A stretch of DNA of 24,159 bases from Deltaproteobacteria bacterium (GTDB taxonomy: Bacteria; Desulfobacterota; Syntrophobacteria; B119-G9). Of the stretch, positions 1-24,159 are shown piece by piece (positions within the stretch are counted from its first letter, which is position 1; each line of letters starts with the position of its first letter). The notes under the pieces were generated by a model. The model saw only the letters and a list, made by a program, of their open reading frames with translations, did not search any database and was not told where the DNA came from. Both the position numbers and the translations under genes were made by a program. The DNA lies in the NCBI GenBank assembly GCA_003646715.1, contig QMLL01000001.1, positions 1 to 24,159 of the forward strand. The letters run 5' to 3'.

Positions 1-1098
1 ACCATGGTCGCTCAAGGAACCATTAACAACGATGATAATGCGAAAAGAGCGGGTTCAGAAGGAAAAGACAAGGTTGATGCGGCCTGGTCAATGGACTTTG
101 ATATAACGAGCAAAATAGGTGAAAGCGGAACAGGGTTTTTAAAGCTCGAGGCCGGTCAGGGTTATGGTGTAAACGATGAAGTGGGTGCAATCTCCGGCAT
201 AAACGATGATGCACCGGAAACCGAAGATCCTACTGTAGAAGTCACGGAAGCGTGGTATGAGCATGCTTTTGGCTCTGTACCTCTGGTTGCAACCGTTGGA
301 AAAGTTGATCTCACCAATTATTTTGATGCCAACGAAGTAGCAAACGACGAGACTATTCAGTTTCTATCCTCCGGTTTTGTTAACAACATGGCCGTTGAGT
401 TCCCGGACGATAACGGACTGGGTTCAAGGATCACTTACTCACCAACTGAACTGGTGGACGTAAGTTTAGGTTGGGGTGAAGCTGATTCCAACTTCGAGGA
501 TATCCTTGATGATGGATTTGGAATTTTTGAACTGGACCTGAAACCGACGCTATTCGGGAAACCGGGGAACTACAGGGTTTACGCGTGGCTAAATGGCTAC
601 AATCACTACGACACCGGGGACCTGAAGGATGTAGATGGTACGAAGACAATTGATGATGCAGACGATGACGAAAATAACTGGGGAGTTGGCTTTTCTTTTG
701 ACCAGATTGTATTCAAGGACGTTGCCTTGTTTCTCAGGGGCGGTATCATGGATGATGATGTCGTGAGATATGATGAAGACAGCGAAGAGGTAGATGGTCC
801 ACCTATGAAAGGTGCAATAAGTGGAGGATTCCAGGTTGGCGGTTCTTATTGGGGGCGTGGCGACGACAGGTTTGCTGTCGCATTTGGAAGCGTGTTCCTC
901 GATGATGAGCTGGAAGGTGAATATGGCCTGCCGGATGATATTGCTGATGAACTTCATCTGGAGGTCTATTACACTCTGTCGTTGTTTGAAGGTGGCCTGG
1001 AGTTCTCCCCGGACTTACAAGTTGTCTGGAACGCCGGCGGGGATGATGATGCAGATACCGTAGCCATTGGTGGTGTAAGAATGCAGGTGAACTTCTAG
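1..1098 (+). CDS. OprB-family (carbohydrate-selective type) outer-membrane porin, 5'-truncated by the window edge
   Basis: The frame is open from base 1 and has no signal peptide, so the true start lies upstream. OprB-like segments include GKVDLTNYFDANEVANDETIQFLS, HLEVYY and FSPDLQVVWN. It has alternating beta-strand patterns and a C-terminal Phe (RMQVNF). Confidence 0.75.
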   Translation, partial: TMVAQGTINNDDNAKRAGSEGKDKVDAAWSMDFDITSKIGESGTGFLKLEAGQGYGVNDEVGAISGINDDAPETEDPTVEVTEAWYEHAFGSVPLVATVGKVDLTNYFDANEVANDETIQFLSSGFVNNMAVEFPDDNGLGSRITYSPTELVDVSLGWGEADSNFEDILDDGFGIFELDLKPTLFGKPGNYRVYAWLNGYNHYDTGDLKDVDGTKTIDDADDDENNWGVGFSFDQIVFKDVALFLRGGIMDDDVVRYDEDSEEVDGPPMKGAISGGFQVGGSYWGRGDDRFAVAFGSVFLDDELEGEYGLPDDIADELHLEVYYTLSLFEGGLEFSPDLQVVWNAGGDDDADTVAIGGVRMQVNF

Positions 1099-1117
1099 TT
1101 AATGGCGCTATTTAACC

Positions 1118-1162
1118 AAAAAAGGGGAACGGCCCGCGAAGGGGTGTTCCCCTCTATTTTTT
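1118..1162. terminator. Bidirectional intrinsic terminator between the convergent porin and csp genes
   Basis: Stem AGGGGAAC (1123-1130)/GTTCCCCT (1146-1153) with an inner CCC/GGG helix, an A-tract on the left and a T-tract (1157-1162) on the right. Confidence 0.8.
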
Positions 1163-1184
1163 GGTTCAAATATGATCCTGGTTA

Positions 1185-1385
1185 TTACATTCGCTTTACG
1201 TTGACAGCCTGAGGTCCTTTAGGTGTTTCTTCCACCTCAAAACTCACTTTCTCTCCTTCTTGAAGTGAGCGAAAACCTTCGGCTTCTATGGCGCTGTAGT
1301 GGACGAATACGTCACCCTGCGTCTCGGTTTCAATAAAGCCGTAACCCTTTTGATCATTAAACCATTTCACTCTACCCTCTGCCAT
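1185..1385 (-). CDS. csp: Cold-shock domain protein (CspA family), 66 aa
   Basis: [18 protein letters not shown]...DVFVHYSAI carries the RNP1/RNP2 motifs. The start is moved to ATG 1385 because SD GAAAGGAG lies at 1397-1404 on the minus strand. The specific paralogue cannot be assigned. Confidence 0.97.
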
Positions 1386-1797
1386 AAGCGACCACACTCC
1401 TTTCTTGGTCTTTCGTACTGCTCATCAGGAGTCACTTTTGTGGCAGTCTTGAAACGGTATCGCTCAGGCGAAAGCCAATTTCAAATGACACCAACTAAAC
1501 TTAGACCCTAACTTGCGTACTACTAGTAAAACAATAAAAACTTAAAATTTCCATCCAGTGGCAACGCCACTAAAAAACCTATATCAGATTAAACCATTTG
1601 CTACAAGAAAATTTGAAGAAAAACTTTGTTAGTTTTCATGAAACTGGTCAAAAAACGTGTTTTTTTGTTTTGATCACCAGAACCAGGTCATTCGAGCTCT
1701 TTATCAGGTCTTTTCACAAGACTTTTTTAACACCAAATTTGAAAAAGACATCAACATATGTTAATTTTCTCTCTGTTTTTTTAAGGAGGAATACGGT

Positions 1798-2487
1798 ATG
1801 TACAAAAAGTTACTGGTACTTGTTTTGAGTATTTTGATTTCGCTTGTATCAAGTGGCACTCTGCGGGCGGGATCTTCTCTGGTGATAGATTGCTTCATGC
1901 CATCTGATAATGGAAAGTTTCCGAAAGGTTGGGAATCAAAGCAGATGGGTGAAGCCAGAGGAATTTACAAAGTGGTTCTTGAGGAAGGCAACGCTATTTT
2001 GTGTGCTCATTGCACGAGTAAAGCTGTATCCATAGGTAAGAAAATTGAGATTGACTTGAGAAAGTACCCCATTCTCAAATGGAGATGGAAAGTGGTTAAG
2101 TCCCCGATAGGAGCGGACGAGCGGCATAAGAAAACTGGGGACAGTGCAGCTGCAATATATGTTGTTTTTCCCAATGGAATGAAAGTTTGGAGCCCCAAAG
2201 CCATCAAATATGTCTGGAGTTCCAGCTCTATGCCTCAAAATTCAACCACTGTGAGTCCTTACGCTAGCAATACCAAGATAGTTGTTCTGGAAAACAGGGA
2301 GACACCTCTCGGCGTTTGGATAGAAGAAGAGGTGAACGTCCTTAAGGACTATACCAGATTTTTCGGGGAGAAAATCGTAAGCGCCAAAATGATAGGTATA
2401 ATGTCGGATTCTGATAATACGAATTCCGAAGTTCATGCCTGTTATGACGATATTGTGCTGGAAAGTATTTCAGCGAAAGTACAATGA
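1798..2487 (+). CDS. DUF3047-family exported protein
   Basis: N-terminal signal peptide, YPILKWRWKV, DSAAAIYVVF, IKYVWSS and IGIMSDSDNT motifs typical of DUF3047. SD AAGGAGG upstream. Confidence 0.85.
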   Translation: MYKKLLVLVLSILISLVSSGTLRAGSSLVIDCFMPSDNGKFPKGWESKQMGEARGIYKVVLEEGNAILCAHCTSKAVSIGKKIEIDLRKYPILKWRWKVVKSPIGADERHKKTGDSAAAIYVVFPNGMKVWSPKAIKYVWSSSSMPQNSTTVSPYASNTKIVVLENRETPLGVWIEEEVNVLKDYTRFFGEKIVSAKMIGIMSDSDNTNSEVHACYDDIVLESISAKVQ

Positions 2488-2512
2488 ATAATTAAGCCAG
2501 AGTAAATTCTGT

Positions 2513-2541
2513 TTGACAATGGCATCATTTGCTGGTAGTAG
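2513..2541 (+). promoter_or_regulatory. Sigma70-type promoter for the trp leader/trpB2 transcript
   Basis: TTGACA (2513-2518), a 17-nt spacer, TG at 2533-2534 and TAGTAG (2536-2541), about 35 nt upstream of the leader ATG. Confidence 0.6.
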
Positions 2542-2574
2542 TAACCGTAATCGTGGAGATAGGCGGATAGAGAT

Positions 2575-2655
2575 ATGAATACCACCTGTAGAAACTGTGA
2601 TGCAATTTCCTGTTTGTTTTGGTGGTGGCAGGCTCACATGAGCCTGCCCTCATAG
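2575..2655 (+). CDS. trpL: Trp leader peptide (attenuator peptide) MNTTCRNCDAISCLFWWWQAHMSLPS, 26 aa; not in the ORF track
   Basis: ATG 2575, three tandem TGG codons (2620-2628), TAG 2653-2655 and SD-like AGGCGG 2561-2566. It sits directly upstream of a terminator and a tryptophan synthase beta gene. Confidence 0.85.
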   Translation: MNTTCRNCDAISCLFWWWQAHMSLPS

Positions 2656-2760
2656 GCTCTATCTCTCTAAAATAGAATAAGGAGAGCCATGGGGTAGGTA
2701 AAGTCCCATGGCTCAAACTTTTTTAGATGCCGTGGGGCTTTCCTCACGGCATTTTAATTT
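2620..2760 (+). promoter_or_regulatory. Ribosome-mediated transcription attenuator of trpB2
   Basis: Mutually exclusive helices read by hand: 2627-2635/2640-2648; 2655-2660/2683-2688; 2684-2693/2705-2714; antiterminator 2700-2712/2729-2741 (13 bp, 2 G-U); terminator 2727-2737/2742-2752 plus a T-rich tail. Confidence 0.8.
2727..2760 (+). terminator. Attenuator terminator hairpin upstream of trpB2
   Basis: ATGCCGTGGGG-CTTT-CCTCACGGCAT followed by TTTAATTT, ending 26 nt before the trpB2 ATG. Confidence 0.8.
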
Positions 2761-2786
2761 GTGAAATTAAAGAAGGGAGGATTGTT

Positions 2787-4148
2787 ATGACAGACGTAAA
2801 GGTATTCCTGGATGAGAGCGAACTGCCCAGACAATGGTACAACATACTGGCAGATTTGCCCACACCAATGAAACCGCCTCTACACCCAGCTACGGGTGAA
2901 CCTATTAACCCAGAAGATCTCGCTCCAGTGTTTCCCATGAATCTTATTGAGCAGGAAGTGGCTTCGGATAGATGGATAGATATTCCGGAACCGGTGCTTG
3001 AAAAATACGCTCTTTGGAGACCGACTCCTCTGTATCGTGCAAAGAACTTTGAGAAGTTTCTCGATGCACCAGTGAAAATCTACTACAAGAACGAGGGGGT
3101 TAGTCCTCCGGGATCGCACAAGCCCAACACAGCGGTAGCTCAGGCTTATTACAACAAAGTTTTCGGAATAAAGAGAATATCCACCGAAACAGGGGCAGGG
3201 CAGTGGGGTAGCGCGCTTAGCATGGCCTGCCAGATGTTCGGTCTTCAATGCAGGGTTTTTATGGTGAGGGTAAGTTATGATCAAAAACCTTACAGACGTT
3301 TGATGATGGCAACATGGGGTGCAGAATGTGTTCCCAGTCCGAGCAATATAACAGAGGTTGGAAAAAAGATTCTCGAAGAGCATCCGGATTCTCCAGGTAG
3401 TCTGGGAATTGCCATAAGCGAGGCCATAGAAGATGCGGTGGGCGATGAGAATGCTCGTTACTCTCTGGGTAGTGTTCTCAATCATGTGCTTCTACATCAG
3501 ACCATCATAGGCCTTGAAGCTCAAAAACAGCTCGAGAAAATAGGGGAATATCCCGATGTGGTTATGGGTTGTGCCGGTGGTGGTAGTAATTTCGCAGGAA
3601 TATGTTTACCCTTTGTAAGAGATAAAATCCATGGGAAAGAAGTCTCCATTGTTGCTGCAGAACCCACATCGTGTCCAACCATGACTCGAGGACCATATGC
3701 TTATGACTTTGGCGACCTGGCAAAAACAACTCCCTTGTTGCCCATGCACACTCTTGGGCATGACTTTGTACCCCCTCCCATTCACGCTGGAGGGCTAAGA
3801 TACCACGGTATGGCTCCCATTATCAGTCATTTGTTGAAAGAAAAGCTTATTGAAGCTAGAGGCTTTAACCAGATAGATACTTTTACCGCAGGTGTTAACT
3901 GGGCAAGAACGGAAGGATTTATACCGGCACCTGAGACAAACCACGTCATTGCCGCTGTGGTTCAGGAAGCTCAAAAAGCAAAAGAAGAAGGAAAAGAAAA
4001 AGTCATCCTTTTCAACTGGAGCGGGCATGGGATTATTGATCTGGCCGCTTATGATGCCTTTTTATCAGGAAAATTGACTCAATATGAATTGCCAGAAGAA
4101 GAAATCGAAAGGGCTTTAAAATCGCTGGAAGGTCTGCCGAAACCGTAG
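2787..4148 (+). CDS. trpB2: Tryptophan synthase beta chain, stand-alone type 2 (TrpB2), 453 aa
   Basis: PLP-lysine motif GSHKPNTA plus [34 protein letters not shown] and FNWSGHG. Its length and N-terminus (PRQWYNI) fit TrpB2. The start is reassigned to ATG 2787 behind SD GGGAGG (2775-2780). No trpA is adjacent. Confidence 0.95.
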
Positions 4149-4178
4149 CTTAACAGGTTTCGGGGAGGTATCTAAGAG

Positions 4179-4457
4179 ATGATTGTAGATCTGGAAATTA
4201 GATGCCCCAAACTGGGGCATCAGGTAAAGTTTGACTACTGCGAAAAGGAGCAGATAAGTCTCCCGTGCAAAAGAATAATCAAATGCTGGCAAATTTACTT
4301 CCCGGTGGAGATTTATCTCAAGAAAAAGTTAACAGAAGAAGAGTGGAATAGGTGTTTTAACGAAAAACCCAAGGAAAAAATACTAACTTTGCTGGAATTG
4401 ATTGACGCAGCAAAGAGGAGGAAGGAGAAAAAAGGTCAGAGTAAAGATAAACTATAG
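4179..4457 (+). CDS. Small hypothetical protein with four Cys (C-x11-C-x8-C-x5-C), possibly metal-binding
   Basis: SD GGGGAGG 4162-4168, motif RCPKLGH...YC...PC...CW, a basic C-terminus and tight operon spacing. Confidence 0.7.
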   Translation: MIVDLEIRCPKLGHQVKFDYCEKEQISLPCKRIIKCWQIYFPVEIYLKKKLTEEEWNRCFNEKPKEKILTLLELIDAAKRRKEKKGQSKDKL

Positions 4458-4482
4458 CATTTAATCAGAGGAGGAAAGGGGT

Positions 4483-5466
4483 ATGAGGAGGTCTGAAAAA
4501 TCAAACAACAGGCGTTGTCAGATTGTTATAGGTCTTGTGGTCTTCTTTTCTTTTTTATTAGCTCCAGCTTTATCTTTTGCTTATCATGAACCAGCCCTTA
4601 ATCTTGGCTTTACAACGTTTCTGGATGGGGGCCCGCCCGCAGGACCAGGATTTTATTTCTCTCAATATTTTCAATACTATAACTCCGATAAGTTAACCGA
4701 CAGCGATGGTGATGAATTGTTGCCGCCGTTCGCTGATGAGGACCTCGATGTATTTATTAGTCTTTCCCAGCTAATATATCATTCGAACCAGCCAATACTG
4801 TTTGGAGGGAAATGGGGCTTCGAGTTGATCATACCCTACGTGGGACTTGATCTGGACTATGAGGTAAACGGGCCATTTCCTGAAGATAATGGCTCAGGTT
4901 TCGGAGATATTCTTATTGGGCCTTTTATTCAGTGGGATCCGATAATGGGTAAAAAGGGGCCTATCTTCATGCATCGTTTTGAGATTTCTGTGATAGTACC
5001 AACTGGCAAATATGACGATGACAAGGAACTCAATCCAGGGAGCAACTTTTTTTCAATTAACCCTTACTGGTCTGCGACTCTTTTTATCACCCCGAGATGG
5101 ACTCTTTCCGGGAGATTTCATTATCTCTGGAATGCAAAAAACGATGATCCCAACAGGCAGTTTGCGGGAGCGGATGATACACAGGCGGGACAAGCATTTC
5201 ATGTGAATTTTACCTCTGCTTATGAGGTAGTACCAAATAGATTCAGAGTAGGTATAAATGGTTATTATTTGAAGCAGTTTACAGATACCGAGGTGGACGG
5301 TCACGATATTTCAGATAGCAAAGAGCAGGTTTTAGGACTCGGTCCTGGCTTTGTGATCCACTTCTCAAGAGATATACATTTGGTTTTCAACGCATATTTT
5401 GAAACTCAGGTCGAAAACCGACCAAAAGGAGAACGGTATAATCTTAGGTTTTTGTATCATTTCTAG
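4483..5466 (+). CDS. SphA/COG4313 (phenol MetA-pathway-like) outer-membrane beta-barrel channel
   Basis: Signal peptide, LNLGFTTFLDG-PP-GPGFY, GFGDILIGP-IQW, PTGKYD, GINGYYLKQ-TD, VLGLGPG and a terminal aromatic residue (LYHF). SD GAGGAGG upstream. Confidence 0.85.
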   Translation: MRRSEKSNNRRCQIVIGLVVFFSFLLAPALSFAYHEPALNLGFTTFLDGGPPAGPGFYFSQYFQYYNSDKLTDSDGDELLPPFADEDLDVFISLSQLIYHSNQPILFGGKWGFELIIPYVGLDLDYEVNGPFPEDNGSGFGDILIGPFIQWDPIMGKKGPIFMHRFEISVIVPTGKYDDDKELNPGSNFFSINPYWSATLFITPRWTLSGRFHYLWNAKNDDPNRQFAGADDTQAGQAFHVNFTSAYEVVPNRFRVGINGYYLKQFTDTEVDGHDISDSKEQVLGLGPGFVIHFSRDIHLVFNAYFETQVENRPKGERYNLRFLYHF

Positions 5467-5519
5467 CCGGCCGAAGCAAAACTAATCAACGGGTAGTGTA
5501 CTGGTCAGCTGCCCGAGTA

Positions 5520-5621
5520 GTCCCGTGCCCATTTTGAAAACTCTTTCTCGAGCTGTGATAAGTGTTCGAATAGAACCACTACATTCCGGAAGCCCTTACA
5601 ATTTTAAAATGGGTGCGGGAC
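5520..5621. repeat. 102-bp element bounded by about 20-bp imperfect inverted repeats and flanked by GTA direct repeats (MITE-like or structured RNA)
   Basis: GTCCCGTGCCCATTTT(G)AAAA at 5520-5540 versus TTTTAAAATGGGTGCGGGAC at 5602-5621. GTA at 5517-5519 and 5622-5624. Confidence 0.5.
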
Positions 5622-5853
5622 GTATGTCGGGCCCTGAATCGGAAAGCCGTAGACTAAGGCAGATTTGTTTGACTCCTTTCTTGATATGCTGCTAGATTGT
5701 TTTTAGATGAACTATTTTCTACTCAGTATTAGCTCACGCGTTTCTCTAGATTTTTTATTCGAATTTATTGCAAAATTTGTGGTTAAGGCATGTTATTCAG
5801 TCTGGTAACGGAAGTGTTTGTTTCCGGGAACATCGCCGGAGGAGGAAAGTTTC

Positions 5854-6888
5854 ATGACGGACTACTACGTTGATCTTGAAACGACTGCTGAAATTGTGAA
5901 AAAGATTCTTCCGAAAATGGGAGAGTTCAAGGTACCAATAACTCCCCAGAACTATCGCGTGTGGTTTGAATACTACAGCGGTACGAATAAAGAACTACTA
6001 GAAGAAATAAACTCAATAATTGAAGCAAGGCGAAAGTTTACACCAGAGCTGAACAGATATCTTTATACCAAGTACTTCGGCGATGATCATAATAAGGAAA
6101 TGCTTCGTGAGGTCCAGGCGAAAACCATAAATGTGCTCAAAAACTTTCTTGAACAGGTACTGGCTACAACCAATACTACCTCGGATTATGGAAACAAGCT
6201 TGAAAAATATTCAGAACAACTGAGCAAAGCGGAAGATCTTTCAGAGATTCAGGAAATCCTCGAAAACATGATCCGCGAAACCTCTCACATGGTGGAATCC
6301 ACTAGAGATCTTCACTCAAAATTACAGGAAGCAAGTAACCAGGTGGAAATGCTAAGAGAAGAGCTGGCAAAGACCGCCGAAGAAGCAAAGAGAGATGCTT
6401 TAACTGGGCTTCATAATCGGAAGGCCTTTGATGAAGAAATTGCCAAATTGTATAAGAGATACAAAGACAAAGGAGAGATTTTTTCTCTTATTTTTGTGGA
6501 CATAGACCATTTCAAAAGATTCAATGACCAGTTTGGACACAAGGTTGGTGATAAGGTATTACAGGTGGTGGCAAATAGCTTAAATTATACCCTGAAAGGG
6601 AAAGATTTCGTTGGCAGGTATGGCGGTGAGGAATTCGTGGTACTTTTGCCGCTTACGGAATTAGATAATGCCTGCCTTGTGGCGGAACAAATTAGAGAAA
6701 ATATATCGATTAAAAGACTTCGTGTGACAAAAACGGGAGAAAACCTGGGCACAATAACGGTAAGTGCAGGAGTCTCACAGATAAACGAATCTGATACAAT
6801 TGAATCTCTGGTTGAAAGAGCTGACAAAGCACTTTACCTTGCGAAAAATTCCGGTAGAAATAACGTCAAATCTGAAAAAGATCTATAG
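5854..6888 (+). CDS. Cytoplasmic diguanylate cyclase (GGDEF) with N-terminal helical/coiled-coil region, 344 aa
   Basis: RDALTGLHNR, DIDHFKRFNDQFGH-VGD, GRYGGEEF and ADKALY-AK-SGRN. The N-terminal PITPQNYRVWFEY segment is common in this DGC subtype. The start is set at ATG 5854 behind SD GGAGGAGG. Confidence 0.93.
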   Translation: MTDYYVDLETTAEIVKKILPKMGEFKVPITPQNYRVWFEYYSGTNKELLEEINSIIEARRKFTPELNRYLYTKYFGDDHNKEMLREVQAKTINVLKNFLEQVLATTNTTSDYGNKLEKYSEQLSKAEDLSEIQEILENMIRETSHMVESTRDLHSKLQEASNQVEMLREELAKTAEEAKRDALTGLHNRKAFDEEIAKLYKRYKDKGEIFSLIFVDIDHFKRFNDQFGHKVGDKVLQVVANSLNYTLKGKDFVGRYGGEEFVVLLPLTELDNACLVAEQIRENISIKRLRVTKTGENLGTITVSAGVSQINESDTIESLVERADKALYLAKNSGRNNVKSEKDL

Positions 6889-6902
6889 TTCCTTATATAG
6901 TT

Positions 6903-8996
6903 CTACTCTATGCAACTGGACTTTCCAAAATGTTCAGAGAATTCTGACAAATCGAGTTCCGGATTTTTTTCCGCCAGGATCGCAAGATCGACTCCATCCA
7001 CATCGCCGTCGCCGTCCATATCACTCGTACAGATACTGTGAATGGTTACGAGAGAGATTTCTGGATCACCATAGAGGTTAAATCCCTGGAGATTGAGCCA
7101 GATTGAAGGACTATTGTAAATCATTTCTTCCTTGGTTAGAGCCAGGGCCTGTCCACATGGTATGTCTTGAGCTAATTTCTTTAGATAGTAATACCCAAGA
7201 GAAAAGTTATCCGGATAATTCGGATTTGGTTCTGTCCATCCTGCGGTGTACCAGGACACTCTGGAGGCAGACACCGTTGCTATTGCTCCCTGTTTTAAAA
7301 GTGAGTAGCCCAGATTGCCTGAATTTTCAGGATAGCCGTTGCTGCAGGCGCAGAGGTAAACCATGGACGGATGAGAATCATCCAGCACTCTACTATCACT
7401 GGACGTGAAAAAAGAGGTTGTTGTTGTCTCGCCACTTTCAGGAGTATCATTTTGATTATCATCCGAAGACCAGTATTTTCTGTAAATACTCGTTGCGTTA
7501 CCATGTCCCACCGCGCAAACAAGACCGTACCCTGAAGCCCAGGAATCTTTGACATTTGTTCGGTTTAGGGGAGCATCAGAAGGATACGTGCTATGCTGAA
7601 GTCCTTCTTTTTCATAAAGAGAAAAGTGGGTAAAATCATTGGATTCTAGAAAATCATTTATTATCCTCTGAGCCAGTTCGGCCCCATCTGTCCGTGTAAG
7701 GTAGTCTGGTGGTTCTTGCTCAAAGTTCAATATGGCAGTGGGAAGCAAAACCTCTTTACGCCACGAAAGGTCTCCTGACTCTGTCTGGTAATCCATGATT
7801 TTTTGAAGTATGTGATCTAGTGTTGAATAGTCATCGTATACCGGTACTCTTCCTACCCATACCTCTGCAGCGTAGTCTACTCCTCCGGGCTTGTTATCAT
7901 CAGGATATTCTCCGTACAGTTCATCACCGTCAATATCCCAGTTGCCGGTTAGATCGGCATAATAGTAGTCAGTGAGAGCTTCTCGATGGCTCGATTCATG
8001 GCTCCTCGGATAGCATTTTTTCATCGGAACATCACCATTGGATGGGTCGGGGTTACCGATGAGAAGTACGTATTTTATCCCTAGATTTTGGTAGTTGTTA
8101 ATCAACCATTGGCGGATTTTTTCAGCCCTGCCGTCAGGTGGTGGCCCTGATAAACTGGTATAATCGTCCTCCGTGACAACCAGTACCGAATGACCTATAG
8201 CTTCCTTGAAACGCACGAAGTCAGATAACTTGGTGCTGTTGTTTACAACTGCATTGGAAGTGATTATTACGTAGTCATATGAAGTATCTCCCCCAGGTGC
8301 TATGTCGGCAGGTGCTGGATTTGTCCCCGAGTCGCTTTCGTTTTGCGGGGTCTCGCCCACTGTTGTACTTTGATATTCTAAATCGCTGGTTTCTGATGCT
8401 CCGAGAGTAATCTTGCACTGTATCTCTTTGACAACCTCTATTTTTCCGTTCCCAGGATAATACCTAACCGGATAGTAGGCCAAACGGAGAAATTTACTGT
8501 TCCTTTTGGTCTTTGTAGCCAGGATTTTAACGGGTTTCACCGGAAAGGGCCTGGATGAAGAGTAAACCAGAATGTTTTTCCCGTGTTTGATCTTTTTGGA
8601 TTTCCCCCAGTCCAGGATGTTTCCACGATCTGTTGAAAGAAGAAGAGGAGGGGAGGGTTCAATTTCATAAAATCCTTTTAATTCCTCACATTTTGTCCTG
8701 ACAATTTGAATACTTATGACCTCCAAACTTCGGCTCGCTGGAACTGGAATAAGTTTGATAATTTCGGGTAAGTTCGGATTTCCCGGATCCATCAAATACG
8801 ATCTGTCGGGGAGTTCAACTCGGTGAGTACCTTTACGCGTTTTAATAAAGTCAAGTTTCGGAGCCATGAACGACACAAAAATTGAGGAGCCGTCGTAATG
8901 GTAGCTATAATGGGATTTCGAAGAAGCTTTTGTGATGTTTATGAGCGAAAAAAACACCATCAGGTGTAAGAATACAATACAACTGAACCGTCTCAT
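6903..8996 (-). CDS. Secreted C25-family (gingipain-like) cysteine peptidase with propeptide and C-terminal dockerin/EF-hand-like repeat
   Basis: Signal peptide from ATG 8996 (SD AGAGGA), a C25 propeptide-like region, YVLLIGN, DYYYADL, VWVGRVP, the catalytic-dyad contexts VGHG and CACSNG, FNLYGDP, and the tail CTSDMDGDGDVDGVDLA...FG..C. Confidence 0.85.
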   Translation of the reverse strand: MRRFSCIVFLHLMVFFSLINITKASSKSHYSYHYDGSSIFVSFMAPKLDFIKTRKGTHRVELPDRSYLMDPGNPNLPEIIKLIPVPASRSLEVISIQIVRTKCEELKGFYEIEPSPPLLLSTDRGNILDWGKSKKIKHGKNILVYSSSRPFPVKPVKILATKTKRNSKFLRLAYYPVRYYPGNGKIEVVKEIQCKITLGASETSDLEYQSTTVGETPQNESDSGTNPAPADIAPGGDTSYDYVIITSNAVVNNSTKLSDFVRFKEAIGHSVLVVTEDDYTSLSGPPPDGRAEKIRQWLINNYQNLGIKYVLLIGNPDPSNGDVPMKKCYPRSHESSHREALTDYYYADLTGNWDIDGDELYGEYPDDNKPGGVDYAAEVWVGRVPVYDDYSTLDHILQKIMDYQTESGDLSWRKEVLLPTAILNFEQEPPDYLTRTDGAELAQRIINDFLESNDFTHFSLYEKEGLQHSTYPSDAPLNRTNVKDSWASGYGLVCAVGHGNATSIYRKYWSSDDNQNDTPESGETTTTSFFTSSDSRVLDDSHPSMVYLCACSNGYPENSGNLGYSLLKQGAIATVSASRVSWYTAGWTEPNPNYPDNFSLGYYYLKKLAQDIPCGQALALTKEEMIYNSPSIWLNLQGFNLYGDPEISLVTIHSICTSDMDGDGDVDGVDLAILAEKNPELDLSEFSEHFGKSSCIE

Positions 8997-9219
8997 GGAA
9001 AAATTCCTCTCTGTCGGAAAAGTTATTTTTTCAGCTAACATATTACCATAAGTGAAATAACACCTTCAAAAAAGAAATCGTACCATCAAAACTACGAAAA
9101 AGTTTTCGCACAGAGTATACCAATTATGATGTTTCCCTCTTGACAACCACGAAAAAATTGAATAGTCAAATAAGTAACGAAAAATTGAATATGTTGATTC
9201 AGGAGTTATGTAATAGGCT

Positions 9220-9248
9220 AAAGCCACCCAGACTCGGGTGGCTTTTTT
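9220..9248 (+). terminator. Strong intrinsic terminator-like hairpin in the pabA 5' leader
   Basis: AAAGCCACCC-AGACTC-GGGTGGCTTT followed by TTT, ending 15 nt before the pabA ATG. Confidence 0.75.
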
Positions 9249-9263
9249 GCTTAAGGGCTGAAA

Positions 9264-9896
9264 ATGAAAATTATCATAATTGATAACTATGATTCCTTTA
9301 CGTACAATCTTTTCCAGCTATTTACTGTCACGGGCGCGGATGTGAAGGTATACAGGAATGATTGTATATCTCTTGATATTCTTTCTCATGAGCCCCCTGA
9401 TGCAATCATAATATCTCCAGGTCCCAAGGATCCGTCAGATTCGGGAATTAGTAAGGATGTGGTCAGGTATTTTGGCAAAACTGTACCCGTCCTCGGCGTA
9501 TGCTTAGGGATGCAGGTAATAAACGAGGTATTTGGTGGGGAAACGATTCTTGCTCCAAGGCCTGTGCATGGAGAAAAAGACCGAATTTTTCATAGCGGAA
9601 AAGGACTTTTTCAATCGATTCCATCTCCTTTTTTCGCAGCCAGATATCACTCTCTGGTTGTAAGCATTGCGAGTGATGACTTGATGATAACTGCCAGAAA
9701 TAGCGAGAATATTATAATGGCGATTGAGCACCTGAAATATCCCATTGTTGGCGTTCAATTTCATCCCGAATCTTTTATGACAGAATATGGTGAGAAAATG
9801 GCAGTGAATTTTCTTAAACAGGTAAAATATCATGGAAGTTCTTCCCAGGATAAAAAACATAATTCAGCTGGAGCCTTCTTTTTGGGAGCGAGATGA
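9264..9896 (+). CDS. pabA: Aminodeoxychorismate/anthranilate synthase component II (type I glutamine amidotransferase)
   Basis: IDNYDSFTYN, ISPGPKDP, GVCLG (catalytic Cys), ARYHSL and QFHPES (His-x-Glu). It precedes pabB/pabC. Confidence 0.9.
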   Translation: MKIIIIDNYDSFTYNLFQLFTVTGADVKVYRNDCISLDILSHEPPDAIIISPGPKDPSDSGISKDVVRYFGKTVPVLGVCLGMQVINEVFGGETILAPRPVHGEKDRIFHSGKGLFQSIPSPFFAARYHSLVVSIASDDLMITARNSENIIMAIEHLKYPIVGVQFHPESFMTEYGEKMAVNFLKQVKYHGSSSQDKKHNSAGAFFLGAR

Positions 9897-11250
9897 AAAA
9901 ATAGAAGATATCTTTACACCGCTCGCTTCAATACCCCACTCAGTGCTTTTGCTTAGTGGTGGCGACGGGGATTGTTCCAGGTATTCCTTTGCTGGCATTG
10001 AACCTTTTCTGATTGTACAATGTTGGAGAGATCTAGTAGAAATAAAAAATAAATCCGGGAAAACGGTACGACTCAAGGGAAATCCATTTGACATAGTGCA
10101 ATCTATCCTCGATCATCTCAAGGTTGATACGCAAGGTAGTGATGCACCATTTTGTGCCGGTGCCATGGGCTACTGGGGTTATGACCTTCGGTATCAACTG
10201 GAAAGACTTCCAGATATTGGTAATGATGATCTCTTGATACCGGACCTCTACCTTGTTTTCCCGAGCGTCATAATCACGCTGGATAGAGATAACAACCACT
10301 TCGTTTTGAATCTTGTCGAAACAGACATTGATAGTTTTGAACAGGATTCCGTGTCTGATAAGGTTGAAAGGTTAATAAAGTGGAGCAGGTACTGGCATAG
10401 CCATTTGTTCAATCTTCCTGAGCCCGTTTCAAAAGGAAAATATGATACAAATTTTACGAAAGAAGAGTATATTGAGGCCATCGATAAGACGAGAGATTAC
10501 ATTAGACACGGACATATCTATCAGGTAAATATTTCTCAACGCTTTACGTTTCCTTTTGAAGGTTCTGACTATTTGCTTTTCAGGAAACTTTTTCGTCTGA
10601 ACCCGGCTTCTTTTTTTGCATACATGAACTGTGGGGATTTTACGGTACTTTCCACATCCCCGGAACGTTTCATTTATCGCAACGGAGATTACATTGAAAC
10701 ACGTCCGATAAAAGGAACGAGACCTAGGGGAAAAACTCCCGACGAAGACGAAAAACTTCAAAGGGAACTTATTGAAAGTTCGAAAGAAGACGCTGAGTTA
10801 TCGATGATTGTTGATCTTCTCAGAAATGACTTGGGTAAGGTTTGTTTGCCTGGAACTGTAAAAGTAAAAGAACACAAGAGGATAGAAGCTTACCAGAACG
10901 TTTTTCATCTTGTTTCAATCGTGGAAGGGCGACTCCCGGAGCACTGCAGACACATGGATATACTTAAAGCAGTATTTCCGGGCGGATCCATTACAGGATG
11001 TCCGAAAGTGAGGGCAATGGAAATTATAGAGGAGCTGGAAACGGTAAAGCGTAATATCTACACAGGGTCTATAGGGTACGTTGGTTTAAATGGAACCATG
11101 GACCTCAACATAGCTATAAGGACAGCGATAAGGAAAGGGGACAAGCTCTATCTGTCGGTAGGTGGAGGTATTGTATATGGTTCAGAACCGGAAGCGGAAT
11201 ACATGGAAACAATTCACAAAGGTGAGACCTTCTTACAATTGCTGTCCTAG
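9832..11250 (+). CDS. pabB: Aminodeoxychorismate synthase component I (chorismate-binding enzyme)
   Basis: GHIYQVN, SPERF, TRPIKGTRPRG, AELSMIVDL-RNDLG, FPGGSITGCPK-RAMEII and LNIAIRT. Assigned as PabB rather than TrpE because a class IV aminotransferase follows it. Confidence 0.88.
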   Translation: MEVLPRIKNIIQLEPSFWERDEKIEDIFTPLASIPHSVLLLSGGDGDCSRYSFAGIEPFLIVQCWRDLVEIKNKSGKTVRLKGNPFDIVQSILDHLKVDTQGSDAPFCAGAMGYWGYDLRYQLERLPDIGNDDLLIPDLYLVFPSVIITLDRDNNHFVLNLVETDIDSFEQDSVSDKVERLIKWSRYWHSHLFNLPEPVSKGKYDTNFTKEEYIEAIDKTRDYIRHGHIYQVNISQRFTFPFEGSDYLLFRKLFRLNPASFFAYMNCGDFTVLSTSPERFIYRNGDYIETRPIKGTRPRGKTPDEDEKLQRELIESSKEDAELSMIVDLLRNDLGKVCLPGTVKVKEHKRIEAYQNVFHLVSIVEGRLPEHCRHMDILKAVFPGGSITGCPKVRAMEIIEELETVKRNIYTGSIGYVGLNGTMDLNIAIRTAIRKGDKLYLSVGGGIVYGSEPEAEYMETIHKGETFLQLLS

Positions 11251-11292
11251 ACGGTTGGGCATTAGTCTAATGTTAAAAGGATCACAAGAACT

Positions 11293-12147
11293 GTGGAAGA
11301 ATACATATATGTGAACAACACCCTTGTCCCGATCTCTGAGGCCAGAATTTCTCCGCTCGATCGTGGTTTTCTCTACGGAGACGGCCTTTTTGAAACTATT
11401 CGTGTGAACCGGGGACGCCCCCTTTTTCTGAAAGATCACCTAGAAAGAATAGAGAGTTCCTGCTCTGCTTTTAACATTTGTCTTGACGTAGATCCGATAG
11501 AAGACTGGTATGAAAAAATTGAAAGAGTGATTGCAGCAAATAACCTGGGTGATGGGCTGGCGGCAGTTAAAATCCTGGTAACGAGGGGAACCGATTTTCC
11601 TGAACCGAGACTTCCTAAATCTCAGAAACCTACAGTGATAATCTATGCCCGTTCGTATAATCCTCCTTCCAGTGAGAAATACAATAAAGGCTTGAAATTG
11701 ATTACCTTTCCCCACAGAAGACACACAAAGCTGGCAGATTATAAAAGTCTTAATTATCTTTTTTATCTTGCTGCAAAAGAATGGGCGGTAGGGAAGGGGG
11801 GCGATGAAGCCCTTATACTTAATGGTGACGGTACGGTATCCGAGGGATCCACCACAAACATTTTTTACGTGAAGGATGGTAAAGTATATAAGCCTATTTC
11901 CGCACATTATCTTAGAGGAATCATGGAAAAGCAAGTGATAAAGTTTCTTGAGACGGCAGGCGTGGAGGTGAAAGAAAAAGAAACGTATATTGAAGGTTTG
12001 CTGGAAGCTGATGAACTATTTCTCACCAATTCCCTGGTTGAGGTTATACCTGCATACTCGATTGACGGAAAGGTTTTGTCGAGAAAAGGAAATACAATAA
12101 GGGAACTTGTTGAAATGGACTGGGGAAGGATTGCAAATTGTCTGTAA
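11293..12147 (+). CDS. pabC: Class IV aminotransferase, probable 4-amino-4-deoxychorismate lyase
   Basis: DRGFLYGDGLFETIR, the PLP-Lys context YKSLNY, EGSTTNIF, L-GIM and LFLTNS. Directly downstream of pabB. Confidence 0.8.
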   Translation: MEEYIYVNNTLVPISEARISPLDRGFLYGDGLFETIRVNRGRPLFLKDHLERIESSCSAFNICLDVDPIEDWYEKIERVIAANNLGDGLAAVKILVTRGTDFPEPRLPKSQKPTVIIYARSYNPPSSEKYNKGLKLITFPHRRHTKLADYKSLNYLFYLAAKEWAVGKGGDEALILNGDGTVSEGSTTNIFYVKDGKVYKPISAHYLRGIMEKQVIKFLETAGVEVKEKETYIEGLLEADELFLTNSLVEVIPAYSIDGKVLSRKGNTIRELVEMDWGRIANCL

Positions 12148-12223
12148 CTCACTGTTCTGCCCCAGTATTCATCACAATCCTGGAGAGGGTTCTTAAAAGT
12201 GGCGGCTATGACCAATAATGCTC

Positions 12224-12289
12224 GATTCCTGCCTCCGCAGGAATGACAGAGAGTAACGTCAACGTCATTCCCGCGAACGCGGGAATCCA
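12224..12289. repeat. Pair of REP/dRS3-like palindromic repeats in inverted orientation
   Basis: GATTCCTGCCTCCGCAGGAATGAC (12224-12247) and GTCATTCCCGCGAACGCGGGAATCCA (12264-12289) match the widespread GTCATTCCCGCG..GCGGGAATCC repeat type. They lie between convergent genes. Confidence 0.8.
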
Positions 12290-12378
12290 AGCCCCTAGAC
12301 TGAAGTACGAACTCAGCGCAAGCTTTCACGTCGGTCGTTCTAAAGGGCATTTCGTATAAAGCTGGTCCGTTGGCGCTT

Positions 12379-13134
12379 CTAAAGGCCTCTTTTCTTCTTA
12401 CGTATTTTCCTTGCTTCTCTCTTCCAGGCAGGTCCCTTCCTTCTTTTGCGGTCCCTTTCTTTCTTTCTTGCGACATCAGGATCTCTCTCAAGATCAAGGA
12501 AAAAGGAACCCGGCAACGCTTCCGGAACCGCTTCAATTTCCTTAGGCTTTTTCAGTTTTTTCTCTTTTGTTTTCTTTACTTCTCTTTCAGGCAGCGGAGG
12601 GCCCGAAATAAATCTAGAAGGGATTTCCTCTGCCAGGAACATATTTTCACCATGAGCTCTGAAGATTATTCCTTCCAGGAATGCTTCTTCGGCGTTGATC
12701 TCCAGGAGAAGAGGAGACTTATCTCTTCTTTTTCCAATTCTTAGAGCGAGTTCTTTGGTCCTGCACAGGGGAAGAAAGGGTCTTCCGGCAGCTTTGAGGC
12801 CATGATTATATATGTGATAGCAGGCTTTGAGCCTTGCGGCATAAAAAAGCGTTCTTGGTGGTTGCTCAACCGGGTAATAAGGTTTTTTGATTGAATCGTT
12901 CAAGACGATTTTTTTGCCTTCTAATCGATAAGGGGGATCAAATCCGAGAAGAATCAAGTCTTTCAAGTGCGATTCTCTCACGTAGCTCCAGCCGTCCTCT
13001 TCCTTTACGGCCCACAACAATTCTTTAATGGAAATAGAACCGTCGCCATCCAGGAATATTCCAAATTCATCCGGGCTGTGGCAAAGCACGTAAGAGAGGA
13101 ATTTTAGAAGTCTTTTAGCTTTCTTTTTGTCCAT
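12379..13134 (-). CDS. kptA: RNA 2'-phosphotransferase (KptA/Tpt1)-like protein with degenerate catalytic motifs and a Lys/Arg-rich C-terminal tail
   Basis: KFLSYVL-H-P-EFGI-LD-DG, PP-TL-Y, GLKA-GR, ALRIGKRR and LLLEINA follow the KptA layout. The start is ATG 13134, with an alternative TTG at 13161. Confidence 0.75.
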   Translation of the reverse strand: MDKKKAKRLLKFLSYVLCHSPDEFGIFLDGDGSISIKELLWAVKEEDGWSYVRESHLKDLILLGFDPPYRLEGKKIVLNDSIKKPYYPVEQPPRTLFYAARLKACYHIYNHGLKAAGRPFLPLCRTKELALRIGKRRDKSPLLLEINAEEAFLEGIIFRAHGENMFLAEEIPSRFISGPPLPEREVKKTKEKKLKKPKEIEAVPEALPGSFFLDLERDPDVARKKERDRKRRKGPAWKREARKIRKKKRGL

Positions 13135-13138
13135 GAGT

Positions 13139-14026
13139 TTAGTCGTTTTTATAATCTGCAAGTATTTCTATGATCGGTGGTATAACTGTTCTTGCTATAT
13201 CAGCCCGCGACCCACCACCCAACACGACCTCTAGTTTACCACCGCAAAGTTCAAGCGAAAGCTCAACCATGAGCCTTGCAATGTTATTGTAGCATTCACC
13301 TGTTAAACCAAGATCTCCATAGTCACCTCGGTGAGTGTCAAAACCAAAGTACCAGAAAATCAGATCCGGCTTGAAGTTTCGTACGGCATCTGGAAAAACA
13401 GAGCAAACCTTATCAAAATATATTTCATTCTGACTTCTATCGTCTTTTTCCGTTCGCCCCCAGCCAAACCAACCGCTTCTCACAGCGACGTCAATTTTGG
13501 TGCCATCAGGGGATTTGTAGTCGTTATAACACATGCAAACGTGAAGCACGTCAGGATCATCTTTAACCAGGTCTCTTGTGCCGTCGCCGTGGTGTGCATC
13601 GGTGTCGAGAATAGCGAATTTCTTAACACCATAAATTTCTCGCAGTTTTGTAATGGTGATCACTACGTCGTTAAAACAGCAGTAACCGCCAAAATAGTCT
13701 CTCCCGGAGTGATGTCCACCGGCTCCTATAAAAGCGAACGCATTATCGATTTCCCCCGTCCATATTTTTTCTCCACCGAGAACAACACCTCCAGCCGAAT
13801 GCCACGCTGTGCTGCAAAGGTGGTCCGCCTGTACTCCAAGTATCAGTTCAGGCGTGTGTACTTTTAGAATCCACTCCTCTTCAAGGGGTGGAGATTCAAA
13901 CATTACTACATTTTCTCTCTGAAGAAGGTGCTCTATCGCCTCGGGAAAATCTTCAAGTCTGGTACCCTGAGTCAGGTAACTTCGCCTACTAAAGCTCGGG
14001 TGGTAAAAAATGCCGGTTTTTCTCAT
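13139..14026 (-). CDS. Histone deacetylase (HDAC/AcuC) fold Zn-dependent hydrolase, atypical
   Basis: GGHH, GYCCFND, DTDAHHGDG and GFDTH-GD are present. The usual EGGY motif is replaced by LGGGS. Confidence 0.88.
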   Translation of the reverse strand: MRKTGIFYHPSFSRRSYLTQGTRLEDFPEAIEHLLQRENVVMFESPPLEEEWILKVHTPELILGVQADHLCSTAWHSAGGVVLGGEKIWTGEIDNAFAFIGAGGHHSGRDYFGGYCCFNDVVITITKLREIYGVKKFAILDTDAHHGDGTRDLVKDDPDVLHVCMCYNDYKSPDGTKIDVAVRSGWFGWGRTEKDDRSQNEIYFDKVCSVFPDAVRNFKPDLIFWYFGFDTHRGDYGDLGLTGECYNNIARLMVELSLELCGGKLEVVLGGGSRADIARTVIPPIIEILADYKND

Positions 14027-14177
14027 TAATCCGCTCCATGGTTATTGAGTCCGCCGAAATATTCATAACCCTCATAATATTATAGAAATATAAATATTGC
14101 CCTTTTACATTTCCTATGCTATCTAAAAAAATATGTGATATCAAGCGCCTTCAACCCCCAGAAGGAGTTATTCGCAA

Positions 14178-14684
14178 ATGAAAGATTACTGGCAACCTTA
14201 TCTTGGCGGCGTAGCCCTCGGTTTTCTTCTTTTCTTTTCTTTTCTAATCTGCGGTAAGAGCGTAGGAGGCTCATCTTTTCTCACGCGACTGGCCGCGTAC
14301 TTTGTTCATATCGTTGCTCCATCTCATATAGAAAACTCAGCCTATTTTGGTCGATATTTTGCCGGCGCTAAAACACCTTTAAACTACTGGCTGGCCTATC
14401 TGGGTTATGGCACGTTTTTGGGAGGACTTGCATCTGCCTTTGTTCACGGCCGTTTAAAAATATCGATAGATAAAGGACCGAAGGTATCTCCCAAAGGCAG
14501 GCTGGCGCTGGCCATGTTTGGGGGTATCTTTGTCGGTTTCGCGTCAAGACTTGGGCTTGGTTGTACCAGCGGGCAGGGTTTAATTGGTGCCTCAATGCTG
14601 TCTGTTGGTTCATGGGTTTTCCTTTTTTCTGTGTTTTTAGGTGGATACGCAATTGCATATAGAGTCAGGGAAGGGTGGCTGTAA
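14178..14684 (+). CDS. YeeE/YedE-family sulfur-compound transporter, half-size subunit 1
   Basis: YW-PYLGG-ALG, four to five hydrophobic segments, GF-SRL-LGCTSGQ with the conserved Cys, and SD AAGGAG. Confidence 0.88.
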   Translation: MKDYWQPYLGGVALGFLLFFSFLICGKSVGGSSFLTRLAAYFVHIVAPSHIENSAYFGRYFAGAKTPLNYWLAYLGYGTFLGGLASAFVHGRLKISIDKGPKVSPKGRLALAMFGGIFVGFASRLGLGCTSGQGLIGASMLSVGSWVFLFSVFLGGYAIAYRVREGWL

Positions 14685-15292
14685 TGGGACCTGTAATAAA
14701 ATTAGCCGGGATGATAAATTCACCGGTAGACTTCTTTCTGGCTGTCTGTTTTGGTTTTTTCTTTGGATTTATCCTGGAAAGTTCGGGCCTTGCCAATTGC
14801 AGGAAGATAGCCGGAGTGTTTTACTTTTATGATGTTACCGTGGTTCAGGTAATGTTTACGGCAATTGTCACGGCAGTTCTTCTTCTCTATGGCACTTCAG
14901 CAATGGGTGTGCTGGATCTTTCACTTCTTTACGTACCCGATACATACATTTATTCTTATATACTTGCAGGCTTTATCCTCGGTGCAGGGATGGTTATGGG
15001 AGGCTACTGACCGGCCACATCTTTAACTGCCACGGCTGGCGGTCGGATCGACGGACTGTTCTTCGTAGTTGGAATAATGATCGGTTCCTGGCTTTTCTCA
15101 GAGCTTTTTACAATCATAAAACCAATCTATAAAGCGGGATCTCTGGGTAAATACTTTCTTTACCAATTATTCAATCTTCCGATCGGAGTTACGATTTTTA
15201 TTGTAACTCTGGCCGGACTCTGCTTTTTGTTCCTGTTTACTTTCCTTGAAACTCTTTTCGGAAAAAAGTTTGGAGGCAGCCGTGATTTATAA
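14684..15292 (+). CDS. YeeE/YedE-family transporter, half-size subunit 2, predicted selenoprotein (Sec109, TGA 15008-15010), 202 aa
   Basis: The ATG overlaps the upstream TAA (TAATG). ORFs 14675-15010 and 15077-15292 are in the same frame with only one TGA between them. The read-through sequence GMVMGGY-U-PATSL matches the family GxCPG(T/S) motif, and a SECIS-like hairpin follows. Confidence 0.85.
15008..15046 (+). promoter_or_regulatory. Bacterial SECIS element (YeeE-like gene)
   Basis: After the TGA: stem ACTGCCA (15026-15032)/TGGCGGT (15037-15043), loop CGGC with G at +24, and a possible lower helix CCGG/TCGG. Confidence 0.75.
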
Positions 15293-15677
15293 AAGGATAC
15301 TGATAGTTCTCATCTTAATAGCTTTGATTGTGGCAGGCTCACTGGCACTTTTGAAAAACAAAACTGTTTTGAGTGCACAATACAAGCGGTGTATGCAACT
15401 AACTAGCGAAGCGGATCAACTTTTCCTGAACAAAAAATACAAGGATGCCATAGAAAAATACAGGCAAGCTCTAATGATTGATCCGAAAAACCAGAAACTA
15501 TGGCAAAAGTTAATAGAAAGCATAAGAAAAGAAGCTTACTTGCAGGTTTCCGCTGCAAAACCCGCTATGATACCGCAGGTGACGAAACCTGAAACCAAAC
15601 CTGTTCAACCACAGGTCATAACACCTCCAGCACCATCTGAACCTTCCTTTGTGATTGAGGAAGACGAAGGCTGCTAA
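15282..15677 (+). CDS. Membrane-anchored protein with TPR-like repeat, Pro-rich linker and acidic C-terminus ending in Cys (-FVIEEDEGC), 131 aa
   Basis: GTG 15282 behind SD GGAGG (15272-15276), overlapping the upstream gene end. It has an N-terminal TM helix, ADQLF..KKYKDAIEKYRQALMIDP (TPR pattern) and a P/Q/T/V/K-rich linker. Confidence 0.8.
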   Translation: MIYKRILIVLILIALIVAGSLALLKNKTVLSAQYKRCMQLTSEADQLFLNKKYKDAIEKYRQALMIDPKNQKLWQKLIESIRKEAYLQVSAAKPAMIPQVTKPETKPVQPQVITPPAPSEPSFVIEEDEGC

Positions 15678-15683
15678 TCTTCC

Positions 15684-15715
15684 GTGGGAGACGTTCACAC
15701 GTCTCCCGTTCTTTG
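15684..15715 (+). terminator. Intrinsic terminator closing the yeeE-yeeE-TPR operon
   Basis: GGGAGACG-TTCACA-CGTCTCCC (15686-15707) followed by GTTCTTTG, directly after the stop codon. Confidence 0.7.
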
Positions 15716-15963
15716 TCTTCAGTTTTTCTCATGCATTGATTGGAAGGGGACCTTCCTGACTCTATCTATTCCTGTTTGATTGTTGACCAAAAGACCCTCA
15801 AAAAGCGTGAATTTCCCTAGATCCTAAATTTAACATAATATATCTTATCAGACGTTAATGATATGGAAAAAGATCCTTATGCCAACAAGATGCTTGAAAT
15901 AATTGGCCAGGATGACATTGTCTGGTAGTCCCTATTTACATGTCTGATCTCTAAAAAATCCTC

Positions 15964-15991
15964 TTGACAATTCTGACAGGATTGTTAAATA
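15964..15991 (+). promoter_or_regulatory. Possible sigma70 promoter for tRNA-Gly
   Basis: TTGACA 15964-15969, with a TGT-TAAATA -10-like box at a 16-nt spacer. The -10 match is imperfect. Confidence 0.4.
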
Positions 15992-16008
15992 GAATATAAA
16001 AACAGCGA

Positions 16009-16083
<75 letters not shown>

Positions 16084-16095
16084 AAAAAGAACAGC

Positions 16096-16118
16096 AAGCG
16101 GCACATGCCGCTTTTTTT
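16096..16118 (+). terminator. Intrinsic terminator after tRNA-Gly
   Basis: AAGCGGC-ACAT-GCCGCTT followed by a T-run. Confidence 0.85.
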
Positions 16119-16144
16119 GTTTTCGCAGTTAAGAGTTTGCTATC

Positions 16145-17158
16145 ATGAGTTCACTCAACATTCAGACCACGCGCCCTAAATCCGTAACGTCTTTGCTCAC
16201 CAAGTTTCTGGAAGTTTTTGATCCAAAAGACCGTGTTCTGATTACTATTGACCCAGACCCAGATTCGCTTTCATCGGCAATGGCCGTCAAAAGAATCCTC
16301 TGGCACAAGGTTCAAAGCACAACCATAGCTATAATCAGACCTATTACCAGATTAAATAATATAACCATGGTTCGATTGCTTAAAATACCCGTGGTTGATA
16401 AAAAAGACATTAATCCATCAGAGTTCGATCGACATGTGATCGTTGATGGCCAGCCGGCTCACTTTGAGGAATTTCAAAATATTAATTTTAACGTTGTCAT
16501 TGACCATCATCCTCTCAAAGAGGAACCTCAAGGAGTAGATTTTGCTGATATTCGCCCAACCTACGGAGCTACTGCTACAATACTCACTGAATACCTAAAA
16601 GCGGCAAAAATAAAACCTTCAAAAACACTCGCAACTGCTTTAATTTACGGTATAAAAACGGATACACATGACTTTCAGGGTAAGGTTGTTGAGGAAGATG
16701 TTAAGGCTTTCAGATACCTTTTCCCCTTCGCTTTTATAAATACCCTGAGAAAAATCGAAATATCCGACATGGAGCTTAAAGATCTCAAGTTTTTTAAACG
16801 TGCACTGGAAAACAAACGTGTTTCTAGAAAGAGGATCTTTACGTACCTTGAACGCGTACCCTCCCATGACATCTGTGTGTTGGTGGCAGATTTTCTGATG
16901 AAGATTCATGATATCAGATGGGTAGTAGTTTCAGGTCTTACAAATGATAAGCTGGTGGTCGTGATACGAAACGATGGAATACGCAAAAACGCCGGTCAAC
17001 TTGCCGAGAAGGCTTTCGGGTCGATAGGCAGTGCTGGCGGTCACAAGGGTATGGCTAGAGCCGAAATACCGCTCGAGAATCTGGAACAATATCTGAGGAA
17101 ATTTAACGCAAACACAATTCAGAGATTCATCCGGGAAAGGTTCTTGAAAAGAACTTAG
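16145..17158 (+). CDS. DHH/DHHA1-family phosphoesterase (NrnA/GdpP-like)
   Basis: [30 protein letters not shown] and the DHHA1 motif GSAGGH-GMARA. Confidence 0.9.
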
Positions 17159-17177
17159 TCCCCTCCCCTTTCATACT

Positions 17178-17648
17178 ATGTCAAAAAAAAGAAACAATTA
17201 TAAAAAAGTCGAAATATTTACTGACGGTGCCTGCCAGGGTAATCCCGGACCAGGCGGATGGGCGGCTATCCTCAAGTATAAAAACGTGGAAAAGGAGCTT
17301 TCCGGGGCAGAACCTTTTACCACAAATAATAGAATGGAACTGACCGCTGTTATCGAAGCATTGAAAGCGCTAAAAGAACCCTGCAAGGTAACCATATGTA
17401 CCGATTCCCAGTACGTACAAAAAGGCATCTCCGAATGGCTTCCAAAATGGAAACAACGTAAGTGGCTCACCAGTACCAAGAATAAGGTCAAAAATGTGGA
17501 TTTGTGGAAAATTCTGGACAGAGAAGCATCGAAGCATCATGTTACCTGGAAATGGGTGCGAGGACACAGCGGAATCCCCCAGAATGAAAGATGTGATTAC
17601 CTTGCAAAGATGGCCATAGAAAACATGAAAAAGAAATGGGATAAGTAG
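17178..17648 (+). CDS. rnhA: Ribonuclease HI
   Basis: [39 protein letters not shown] and WV-GHSG---NE-CD. Confidence 0.97.
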
Positions 17649-17655
17649 ATAACCT

Positions 17656-17681
17656 TGGATTCTCGCTTTCGCAGGAATAAC
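17656..17681. repeat. Degenerate third copy of the REP/dRS3-like repeat
   Basis: TGGATTCTCGCTTTCGCAGGAATAAC resembles the reverse-complement form TGGATTCCCGC..TCGCGGGAATGAC. It lies 7 nt after the rnhA stop. Confidence 0.65.
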
Positions 17682-17683
17682 AA

Positions 17684-17721
17684 AGAGGTTGCCGATCTTG
17701 CTTCCCGGCAACCTCTATATT
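17684..17721. terminator. Bidirectional terminator-like hairpin between convergent rnhA and mvhD
   Basis: Perfect 11-bp stem AGAGGTTGCCG (17684-17694)/CGGCAACCTCT (17706-17716) with T-rich tails on both strands. Confidence 0.7.
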
Positions 17722-17780
17722 TAGCATACGCCGGTGGCCGCGTTTGGCCCCGCCTTTCCAGTTTCTTGCTTTCGGTAGTC

Positions 17781-18209
17781 TTATGCCGCTTTTTTCTCTT
17801 TCAGTGGCAACGGCCCGAGTTCTTTAATTTTCTCCACAAACTCGGTAATACTTTCAGCAAATCTGGGAGCTTCAGCTGAAGAAATCCATCGTAGGTGAAG
17901 TCGTTCTGGTTCAATGCCTGTGAACTGCAAAAGCTCCTTTAAGAAAGCCACCCTTTTGGTTGTCATATAATTACCATACAGGTAATGGCAGTCTCCGATG
18001 TGTCACCCACCGATAAAAACGCCATCGACCCCTTTCTGAAACGCCTTTAGCACATAATGAGGGGAAACGCTTGCGGAGCAGGGAACTCTTACTGTTCTTA
18101 CATTGGGTGGGTACTGAAGACGGCTTACTCCGGCGAGATCAGCTGCAGAATAAGCACACCAGTTGCAGAGAAACGCGACGATCCGGGGTTCATAATTGTC
18201 TTTGACCAT
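17781..18209 (-). CDS. mvhD: MvhD/FlpD-family [2Fe-2S] hydrogenase iron-sulfur subunit, predicted selenoprotein (Sec69), 142 aa
   Basis: FLCNWCAYSAADLAG...RVPCS...GG-U-HIGDCHY..GN...ERL...WISSAE. ORFs 18003-18209 and 17781-17966 are in frame across one TGA (18003-18005) at the conserved GCH-GDCHY Cys position, and a SECIS-like hairpin follows. Confidence 0.92.
17970..18005 (-). promoter_or_regulatory. Bacterial SECIS element (mvhD)
   Basis: On the minus strand after the TGA: stem ATTACC (+17..+22)/GGTAAT (+28..+33) and loop TGTAT with G at +24. Confidence 0.7.
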
Positions 18210-18323
18210 ATGCTATATCTCCCACGATTGGTATAGTCTAGCGAAATGCCTTTGAGGACTCTGACAGAGGCGGGTAGCCAGAATCCCAATTCAATCGTTT
18301 ATTGCGTGCTGCGTGCATCTGTC

Positions 18324-18352
18324 TATTTACAGTCCTACGCCGTATTTGTCAA
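18324..18352 (-). promoter_or_regulatory. Possible sigma70 promoter for mvhD
   Basis: Minus strand TTGACA (18352-18347), 17-nt spacer, TAAATA. A second TTGACA lies at 18375-18370. Confidence 0.45.
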
Positions 18353-18605
18353 GACCGATTTTCAGGTTGTGTCAATAGCATTTATAAAAAGGCGAATTGC
18401 TGCAATGTTCGCATTCGGTATTCTGGCCCAAACAGTAGCGCGAGTGACACCCACGAAGGACTAAAAGCGGTACTTAGGGCAGTTTTGCTAGCATACCATG
18501 GCAGCGATGTCAGTTTCACTTGCAACAAAATGCACAGAAAAATTCTTGCACTATTCATAACCTGCGATTACTTTACCTTCTGTCAATCTTTCACGGAAAA
18601 ACTCC

Positions 18606-18632
18606 TTGACAACAAGTTTTGTATACTATAAA
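18606..18632 (+). promoter_or_regulatory. Sigma70-type promoter for the hdr-like operon
   Basis: Consensus TTGACA (18606-18611) and TATAAT (18627-18632) with a short 15-nt spacer. A second candidate TTGCAC-17-TACTTT lies at 18546-18574. Confidence 0.55.
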
Positions 18633-18765
18633 TAACCTCTTGTCTTTATCATAGAGACTCTGCCTATTTTGTCGTTCCATTTTAGCTTGCTTGACGACTG
18701 CCGGAGGCTTTTTCTCAAAATCTTCTAGGGACTAAACATCTTAACGCTATAGGGGAAAGTAGCTT

Positions 18766-20526
18766 ATGTTTTTCAATGTCACACTTTACATTGTCTTAAC
18801 TATATTTGGTGTAGGGTTGATTTACAAGGTATCTACATGGTTTCGCTATAACATTGGAATTGTTGCAAGGGATATATCAACAGGTGAAAGGTTTGCTGCT
18901 GCCATTAAGGGCGTTTTTTCAACTTTTTTCAGCAGCAGAATCCTTACATTGCTGCGGGTATTCTTGGTGGATGTTCTTCTCCAGATGAGAACGTTGAAAG
19001 AAGATGGTCTGAGATGGATCATGCATATGCTCATCTACTGGGGCTTTATGCTTCTTCTACTTATGCATGCCCTTGACAAATTTATAACTTCTGTCCTCTT
19101 TCCTGACTACCAACCGACAATTAATCCTTTCCTCACTCTTCGAGATCTCTTTGGGGCAATGGTAATTGCAGGAATAGGTATTGCAATTTATAGACGCTTT
19201 ATCATGAAAGTCCCTCGCCTGAAAACTAATTCAATGGACTGCTACGCCATCGGCATAGTCGCCGTCATAATTATCTCAGGAATTTGCTTGCAAGCAACGA
19301 AAATTGTCTCTTACTCAAGCTACCAAAGTATGGTGGAAGAGTACACAACGATGCCTGAGGAAGACGAACTTAAGGCACTTGAGGCTTACTGGGTCCAGGA
19401 AATGGGTATGGTTTCTCCCACTACTAAGGGGCCGTTTAACAAGGAGCTTCTGGAAGCAGGTAAAGAGGCTTTCGAGATGAGCTGTGCCGAGTGCCATGCG
19501 CGAGAGCAATCCGCTTTCTTGAGCTATGGTCTTTCTCGGATAATTAAACCCTTGGCACTTGGTTTGGATAGTGCCAAGATTCCTATTCTACTCTGGTATA
19601 TACATTTTTTGGCGTGTTTTATTGGTTTGGCTTACCTCCCTTTCAGCAAGATGTTCCATATTATCGTGAGCCCACTGAGTATTTTGGCAAACGCGGTCAT
19701 GGATGATGAAACATCTGATCAGGCAAACATTGCAACCAAGCAAATCATGGATCTAGATGCCTGTACGCATTGTGGAACATGTACCACAAGATGTTCGGTT
19801 GCGATAGCTTTTGAAGAATTTCAGAATATAAACATTCTTCCTTCAGAGAAACTTATTGCAATAAAATCACTTGCTCGGGGGAAGGAGCTGTCGCCCGATG
19901 AGCTGAAGCTTCTCCAAGAAGGAGCCTATATTTGTACCAATTGCTATCGTTGTACTGTTGCGTGTCCCGTGGGTATTAACCTGCAAAGTATATGGTTCAG
20001 CGTGAGAGAGGGCCTTCTCGAGAAGGGTTATCCCGAGCTCTCGGTGCTTTCACAACTTTCCTTTTACCGAGGTTTAATGCAGAGAAAGATTGTTGCTGAT
20101 GAGTACCGGGAACCTCTACAAGAGGCAAGAGAGGCGATCTCTGAGAAGTGCGAATTAATGAAGGCTAAAGAGAAGCCTATCAATGTGACGACAGCAAGCA
20201 AAAAGCTAAGATCGGAATTGAGTCTTTCCAGCCAGGCAAGTACCTTTTCGGTCTGCTTTGCCTGTGAGACATGTACAACAGTATGTCCTGTGGTAGCAAG
20301 CTACGAGAATCCGCAAGAAGCCCTCGGCATGCTCCCCCATCAAATCATGAATGCCTGTGCTCTGGGGGTGCGGGATCTGGCTTTCGGGTCGAACATGCTG
20401 TGGGATTGTGTAACATGCTATCAATGCCAAGAGCAATGTCCCCAAGGGGTAGCAGTTACGGATGTACTCTATGAACTAAAAAATTTGGCTATCAAGAGTG
20501 TAAAACTAACATTGGCAACAAAGTAA
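18766..20526 (+). CDS. Membrane redox fusion: NarI/HmeC/DsrM-like di-heme b domain with inserted CxxCH heme c motif, fused to two HdrC-like di-[4Fe-4S] domains
   Basis: Five hydrophobic helices with His pairs (H-x13-H and H-x17-H), CAECH at 19483-19497, and four ferredoxin motifs: CTHCGTCTTRC, CTNCYRCTVACP, CFACETCTTVCP and CVTCYQCQEQCP. Confidence 0.85.
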   Translation: MFFNVTLYIVLTIFGVGLIYKVSTWFRYNIGIVARDISTGERFAAAIKGVFSTFFSSRILTLLRVFLVDVLLQMRTLKEDGLRWIMHMLIYWGFMLLLLMHALDKFITSVLFPDYQPTINPFLTLRDLFGAMVIAGIGIAIYRRFIMKVPRLKTNSMDCYAIGIVAVIIISGICLQATKIVSYSSYQSMVEEYTTMPEEDELKALEAYWVQEMGMVSPTTKGPFNKELLEAGKEAFEMSCAECHAREQSAFLSYGLSRIIKPLALGLDSAKIPILLWYIHFLACFIGLAYLPFSKMFHIIVSPLSILANAVMDDETSDQANIATKQIMDLDACTHCGTCTTRCSVAIAFEEFQNINILPSEKLIAIKSLARGKELSPDELKLLQEGAYICTNCYRCTVACPVGINLQSIWFSVREGLLEKGYPELSVLSQLSFYRGLMQRKIVADEYREPLQEAREAISEKCELMKAKEKPINVTTASKKLRSELSLSSQASTFSVCFACETCTTVCPVVASYENPQEALGMLPHQIMNACALGVRDLAFGSNMLWDCVTCYQCQEQCPQGVAVTDVLYELKNLAIKSVKLTLATK

Positions 20527-20540
20527 ATGGGAAGAGAGCT

Positions 20541-21461
20541 ATGAAATTTGCGCTTTTTTTGGGATGCAATATTCCGGCCCGGGTAAAACAATACGAATCC
20601 TCAGCGCGAGCTGTCTTGGAAAACCTTGGGGTTGAAATCTTCGACATAAGGGAGTTTAATTGCTGCGGATATCCCTTGAGGAACCTTGATTTCAAGGCTT
20701 TTGTCCTTGCCTCAGCCAAGAACCTTGCACTTGCAGCACGGGAGAACCTTAATCTATTGACACTTTGCAAGTGTTGTTATGGAAGCTTGAAGAAAGTGGA
20801 TCACTTAATGAGGGAAAACCAGTCTTTACGAGATGAAATAAACGCTATCCTTAAAAAAGAAGACCTGAAATATGATGGTGGGCTGCAGGTAAAACACTTT
20901 CTCACTGTCCTTTTCCACGATGTTGGAATTGGTTCGATCGCGAAACGAGTGACGAAACGTTTTGACGGCCTTAACATTGCTACCCACTATGGATGCCATG
21001 CCCTCCGACCTAGTAAAATAGTTGAATTCGATGATCCCGTGAAACCCTCTTTATTTGAGAAACTCGTCGAATTGACCGGGGCTAAAAGTATAGATTGGAA
21101 GGCCAAGCTGGATTGCTGCGGTGCTCCGCTACTTGGTGTAAACGATGAGCTTTCAATGAGACTCATGCAAAAGAAGCTGAAAGATGGGAAAGAATCTGGT
21201 GCAGATTATTTATGCGTAGCCTGTCCGTATTGCCAGCTCCAATTTGATTCCGTACAGCGAATGATGTTGGAAAAGCAACATACCAACACCCAGCTTCCAT
21301 CAATCCTATATCCTCAACTTCTTGGTCTCACAATGGGTCTTGATAGTACGTCCCTTGGATTAGACGAAAATCAGCTACCGATCAATGGGATCATGAAGTA
21401 TTTCCCTGAACCCGAGGCAGAAGAAAAGGAAGAAGAAAATGAGGAAAAAGAGGACAAATAG
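20541..21461 (+). CDS. hdrB: Heterodisulfide reductase subunit B family (two CCG domains)
   Basis: FLGC, NCCG, CKCC, YGCH, DCCG and ACPYCQ-QFD, followed by an acidic tail. Confidence 0.93.
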   Translation: MKFALFLGCNIPARVKQYESSARAVLENLGVEIFDIREFNCCGYPLRNLDFKAFVLASAKNLALAARENLNLLTLCKCCYGSLKKVDHLMRENQSLRDEINAILKKEDLKYDGGLQVKHFLTVLFHDVGIGSIAKRVTKRFDGLNIATHYGCHALRPSKIVEFDDPVKPSLFEKLVELTGAKSIDWKAKLDCCGAPLLGVNDELSMRLMQKKLKDGKESGADYLCVACPYCQLQFDSVQRMMLEKQHTNTQLPSILYPQLLGLTMGLDSTSLGLDENQLPINGIMKYFPEPEAEEKEEENEEKEDK

Positions 21462-21592
21462 AAAACCTATTTAGCTGATAAGCCATCAGAGAGTGCAACT
21501 ACAAAGGAGAAGAATCATAAGGGCGGGAGTTTCTCTTAATTTATCTTAATAATTGAACTTGTAATCTTAAATCAATCGAAGGTGGAAAGAGT

Positions 21593-24159
21593 ATGACCCA
21601 GAGTAAGATTGGATCAGTAATGGTTGTAGGTGGTGGAATTGCAGGGATGCAAGCCTCTTTGGATCTCGCCGATTCAGGATTTTACGTCTACTTGGTGGAA
21701 AGATCCCCATCTATAGGGGGACTCATGTCTCAGCTGGACAAGACCTTCCCCACCAATGACTGTGCCATGTGAATTATCTCTCCCAAACTGGTCGAGGTCG
21801 GCCGGCATCTCAACATTGAGCTTCTCACCCTGTCGGAAGTCAAGGACGTGTCAGGAGAGGAAGGGAATTTTGAAGTCACCCTTGTCCAGCATCCGCGTTA
21901 TGTGGATGTAGACAAGTGTATTGCTTGCGGGACATGTGCTGAGAAGTGCCCGCGTAAAGTTGATAATGAATATGATGCAGGGCTTAGTAAGAGGAAGGCA
22001 ATATATGTTAAGTATCCGCAAGCTGTCCCACTCAAATATGCCATCGATGCTGATCACTGCATCTACTTTCAAAAGAAAAAGTGTAAGGCATGTGAGAAAT
22101 TCTGCCCTACAGGAGCCATATTGTTTGACGACAAGCCGAAGGAGTTAAACATAAAGGTCGGGTCGATAATTATGGCTGCCGGAGTAGACGTTTTTAACCC
22201 GGTGATCCGCGATATTTACGGCTATCGCAACTCACCCAATGTTGTTACCAGTCTTGAATTTGAAAGGATACTTTCTGCTACAGGGCCTTACGGAGGGCAC
22301 CTTGTAAGACCATCTGACAAGAAAGAACCACAGAAGATAGCATGGATCCAATGTGTGGGATCCAGAGATGTTCACGAGGGGGCCAAATCGTATTGCTCGG
22401 CAGTCTGCTGTACTTATGCCATAAAAGAGGCCATTGTGGCCAAGGAGCATAGCAAGAACGGTCTTGATGCGGCTATTTATTACATTGACCTCCGGACCCA
22501 TGGAAAGGATTTCGAAAGATACTATTACAGGGCGAGAGATGAAGCAGGAGTCCGTTTTATAAAATCGAGGATCTCGAACATAACACCTGTAAGGGATACA
22601 GGGAATCTCATCATCAGGCATGTTGATGAATCTGGACGAAGAGTTGAAGAAGAATTTGATATGGTCGTTTTGTCTGTAGGGCTCTGCGTCAGTGATAAAA
22701 CCCTTGCGTTGGCAGAGAAACTTGGCGTGCAACTCGATCCGCACCATTTTGTAGCCACCAACAGTTTCGAACCTGTTAAAACCTCCAGACCAGGAATCTT
22801 CACGTGCGGTGCCCTTGAAAGTCCCAAAGATATTCCTCAGTCGGTGATTGAGTCCAGCGCCTGTGCAGCTGTAGTAGAAAGCACCCTGGCTGAGGTCCGT
22901 GGGACAATGACGAGAACAAAGGAAATTCCTCAAGAGATCGATGTGAGCGGGCAACCTCCTCGAATAGGCGTATTTGTGTGTCACTGCGGGACAAACATTG
23001 CGGGTATAGTAAATATTGACGAGGTAGTTGAATACGCCAAAAGCTTACCAGGGGTTGTCTTTGTAGAGAGCAATCTCTTTTCTTGTTCCCAGGACACTCA
23101 AGAGAAAATGACAAAAGTTATTGAAGAACAAAATCTCAACAGGGTAGTGGTGGCAGCATGCACACCAAGGACTCACGAACCATTGTTTCAGGAAACACTG
23201 GTAAATGCGGGAATCAACAAGTATCTATTCGAAATGGTGAATATTCGAAACCAATGTTCTTGGGTGCACAGCGATGATCCCGAAGCAGCTACGGAGAAAG
23301 CAAAGGATCTGTTAAGGATGGCTGTGGCAAAGGTTGGTCTGTTAGAACCGTTGGCGCAACCGGTAATAGAAATAACTCAATCTGCCTTGGTTATAGGTGG
23401 GGGTATCGCGGGAATGGCTGCCGCGAAAAATCTTGCAGAGCAAGGGTACCACGTGTACCTGATTGAAAAGAGCGATACTTTGGGGGGACAGGCTCGCAAG
23501 TTGCACGAGACATGGCAGGGAGAAAGTGTCCGTCAAAATCTTACAAACCTTATCGGTGAAATACAAGAATCGGGGAATATAGAGGTCTTTCTTAAAACCG
23601 AATTGACCCATGTTGAGGGATTTGTTGGGAATTTCAAGTCCACCATACGTTGCAATGATGAAGAGAAGGTGCTTGAGCACGGGGTAGCCATTATTGCTAC
23701 GGGAGCATCTGAACTCAAACCGGATGGCTATCTCTATGGAGAGGACCCGAGGGTTTTAACGGGCTTAGAATTGGACGAGAGACTCATTAAAAATGATGCC
23801 TCTCTAAGGGATGTAAAGTCAGCTGTTTTTGTCCAATGCGTGGGCTCAAGAATACCCGAGAGGCCATATTGTTCTAAGGTTTGTTGCACCCATTCGATCA
23901 AGAATGCTCTCGAATTGAAAAAAATCAATCCTGAGATTGAAGTCTTTATTGTATATAGGGACATAAGAACTTACGGTCTTCGAGAAGAGCTGTATCGAGA
24001 AGCAAGAGAGAAAGGAATCATCTTCGTTCGATATGATTTTGATAAAGGAATAGCGGTTAGGAGAGCTGGAGATGAGCTTCAAATAGCTTTCACCGGGTAT
24101 ATCCTTAAAAGAGAAATTACCATTCAAGCTGATATGGTTATCCTCGCAAGTGCTATCGT
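21593..24159 (+). CDS. hdrA: Large HdrA-family flavoprotein with duplicated FAD modules, predicted selenoprotein (Sec60, TGA 21770-21772); 3'-truncated by the window; absent from the ORF track
   Basis: ATG 21593, [27 protein letters not shown], two ferredoxin motifs, QCVGSRD...YCS-VCC, an internal [15 protein letters not shown] domain, a second GGGIAGM (from 23396) and a second QCVGSR...YCSKVCC. By hand translation the frame is open to the window end apart from the single TGA. Confidence 0.93.
21770..21805 (+). promoter_or_regulatory. Bacterial SECIS element (hdrA)
   Basis: After the TGA: stem CTGGTCG (21788-21794)/CGGCCGG (21799-21805) and loop AGGT with G at +24. Confidence 0.78.

Follow-up and report, generated by a model that had tools for sequence, protein, structure and literature searches.

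In the trp leader of E. coli and Salmonella (trpL; RF00513, Trp_leader), a short ORF with tandem Trp codons is read under coupled transcription and translation, and a ribosome that stalls there keeps the first hairpin from forming, so that an antiterminator arises and excludes the intrinsic terminator. The his leader of Salmonella and E. coli has six segments, A to F, in which the pairings A:B, C:D and E:F (the terminator) alternate with B:C and D:E (PMC4046918). Bacteroid-trp (RF01692) is a cis-regulatory motif of Bacteroidetes (PMC2864571), and trp attenuators of Actinobacteria were predicted by comparative genomics (PMC1262725).

We analyzed a leader that precedes trpB2 in a stretch of 24,159 nt (the window, to which all positions refer unless a contig is named). 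On our reading, the leader shares the features of trpL given above. Its architecture was of the his type, with hairpins P1, A and B alternating in chain with the pairings 2:3 and 4:5, a likeness of architecture and not of homology. A tandem-codon uORF, a predicted intrinsic terminator before the gene, an antiterminator exclusive of it and the corresponding placement of the codons relative to P1 were all found. We consider it very likely that the element is a working ribosome-mediated Trp attenuator before trpB2, sensing charged tRNA-Trp by means of six RNA segments. The initial annotation had proposed a WWW leader peptide and a multi-helix relay controlling trpB2, and this core reading was upheld by conservation upstream of orthologues, covariation and constrained folding. 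The features of the leader and of the gene behind it are as follows:

2513-2541, + strand: putative promoter (-35 TTGACA at 2513-2518, 14-nt gap, extended -10)
2575-2655, + strand: leader ORF of 26 codons, MNTTCRNCDAISCLFWWWQAHMSLPS (ATG at 2575, stop codon TAG at 2653-2655)
2620-2628, + strand: tandem regulatory Trp codons TGG-TGG-TGG, read from the sequence and the alignment
2627-2635/2640-2648, + strand: hairpin P1 (segments 1:2), beginning inside the last TGG; from folding and covariation
2642-2699, + strand: composite anti-A helix (segments 2:3), -30.1 kcal/mol with segment 1 masked
2684-2694/2704-2714, + strand: hairpin A (segments 3:4), 11 bp, followed by AAAC and U6 (2719-2724)
2700-2712/2729-2741, + strand: antiterminator (segments 4:5), 13 bp including 2 G-U pairs
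2726-2737/2742-2753 (to 2760), + strand: terminator B (segments 5:6), with the U-rich tail UUUUAAUUU
2773-4148, + strand: trpB2 (Shine-Dalgarno AAGGGAGG at 2773-2780, ATG at 2787, stop at 4148; 453 aa)

The start, the stop and the three TGG codons of the previously claimed 26-codon ORF were verified at the positions listed. TGGTGGTGG was invariant or nearly so at the Trp codons in the 23 aligned leaders. Among relatives, conservation of the peptide was limited to WWW and the part that P1 encodes; the N-terminus of the leader was not conserved, even within the genus, and the RNA was strongly conserved from the Trp codons on. The leader Shine-Dalgarno was weak (GGAG, 16 nt upstream of the start), and a natural variant (2556 G>A) lacked this GGAG. 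The promoter upstream of the leader is putative and is the least secure of the elements. In its favor were a perfect -35 TTGACA, the TG at 2533-2534 and the retention of the TTGACA and TTGCTGGTA blocks in both same-genus genomes; against it, the -10 (TAGTAG, 2536-2541) was poor and the consensus scan listed no promoter at 2513-2541. Sensitivity to Cys, which had also been suggested, was not supported and was rejected because the number and placement of Cys codons varied across leaders: they held 0-3 of them without a fixed position, one same-genus leader had none, and several were merely the TGC within CTGCC.

The region 2545-2790 folded at -95.4 kcal/mol, compared with -66.0 ± 4.8 kcal/mol for dinucleotide shuffles (z = -6.1, 0 of 200). 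All helices named in the initial annotation were present at their coordinates, as found by a base-by-base check and by folding. That account had overlooked the sensor hairpin P1 and the outer anti-A helix, and its "3:4" pairing of 6 bp, although real, proved to be merely the inner third of the anti-A helix, which was composed of 2642-2649/2692-2699, 2651-2653/2689-2691 and 2655-2660/2683-2688. The sensor of the attenuator is the conserved hairpin P1, the 3' arm of which runs on into the outer anti-A helix. P1 could be extended to 2622-2625/2650-2653. Two terminator-like sites were flagged by the consensus scan, at 2684-2714 (tail AAACTTTTTT) and at 2725-2754 (tail TAATTTGTGA). The first of these is hairpin A, the U-tract of which was offset by 4 nt; A is a relay hairpin and possibly also a weak first terminator. 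Four assemblies from other samples carried the same leader without indels and with the structure kept, and a natural variant (2635 C>T) replaced a G-C pair of P1 with a G-U pair. The DNA runs that hold the stretch came from marine sediment and hydrothermal-vent metagenomes; a search for RNA runs with it listed none.

The region upstream of trpB2 was surveyed in 29 loci from relatives and 78 loci from a public genome collection. In Desulfobacteria and Syntrophales, 27 loci had the same layout before trpB2, in the common order TGGTGGTGG, P1, a CCCAC-like tail, a variable spacer and hairpin A, with B and a U-tract also present in 23 leaders. In 26 of the 27 leaders the WWW codons belonged to a short ORF that opened with a start codon in the same frame and closed at a stop codon nearby; a search for Trp-rich uORFs upstream of trpB2 orthologues, which the initial annotation had proposed as a check, thus showed them to be conserved. 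The P1 consensus was GGCRGR... / ...CTGCC, with the 5' arm starting within the last TGG in all aligned leaders. Hairpin A had the consensus GAGCCGTGGG... / ...CCCAYGGCTC, and hairpin B GCCRYGGG... / ...CCCRYGGC.

In the 23-sequence alignment, P1, A and B together were 96.8% paired, compared with 40-51% when slid, and 10 pairs were changed on both sides (0 of 500 shuffles reached the observed values). Taken singly, P1 was paired in 95% of cells with compensatory changes in 3 of 8 pairs, hairpin A in 96% with 3 compensatory pairs, and terminator B in 99% with 4 compensatory pairs (23 leaders). Pairing potential was present in 94.7% of cells for the outer 2:3 core (CTGCCCAC with GTGGGYRAGG) and in 91.3% for the 4:5 antiterminator (23 leaders); the two together reached 93%, compared with 33-51% when slid. 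Just two pairs of these alternative helices showed double changes, and their covariation score was reached by 15 of 500 shuffles. The alternative pairings therefore appear to be supported by conservation and not by compensation. A central A-C mismatch was found in the 4:5 helix of 5 of the 23 leaders because B covaries on its own. At fixed alignment columns the inner anti-A pairing ("3:4") was 64.5% paired and was not significant (78 of 500), because the spacer varies. In the four relatives that lacked B, hairpin A, with a U-tract directly behind it, was the sole terminator, which leaves 2:3 as the one antiterminator possible in these leaders.

The alternative states were folded under constraint, as the initial annotation had also proposed. 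The stall mask covered, to +13, the nucleotides occupied by a ribosome whose A site holds a Trp codon. With segment 1 masked, the 3' arm of P1 and the spacer paired with the 5' arm of A in 27 of 27 leaders. Compared with shuffled upstream arms, this anti-A helix had z = -4.7 in the window (0 of 200) and a mean z of -2.1 across the 27 leaders, all values being negative. Under the stall mask, and with segment 6 not yet made, anti-A plus 4:5 in the window reached -51.5 kcal/mol, compared with -38.2 kcal/mol for the A state; at the end of segment 5, anti-A plus 4:5 was obtained in 20 of 23 leaders. Under the stop-codon mask, the minimum-energy fold of the window was A plus the terminator at every length; across the family, A formed in 27 of 27 leaders and A plus the terminator in 23 of 23. 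The two masks thus led to the two expected outcomes, with A and the terminator under the stop mask and with anti-A, the antiterminator and no terminator under the Trp-codon mask.

At equilibrium, 2:3 alone outcompeted A in just 6 of 27 leaders, and four-segment leaders always favored the terminator. For the switch to work, the RNA must therefore fold kinetically, during transcription, as it does in E. coli. Equilibrium folding was discarded as a predictor, as it gave no antitermination for the four-segment relatives and no 2:3 alone in most leaders. The untranslated RNA of the window was nearly balanced between the states (-57.4 and -56.0 kcal/mol), and the spacer 2649-2660 alone was able to hold the 5' arm of A while P1 stands.

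The earlier proposal that a ribosome reaching the stop codon masks the anti-A arm was reproduced exactly for the window but did not extend to the whole family. Of 26 leaders, 13 had their stop codon within the loop of P1 or on the opening base of its 3' arm, and the other 13 had it 3-27 nt behind P1. The masking logic is thus particular to this genome, half of the relatives stopping in or at P1. The P1 loop of the window was 2 nt shorter than in two same-genus relatives, which brings TAG 2653 into frame. Common to all leaders is that the ribosome at the stop codon covers segment 2.

The mechanism suggested by these results takes transcription from the promoter, translation of the leader, actual termination and a response to Trp as predicted steps. 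Transcription would start approximately 25 nt upstream of the leader ORF. When Trp is scarce, the ribosome would stall at the TGG codons, and its footprint would melt P1, which starts inside the last of them. The freed 3' arm of P1 and the spacer (2642-2660) would then pair with the 5' arm of A (2683-2699), and the 3' arm of A (2700-2712), now free, would pair with the 5' arm of B (2729-2741). With B blocked, RNA polymerase would continue into trpB2 and its two downstream neighbors. When Trp is plentiful, the ribosome would reach the stop codon, which lies inside the anti-A arm, and would cover that arm; A would form, B next, and transcription would end near 2755-2760. An additional, weaker end may occur after A, near 2720.

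The conservation data can also be read in terms of a four-segment attenuator made up of P1, 2:3 and A as the terminator, with B an unregulated back-up or duplicate and the complementarity between A and B a by-product of duplication. The four relatives that possess only A and its U-tract, the U-rich tract that trails A in 10 of the 23 six-segment leaders, the core common to A and B (GCCRYGGG/CCCRYGGC) and the five leaders in which B covaries without a matching change in the 3' arm of A are all in keeping with such a duplication. We nevertheless consider it unlikely. An unregulated strong terminator before trpB2 would block expression in every condition, and the 4:5 pairing potential was retained in 91% of cells. 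Since A had no U-tract in Syntrophales leaders, regulated termination must fall to B there, and in the window the U-tract of A was displaced from its hairpin while 4:5 was a 13-bp helix.

Two further explanations differ from the Trp-codon attenuator in what is sensed. A translation-independent switch, either a riboswitch or a TRAP-like or T-box-like protein or tRNA site with an incidental ORF, would agree with a conservation that lies at the RNA level and leaves the peptide outside WWW free to vary; it is very improbable, given that all leaders but one had WWW within a complete short reading frame, that P1 always began within the last TGG, and that neither T-box nor any other Rfam family was matched. 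TRAP leaders were defined by 9-11 (G/U)AG repeats spaced 2-3 nt apart together with a PF02081 gene. In 2520-2790 no two (G/U)AG triplets were in register, and a search of the 69%-complete genome for PF02081 was negative; TRAP-type regulation was rejected for lack of such a repeat chain and of a PF02081 gene within that genome, and a T-box leader for lack of a match to RF00230. The Pro-containing tails (SLPS, SVCP, VCPP) with which several leaders end a few residues after WWW could be taken for those of an arrest peptide of the TnaC type, stalling at the stop codon in response to free tryptophan at the ribosome. These residues, however, are read from the CUGCCC that is conserved in P1, half of the leaders end before reaching them, and induction by Trp would be senseless for a gene that synthesizes Trp or for trpE operons with a related leader, so that an arrest peptide of this kind is hardly credible. 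Because intrinsic terminators are present, a Rho-dependent logic is not called for.

The attenuator read from Trp codons would control more than one gene. The product of trpB2 scored 747 bits with NCBIfam NF009057 (cut-off 366) and 670 bits with TIGR01415 (cut-off 519), and just 147 bits with the TrpB1 model TIGR00263; a separate TrpB1-TrpA pair was encoded on contig C4. The genome is a 69%-complete metagenome-assembled genome. Two genes followed trpB2 in the same orientation:

4179-4457, + strand: gene of a 92-aa protein with 4 Cys, co-oriented downstream of trpB2
4483-5466, + strand: gene of a COG4313/Phenol_MetA_deg outer-membrane channel (Pfam)

The consensus scan found no terminator-like site on the + strand between these three genes, and both downstream genes are probably in the attenuator-controlled transcript. 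In more than 70 loci, some of which lacked the leader, the 92-aa gene adjoined the 3' side of trpB2; the channel gene was found behind trpB2 in 17 other loci. The 92-aa family was unannotated and had approximately 1,000 members, mostly in Thermodesulfobacteriota. trpB2 is thus not strictly a stand-alone gene but heads a small operon that is conserved. What TrpB2 does physiologically remains a matter of debate. The predicted induction of TrpB2 under Trp starvation in Desulfobacteria and Syntrophales, together with the conserved 92-aa protein and a channel for hydrophobic compounds, would be consistent with making or salvaging tryptophan.

A covariance model was built from the 27 leaders, from WWW through hairpin A. 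In its own genome it found two significant places only: the trpB2 leader of the window, at 82.4 bits, and, at 40.1 bits, the trp-operon leader, which aligned with the model end to end. This operon, trpEGDCFBA (contig C4, 11534-18173), was preceded by a 26-codon WWW ORF (C4:11325-11405) and, after it, by two tandem hairpins with U-tracts, with a perfect 8-bp 4:5 complement (z = -6.6). The model had matches in 79 of the 122 genomes of the class and in 47 of the 67 high-quality genomes. The top-tier matches (50-90 bits) appear to be the trpB2-type leader, and approximately 17 of them coincided with sites directly before trpB2.

Among the weaker matches (31-46 bits), 18 were fetched and checked. 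The genes behind them were:

trpE operon, 5 loci
DAHP synthase and then trpE, 3 loci
iorA-like gene (POR_N and TPP_enzyme_C, some with Fer4), at least 4 loci by Pfam, and a putative fifth (L195)
ABC permease, 1 locus
COG4313 channel, 2 loci (L188 and L189)

A WW-containing uORF was found at 14 of the 18, all before Trp-related genes (trpE, DAHP synthase-trpE, iorA-like and ABC permease), and was absent at the other 4 (L188, L189, L199 and L201). With a strict WWW-P1 pattern, the leader-like matches in the class all lay 150-200 nt before trpB2. Strict-pattern matches away from trpB2 were set aside as they look like chance, the sequence that follows them not continuing into the leader motif; of the 11 off-trpB2 matches, the two that were examined in detail (L120 and L121) were inside a long open frame, read as CbiQ-like.

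Rfam gave no leader family for the window, for 2400-2900 at E up to 10 or for four related leader loci, and in the literature that was searched no Trp attenuator of trpB2 or of Desulfobacterota was described. The leader belongs to an uncatalogued RNA family of sulfate-reducing Desulfobacteria, and its mechanism is textbook. The family could enter RNA family databases and help to identify Trp-responsive genes when uncultured sulfate reducers and syntrophs are annotated.

A more far-reaching reading combines three propositions. Both A and B would be true terminators, disarmed by one stall via the helix relay (a "double lock"); in this genome, where the shorter P1 loop has moved the stop codon into the anti-A arm, termination would need a ribosome on that codon, with read-through as the default of untranslated RNA, the reverse of superattenuation in E. 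coli; and the same RNA would define a family-level Trp-starvation regulon of sulfate reducers. Taken jointly these are tentative, and we doubt that all three hold. If they did, the regulon would comprise trpB2 with the 92-aa Cys protein and the COG4313 channel, trpE operons, DAHP synthase, iorA-like genes and a transporter, and would suggest salvage by way of indole or indolepyruvate.

Compared with described systems, the leader shares with the actinobacterial attenuators UGG-run leader peptides, a GC-rich terminator and antiterminator with complementary triples, and the attenuation of more than one trp transcription unit per genome, whereas lineage and sequence differ. The "trpB2" of PMC1262725 is the second trpB copy in a trpB2A operon and is not of the TrpB2 (TIGR01415) family. 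Bacteroid-trp is likewise a Trp-related leader motif outside Proteobacteria, but belongs to another phylum and has another sequence, and RF01692 matched neither the window nor related leaders, even with the E threshold relaxed to 10. With the his leader, our leader shares a relay in which a single stall acts on a distal terminator by way of an intermediate hairpin. The his leader senses His via seven codons and is not homologous; in addition, the intermediate hairpin is here itself terminator-like in many members, and the untranslated RNA of the window has no clear default to termination. The initial annotation had described a longer relay with an extra helix layer; the six segments are indeed present, but the arrangement is not new in kind, given the his leader and the trp operon of the same genome. 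With the Trp_leader model RF00513, the window gave no match at the gathering score; 2400-2900, searched at E up to 10, and the related leaders gave none either. Relative to trpL, the leader has three Trp codons in place of two, and six segments with two terminator-like hairpins in place of four segments; it belongs to the Desulfobacteria/Syntrophales lineage, and its target is the trpB2 operon, although a related leader precedes trpEGDCFBA.

The genome that carries the trpB2 leader also has a canonical trpEGDCFBA operon, on contig C4, and this operon is preceded by a leader of the same kind:

C4:11280-11533 (locus L152:50-304), leader region of the canonical trpEGDCFBA operon
C4:11325-11405, 26-codon WWW leader ORF of the same operon

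Downstream of this ORF lie two GC-rich hairpins in tandem. Both have a U-tract, and the first hairpin's 3′ arm is complementary to the 5′ arm of the second over 8 bp without a mismatch. The region scored 40 bits with the covariance model built from the trpB2-type leaders.

Weaker matches to this model (31-46 bits, in other genomes of the class) were found before several other genes. The leaders of L185, L191, L194, L195, and L197 contain WWW (WW in one) and end in ...GVRSAHR/Q or in ...VKPVHR/...VRPVHR. In the four loci checked against Pfam (L185, L191, L194, and L197), the leader is followed by an iorA-like gene of approximately 590 aa with POR_N and TPP_enzyme_C domains, and in two of them also Fer4. 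The presence of WWW/WW leaders before iorA-like genes suggests that indolepyruvate:ferredoxin oxidoreductase is Trp-attenuated at these loci. In L196, L200, and L202 the leader lies upstream of a DAHP synthase gene followed by trpE, and in L190 it lies upstream of an ABC permease gene.

Departures from the leader were observed upstream of trpB2 itself. In one relative (L009), the first TGG is replaced by TAG and the rest is intact; because of this TAG, the Trp frame is closed immediately ahead of the two remaining TGG codons, which may reflect decay or a sequencing error. In a leader-less genus (L011, L018, and L022), the leader position upstream of trpB2 is occupied by a long imperfect inverted repeat, in which GAGATGTG-like units make up one side and units resembling CACATC the opposite side. 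Assemblies from other samples carried four population variants of the window:

2556, G>A
2635, C>T (P1 sensor hairpin pair retained as G-U; leader peptide H21Y)
2681, G>A
after 2757, +T, in the U-tract

The spacer CUCUCU (2663-2668) is complementary to the trpB2 Shine-Dalgarno sequence AGGGAG (2773-2778), and the two are paired in the full-length minimum-energy fold; in a same-genus relative the complementarity is imperfect.

Three further features of the window lie downstream of the leader:

4179-4457, 92-aa protein with four Cys, downstream of trpB2
4483-5466, COG4313/Phenol_MetA_deg outer-membrane channel, downstream of trpB2
9264-12147, consecutive genes for a GATase, a chorismate-binding enzyme, and a class IV aminotransferase

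The last of these looks like a pabA-pabB-pabC cluster rather than a second anthranilate synthase; the chorismate-binding enzyme scored just above the cut-off of the PabB model TIGR00553 and below those of the TrpE models. The 92-aa protein had no match in Pfam or NCBIfam, and its Atlas clusters are unannotated (approximately 1,000 members, mostly Thermodesulfobacteriota); its gene is found behind trpB2 at more than 70 loci, leader-less ones included. The channel gene lies behind trpB2 in the window and at 17 further loci. In L188 and L189, which belong to another genus of the class, a leader-like element lies upstream of the channel gene, and L201 carries this element too. It combines a strong promoter with P1 and a hairpin A followed by a U-tract, and retains only a single TGG, directly followed by TGA.

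Follow-up and report, generated by a model that had tools for sequence, protein, structure and literature searches.

Why would a bacterium encode an outer-membrane channel directly behind a tryptophan synthase β-like enzyme and a small cysteine-containing protein, downstream of a leader with tandem Trp codons? This question is raised by a locus in the window, by which we mean the whole 24,159-nucleotide stretch of DNA that was analysed; its source organism is a sediment bacterium of the sulfate-reducer type. A first-pass annotation had interpreted the locus as a putative indole-scavenging operon, in which the channel may admit environmental indole and the enzyme converts it to Trp. All features described below lie on the + strand.

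Three genes are arranged head to tail, with intergenic gaps of 30 and 25 nt. The first, trpB2 (2787–4148), encodes a stand-alone TrpB-like PLP enzyme of 453 residues. It is followed by the gene for a 92-residue cytoplasmic four-cysteine protein, here called p92 (4179–4457), from an undescribed family tied to trpB2, and by the gene for a COG4313/PF13557 outer-membrane β-barrel of 327 residues (4483–5466), with an N-terminal signal peptide ending in LSFA. By sequence reading, a GGAGG-type ribosome-binding site is located 7–10 nt upstream of each of the three ATG codons. A consensus scan found no promoter-like site on the + strand between 2400 and 5669, and the sole terminator-like site on this strand in 2754–5466 is a weak 7-bp stem (5332–5348) within the barrel reading frame; the scan returned 4 sites in total, compared with 3.2 expected by chance. 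The co-orientation, gap lengths, strong Shine-Dalgarno sites and lack of a convincing terminator between the genes, all previously reported for this locus, were confirmed, and trpB2, p92 and the barrel gene form a three-gene operon.

The region upstream of trpB2 contains a leader reading frame of 26 codons (2575–2655, stop codon 2653–2655), which was identified from the sequence and from equivalents in relatives. It encodes the peptide MNTTCRNCDAISCLFWWWQAHMSLPS and includes three consecutive Trp codons (TGG TGG TGG, 2620–2628). A TTGACA hexamer at 2514–2519 is tentatively read as a possible −35 element of the leader promoter; no full promoter was called at this hexamer by the consensus scan. 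Two tandem terminators separate the leader from trpB2. Terminator 1 (2684–2724) consists of an 11–12-bp G+C-rich hairpin (2684–2714), followed by AAAC and TTTTTT (2719–2724), with a free energy of −19.9 kcal/mol in a fold constrained to mimic a ribosome at the stop codon. Terminator 2 (2725–2763), supported by the scan and by constrained folds, consists of a 13-bp hairpin (2725–2754) and a T-rich tail. Antiterminator pairings (2644–2741) were obtained when folding was constrained as if a ribosome had stalled on the Trp codons, and in the minimum-free-energy fold. In these, the 5′ arm of terminator 1 is tied up within the segment 2644–2697, and pairing within the segment 2700–2741 joins the 3′ arm of this terminator to the 5′ arm of terminator 2. 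Mimicking a ribosome at the stop codon restores both terminators. The leader region folds much better than shuffled sequences (z-score −5.1; none of 200 shuffles was as good), and it has no match in Rfam. It possesses the elements expected of an attenuator: a short reading frame with tandem Trp codons, a T-run terminator and a mutually exclusive antiterminator.

Equivalent leaders with the motif [FL]WWW[QR][AV] are found 5′ of trpB2 in relatives. A WW(W) leader is present upstream of trpB2 in 35 of 60 testable relative loci, and in 13 of 16 among the barrel-carrying operons; a hairpin and T-run lie between leader and trpB2 for 33 of the 34 leaders of relatives. The Trp attenuator that had been claimed earlier does precede the three genes and is of a conserved, ribosome-mediated type, and its architecture suggests that the operon is regulated by Trp. 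One large genus carries trpB2 and p92 without the barrel; no W-rich leader was found there, an observation that counts against the explanation proposed below.

On the TrpB2 models, the trpB2 product lies far above the cut-offs, with 747 bits for NF009057 (cut-off 366) and 670 bits for TIGR01415 (cut-off 519); the canonical trpB model TIGR00263 gives 147 bits, below its cut-off of 392. The PLP lysine Lys112 (GSHKPNT) and Glu134 (ETGAGQWG), which we take to be the equivalents of Salmonella Lys87 and Glu109, are invariant across 16 TrpB2 orthologues, and the mean column identity among orthologues is 89%. The closest solved structures are 6HUL_B, 4QYS_B and 6HTE_B, with phmmer E-values down to 7e-132 (6HUL_B). 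The longest open reading frame starts at 2727, inside terminator 2; both homologues and the family model favour 2787, the start given in the first-pass annotation. TrpB2 has been proposed to be an indole-salvage enzyme with a sub-micromolar Km (PMC11535334, PMC11085991), in agreement with the first-pass annotation; these two papers cite Hettwer & Sterner 2002 and Hiyama 2014 for this role. The TrpB2 of this operon is predicted to make Trp from indole and either serine or O-phosphoserine.

The p92 protein represents an unannotated family of more than 1000 sequences from Thermodesulfobacteriota. Its four cysteines, with the pattern C9-x11-C21-x8-C30-x5-C36, are 99–100% conserved in 142 diverse representatives, and p92 probably binds metal. 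The C-terminal half is basic and helical. A classical zinc ribbon or anti-TRAP-like domain with two CxxC knuckles was considered; the C-x11-C-x8-C-x5-C spacing contains no CxxC. No match to p92 was found in Pfam (E≤0.01) or NCBIfam, and scanning 20 orthologues singly against Pfam at E≤5 gave three single-member matches at chance level, none of them recurrent. The p92 profile matched no PDB sequence. A structure model of p92 retrieved nothing from the PDB with Foldseek at E≤0.001, and the best Z-score in a wide VIA-align comparison was 3.5; in the ESM Atlas, the model returned only unnamed Thermodesulfobacteriota clusters. A ParB/Srx-type family or fold was absent among the Pfam and PDB matches.

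The earlier interpretation treated the 92-residue reading frame as a bystander. The genomic neighborhoods instead show that no other partner of trpB2 is linked as tightly: within the class, 75 of 83 loci have p92 directly 3′ of trpB2, and phylum-wide the figure is 63 of 66 testable loci, where the relatives are non-independent samples and the two sets of loci overlap. Divergent members of the family have the same placement. Furthermore, p92 occurs only with a TrpB2 clade of at least 67% identity, and in none of 16 loci of a clade at about 60%; a comparison of the two clades for a docking feature in TrpB2 gave only 32 scattered fixed differences and no clade-specific indels, which is uninformative in this respect. 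The near-obligate position of p92 suggests that this TrpB2 clade does not work alone, and p92 appears to be a specific accessory partner of the clade. A search for longer proteins containing p92 revealed no TrpB2-p92 fusion; its one weak match, to a 331-residue AAA-domain protein (about one third of p92 covered, E 1.5e-5), is probably a miscalled neighbor. The predicted complex of TrpB2 and p92 scored 0.01, below the mark, a value that bears neither way on binding. A literature search found no paper tying trpB2 to a four-cysteine partner.

The third gene product matches PF13557 (Phenol_MetA_deg) with 224 bits (cut-off 22), covering profile positions 1–242 of 242; the TrpB2 and COG4313 identities assigned in the first pass are both upheld. 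The mature barrel has about 295 residues. Its structure was modelled with moderate confidence (pLDDT 64.5, pTM 0.62), and residues 28–53, in the N-terminal part where a segment plugging the barrel lumen would be sought, have pLDDT below 50. The best PDB match of this model is Pput2725 (PDB code 4RL8; E 4.5e-11, TM 0.60/0.71). This match was obtained only through fold comparison, as phmmer found none among PDB chains. No second PF13557 gene was found in the assembly, which is 68.7% complete. COG4313 channels have been linked to the uptake of amphipathic and aromatic compounds, including trichlorophenol and sphingosine (PMC4493636), a link on which the indole-scavenging proposal drew. No paper connecting COG4313/PF13557 to indole was found in a literature search. 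Indole is the leading candidate for the substrate of this barrel.

Of the 38 loci with a barrel orthologue in the class, 27 (~70%) place it directly after p92, across at least three orders, and the trpB2–p92–barrel order is also seen in two of three long metagenome contigs. A Desulfosoma MAG and Syntrophobacteraceae MAGs are among the genomes in the orthologue lists. The position persists among orthologues as far apart as 60% identity, in several families and orders, and the expected conservation of the gene neighborhood is confirmed to that extent. The barrel accompanies just 17 of the 69 testable trpB2-p92 loci (about a quarter); therefore, TrpB2 works without it. Approximately 8–10 orthologues stand alone, with no WW leader within 600 nt, next to varying genes: a quinone oxidoreductase-like gene (so judged solely from the look of its sequence), a MarR-like gene and a transposase. 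In the barrel tree these copies are interspersed among the operon copies, forcing at least four changes of state. An inner-membrane transporter was never linked to the trpB2-p92(-barrel) loci, nor was any recurrent fourth gene; this absence is compatible with a substrate such as indole. The notion of an indole-scavenging operon is supported in part: the unity of the operon, its conserved attenuator and its conserved order speak for it, and the presence of the barrel in a minority of loci and its copies elsewhere without a WW leader do not.

The organism's own genome contains a complete de novo trpEGDCFBA operon, as the first-pass annotation had advised checking. This operon (contig C4) has its own WWW leader, with the same leader and terminator design. 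Since the pathway is complete, the host is not an auxotroph, and indole salvage would be supplementary rather than obligatory. No tryptophanase was found in the 68.7% complete assembly.

Our preferred explanation, with a probability of roughly 0.5, is an attenuated operon induced by Trp shortage, in which TrpB2 salvages indole with p92 as its partner and the barrel admits indole or a similar Trp precursor. When charged tRNA-Trp is scarce, a ribosome would stall on the leader's run of three Trp codons; antiterminator pairing would then form, and polymerase would pass both terminators and transcribe all three genes. TrpB2 would condense free indole with serine or O-phosphoserine, alongside the similarly attenuated de novo pathway. 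The p92 protein would be a small cytoplasmic accessory partner of the TrpB2 clade, probably metal-binding. The barrel would be an optional third component that, most parsimoniously, takes a small hydrophobic Trp precursor through the outer membrane with its lipopolysaccharide barrier, and indole would cross the inner membrane without a transporter. Against this explanation, indole is small and membrane-permeant, so that the need for a dedicated channel is not obvious.

Two alternatives concern the barrel. It could be a general or unrelated channel for hydrophobic compounds that rides on the trpB2 transcript, with a linkage that is historical, not functional. Some three quarters of trpB2-p92 operons lack it and continue into housekeeping genes with no functional link (MgsA, Der), and the leaderless stand-alone copies scattered through the tree point the same way; however, retention of the exact position in ~70% of orthologues down to 60% identity, in several families and orders, argues against a mere passenger, and the 25-nt gap in the window is too short for a promoter of its own outside the p92 coding sequence. 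We consider this reading unlikely. An operon that is Trp-regulated, with a barrel that admits another Trp-related compound (Trp itself, Trp-containing peptides, indole-3-acetate, indolepyruvate, anthranilate or substituted indoles), seems to us about equally improbable. Attenuation indicates only that the genes are wanted under Trp shortage, and the known COG4313 substrates are amphipathic and diverse (PMC4493636). Moreover, iorAB, encoding indolepyruvate:ferredoxin oxidoreductase, directly follows p92 in three loci, which suggests that other indole-ring compounds are handled beside the module. On the other hand, most of these candidates would need an inner-membrane permease of the kind that is never linked, the neighboring TrpB2 is predicted to use indole, and Pput2725 poorly passes amino acids larger than glycine (PMC4493636).

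Other alternatives concern p92. In a stronger form of the preferred explanation, which we regard as doubtful, a distinct TrpB2 clade would strictly require p92 as its metal-binding subunit or activator; the two would make up a two-component Trp synthase in which the 9-kDa p92 replaces TrpA, and the barrel would serve specifically as an entry gate for indole. Conversely, TrpB2 and p92 might not serve indole salvage primarily, the enzyme catalyzing some other β-replacement or p92 acting in regulation and not as a partner of the enzyme. One complete genome and two further loci retain p92 without trpB2, and p92 may therefore have a role of its own; its basic, helical C-terminal half would suit a regulator, and the activity of the TrpB2 clade is a predicted one. 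The catalytic residues and TrpB2 as a whole are nevertheless strongly conserved, and the Trp-codon leader couples expression to Trp supply. We consider this reading very unlikely.

TrpB2 enzymes are widespread and their physiological setting is poorly defined, and hardly any COG4313 channel has a substrate assigned to it. The operon offers a testable context for both, namely a Trp-starvation signal and a candidate substrate, indole, and brings to light the unannotated p92 family. If indole uptake holds true, sulfate-reducing and syntrophic Thermodesulfobacteriota would harvest indole from their neighbors. Should the barrel prove to be an indole gate, it would give the COG4313 family its first assigned substrate in an anabolic setting, and would imply that indole from the community is cross-fed in anoxic sediments.

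The operon shares elements with several known systems. Its TrpB2 belongs to the same NF009057/TIGR01415 family as those of Thermotoga maritima and Thermococcus kodakarensis and the Sulfolobus TrpB2a/TrpB2i (PDB codes 4QYS, 6HUL and 6HTE); like these stand-alone enzymes, it is encoded apart from trpA/trpB1, with indole salvage as the proposed role. In contrast to the known cases, trpB2 here follows a leader-peptide attenuator and is itself followed by a clade-specific four-cysteine protein and, in a quarter of cases, by a channel. The attenuator resembles E. coli-type trpL in its short Trp-codon reading frame, alternative antiterminator and terminator helices and T-run, but differs in its three Trp codons and in a tandem pair of terminators joined by a chain of pairings, and the design controls a salvage operon in addition to the biosynthetic operon of the same genome. 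The barrel has the PF13557 profile and a mature length of about 295 residues in common with the COG4313 channels Pput2725 (4RL8), TcpY (trichlorophenol) and SphA (sphingosine), and its fold best matches 4RL8, despite only ~16% identity to Pput2725; it is found in an amino-acid salvage operon, whereas the others are found in catabolic or stress operons. TodX and TbuX are FadL-family channels encoded in toluene-degradation operons. They embody the same principle: the enzyme that consumes a small hydrophobic aromatic compound is co-expressed with a channel for this compound in the outer membrane. The barrel family is different, and FadL structures match the barrel model weakly (TM ~0.4).

The trpB2 gene (2787–4148, + strand) encodes a TrpB-like PLP enzyme that scores 747 bits against NF009057 (cut-off 366), 670 bits against TIGR01415 (cut-off 519) and 147 bits against canonical trpB. 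It is followed, after 30 nt, by p92 (4179–4457, +), a four-cysteine ORF of 92 aa with no match to Pfam or NCBIfam models, and, after a further 25 nt, by the barrel gene (4483–5466, +), which matches the full PF13557 Phenol_MetA_deg profile with 224 bits. The three ORFs are co-directional, each preceded by a GGAGG-type ribosome-binding site. A consensus scan found no + strand promoter-like site upstream of 5669, and within the three-gene stretch just a single weak stem, no better than chance, looks terminator-like. Coordinates, ribosome-binding sites and scan thus agree with the closely spaced unit, free of internal terminators, described by the first-pass annotation. The gap between the barrel and the following GGDEF gene is ~350 nt and contains a promoter-like site (5669–5698), so the barrel is the last gene of the unit. 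A long inverted repeat lies just past the barrel gene (5511–5632), with ~20-bp arms (GTCCCGTGCCCATTTTGAAAA / TTTTAAAATGGGTGCGGGAC), a ~70-nt loop and no T-run; the fold z-score of this region is -2.65.

Upstream of trpB2, a leader ORF of 26 codons (2575–2655, +) contains three consecutive tryptophan codons, TGG TGG TGG (2620–2628), and is followed on the same strand by the hairpins of terminator 1 (2684–2714, then TTTTTT at 2719–2724) and terminator 2 (2725–2754). The part of the leader RNA left free was folded for each of three ribosome situations. With a ribosome stalled at WWW, a pairing of 2644–2697 removes the 5′ arm of terminator 1, and the freed 3′ arm joins the 5′ arm of terminator 2 in a second pairing (2700–2741). 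A ribosome positioned at the stop codon lets both terminators fold (terminator 1, -19.9 kcal/mol), and in its absence a leader-internal hairpin forms together with terminator 1. The Trp attenuator earlier proposed to lie upstream of all three genes is upheld by these features, and we place the probability of the operon-and-attenuation interpretation at about 0.85.

Short ORFs containing WW were searched for in the 450 nt upstream of trpB2. Such a leader is present in 8 of 14 testable loci in a first set of class relatives (e.g. ...FLWWWRAFL, ...MWWWQAWT), and in 35 of 60 testable loci among 80 species-level loci across Thermodesulfobacteriota (consensus [FL]WWW[QR][AV]). A hairpin with a T-run after it lies between leader stop and trpB2 in 33 of 34 phylum-wide leader loci. 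In that set the leader is present at 13/16 loci with a barrel versus 19/36 without; these and the other fractions reported here describe a pattern and are not statistics, as the class and phylum-wide sets share loci and related genomes do not count as independent samples. The trpB2-p92 loci of one large genus of relatives (g3) have neither barrel nor W-containing leader. Upstream of trpB2 in three of them (L036:7200–7535, L039 and L040), repeated GATGTGAGATGTGAGAT motifs facing CTCACATCACATATCGCACATCCCACATC stand in place of the Trp leader, possibly a different regulatory element.

The window corresponds to contig C1 of a 2.74-Mb metagenome-assembled genome (MAG) in 559 contigs (68.7% complete, ~43% G+C); its nearest relatives are MAGs deposited under the names Desulfobacterales or 'Deltaproteobacteria'. 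Another contig of this genome (C4) carries the whole of trpE-G-D-C-F-B1-A as one operon, with genes for DAHP synthase and prephenate dehydrogenase next in line. The de novo pathway, whose completeness had been a question, is therefore present, and the organism is no Trp auxotroph as far as an assembly of this completeness shows. Upstream of this operon lie a 26-codon WWW leader of its own (MELTIGKSDVRYYWWWYSYGRVMSTA) and a tandem pair of hairpin-plus-T-run terminators (L005:5326–5520), so the de novo and trpB2 operons have one regulatory design in common. In the window, ~4 kb downstream (9700–12100, placed by correspondence with L026:9836–12151), a gene for another chorismate-binding enzyme (PF04715/PF00425, 472 aa) is followed by an Aminotran_4 gene; the two probably represent pabB-pabC and not a further anthranilate synthase.

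The best solved relatives of the window TrpB2 are the Sulfolobus TrpB2 structures 6HUL_B, 4QYS_B and 6HTE_B, and its orthologues invariably retain the PLP lysine (K112) and the glutamate of ETGAGQ (E134). A Bacteroides TrpB2 rescues an E. coli trpA mutant via cross-fed indole (PMC11535334; PMC11085991 and references there); these sources also give an indole Km of <1 µM for T. maritima TrpB2 and place TrpB2 in indole salvage through T. kodakarensis genetics. By analogy with these organisms, the window enzyme would be an indole-salvage enzyme.

Homologues of p92 occur in 22 of 41 relatives when the window protein is the query. A 20-sequence alignment has invariant R8, C9, P10, L12, G13, V16, Y20, C21, E24, P29, C30, R32, C36, W37 and E73. 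A profile search retrieved 1017 proteins when sequences were clustered at 90%, all unnamed or 'hypothetical' and none with a Pfam domain, and 426 representatives at 50% identity. Across 142 diverse members of the latter set the four cysteines (C-x11-C-x8-C-x5-C, lacking a CxxC knuckle) are 99–100% conserved; C59 is not. In the AlphaFold model (pLDDT 78.5) the cysteines sit in a small beta/alpha part at the N terminus, and the C-terminal half is helical; Foldseek and VIA-align found no match in the PDB (best Z 3.5), and matches in the ESM Atlas are unnamed Thermodesulfobacteriota clusters only.

The p92 gene lies directly 3′ of trpB2 in 75 of 83 p92 loci from 122 species genomes of the class, most exceptions being contig ends, and in 63 of 66 testable loci phylum-wide; a 456–458-aa PALP gene also precedes each of two divergent metagenomic members. 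It accompanies only the TrpB2 clade at least 67% identical to the window enzyme (0/16 genes of the ~60% clade in the same class), and no TrpB2-p92 fusion was found. We infer that p92 may serve this TrpB2 clade as a metal-binding accessory. In one complete chromosome (L050; CP070692.1:3833972–3850244), an intact p92 is kept between flavoprotein and AICARFT genes, as in relatives, with trpB2 and barrel both absent; p92 can persist alone. At three Thermodesulfobacteriota loci (L134:5851–8705, L140:3190–6035 and L149:6474–9078), p92 is followed by iorA-iorB (indolepyruvate:ferredoxin oxidoreductase; TIGR03336, 637–656 bits), with the p92 stop overlapping the iorA start in L134 and L140 and a 231-nt gap in L149; L140 lacks trpB2 upstream of p92. 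This adjacency is a second link of p92 to indole-ring metabolism. In L152 (3589–6954), trpB2 and serA flank a divergent member of the p92 family. The serA product, an ACT-domain 3-phosphoglycerate dehydrogenase, catalyses the first step of the phosphoserine pathway, in agreement with the reported O-phosphoserine preference of TrpB2.

The barrel has a typical N-terminal signal peptide, and the best PDB match of its AlphaFold model (pLDDT 64.5) is the COG4313 channel Pput2725 (4RL8; E 4.5e-11, TM 0.60/0.71). Its proposed linkage to the operon is only partly conserved: orthologues (at least 60% identity, 38 loci in the class) directly follow p92 in 27 cases, with gaps of 45–350 nt, but just 17 of 69 testable trpB2-p92 loci have a barrel. 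One other orthologue adjoins trpB2, p92 being lost, two are at contig breaks and about eight are truly elsewhere. Genomes of g3 without an operon barrel mostly lack any barrel orthologue. Three long metagenome contigs were also sampled from the barrel side: two show the order PALP-small ORF-barrel, and the remaining one carries an upstream transposase. In a maximum-likelihood tree of 27 barrels the branching broadly tracks taxonomy, stand-alone copies are interspersed among operon copies, and well-supported branches force at least four changes between these states. The barrel has therefore descended with the operon and has, on several occasions, left or joined it. Around stand-alone copies the neighbours vary, and there is no WW leader within 600 nt. 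At barrel-less loci the next co-directional genes encode MgsA/RarA (20), Der (9), a flavoprotein (6), a PilT-like ATPase (5) or iorA-iorB (3), and most of these, all but the last, are housekeeping neighbours. Beyond the barrel, the compared loci share no recurrent fourth gene, and none of them has a linked inner-membrane transporter. The real constant of the operon is p92, not the barrel.

For COG4313, substrates have been proposed just for TcpY (trichlorophenol) and SphA (sphingosine), and amphipathic substrates were proposed for Pput2725 by the authors of its study, given the poor passage of hydrophilic solutes through it and its binding of detergent (PMC4493636). Indole, the substrate suggested by the first-pass annotation, is the simplest candidate here, given a Trp-starvation signal, an indole-consuming enzyme and an outer-membrane channel of a hydrophobic-substrate family with no inner-membrane partner. 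However, most lineages dispense with the barrel, indole itself crosses membranes readily and nothing at residue level connects it with this barrel, so that we hold this assignment tentatively, at somewhat below even odds.

The searched literature contained neither TrpB2, attenuator and COG4313 channel within one Trp-attenuated operon nor the p92 family with its near-obligate tie to one TrpB2 clade. Taken singly, TrpB2, leader-peptide attenuators and COG4313 channels are each already known, and the window leader matches the logic of the textbook trp attenuator, with a double terminator.

Follow-up and report, generated by a model that had tools for sequence, protein, structure and literature searches.

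A predicted selenocysteine in the pore of a two-gene YeeE/YedE-type transporter from the Syntrophobacteria

The window analyzed here, that is, the whole stretch of 24,159 nucleotides from a Deltaproteobacteria bacterium of the Syntrophobacteria (assembly GCA_003646715.1, contig QMLL01000001.1, positions 1 to 24,159 of the forward strand), harbors a two-gene transporter of the YeeE/YedE type in which an in-frame TGA codon of the second gene, at 15008, almost certainly codes for selenocysteine (Sec). The complete reading that we favor, and in which we place considerable confidence, is that of a heterodimeric YeeE/YedE-type channel for a reduced sulfur compound, with the UGA at 15008 decoded as Sec by way of a downstream hairpin and with subunit 2 as a 202-residue selenoprotein. 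The main interest of the locus lies in what a recurrent Sec in the pore implies for the working of YeeE-type channels, and in a conserved partner protein with a Gly-Cys arm.

Organization of the transporter locus

The transporter genes belong to a three-gene operon on the forward strand. The gene for subunit 1 (14178-14684, 168 aa), which is preceded by the ribosome-binding site GAAGGAG, corresponds to the C-terminal half of YeeE in its single-chain form and carries the motif GLGCTSGQG at residues 126-134, with Cys129 within it. The gene for subunit 2 (14684-15292, 202 aa with one TGA read through) is the counterpart of the YeeE N-terminal half and starts at an ATG at 14684 that overlaps the TAA of subunit 1 as TAATG. 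Its in-frame TGA (15008-15010) corresponds to residue 109 and stands in the context GGY-TGA-PATS, so that read-through gives GGY-U-PATSLTATAGGR; 93 sense codons, and not the 94 of the first-pass annotation of this DNA, separate it from the TAA at 15290-15292. A putative SECIS-type hairpin occupies positions 15026-15043, with a 7-bp stem (15026-15032/15037-15043) and the 4-nt loop CGGC (15033-15036). The third gene (15282-15677) has a GTG start overlapping the 3' end of subunit 2 and encodes a product with the C-terminus ...IEEDEGC. A GC-rich, terminator-like hairpin, read from the sequence at 15686-15719 (GGGAGACG / CGTCTCCC, followed by a T-rich run), closes the operon, which is flanked by a divergent deacetylase gene (13139-14026, minus strand) on one side and by a tRNA (16009-16080) on the other.

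Family membership and position in the pore

Both subunits match PF04143 (Sulf_transp, cut-off 27 bits), subunit 1 with 63.2 bits at profile positions 175-309, in the C-terminal half, and subunit 2 with 44 bits in the N-terminal half of the profile, through residues 46-186 and hence across the TGA; subunit 2 also scores 25.8 bits against DUF6691. The earlier description of a two-gene YeeE/YedE-type transporter composed of a Cys half and a Sec half holds, and the genes are a native pair and not the remains of a broken one. No YeeE match was returned by single-sequence searches of solved structures with either subunit, and profiles were needed to recover the relationship: the profile of alignment A1 (subunit 2) matched PDB 6leo/8j4c over residues 2-184 (E=4e-12), and that of alignment A2 (subunit 1) matched 8j4c/6leo over residues 232-330 (E=6e-12). 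Counting along these alignments, Sec109 corresponds to C91 of Spirochaeta thermophila YeeE (StYeeE) and Cys129 to the outer cysteine, C293.

In StYeeE, three cysteines, C22, C91 and C293, form a row with spacings of about 7 Å at the narrowest part of an hourglass, C91 being the middle one; thiosulfate uptake requires C91 and C293, a C22A variant still complements, and C22 and C91 are able to form a disulfide (PMC7449682). The column aligned with C22 holds Ala in the protein studied here and Ser or Ala in most members of the subfamily. Two further cysteines are specific to the genus, one in subunit 2 (LANCRK, two residues past the C22 column) and one in subunit 1 (FLICGK).

The pair shares with StYeeE and with E. 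coli YeeE (TsuA), the partner of YeeD (TsuB) (PDB 6LEO, 6LEP, 8J4C), both the fold family and filled C91 and C293 positions, here by Sec and Cys. It departs from them in being encoded by two separate half-size genes, whereas YeeE is a single chain with a topology-reversing helix H7, and in having Sec and a tethered, Gly-Cys-ended partner where YeeE has Cys at C91 and the partner YeeD. The TsuA NCBIfam models NF041049 and NF052577 yield 18.9-26.5 bits against cut-offs of 400-645, a TusA-like TsuB/YeeD gene is absent from the operon and the neighbors of the locus are unrelated. The gene layout resembles that of the PmpA/PmpB type (DUF6691 + Sulf_transp), in which adjacent half-size genes make one YeeE-like unit. 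Systems of this type are Cys-only as described.

Authenticity of the TGA codon

The source genome is a metagenome-assembled genome (MAG) in 559 contigs with a completeness of 68.7%, and such fragmentation might be taken to favor a sequencing or assembly error, or a mutation to a stop codon restricted to one strain, as the origin of the TGA. Contigs at least 99% identical to the locus were nonetheless recovered from four independent metagenome runs belonging to four different studies (vent, marine and sediment); all span positions 15008-15010 and none presents a variant there, the differences reported among them being confined to 14395, 14681, 15383 and 15467. The TGA is also kept in two further MAGs of the genus, G001 and G002, which share 78-83% protein identity with full-length subunit 2 and 78-80% with subunit 1, as well as in the ENA scaffold L096. 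The error that the first-pass annotation had considered is already refuted by the agreement of the four runs, and we assign next to no probability to any form of this explanation.

Evidence for decoding as selenocysteine

Another way to read the locus is that the TGA is a true stop, with subunit 2 either a decaying pseudogene or a 108-aa gene followed by a separate downstream open reading frame (ORF) starting at the ATG at 15077. The formal gene structure is compatible with such a stop: ORF calls under translation table 11 give exactly the fragments 14675-15010 and 15077-15292, the relatives end at GGY in public gene calls, and TGA serves as the ordinary stop of two other genes of the window, those for DUF3047 and GATase, which shows that the codon is not reassigned in the source genome. 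The pattern of conservation speaks against it. Frame and length are preserved in four relatives in spite of saturated synonymous sites within the genus, and the three genomes of the genus present, after the TGA, no frameshift or extra stop, a pN of 0.16-0.20 and a pS of 0.69-0.82 (pN/pS of about 0.2), so that the downstream half, for which the first-pass annotation had envisaged frameshifts or relaxed selection, proves to be under purifying selection. Moreover, no part of the gene is better conserved than the 22 codons between the TGA and the ATG at 15077, the Pfam match extends across the TGA, and none of the three genomes of the genus has a PF04143 system other than this pair.

The position of the codon points in the same direction. 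In alignment A1 (15 sequences), the TGA falls in a column where each of the 12 rows that do not come from the genus has Cys, and C109, P110 and T112 are invariant. Of 57 extracted subunit-2 genes, 45 have Cys at the motif position and 12 have TGA, with concordant tblastn alignments, which confirms both the Cys/TGA alternation expected from the earlier proposal and its placement of the in-frame TGA at GxCP, since every Cys-form homolog examined has Cys in that same column (G-x-C-P-G-T). The TGA thus sits in the invariant Cys column of the family, and it recurs there in three other families of the phylum, as detailed below. Taken against the formal arguments for a true stop, this evidence makes termination at 15008 very improbable, and decoding as Sec is the reading retained in what follows.

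The putative Sec insertion element is a hairpin, ACUGCCA-CGGC-UGGCGGU, that begins 15 nt past the UGA and covers positions +18 to +35. The window contains two other genes with an in-frame TGA to which it can be compared. In hdrA, where the TGA (21770-21772) is placed in a known CxxU context, the hairpin (21788-21805) also consists of a 7-bp stem and a 4-nt loop at +18 to +35. In mvhD, which scores 189 bits as FlpD when its TGA (18005-18003, minus strand) is read through, the stem has 6 bp and lies one base further along. The claim that the three hairpins share one geometry is therefore correct for hdrA in stem, loop and offset, but not for mvhD. An Rfam scan of the window returned one tRNA as its sole match and no SECIS family.

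Constraint on the hairpin is apparent at synonymous sites. Of its six four-fold synonymous sites, five do not vary among the three genomes of the genus, whereas the rest of the two genes has 19 such invariant sites among 137 (Fisher p=4.9e-4); the sole variable site of the hairpin is a U to C change opposite G that keeps the pair (U-G to C-G). When scaffold L096 is added, all 28 of 28 pair cells (100%, four relatives) remain paired, and the amino-acid change in L096 falls in the loop. No compensatory double change was seen in the hairpin among these four relatives, the U-G to C-G replacement being the only change of a pair. Folding energy is not informative: shuffled sequences fold as well as the 68 nt that follow the UGA (z=0.51), and the energy over +4 to +48 (45 nt) averages -13.8 kcal/mol in Sec forms (n=12) against -15.9 kcal/mol in Cys forms (n=45; Mann-Whitney p=0.96), a lack of separation that may stem from the GC-richer look of many Cys forms in this region. 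Because energy has no separating power, the case for a SECIS element rests on the position of the hairpin, its likeness to that of hdrA and the constraint on its synonymous sites.

With regard to the Sec machinery, on which the earlier proposal had been made to depend, the MAG itself encodes selA (634 bits) and a tRNA-Sec (66.8 bits), whereas neither selB nor selD was found above cut-off in this 68.7% complete genome. Both genes are present in the congener G001 (94% complete), with 374.7 bits for selB and 380.8 bits for selD, the latter with one TGA of its own, and their absence from the MAG is hence attributed to incompleteness; at the level of the genus, the Sec machinery is present. The locus was not found in any of the RNA runs searched.

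Distribution and recurrence of Sec forms

The distribution of the transporter was analyzed in a class sample of 122 genomes and in an evenly drawn phylum sample of 401 genomes. The class sample contains two two-gene subfamilies, here termed type A and type B. In type A, to which the pair in the window belongs, subunit 1 carries GCTSGQ and subunit 2 carries G-[WYF]-C-P-G-T; in type B, the motif of subunit 1 is G-[GD]-[U/C]-P-S-G-H-G, and subunit 2 keeps Cys (GYCPGTS). Most of the type B loci recovered, mainly from family f3, have TGA at the motif of subunit 1, and Cys forms occur in three loci of f4/f5. Type A subunit 2 with TGA is restricted in the class sample to the genus of the window. The phylum sample, on the other hand, yielded nine further type A subunit-2 genes with TGA in the same column, or about 9 of 25 type A hits, which belong to families f18 (GL-U-PGTS), f51 and f62 (GGY-U-PGT). 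Subunit 1 always has Cys in these nine pairs, and no pair with Sec in both subunits was seen.

A hairpin of its own is present in each Sec clade, and its loop contains G and lies about 20-28 nt past the UGA. A maximum-likelihood tree places the Sec forms in four clades and requires four changes between Cys and Sec, at least three of which are forced by supported branches; the genus of the window lies on a long branch, which makes the choice of its sister group uncertain. The subfamily consists for the most part of Cys forms, some of them in Bacteroidota. Two other TGA-bearing hits, in genomes G008 and G046, were rejected as Sec candidates: in one, the TGA occupies the place of a conserved Trp codon, and in the other it is a plain stop codon.

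Relation to the catalogued YeeE/YedE selenoprotein

Published lists of predicted selenoprotein families already include YeeE/YedE (PF04143), with the motif GUxSG and the example WP_012471001.1, and group it with other Sec-containing transporter subunits (PMC13188914, PMC9312934). A supplementary table of Peng et al. 2016 reports the YeeE/YedE selenoprotein in five organisms, and the main texts of the primary papers cited contain no mention of YeeE. The catalogued protein and the one described here have in common the Pfam family, the status of predicted membrane selenoprotein and a Sec in place of a conserved pore Cys, both of them being predictions, but the motif is G-U-x-S-G in the former and Y-U-P-A-T in the latter. 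GUxSG fits instead subunit 1 of type B (GG-U-PSGHG, the C293 position), whose subunit 2 keeps Cys, an arrangement that is reversed in the window. Since the catalogued motif matches type B subunit 1 and not Y-U-P-A-T, the catalogued form is most likely that of the sister subfamily, with the Sec of its subunit 1 at the C293 position. Proteins of this subunit are found with 174 aa in Geobacter and Pelobacter, and also as many truncated records of 132 residues.

The novelty implied by the first-pass annotation must consequently be narrowed, given the prior listing of PF04143 and the occurrence of Sec in the same column in 9 of about 25 comparable genes of the phylum sample. We found no paper on Sec at the C91 position, on the two-gene context or on the partner arm. 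The gene in the window is almost certainly a real, mis-annotated selenoprotein gene, and what appears to be new is the Sec site and the subunit that bears it within a catalogued family.

The third gene and the nature of the substrate

The product of the third gene consists of a membrane anchor, a possible TPR region, a Pro/Gln-rich linker and the C-terminal ...IEEDEGC; all five TPR hits fall under the curated Pfam cut-offs (the best with 24.9 against 26.8 bits). This gene is retained across the genus and in L096, and comparable elements accompany the transporter elsewhere. Those Cys-form relatives that are closest to the pair (f76) have the same DEGC tail as a part of subunit 2, to which an additional helix joins it. 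Fusions of subunit 2 to rhodanese domains are seen in f6, with three of them (180.7 bits), and in L038 and L040, with one each. The product of the next gene is an anchored rhodanese in f18, f51 and f50, with GGCG, KGC or GGCS at its end, and a short anchored linker with a Gly-Cys end in f62 and Campylobacterota. Overall, a swinging-arm candidate, be it a Gly-Cys-ended protein or a rhodanese, is fused to subunit 2 or encoded right after it in nearly every locus examined. The third-gene product is thus a probable carrier-arm partner of the transporter, and it is chiefly this steady association with sulfurtransferase domains and terminal-Cys arms that speaks for a system that moves sulfur and hands it over to a carrier cysteine.

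Sulfur carriers of the SoxY type likewise possess a C-terminal swinging arm, 'GGCGG'. The third-gene product and its counterparts resemble SoxY in ending in a flexible linker followed by Gly-Cys or Gly-Gly-Cys-Gly, but they show no sequence or fold kinship with it, and their arm, for which the carrier role is a proposal, is anchored to the membrane or fused to the transporter.

A genuine selenoprotein could also serve in a channel whose substrate is not sulfur but a selenium compound (selenite, selenide or selenosulfate), in the manner of the YedE/FdhT branch. Among the NCBIfam models, subunit 1 indeed scores best with that for YedE/FdhT of selenium metabolism (NF033796) and subunit 2 hits TIGR04112, the organism makes heavy use of Sec (hdrA and mvhD, with selD in the congener), and the pair is its only YeeE-family system. 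These hits lie, however, far under the cut-offs of their models (39.5 bits for a cut-off of 350 and 23.5 bits for one of 200, respectively), the locus is not beside selD, selA or yedF in the window, rhodanese sulfurtransferase domains are fused to the relatives or follow them, and the subfamily is mostly composed of Cys forms, including some from Bacteroidota. We consequently regard a selenium substrate as unlikely, and the suggestion that Sec might shift specificity toward selenite or selenosulfate finds no support in these results.

Proposed mechanism

For the sulfur channel that we favor, the following sequence of events can be put forward. The hairpin 15 nt downstream would direct the decoding of the UGA at 15008 as Sec, and subunits 1 and 2 would come together as the halves of YeeE do. 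Thiosulfate or sulfane sulfur may be the substrate, a reduced species that would enter at the Cys129 side and be taken over by Sec109, the selenol of which would act as a stronger nucleophile and, with its low pKa, favor fast and reversible Se-S exchange. Sec109 would then pass the sulfur to the terminal Cys of the membrane-tethered product of the third gene. Should selenium be lacking, only a 108-residue fragment of subunit 2 would be made. It is hence a reasonable inference that production of the full transporter is tied to selenium, and, as the pair is the only PF04143 system of the genus, transporter function would depend on selenium supply.

In more general terms, we tentatively propose that YeeE-type channels pass sulfur covalently, from an outer Cys to the central Cys or Sec and from there to the terminal Cys of a swinging arm, a possibility that we consider less probable than not. 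If true, such a covalent relay would amount to a three-component membrane sulfur-relay system and go beyond the current model for thiosulfate, that of guidance through hydrogen bonds. As a rule, selection favors Sec at cysteines with the role of nucleophile or redox center. Its recurrence at the C91 position, and in the sister subfamily at C293, bears on the question of whether the pore cysteines are chemically active or engage in hydrogen bonding only.

Annotation and implications

As anticipated in the first-pass annotation, standard gene calling misreads this gene: the public call for a relative, P0115, ends at GGY. No full-length record from the genus of the window was found in the protein collection searched, in which the closest full-length proteins are Cys forms of at most 51% identity and the relatives stop at the TGA. 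With the gene cut at this codon, the genus appears to lack its only YeeE-family transporter. A link between sulfur acquisition and selenium supply, if the proposed reading holds, would concern sulfur-cycling bacteria of sediments and vents. The same annotation error affects about one third of the comparable genes in the Desulfobacterota sample, together with the many 132-residue records of the sister subfamily.

A Gly-Cys-ended partner of type A pairs and genus-specific cysteines

A membrane-anchored protein with a Gly-Cys end lies downstream of, or is fused to, nearly every type A YeeE-like pair (the two-gene subfamily to which the pair of the window belongs). This partner is encoded in the window at 15282-15677 (+) and in loci L088-L090, L077-L085, L093-L095, L037 and L039 of relatives, the C-terminal endings across this set being DEGC, GGCG, KGC, EEGC and QFGC, and rhodanese domains occur in several of the partner proteins. 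This layout is reminiscent of a SoxY-type swinging-arm carrier tethered to the channel. Two further cysteines of the window pair are genus-specific, namely Cys25 of subunit 1 (14250-14252, in FLICGK) and Cys39 of subunit 2 (14798-14800, in LANCRK), the latter lying two residues past the column equivalent to C22 of the Spirochaeta thermophila YeeE. The corresponding columns hold Leu, Ala or Ser in other type A members, and one of the two residues may serve as a resolving partner of the selenocysteine.

In L096, an ENA scaffold of a relative (182-1000), the N-terminal part of subunit 1 runs in frame into subunit 2 at a T6-G6-A-T8 homopolymer, a joining that reflects either a deletion or a misassembly. 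The TGA is nonetheless retained on this scaffold, as are the same hairpin, here with the loop CGGG, and the gene with the TPR and tail.

Selenocysteine codons in the sister subfamily and in neighboring genes

Among class relatives, subunit 1 of the sister two-gene subfamily, type B, carries a TGA at GG-U-PSGHG, the C293-equivalent position, and subunit 2 has Cys (loci with the subunit 1 TGA: L021, L023-L025, L027-L029, L031-L033 and L061). Many type B subunit 1 records in the searched protein collection are 132 residues long and end at this TGA.

Internal SECIS controls were provided by two further selenocysteine-containing genes of the window, mvhD (FlpD; 17781-18209, reverse strand, TGA at 18005-18003) and hdrA (21593-24157, forward strand, TGA at 21770-21772 in a CxxU context). 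Between them, within 18766-21461, lie genes for a membrane-bound protein of 586 aa with several 4Fe-4S motifs and for a CCG-domain (HdrB-like) protein, together forming an Hdr/Mvh-type electron-transfer cluster. The selD gene of a congener (G001) itself contains one TGA.

Other in-frame TGA codons in relatives

In L091 (about 2327-2365), from a relative of family f76, the fused tail has an in-frame TGA in its linker, directly ahead of the final FRFEIVEDEGC, at a position occupied by Gly in the relatives of this locus; this codon may represent a stop, an error or a further recoding event. The type-B-like subunit 2 of L087 (G438:C85) has a TGA at GML-U-VHLL, off the Cys column. L062 (G008:C6) has a TGA in place of a conserved Trp codon in a second copy, which is probably a broken gene.

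Follow-up and report, generated by a model that had tools for sequence, protein, structure and literature searches.

In TsuA, a channel of the YeeE family, C293 lies in a positively charged periplasmic indentation with an anion bound beside it, and C22 and C91 are cytoplasmic (PMC7449682). YeeD binds YeeE/TsuA on the cytoplasmic side, at the C-terminus, and in some bacteria a YeeD/TsuB-type partner is fused to YeeE (PMC11073785). The papers on YeeE/YeeD, SoxT, the YTD cluster and cable bacteria define only cytoplasmic acceptors, namely YeeD, TusA and DsrE (PMC11582611, PMC13293266, PMC13047784). For the opposite side of the membrane, hand-over from the cysteine of SoxY to YeeE-type SoxT channels has been discussed, and transfer from this periplasmic carrier cysteine to YeeE-type channels was proposed as conceivable (PMC11582611). 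YeeE/YedE proteins with selenocysteine (Sec) in their GxC motif have already been catalogued (PMC11582611, PMC13188914), and Sec-containing YeeE/YedE is a listed selenoprotein family (PMC13188914). In the searchable literature we found neither a third subunit nor a C-terminal cysteine arm for PmpAB, split or Sec-containing YeeE channels, and no paper on a YeeE with a C-terminal cysteine.

The window (the whole stretch of DNA that was analysed, 24,159 nt of contig QMLL01000001.1 from a Deltaproteobacteria bacterium) contains a three-gene operon, in which two genes for halves of a YeeE channel are followed by a gene for a small protein ending in cysteine (arm protein). The features of the locus are the following.

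14178..14684, plus strand: YeeE half A, 168 aa, corresponding to the C-terminal half of TsuA (Pfam Sulf_transp, E 4e-17)
14684..15292, plus strand: YeeE half B, 202 aa through the TGA, counterpart of the N-terminal TsuA half, with a fifth transmembrane helix (TM) in addition
15008..15010, plus strand: in-frame TGA read as selenocysteine
15026..15043, plus strand: SECIS-like hairpin with 7 pairs and a CGGC loop, 16 nt downstream of the TGA
15272..15276, plus strand: Shine-Dalgarno sequence GGAGG of the arm gene, read from the sequence
15282..15677, plus strand: arm gene, third gene of the yeeE operon, 131 aa plus stop
15297..15353, plus strand: residues 6-24 of the arm protein, uncharged hydrophobic helix of 19 residues (signal-anchor/TM)
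15369..15557, plus strand: residues 30-92, basic three-helix TPR-like domain (AlphaFold2 and sub-threshold TPR matches)
15558..15653, plus strand: residues 93-124, disordered spacer of ~32 residues, rich in Pro, Gln, Thr and Lys (P/Q/T/V/K)
15654..15674, plus strand: residues 125-131, I-E-E-D-E-G-C, acidic tail with a free C-terminal cysteine
15684..15719, plus strand: hairpin of 11 pairs followed by a T-tract, intrinsic-terminator-like, closing the three-gene operon

The arm ORF (15282-15677) is a genuine gene. Its start codon is the GTG at 15282, five bases 3' of the Shine-Dalgarno sequence, which was preferred over an upstream TTG at 15246 because the same codon is ATG in relatives. An earlier reading of the locus, made from the sequence alone, had claimed an overlapping start and a shared terminator, and both were borne out: the arm gene overlaps the end of half B (TAA, 15290-15292) by 11 nt, and the terminator-like hairpin with its T-tract (15684-15709) begins 7 nt beyond the arm gene stop. 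The next feature downstream is a tRNA-Gly (16009-16083), followed by DHH and RNase H genes; there is neither soxZ nor any other sox gene among the neighbours. The locus was present in 20 DNA runs, from marine sediment and hydrothermal vents, versus none found among RNA runs.

Because searches of PDB chains with halves A and B gave no YeeE entry, the two subunits were mapped onto TsuA through the profile coordinates of the Spirochaeta-type TsuA model of NCBIfam. Residues 71-161 of half A match model positions 240-325, and Cys129, in the motif GLGCTSG, is equivalent to TsuA C293. Residues 20-118 of half B match positions 5-100; its Cys39 and Sec109 (GGYUPATS) are 70 residues apart, like C22 and C91 of TsuA. 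All 19 related loci examined (57-100% protein identity) keep the TGA, and the hairpin is kept across related loci, with G-U/G-C changes that preserve pairing. Thus the features by which the channel partner was recognised (two half-size Sulf_transp genes, a GxC motif encoded with TGA in the N-half-like subunit and a downstream hairpin) were all found. In every complete locus half A is conserved and precedes the arm gene.

AlphaFold2 (AF2) predicted helices at residues 2-49, 53-66 and 71-92 of the arm protein and disorder from residue 93 to 131, with pLDDT values of 90-97 over residues 31-90 and below 50 at 99-118, in agreement with the flexible arm claimed earlier. The claimed membrane anchor, Pro-rich tether and terminal Cys also stood: the protein ends in E-E-D-E-G-C, followed directly by TAA. 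The claimed TPR was weak. The best Pfam match, TPR_11, covers a single repeat (E 1.8e-5, 24.8 bits versus a cut-off of 26.8), and TPR proteins usually have three or more repeats. With one sub-threshold repeat and three predicted helices the domain may be called TPR-like in fold, but not a certified TPR member; a Protein Atlas search returned only automatic 'TPR protein' names. By our count it contains 14 K/R versus 7 D/E.

In an alignment of 109 sequences with a mean column identity of 36%, E129, G130 and C131 were invariant and D128 was at least 90% conserved. Conservation of the terminal Cys had been set beforehand as a test that could refute the carrier-arm reading, and the reading passed it. 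The D-E-G-C ending is invariant or nearly so across more than 120 relatives; 113 further relatives among the matches listed all end in GC, most of them in DEGC. Internal Cys37 is not conserved. In the helical domain A56, R61, A63, D67 and W74 are conserved family-wide, and the spacer is free to vary both in sequence and in length (~25 to ~110 residues). Judged by these alignments, the family is defined by a signal peptide or anchor at the N-terminus, a domain of helices with the pattern A..R.A...D......W, a low-complexity spacer and terminal D-E-G-C, all of which were found in the window's arm protein in three alignments. No model for it was found in Pfam or NCBIfam, and no published account in the literature; on this comparison the proteins, which number in the hundreds and come from sulfur-cycling bacteria, form a family not described before. 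In the searches made it was found only in Desulfobacterota.

A DNA pattern for [VI]-I-E-E-D-E-G-C-stop was searched in 185,579 species genomes. It gave 9 matches versus a chance expectation of ~0.3 (our estimate). All nine were within arm-family genes of Desulfobacterales or Desulfobulbaceae MAGs. In the family as a whole, YeeE was adjacent or fused in the window and in most lineages. Three matches to the EDEGC-stop pattern (L089, L101 and L102) were rejected as chance, being in non-coding or unrelated frames, and a fourth, RmuC-like one (L098) is probably due to chance also.

The family occurs in several architectures. The anchored form stands directly after halves A and B (with the TGA) in every locus with enough sequence, but the flanks differ, with at least four contexts (Hist_deacetyl/DHH, Sel1, FAD-oxidoreductase/AFOR and CbiA/ABC). 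Among 122 genomes of the window's class the module was in only one genus. The much larger group, which makes up most of the family, has a classic cleavable signal peptide. In families f75, f60 and f29 and on metagenome contigs, genes of this form are located at most ~35 nt upstream of a full-length YeeE of 394-400 aa, a pair that occurs twice on one contig; their neighbours include genes for DsrE, TusA, CCG/Hdr-like proteins and exported rhodaneses. In four genera the half-B orthologue itself is extended by one more TM, then a spacer and finally ...DEGC, a Rosetta-stone fusion that lacks the TPR-like domain. Helix 6-24 of the arm protein corresponds to TM6 of these fusions, and over 193 aa half B of the window shares 41% identity with the Cys-containing half that bears the tail in genome G260. 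The tail is also carried, again without a TPR domain, by an exported tandem rhodanese encoded in the same genome as the window (...PEFTIEEDEGC). An apparent pairing of a signal-peptide arm with a split YeeE on contig L088 was rejected, since the channel gene there is a paralogue of full length, interrupted by ~200 nt of inserted sequence.

Absence of YeeE genes near the homologues had been named as another refuting result. What was found is a strong linkage that recurs in different forms: in unrelated contexts, in different architectures and as direct gene fusion. The exception is family f22, where in 8 of 12 genomes the arm gene has no YeeE within 9 kb and only an exported rhodanese gene follows; this counts against a role as channel partner. 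Because the tail is conserved, and because linkage and fusion to YeeE recur in different forms, a carrier arm is plausible. On balance we consider it probable, if only just, that the arm gene product is a third subunit, dedicated to a split channel of the YeeE/PmpAB type with selenocysteine, and presents sulfur at the outer mouth.

The arm is most likely on the periplasmic entry face, beside the Cys of subunit A. This placement follows from the signal peptides of the relatives, the topology of the fusions and the published TsuA structure. Among the 104 signal-peptide forms, 93 show a c-region with Pro, and on average the mature start of the group is acidic. In the AF2 model of the fusion, of which only the helix order was used (pLDDT 62; Foldseek against the PDB gave no meaningful match), a pattern of TM, short helix, TM occurs twice and is followed by TM5 and TM6, therefore the tail should be on the side of the N-terminus of half B. 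The loop before TM6 contains 4-5 K/R and the segment after it 1-3. By homology with TsuA the tail side is the periplasmic face with the C293-type Cys of subunit A, across the membrane from the Cys39/Sec109 pair and from the YeeD site. The sequence-only reading had the arm hand sulfur or selenium to the Cys39/Sec109 pair, as a stand-in for the soluble TusA/YeeD. In a cytoplasmic-acceptor model of this kind the helix would be N-out/C-in, and the arm would reach the cytoplasmic mouth and take sulfur or selenium from that pair. The charges flanking the helix in the window's own anchored subfamily (n=19) would agree with this: the 15 residues after the helix have 3.8 K/R on average versus 1.7 before it, consistently in 19 of 19 members, which by the positive-inside rule weakly favours a cytoplasmic C-terminus. 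Likewise, the long hydrophobic helix has neither Pro nor a c-region for cleavage, the operon has no TusA or DsrE gene, whereas signal-peptide forms have one of these adjacent, and N-out anchors of the ZipA type followed by P/Q-rich linkers are known. However, the N-terminal K-R of the window protein would then need to cross the membrane, more than 100 relatives export the homologous domain together with the tail, the tail is also on the exported rhodanese of the same genome, and the fusion topology sets it opposite the C22/C91-type loops. The earlier statement that TusA/YeeD is absent held for the operon only: no TusA was found in the window's MAG, which is 68.7% complete, but the two other genomes of the genus have a TusA gene elsewhere. 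We therefore regard a cytoplasmic acceptor as unlikely, and neither the stand-in for TusA/YeeD nor the hand-over to Cys39/Sec109 was supported.

A periplasmic tail might also serve as a gate. Being strongly acidic and having a terminal carboxylate, it could mimic thiosulfate and plug the outer funnel, which is positively charged, next to the anion site at C293 (PMC7449682), and a reversible Cys disulfide would open and close the channel according to the periplasmic redox or sulfur state. In the signal-peptide forms helix 1 indeed contains another Cys, nearly invariant, with which an intramolecular disulfide could be made, but this Cys is not conserved in the anchored subfamily, and the tail on the exported tandem rhodanese and the f22 pairing with a rhodanese in the absence of YeeE fit sulfur transfer better; we find such a switch rather improbable. 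There is little to be expected of an arm specific for selenium, capturing selenide or selenotrisulfide for a YedE-like importer. Half A does score better with the YedE/FdhT model (E 3.8e-10) than with TsuA, Sec is present in the channel, selenoproteins are numerous in the organism, and in f22 selA is ~2.5 kb from the arm gene. This proximity is synteny within one family, though, Sec in the channel is no evidence for selenium as substrate, and all informative neighbours (DsrE, TusA, rhodanese, CCG/Hdr-like) belong to sulfur trafficking. The EEVD tails of Hsp70 and Hsp90 bind the 'carboxylate clamp' of TPR domains, and the tail of the arm protein resembles IEEVD-COOH and coexists with a basic TPR-like domain; self-association through such a clamp, or chelation of a cation by EEDEGC-COOH, whose acidic residues and thiol are good metal ligands, can thus be envisaged. 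Both are very improbable: three helices are too few for a clamp, the tail is not docked on the helical domain in the AF2 model, the fusions and the rhodanese bear the tail without a TPR domain, and the setting is sulfur metabolism, not metal homeostasis.

For the sulfur-presenting subunit, which we prefer, the following mechanism can be proposed. The arm would be held at the membrane by its one N-terminal helix, which is followed by the small basic domain and by the flexible spacer with the terminal thiol at its end. In the periplasm this thiol may be loaded with sulfane sulfur (or with a thiosulfonate group), for which exported rhodaneses could be the donors; alternatively, it may draw on polysulfide or thiosulfate without an intermediary. 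Once loaded, the tip would be steered by its acidic residues and its carboxylate end into the outer funnel with its positive charge, beside Cys129 of A, and the arm would be a 'zeroth cysteine' that precedes the relay within the channel from Cys to the Sec/Cys pair. What we infer here is that sulfur is carried covalently, that the tip docks in the funnel, which way the sulfur passes and how the subfamily of the window is oriented. Complex prediction for a full-length YeeE and the adjacent mature arm protein of a related genome, with our own alignments, gave a score of 0.00, a value that speaks neither for binding nor against it. Acidic surroundings should raise the pKa of a thiol, unlike in known persulfide carriers, and the acidic tail around the Cys should thus count against a persulfide-carrier role.

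The wider proposal, that DEGC-COOH arms are a general, unrecognised sulfur-presenting device in the periplasm of Desulfobacterota, free-standing, anchored or fused to a YeeE half or a rhodanese, is put forward tentatively, as a possibility to which we would give less than an even chance. If true, YeeE channels of these organisms would import protein-presented sulfane sulfur rather than free anions, by a chain that starts outside the membrane and leads from the arm Cys to the C293-type Cys, the Sec/Cys pair and cytoplasmic DsrE or TusA. It would supply the missing periplasmic donor in models of disproportionation, of sulfide oxidation by cable bacteria and of the sHdr pathway, and would give the selenocysteine of the split channel a defined position in the relay. 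The arm family, conserved and unannotated, with a terminal cysteine on a flexible arm as its one invariant feature, offers a testable candidate for the outside partner that would bring reduced sulfur to YeeE-family channels. For annotation, a simple rule (small exported or anchored protein ending in DEGC beside yeeE) could be applied to hundreds of 'hypothetical' or 'TPR' proteins.

Among known carriers, SoxY, which acts in SoxYZ-dependent periplasmic thiosulfate oxidation, is similar in being exported and in carrying sulfur covalently on a Cys at the tip of a flexible C-terminal arm, as is proposed for the arm protein. SoxY is, however, a beta-sandwich with a GGCGG motif and an obligate partner, SoxZ, whereas the arm protein has a helical TPR-like body (the AF2 model is all-helical), a long disordered spacer and an acidic tail that closes with one Gly and then the Cys; it lacks a C-terminal GGCGG motif and gave no SoxY match (PF13501 type) in Pfam or NCBIfam. 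DsrC/TusE shares the redox-active Cys on a flexible C-terminal arm and the shuttling of sulfur between enzymes, but is cytoplasmic, has the DsrC fold and has two Cys ten residues apart, the last one penultimate, in contrast to the single, terminal Cys in the tail of the arm protein, for which Pfam and NCBIfam searches found no DsrC/TusE match (PF04358). Identity with Chp1 or Chp2 of the 'YTD' cluster was rejected, since these are now known as DsrF/H-like subunits of DsrEFH type II (PMC13490349, PMC13293266). The two upstream genes form a PmpA/PmpB-like pair. With YeeD/TsuB and TusA the arm protein shares the place of a small cysteine protein beside YeeE, and it would likewise hand sulfur on. 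Pfam found no TusA domain (PF01206) in it, and it has no CPxP motif; YeeD/TusA, soluble proteins with the TusA fold and a CPxP cysteine, act at the cytoplasmic exit, whereas the arm protein most likely acts at the periplasmic entry. As a 'zeroth cysteine' it would mirror YeeD, the 'fourth cysteine' on the cytoplasmic exit side.

The arm gene is the third of the yeeE operon and follows the two genes of a split channel, half A and half B. The features of the locus are listed below.

14178-14684, + strand: half A (Pfam Sulf_transp, E 4e-17)
14684-15292, + strand: half B, second half of the split YeeE-type channel (Pfam Sulf_transp, E 2.6e-11)
15008-15010, + strand: in-frame TGA of half B, within GGY-U-PATS
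15272-15276, + strand: Shine-Dalgarno sequence GGAGG, five bases upstream of the arm-gene start
15282-15677, + strand: arm gene, open frame of 131 codons with GTG start
15290-15292, + strand: TAA stop of half B, giving an 11-nt overlap with the arm-gene start
15684-15709, + strand: hairpin of 11 pairs plus T-tract, 3' of the arm gene and followed by tRNA-Gly

The GTG at 15282 was preferred to an upstream TTG as the start because relatives have ATG at the equivalent codon. The encoded protein begins with a 19-residue hydrophobic run without charges (residues 6-24), continues with a helical region and a P/Q/T/V/K-rich stretch, and terminates with S-F-V-I-E-E-D-E-G-C. AlphaFold2, run with a 109-row alignment, predicted helices at 2-49, 53-66 and 71-92 (pLDDT 90-97 across residues 31-90) and disorder in the remainder. 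The overlapping start, terminator, hydrophobic helix, spacer and terminal Cys described in the sequence-only reading were all confirmed. Its TPR domain stood as a helical region, not as a certified TPR: the 'TPR' amounts to one repeat under Pfam thresholds. The source genome is a MAG, 68.7% complete. Metagenomes from marine sediment and hydrothermal vents contain the locus; none of the RNA data sets searched does.

A word-indexed search identified six close relatives (54-99% identity), all six ending with P-S-F-[VI]-I-E-E-D-E-G-C. Further members with the same ending (39-52% identity), one having V-I-I-D-D-E-G-C, came from an exhaustive phmmer search, whose remaining matches were generic TPR proteins. 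A profile search returned 429 proteins; the G-C ending was present in 113/113 of those newly listed, and [ED]-D-E-G-C in nearly all. More distant members, found by scanning 401 genomes of the phylum, ended with V-I-G-H-D-E-G-C, T-I-K-P-D-E-G-C, L-Q-I-Q-D-E-G-C or K-I-L-K-D-E-G-C. In an alignment of 109 sequences (mean column identity 36%) E129, G130 and C131 were invariant and D128 was at least 90% conserved, which bears out the conservation of the terminal Cys on which the proposed carrier function depended. Spacer length among relatives ran from ~25 to ~110 residues, and some members of the anchored subfamily (the forms with an N-terminal helix that lacks a cleavage region) have Tyr or Ser at the position of the internal Cys37. 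When 185,579 species, one genome each, were searched for the DNA pattern encoding [VI]-I-E-E-D-E-G-C-stop, nine matches were obtained (by our own estimate ~0.3 expected by chance), all from Desulfobacterales or Desulfobulbaceae MAGs and 9/9 within the arm family. None of the arm subfamilies is covered by a Pfam or NCBIfam model, and the source annotations read 'hypothetical' or 'TPR repeat protein'. Judged from the sequences, the DEGC tail is under selection and family-defining.

The linkage to YeeE genes claimed for the arm gene recurred in anchored and signal-peptide loci and as gene fusion, with one family (f22) excepted. The anchored form (19 sequences including that of the window) always directly follows half A and TGA-containing half B, and tblastn confirmed this gene order wherever the available sequence was long enough. 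The flanking genes are Hist_deacetyl/PTS_2-RNA and DHH/RNase H in the window's clade, and elsewhere a Sel1 protein, an FAD-oxidoreductase/AFOR set or CbiA/ABC genes. Within the window's class the family was found in its own genus only (3/122 genomes). Because the flanks differ and a single genus of the class has the family, the three genes travel as a module. This module (14178-15677), confined to one genus among the 122 class genomes yet differently flanked in other Desulfobacterota MAGs, suggests horizontal transfer as a unit.

The signal-peptide form (>100 sequences) lies ~35 nt or less upstream of a full-length YeeE of 394-400 aa in three families (f75, f60, f29), and two small genes downstream of YeeE in f36. 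Its neighbours include DsrE-like genes on either side, a CCG-domain protein and exported rhodaneses; one contig has TusA and three small ORFs, and another has two separate rhodanese-arm-YeeE modules. In f22 the arm gene was present in 8/12 sampled genomes with no YeeE within 9 kb, and its conserved downstream neighbour encodes an exported single-domain rhodanese. Also 3' of the f22 arm gene are a DUF4147/MOFRL kinase-like gene and Dpp-type ABC ATPases, and in at least three genomes of two genera (L056, L058, L060) the selenocysteine synthase gene selA lies ~2.5 kb away, divergently oriented. A second full-length YeeE paralogue, at L088:5864-7139, diverges at its end and is interrupted by ~200 nt of AT-rich sequence containing inverted repeats. 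This resembles the insertion of a small mobile element, or else a pseudogene. Since the locus counts come from related genomes, they do not represent separate events; what counts as independent is the set of four architectures (anchored, secreted, YeeE-fused and rhodanese-fused) together with the differing flanks.

In the same 401 genomes E-D-E-G-C-stop had 17 matches versus 5 for the reversed control. One, in genome G260, is a 268-aa fusion whose residues 1-193 are 41% identical to half B of the window (E 1e-50); Sec is replaced by Cys, and the A stop overlaps the B start as it does in the window. Half B is followed there by one extra hydrophobic helix, a K/P/A-rich spacer and the ending A-V-I-I-E-D-E-G-C. 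Orthologues in three other genera (69-76% identity) have kept the tail. As the fusions are devoid of the TPR-like domain, the conserved core consists of YeeE half B, one TM helix, spacer and DEGC, and by sequence comparison the window carries this core divided over two genes. In one of the four fusion genes (L110, G140:C36:16355-17161, + strand) the spacer contains a TGA in frame, 11 codons from the end (KTEKPA-TGA-FRFEIVEDEGC), with the tail codons beyond it intact; this TGA could be a true stop, an error or Sec. Directly after the G260 fusion gene, L106:4430-5487 (- strand) encodes a thioredoxin-2-type thioredoxin and a glutaredoxin::ferredoxin-thioredoxin-reductase-beta fusion, a hint that reductant for this channel is supplied in the cytoplasm. 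In family f14 (L121 = G009:C56; also G088, G122, G214) half B continues with an extra hydrophobic segment and three rhodanese domains (~690 aa in total), so sulfur-transfer modules are repeatedly found attached to the half-B C-terminus.

The tail also occurs on a rhodanese. On contig C211, which belongs to the same genome as the window, lies the gene of a tandem rhodanese (L138:36-1097, + strand, 353 aa) with signal peptide, Pro-rich spacer and the ending P-E-F-T-I-E-E-D-E-G-C. It is convergent with the gene of a 557-aa multihaem cytochrome c, and a second CxxCH-rich ORF is nearby (neighbours at L138:1237-2910 and 4195-4920, - strand); together they may form a periplasmic sulfur-redox module with the same arm. 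At three other loci (L019:954-2288, + strand; L087:5648-6958; L088:277-1707) a TGA codon interrupts the reading frame of an exported multi-rhodanese gene, 5' of the arm gene, within the active-site loop (FYCGGPT-TGA-x-MSPK); the product is probably a Cys-x4-Sec rhodanese selenoprotein.

On which side of the membrane does the arm lie? The sequence-only reading saw it as a substitute for the soluble TusA/YeeD partner, which would put it on the cytoplasmic face. The anchored forms have more K/R after the helix than before it (3.8 versus 1.7), flank charges which alone favour a cytoplasmic C-terminus. The signal-peptide forms have the character of ordinary exported proteins: their n-region is positive, 93/104 have a c-region with Pro and with small residues ahead of the cut, and the mature start is acidic on average (K+R 2.5 versus D+E 3.0 over 15 residues). 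Such a c-region was present in 0/19 anchored forms. A periplasmic arm is indicated by the homology of its helical domain and tail to exported counterparts and by the exported rhodanese that bears the tail in this organism. The predicted helix order of the fusion (AlphaFold2: TM, short helix, TM, twice; TM5, 166-191; TM6, 202-222; disorder) places the tail on the same side as the N-terminus of the half; a fold search with this model had no informative match. There are 4-5 K/R in the fusion loop before TM6 and 1-3 after it; the counterpart of this loop in the window is the C-terminus of B (K-K-x-x-x-x-R) plus the N-terminus of the arm protein (K-R).

In the NCBIfam Spirochaeta TsuA model, positions 5-100 correspond to B residues 20-118 (the half with C22 and C91), and positions 240-325 to A residues 71-161 (the half with C293). 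In the TsuA crystal structure C293 lies within a positively charged periplasmic indentation holding thiosulfate, whereas C22/C91 are cytoplasmic, and it is helix 7 that gives the two halves inverse topologies (PMC7449682). Given nine TM helices, we infer a periplasmic N-terminus for TsuA and, through homology, for B; the K/R-rich TM2-TM3 loop of half A, with six K/R by our reading, fits this. With exported homologues, fusion topology and TsuA mapping all pointing to the periplasm, a cytoplasmic YeeD substitute is unlikely and a periplasmic location of the arm is probable. There the arm would sit by A-Cys129, opposite the Cys39/Sec109 pair.

The periplasmic arm would act as a tethered 'zeroth cysteine' of the channel. 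Its ~32-residue spacer, by our estimate up to roughly 10 nm when extended, would let the tip sweep the periplasm near the channel. Exported rhodaneses, or a reaction without an enzyme, could load the thiol with sulfane sulfur or thiosulfonate; the acidic heptapeptide together with the free carboxylate would guide the tip into the basic funnel, and the sulfur would be handed to A-Cys129 and then to Sec109/Cys39 of B. A transfer of sulfur into YeeE-type channels from the carrier cysteine of periplasmic SoxY has been considered conceivable (PMC11582611), with no dedicated partner described. The acidity of the tail would also suit a funnel plug acting as gate or redox switch, a role with which the rhodanese fusions agree less well and to which we give a rather lower chance than to the cytoplasmic substitute. 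A selenium-specific role has in its favour the better score of half A on the YedE/FdhT model and, in one family, the selA synteny; as the informative neighbours are all sulfur-trafficking genes, it is improbable. That the tail binds metal or is an EEVD-like TPR ligand is very improbable, the tail being found without any TPR domain.

Sec-containing YeeE has already been catalogued (PMC13188914) and PmpAB-type split YeeE is known (PMC11582611); a literature search for the arm protein, the DEGC tail and the fusions found no description. The arm protein would work like SoxY or DsrC, whose carrier cysteine likewise sits on a flexible arm, and showed none of the fold and motif features of SoxY, DsrC or YeeD that were checked (Pfam, NCBIfam, AlphaFold2). 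YeeD is fused to, or bound at, the cytoplasmic C-terminal side of the channel and acts as a 'fourth cysteine' (PMC11073785); the arm protein is probably positioned as its mirror image. The arm proteins are classed here as a non-homologous, putative carrier-arm family of a known channel.

Follow-up and report, generated by a model that had tools for sequence, protein, structure and literature searches.

Qmo, DsrMKJOP, Tmc and EMO are known links by which anaerobes that live on little energy, sulfate reducers and syntrophs among them, move electrons between the periplasm or the quinone pool and cytoplasmic bifurcating enzymes, and each of them solves part of the problem. EMO/EtfD/'HdrF', HdrDE, DsrMK(JOP), Tmc and Qmo are the closest characterised systems to the fusion protein described here, and none of them has a built-in haem c. 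In HdrDE of Methanosarcina and in DsrMK(JOP)/HmeCD of sulfate reducers, electrons run from a di-haem b membrane subunit to an Fe-S/CCG subunit in the cytoplasm, which acts as a disulfide reductase on CoM-S-S-CoB or the DsrC trisulfide. DsrJ extends such a wire with c haems in the periplasm. Unlike the fusion, these enzymes are built from separate subunits, keep their c haems (if any) on the three-haem DsrJ, and have no HdrA flavoprotein. The Tmc and Hmc complexes of Desulfovibrio (TmcABCD, HmcABCDEF) run from periplasmic haem c through a membrane cytochrome b to a cytoplasmic CCG protein, and are thought to pass electrons from periplasmic cytochrome c3 to DsrC. Their multihaem c subunits are polypeptides of their own and they have no HdrA or HdrC, whereas the fusion is predicted to hold a single c haem within its cytochrome b.

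QmoABC has HdrA-like flavoproteins and a subunit that fuses an HdrC-like Fe-S part with an HdrE-like di-haem b domain. QmoC differs from the fusion in that the Fe-S part comes first and the membrane domain last, and it has no haem c and no HdrB partner, and serves APS reductase. HdrABC-MvhAGD, Fdh-HdrABC and FlxABCD-HdrABC are soluble complexes, and HdrC with HdrB makes a textbook pair. SaEMO, the ETF:(methyl)menaquinone oxidoreductase of Syntrophus aciditrophicus, and MsEtfD are wired from a transmembrane domain through an HdrC-like to an HdrB-like domain, with haem ligands at equivalent positions, and SaEMO has a third haem at the outer position, a stacked twin haem beside a modelled methylmenaquinone pocket (bioRxiv 10.64898/2026.08.18.745454). 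HdrF of Desulfobacterium autotrophicum is a relative of the EMO/EtfD type (PMC2702500), and Sporomusa ovata provides a precedent for a membrane-linked HdrCBA-MvhD (PMC9430772).

The window, which is the whole stretch of 24,159 nucleotides that was analysed, encodes a 586-aa fusion protein in one ORF (18766..20526, + strand), in which a predicted cytochrome b/c membrane domain is followed by an EMO-type 2x[4Fe-4S] domain and an HdrC domain. The elements that an earlier note on this DNA had listed (a five-helix domain, His pairs, a CxxCH loop, Fe-S motifs, hdrB and hdrA) are all present in the sequence. The AlphaFold2 model of the protein has a pLDDT of 92.3 and a pTM of 0.88. Sequence and model make it very probable that the protein holds four iron-sulfur clusters, two haems b and an outward-facing haem c, and it appears to wire an HdrB/HdrA module to the cell exterior. 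From sequence, conservation and modelling, we somewhat favour a role for it as membrane subunit in a complex of the Hdr type. The family has no curated model or describing paper in the Pfam, NCBIfam, PDB and literature searches, and no characterised complex with this architecture was found there, in line with the earlier note, which knew of no characterised example.

The membrane domain (residues 1-311; 18766..19698, + strand) is of the NarI/EMO type. In structure comparison the fusion model has its best match in M. smegmatis EtfD (9ojn), with a Z of 25.0 over 335 aligned residues (model residues 1-436), and it also matches NarI, with a Z of 11.9 over 175 residues; helix V of NarI is matched by the family profile too (E 1.8e-7). 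With PF02665, the model for di-haem cytochromes b of the NarI/DsrM/HdrE type, residues 1-320 reach 22.3 bits, where the curated cut-off is 22.9. Transmembrane helices are placed by hydropathy and the AF2 model at residues 2-27, 81-101, 122-147, 156-181 and 272-311, in agreement with the NarI-like five-helix domain with two His pairs that had been proposed. The pairs are His87 (19024-19026) and His101 (19066-19068) on helix 2 and His280 (19603-19605) and His298 (19657-19659) on helix 5, all on the + strand, and each of the four is invariant or present in 72 of 73 family sequences. The 18-residue spacing of the two on helix 5 is that of NarI and SaEMO. His87 and His298 are assigned to a cytoplasm-side haem b, and His101 and His280 to a periplasm-side haem b.

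Hydropathy, the AF2 helices and positive-inside charge give a topology with the N-terminus out and the C-terminus in. Loops 1-2 and 3-4 have net charges of +4.1 and +5.0 and are predicted to be cytoplasmic, while loops 2-3 and 4-5 have -1.4 and -7.0. A sixth helix at residues 50-77 was considered and rejected, as the model has two short connecting helices there, like EMO. Such a helix would leave the side of loop 4-5 unchanged.

Between helices 4 and 5 lies a loop (residues 182-271; 19309..19578, + strand) that is ordered in the model, with a pLDDT of 84-98. Its placement in the periplasm, which the earlier note had taken from NarI, is borne out by the charge bias, the homology to NarI and the Fe-S domains downstream, which should be cytoplasmic because they lack an export signal and must meet the cytoplasmic HdrB and HdrA. 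Residues 232-244 read GKEAFEMSCAECH, in which CAECH occupies residues 240-244 (19483-19497). An insertion carrying a CxxCH is thus present as had been claimed, but not with the ~70 residues given for it: the loop has ~90 residues (87-103 across the family) and is ~53 residues longer than in the EMO-like paralogue encoded on contig C393 of the same genome. The CxxCH is found in each of 121 close homologues and in 63 of 63 distant representatives (31-57% identity), a conservation far above chance. Met189 (19330-19332) is invariant in 73 of 73 sequences and is a plausible distal ligand of haem c, and Trp209 (19390-19392) is invariant or nearly so. Judging from the Pfam cytochrome c models, which cover ~20 residues at the CxxCH with sub-threshold E values of 0.01-0.025, the loop falls short of a full class I cytochrome c domain.

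These sub-threshold matches would also suit a protein in which the CxxCH binds no haem and forms a structural disulfide or a metal site, leaving a DsrM/HdrE-type anchor with two haems b. The maturation system is incompletely found in the MAG as well: the single CcsB-type match adjoins hemA and could be HemX-like, and ResB and CcmE were not found, which in a MAG that is 69% complete is not evidence of absence. A maturation system must nevertheless exist, because the genome encodes at least eight multihaem cytochromes c, so that the organism makes c-type cytochromes. For a plain disulfide the His would not be needed, and both Cys, the His and the Met are invariant down to 31% identity. The CxxCH is predicted to be periplasmic, and the helix ahead of it has a conserved Gly, placed eight residues upstream of the first Cys like that of class I cytochromes c. 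A loop without haem is therefore improbable.

Rather unlikely too, though less so, is a haem c that is bound but internal, either as part of a quinone site or as a third haem that tunes potential, like haem ci of cytochrome b6f or the SaEMO twin haem. The complex would then be a menaquinol-linked enzyme of the HdrDE/DsrMK type with HdrA attached and no docking of a periplasmic cytochrome. The third haem of SaEMO occupies the same outer position, beside the modelled methylmenaquinone pocket, and the conserved periplasm-side residues Tyr115, Thr118, Arg126, Ser182 and Trp209 of the fusion could line such a pocket. Loop 4-5 is too short to be a cytochrome domain on its own, and the window has no periplasmic cytochrome gene adjacent to the fusion. 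Covalent attachment through CxxCH and an invariant Met are, however, typical of electron-transfer c haems, and Tmc, Hmc and DsrMKJOP of related organisms use periplasmic c haems as entry points. The net charge of -7 on the loop would suit a basic docking partner, which is only suggestive. A haem c within a NarI-type cytochrome b would give a new arrangement of cofactors, to set beside the twin haem recently described for EMO.

Four CxxCxxCxxxC motifs, starting at C333, C390, C497 and C548, make up the Fe-S part of the fusion. The first 2x[4Fe-4S] domain (residues 325-420; 19738..20025, + strand) has Cys333/336/339/343 and Cys390/393/396/400, matches Fer4_8 (E 4e-12), and lies inside the Z 25 alignment to EtfD. 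Its cysteines are invariant or nearly so among the 73 sequences, and in sequence and model it resembles the EtfD/EMO/SdhB type. The second (residues 485-586; 20218..20523, + strand) has Cys497/500/503/507 and Cys548/551/554/558, which are kept in at least 90% of the 73 sequences. It matches solved HdrC by profile (E 1.1e-19), and in structure comparison model residues 470-580 give a Z of 14.8 against HdrC (7bkb_C, rmsd 2.0 over 102 residues). TIGR03290 matches it at E 1.4e-21 with 76.9 bits, below the equivalog cut-off of 160, and the match is confined to positions 2-83 of the 144 in the profile, without HdrC's C-terminal extension. By profile and model, the second domain is predicted to be a true HdrC homologue, an HdrC-type domain and no HdrC equivalog (TIGR03290 / NF041779). 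At 25% identity (E 3e-10), the two Fe-S domains are homologues of one another. Their description as a tandem duplication of HdrC-like domains holds for this mutual homology and fails for their lineage, since only the second is HdrC and the first resembles EtfD/EMO/SdhB.

The QmoC model matches the HdrC part of the fusion (E 4e-19). NF038018 (QmoC) scores 69.3 bits against a cut-off of 300. In the fusion the membrane domain comes first, and the domain order is indeed the opposite of QmoC. The fusion is like EMO/EtfD/HdrF in having a NarI-like five-helix haem b domain and then an HdrC-like 2x[4Fe-4S] domain that leads to an HdrB-type CCG protein, and EMO has haem ligands equivalent to His87 and to the His-x17-His pair on helix 5. 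EMO, however, is a single polypeptide with fused CCG domains, three His ligands, no CxxCH and EtfAB as its partner. The fusion has four His, the ~53-residue insertion with CxxCH and Met, and the second, true HdrC Fe-S domain, while its CCG domains are on a separate HdrB and its neighbours are HdrA/MvhD instead of etfAB. No etf or glp genes are found in the window. Measured against the EMO/EtfD/HdrF architecture (one di-cluster domain, fused CCG domains, and etfAB or glpAB encoded alongside), the fusion is not of that kind.

The hdrB gene (20541..21461, + strand) follows the fusion gene and encodes a protein of 306 aa with two CCG domains (PF02754, E 1.7e-22). The product aligns from end to end with methanogen HdrB (E 2.4e-59), all Cys included, and retains all ten Cys ligands of the two non-cubane [4Fe-4S] clusters. 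It scores 248.9 bits on TIGR03288, below the equivalog cut-off of 345, and its substrate therefore need not be CoM-S-S-CoB. Downstream lies hdrA, as the earlier note had it, although the gene starts at 21593, with the in-frame TGA at 21770-21772 read through as Sec, and not at 21848. The window holds its 5' part (21593..24159, + strand), and the remainder is on contig C151 of the assembly, which overlaps the window end by 123 nt at 100% identity. The product is a tandem (double) HdrA of ~1008 aa, and in a 1009-aa orthologue (locus L013) the FAD and CxGSR...CC motifs each occur twice.

The mvhD gene (FlpD family; 17781..18209, - strand) is divergent from the hdr genes and has an in-frame TGA (Sec) at 18003-18005. 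With this read as U the product matches PF02662 at E 3e-56. The ten Cys of HdrB, the HdrC domain, the presence of MvhD and the Sec at the usual site of HdrA are all as in the soluble Hdr complexes, and related fusion loci add FdhAB or Flx-like genes and dsrC. The soluble complexes differ in that the HdrC of the fusion is tied covalently, through an extra di-cluster domain, to a membrane domain with a predicted three haems, and in that the HdrA here is a double unit. No electron-input module is found beside the hdr genes in the source genome, where a histidine kinase and a sigma-54 activator are encoded downstream of hdrA. Searches for sigma-54 promoters and scans for sigma-70 promoters and terminators gave nothing above chance. 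Upstream of the fusion gene, a 109-aa ORF (18302-18631) has no Pfam match and is probably not a gene.

Related loci bear on whether HdrA belongs to the complex. The fusion gene is adjoined by hdrB in 65 of 67 loci, and in 33 of 48, from many families, hdrA lies on the same strand within 6.5 kb downstream. The other 15 have no hdrA nearby, the fusion and hdrB stand alone as a two-gene unit in L036/L024, and in L097 a DsrC-family gene lies directly upstream of such a unit. Some relatives (711-716 aa) have the membrane/haem c loop/Fe-S unit fused to two CCG domains and need no HdrA, and 131 nt separate hdrB from hdrA in the window. These loci would fit a self-contained membrane disulfide reductase like DsrMK/HdrDE, made of the fusion and HdrB, with hdrA and mvhD belonging to a separate soluble enzyme. 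This is very doubtful, given the frequent hdrA downstream and a C-terminal domain that is genuine HdrC by profile and model, as HdrC bridges HdrA and HdrB in all solved structures of HdrABC. One di-cluster domain is enough for an EMO-type enzyme, and the second, HdrC-type domain is thus best explained by docking of HdrA.

The electron path that we propose for a complex of fusion, HdrB, HdrA and MvhD would start at one covalent haem c in loop 4-5, ligated by His244 and Met189 and stacked above the outer haem b. It would continue through the outer and inner haems b, the two clusters of the first Fe-S domain and then the HdrC clusters. Since in the solved HdrABC structures HdrC is flanked by the flavin of HdrA and the active site of HdrB, the fusion would make a three-way junction. 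One arm would be the membrane and periplasm, with c-type cytochromes and/or menaquinone, another the disulfide-reducing non-cubane clusters of HdrB, and the third the bifurcating flavin of HdrA-MvhD on the ferredoxin side. Most probably, electrons from periplasmic carriers or menaquinol would pass to HdrB and HdrA, or in the reverse direction, and disulfide reduction and ferredoxin-linked bifurcation or confurcation would thereby be coupled to the membrane.

Tentatively, the complex may be a transmembrane bifurcating or confurcating Hdr, in which the high-potential branch of the HdrA flavin leads through HdrC, the additional di-cluster domain and two b haems to a c haem facing the periplasm. 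If so, ferredoxin-level chemistry in the cytoplasm would be coupled directly, in either direction, to redox carriers in the periplasm or outside the cell, and the transmembrane Hdr would be a hard-wired reverse electron transport device in syntrophs and sulfate reducers. In this family, a single assembly would hold a c haem on the periplasmic side, a membrane wire of two b haems, the HdrB site for disulfide reduction and the flavin of HdrA.

The source organism has dsrA (contig C11), and the substrate of its HdrB is likely a DsrC-type protein. A search with the L097 protein found no DsrC-like gene in the window or the source genome. Loci of the L032 type have a canonical dsrC, ending in GCV, within the same gene string. 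By hand comparison of two lists, dsrA is undetectable in about a third of the carrier genomes, and DsrC therefore cannot be the general substrate.

The fusion family is common: of 400 other genomes sampled from the phylum, 64 carry it (about one in six), and relatives are encoded in more than 560 species genomes of the reference set. No link to this family was found for the HdrC subunits of the 'HdrABC/HdrL' seen in Syntrophobacter fumaroxidans proteomics (PMC5947623) or of the HdrA2BC in the membrane fraction of Desulfococcus multivorans (PMC5109826). The modules beside the fusion loci vary, and may be formate dehydrogenase (FdhAB), Flx-like NADH modules, DsrC or none. Several carriers are cultured, such as Desulfosalsimonas propionicica, Desulfatitalea alkaliphila and Desulfosediminicola flagellatus.

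The fusion gene (18766-20526, + strand) is a single ORF encoding a 586-aa protein. Hydropathy and an AlphaFold2 model, built from a 73-sequence alignment (mean pLDDT 92.3, pTM 0.88, every segment at least 50), agree on five membrane helices at residues 2-27, 81-101, 122-147, 156-181 and 272-311. His87 and His101 lie on helix 2 and His280 and His298 on helix 5, the five helices and two His pairs that the earlier note had described. The 18-residue spacing of His280 and His298 is the same in NarI and Syntrophus EMO. The helix 4-5 loop, of about 90 residues, is ordered in the model (pLDDT 84-98) and includes GKEAFEMSCAECH, with CAECH at residues 240-244 (bases 19483-19497). C-terminal of the loop are four CxxCxxCxxxC motifs in two di-cluster domains (residues 325-420 and 485-586), and hdrB and hdrA then follow, also as first read.

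The earlier note took the two Fe-S domains for a tandem HdrC duplication. They are homologous (25% mutual identity), but only the second is a true HdrC, with E 1e-19 to solved HdrC in sequence searches; the first is of the EMO type, nearer to SdhB, DsrK and EtfD types. Structure comparison pairs residues 1-436 with Mycobacterium smegmatis EtfD (PDB 9OJN; Z 25.0, 335 residues aligned) and residues 470-580 with HdrC of the solved methanogen complexes (Z 12.7-14.8, rmsd 2.0-2.8). The protein is therefore better described, from structure and sequence comparison, as an EMO-type membrane/Fe-S unit to which a flexible linker (residues ~440-490, pLDDT 63-88) attaches a true HdrC domain. No NCBIfam equivalog or Pfam family scored above threshold except generic Fer4 models. 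The same genome encodes an EMO/HdrF-like paralogue on contig C393 (- strand, an ORF of at least 651 aa that runs off the contig), comprising one di-cluster domain and two CCG domains besides the membrane domain, with three His ligands. Counterparts of His101, Met189 and CxxCH are missing from it, and the loop is shorter by about 53 residues, so the haem c loop is an insertion specific to the fusion family.

Full-length homologues of 580-600 aa number in the thousands. The CxxCH motif, whose possible lack of conservation had been raised at first reading, is retained in 121 of 121 close homologues and in all 63 full-length representatives (identity down to 31%) that came from searching 50%-identity clusters exhaustively. 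The 73-sequence alignment has no substitution at His101, His280, His298, Cys240, Cys243, His244, Met189, Trp209 or Arg126, nor at any of the eight Cys in the first di-cluster domain; His87 is kept in 72 sequences, and the second domain's eight Cys in at least 90%. The distal haem ligand had been thought not identifiable from sequence. Met189 is now a concrete candidate: the model places it in a short helix just past helix 4, in the same loop as CxxCH, and it is the sole invariant potential haem ligand on that side besides the residues assigned to the b haems.

The predicted topology has the 4-5 loop in the periplasm, as originally proposed. Net charge across the family is +4.1 in loop 1-2 and +5.0 in loop 3-4, both predicted cytoplasmic, and -1.4 in loop 2-3 and -7.0 in loop 4-5, both predicted periplasmic. 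The family profile matches NarI helix V (E 1.8e-7), and the model matches the NarI fold (Z 11.9 over 175 residues); the C-terminus of NarI is cytoplasmic. Whatever the number of upstream helices, the Fe-S domains that come after helix 5 lack an export signal and need to contact cytoplasmic HdrB and HdrA, so the CxxCH loop must lie outside. With at least eight multihaem c-type cytochromes encoded in its genome, the organism should be able to mature haem c. In this 69%-complete MAG the only CcsB-type gene found adjoins hemA and is possibly HemX-like, and ResB and CcmE were looked for and not found. That the motif carries no haem at all is very improbable, given also its retention throughout the family.

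The hdrB gene (20541-21461, +) lies directly after the fusion gene; its product aligns over its full length with methanogen HdrB (E 2.4e-59) and retains every one of the ten Cys that ligate the two non-cubane clusters. The next gene, hdrA, is split across two contigs: the window is an entire contig, whose final 123 bases recur without a mismatch at the end of contig C151. The 5' part is at 21593-24159 (+) and the remainder at C151 6272-5687 (-), for a total of about 1008 aa. The doubled FAD and CxGSR...CC motifs of a 1009-aa orthologue show that HdrA is a tandem of two HdrA units. The gene encodes a selenoprotein: an in-frame TGA (21770-21772) occupies the usual selenocysteine position; the standard ORF call, with a GTG start at 21848, was rejected in favour of a start at 21593 that reads through it. 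Upstream and divergent is an MvhD (FlpD) gene (17781-18209, -), overlooked by standard ORF calling, with an in-frame TGA (18003-18005) within a GGUHxGDCH motif. Directly downstream of hdrA on C151 are a PAS-GAF histidine kinase (3685-5391, -) and then a sigma-54-dependent response regulator (2296-3654, -), which may regulate hdrA; a search upstream of the fusion gene gave no sigma-54 promoter motif. No donor enzyme gene adjoins the hdr genes in this genome, and dsrA is present on contig C11. Elsewhere in the window, two slightly overlapping ORFs (14178-14684 and 14675-15010, +) belong by Pfam match to the YeeE/YedE sulfur-transport family (PF04143); the first covers the C-terminal part of the model and the second the N-terminal part.

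Relatives are encoded in more than 560 species genomes of the reference collection. Nearly all of the top 80 come from Desulfobacterota MAGs (Syntrophobacterales, Desulfobacterales, Desulfatiglandales), alongside Desulfatitalea alkaliphila; further carriers are Desulfosalsimonas propionicica and Desulfosediminicola flagellatus, whose copies are annotated merely as 'HdrC' or '4Fe-4S dicluster protein'. When the phylum was sampled evenly, the membrane/haem c domain (E <= 1e-30) was present in 64 of 400 other genomes and, counting the window's own, in 37 of 255 genera. An approximate hand comparison of lists puts dsrA in about 41 of the 64 carriers and not in about 23. In 65 of 67 loci the gene immediately downstream is hdrB, and 33 of 48 loci have hdrA further on. 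The nearest relatives' loci continue with genes for MvhD, FdhB, FdhA and for formate transport. Elsewhere the genes that come next are MvhD(Sec), two for Fe-S proteins and a canonical dsrC with a GCV terminus, an Flx-Hdr-like string that at locus L032 opens with the fusion gene and is closed by the dsrC (19260-19577). Locus L097 (4.29-Mb contig, GCA_040772925.1) lacks hdrA and has a DsrC-family gene (9199-9858; 219-aa tandem protein without the terminal Cys) immediately upstream of the fusion gene and hdrB, and L036 and L024 have the fusion gene and hdrB alone. These loci fit a complex that excludes HdrA, and the 33 with hdrA fit one that includes it; we consider exclusion here very improbable. 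Three metagenomic relatives of 711-716 aa (P0172, P0178, P0221) have the membrane/CxxCH/first Fe-S unit fused straight to two CCG domains, the EMO/HdrD architecture plus a predicted haem c. At L006 (5819-7375; two ORFs) and L084 (10001-11725; no clean ORF) the gene seems broken, with no hdrB after it, perhaps through pseudogenisation or an error of assembly.

By analogy with Syntrophus aciditrophicus EMO, M. smegmatis EtfD and NarI, His87 and His298 would ligate a cytoplasm-side haem b and His101 and His280 a periplasm-side one, with a His244/Met189-ligated haem c above the latter. In solved HdrABC complexes HdrC bridges the flavin of HdrA and the clusters of HdrB. The HdrC clusters here would then form a three-way junction of the membrane wire with HdrB and HdrA. 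With Dsr-related genes accompanying part of the family, and dsrA present in this genome, the substrate of HdrB here is most likely a DsrC-type protein. Sequence, model and analogy together suggest that periplasmic c-type cytochromes and/or menaquinone probably exchange electrons with this junction, tying disulfide reduction and ferredoxin-linked bifurcation or confurcation at HdrA to the membrane. The haem c might instead serve a quinone site and not the docking of a soluble cytochrome; we regard the quinone role as unlikely.

The closest characterised systems are EMO/EtfD/'HdrF' (PMC2702500; PDB 9OJN; bioRxiv 10.64898/2026.08.18.745454), HdrDE, DsrMK(JOP), Tmc/Hmc and QmoABC. All lack the haem c predicted here within the cytochrome b, and none combines an EMO-type unit and true HdrC domain with separate HdrB and HdrA. 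The earlier note knew of no characterised example, and no description of the architecture was found in the literature searched; the interest of the family comes chiefly from its wide distribution and direct testability. Sporomusa ovata HdrCBA-MvhD-MetVF, membrane-associated on biochemical evidence via an unidentified link (PMC9430772), likewise lacks both features. A related idea, though a different protein, is one from HotSeep-1 that has c haems as well as a CCG domain and lies next to HdrA (PMC10553843).
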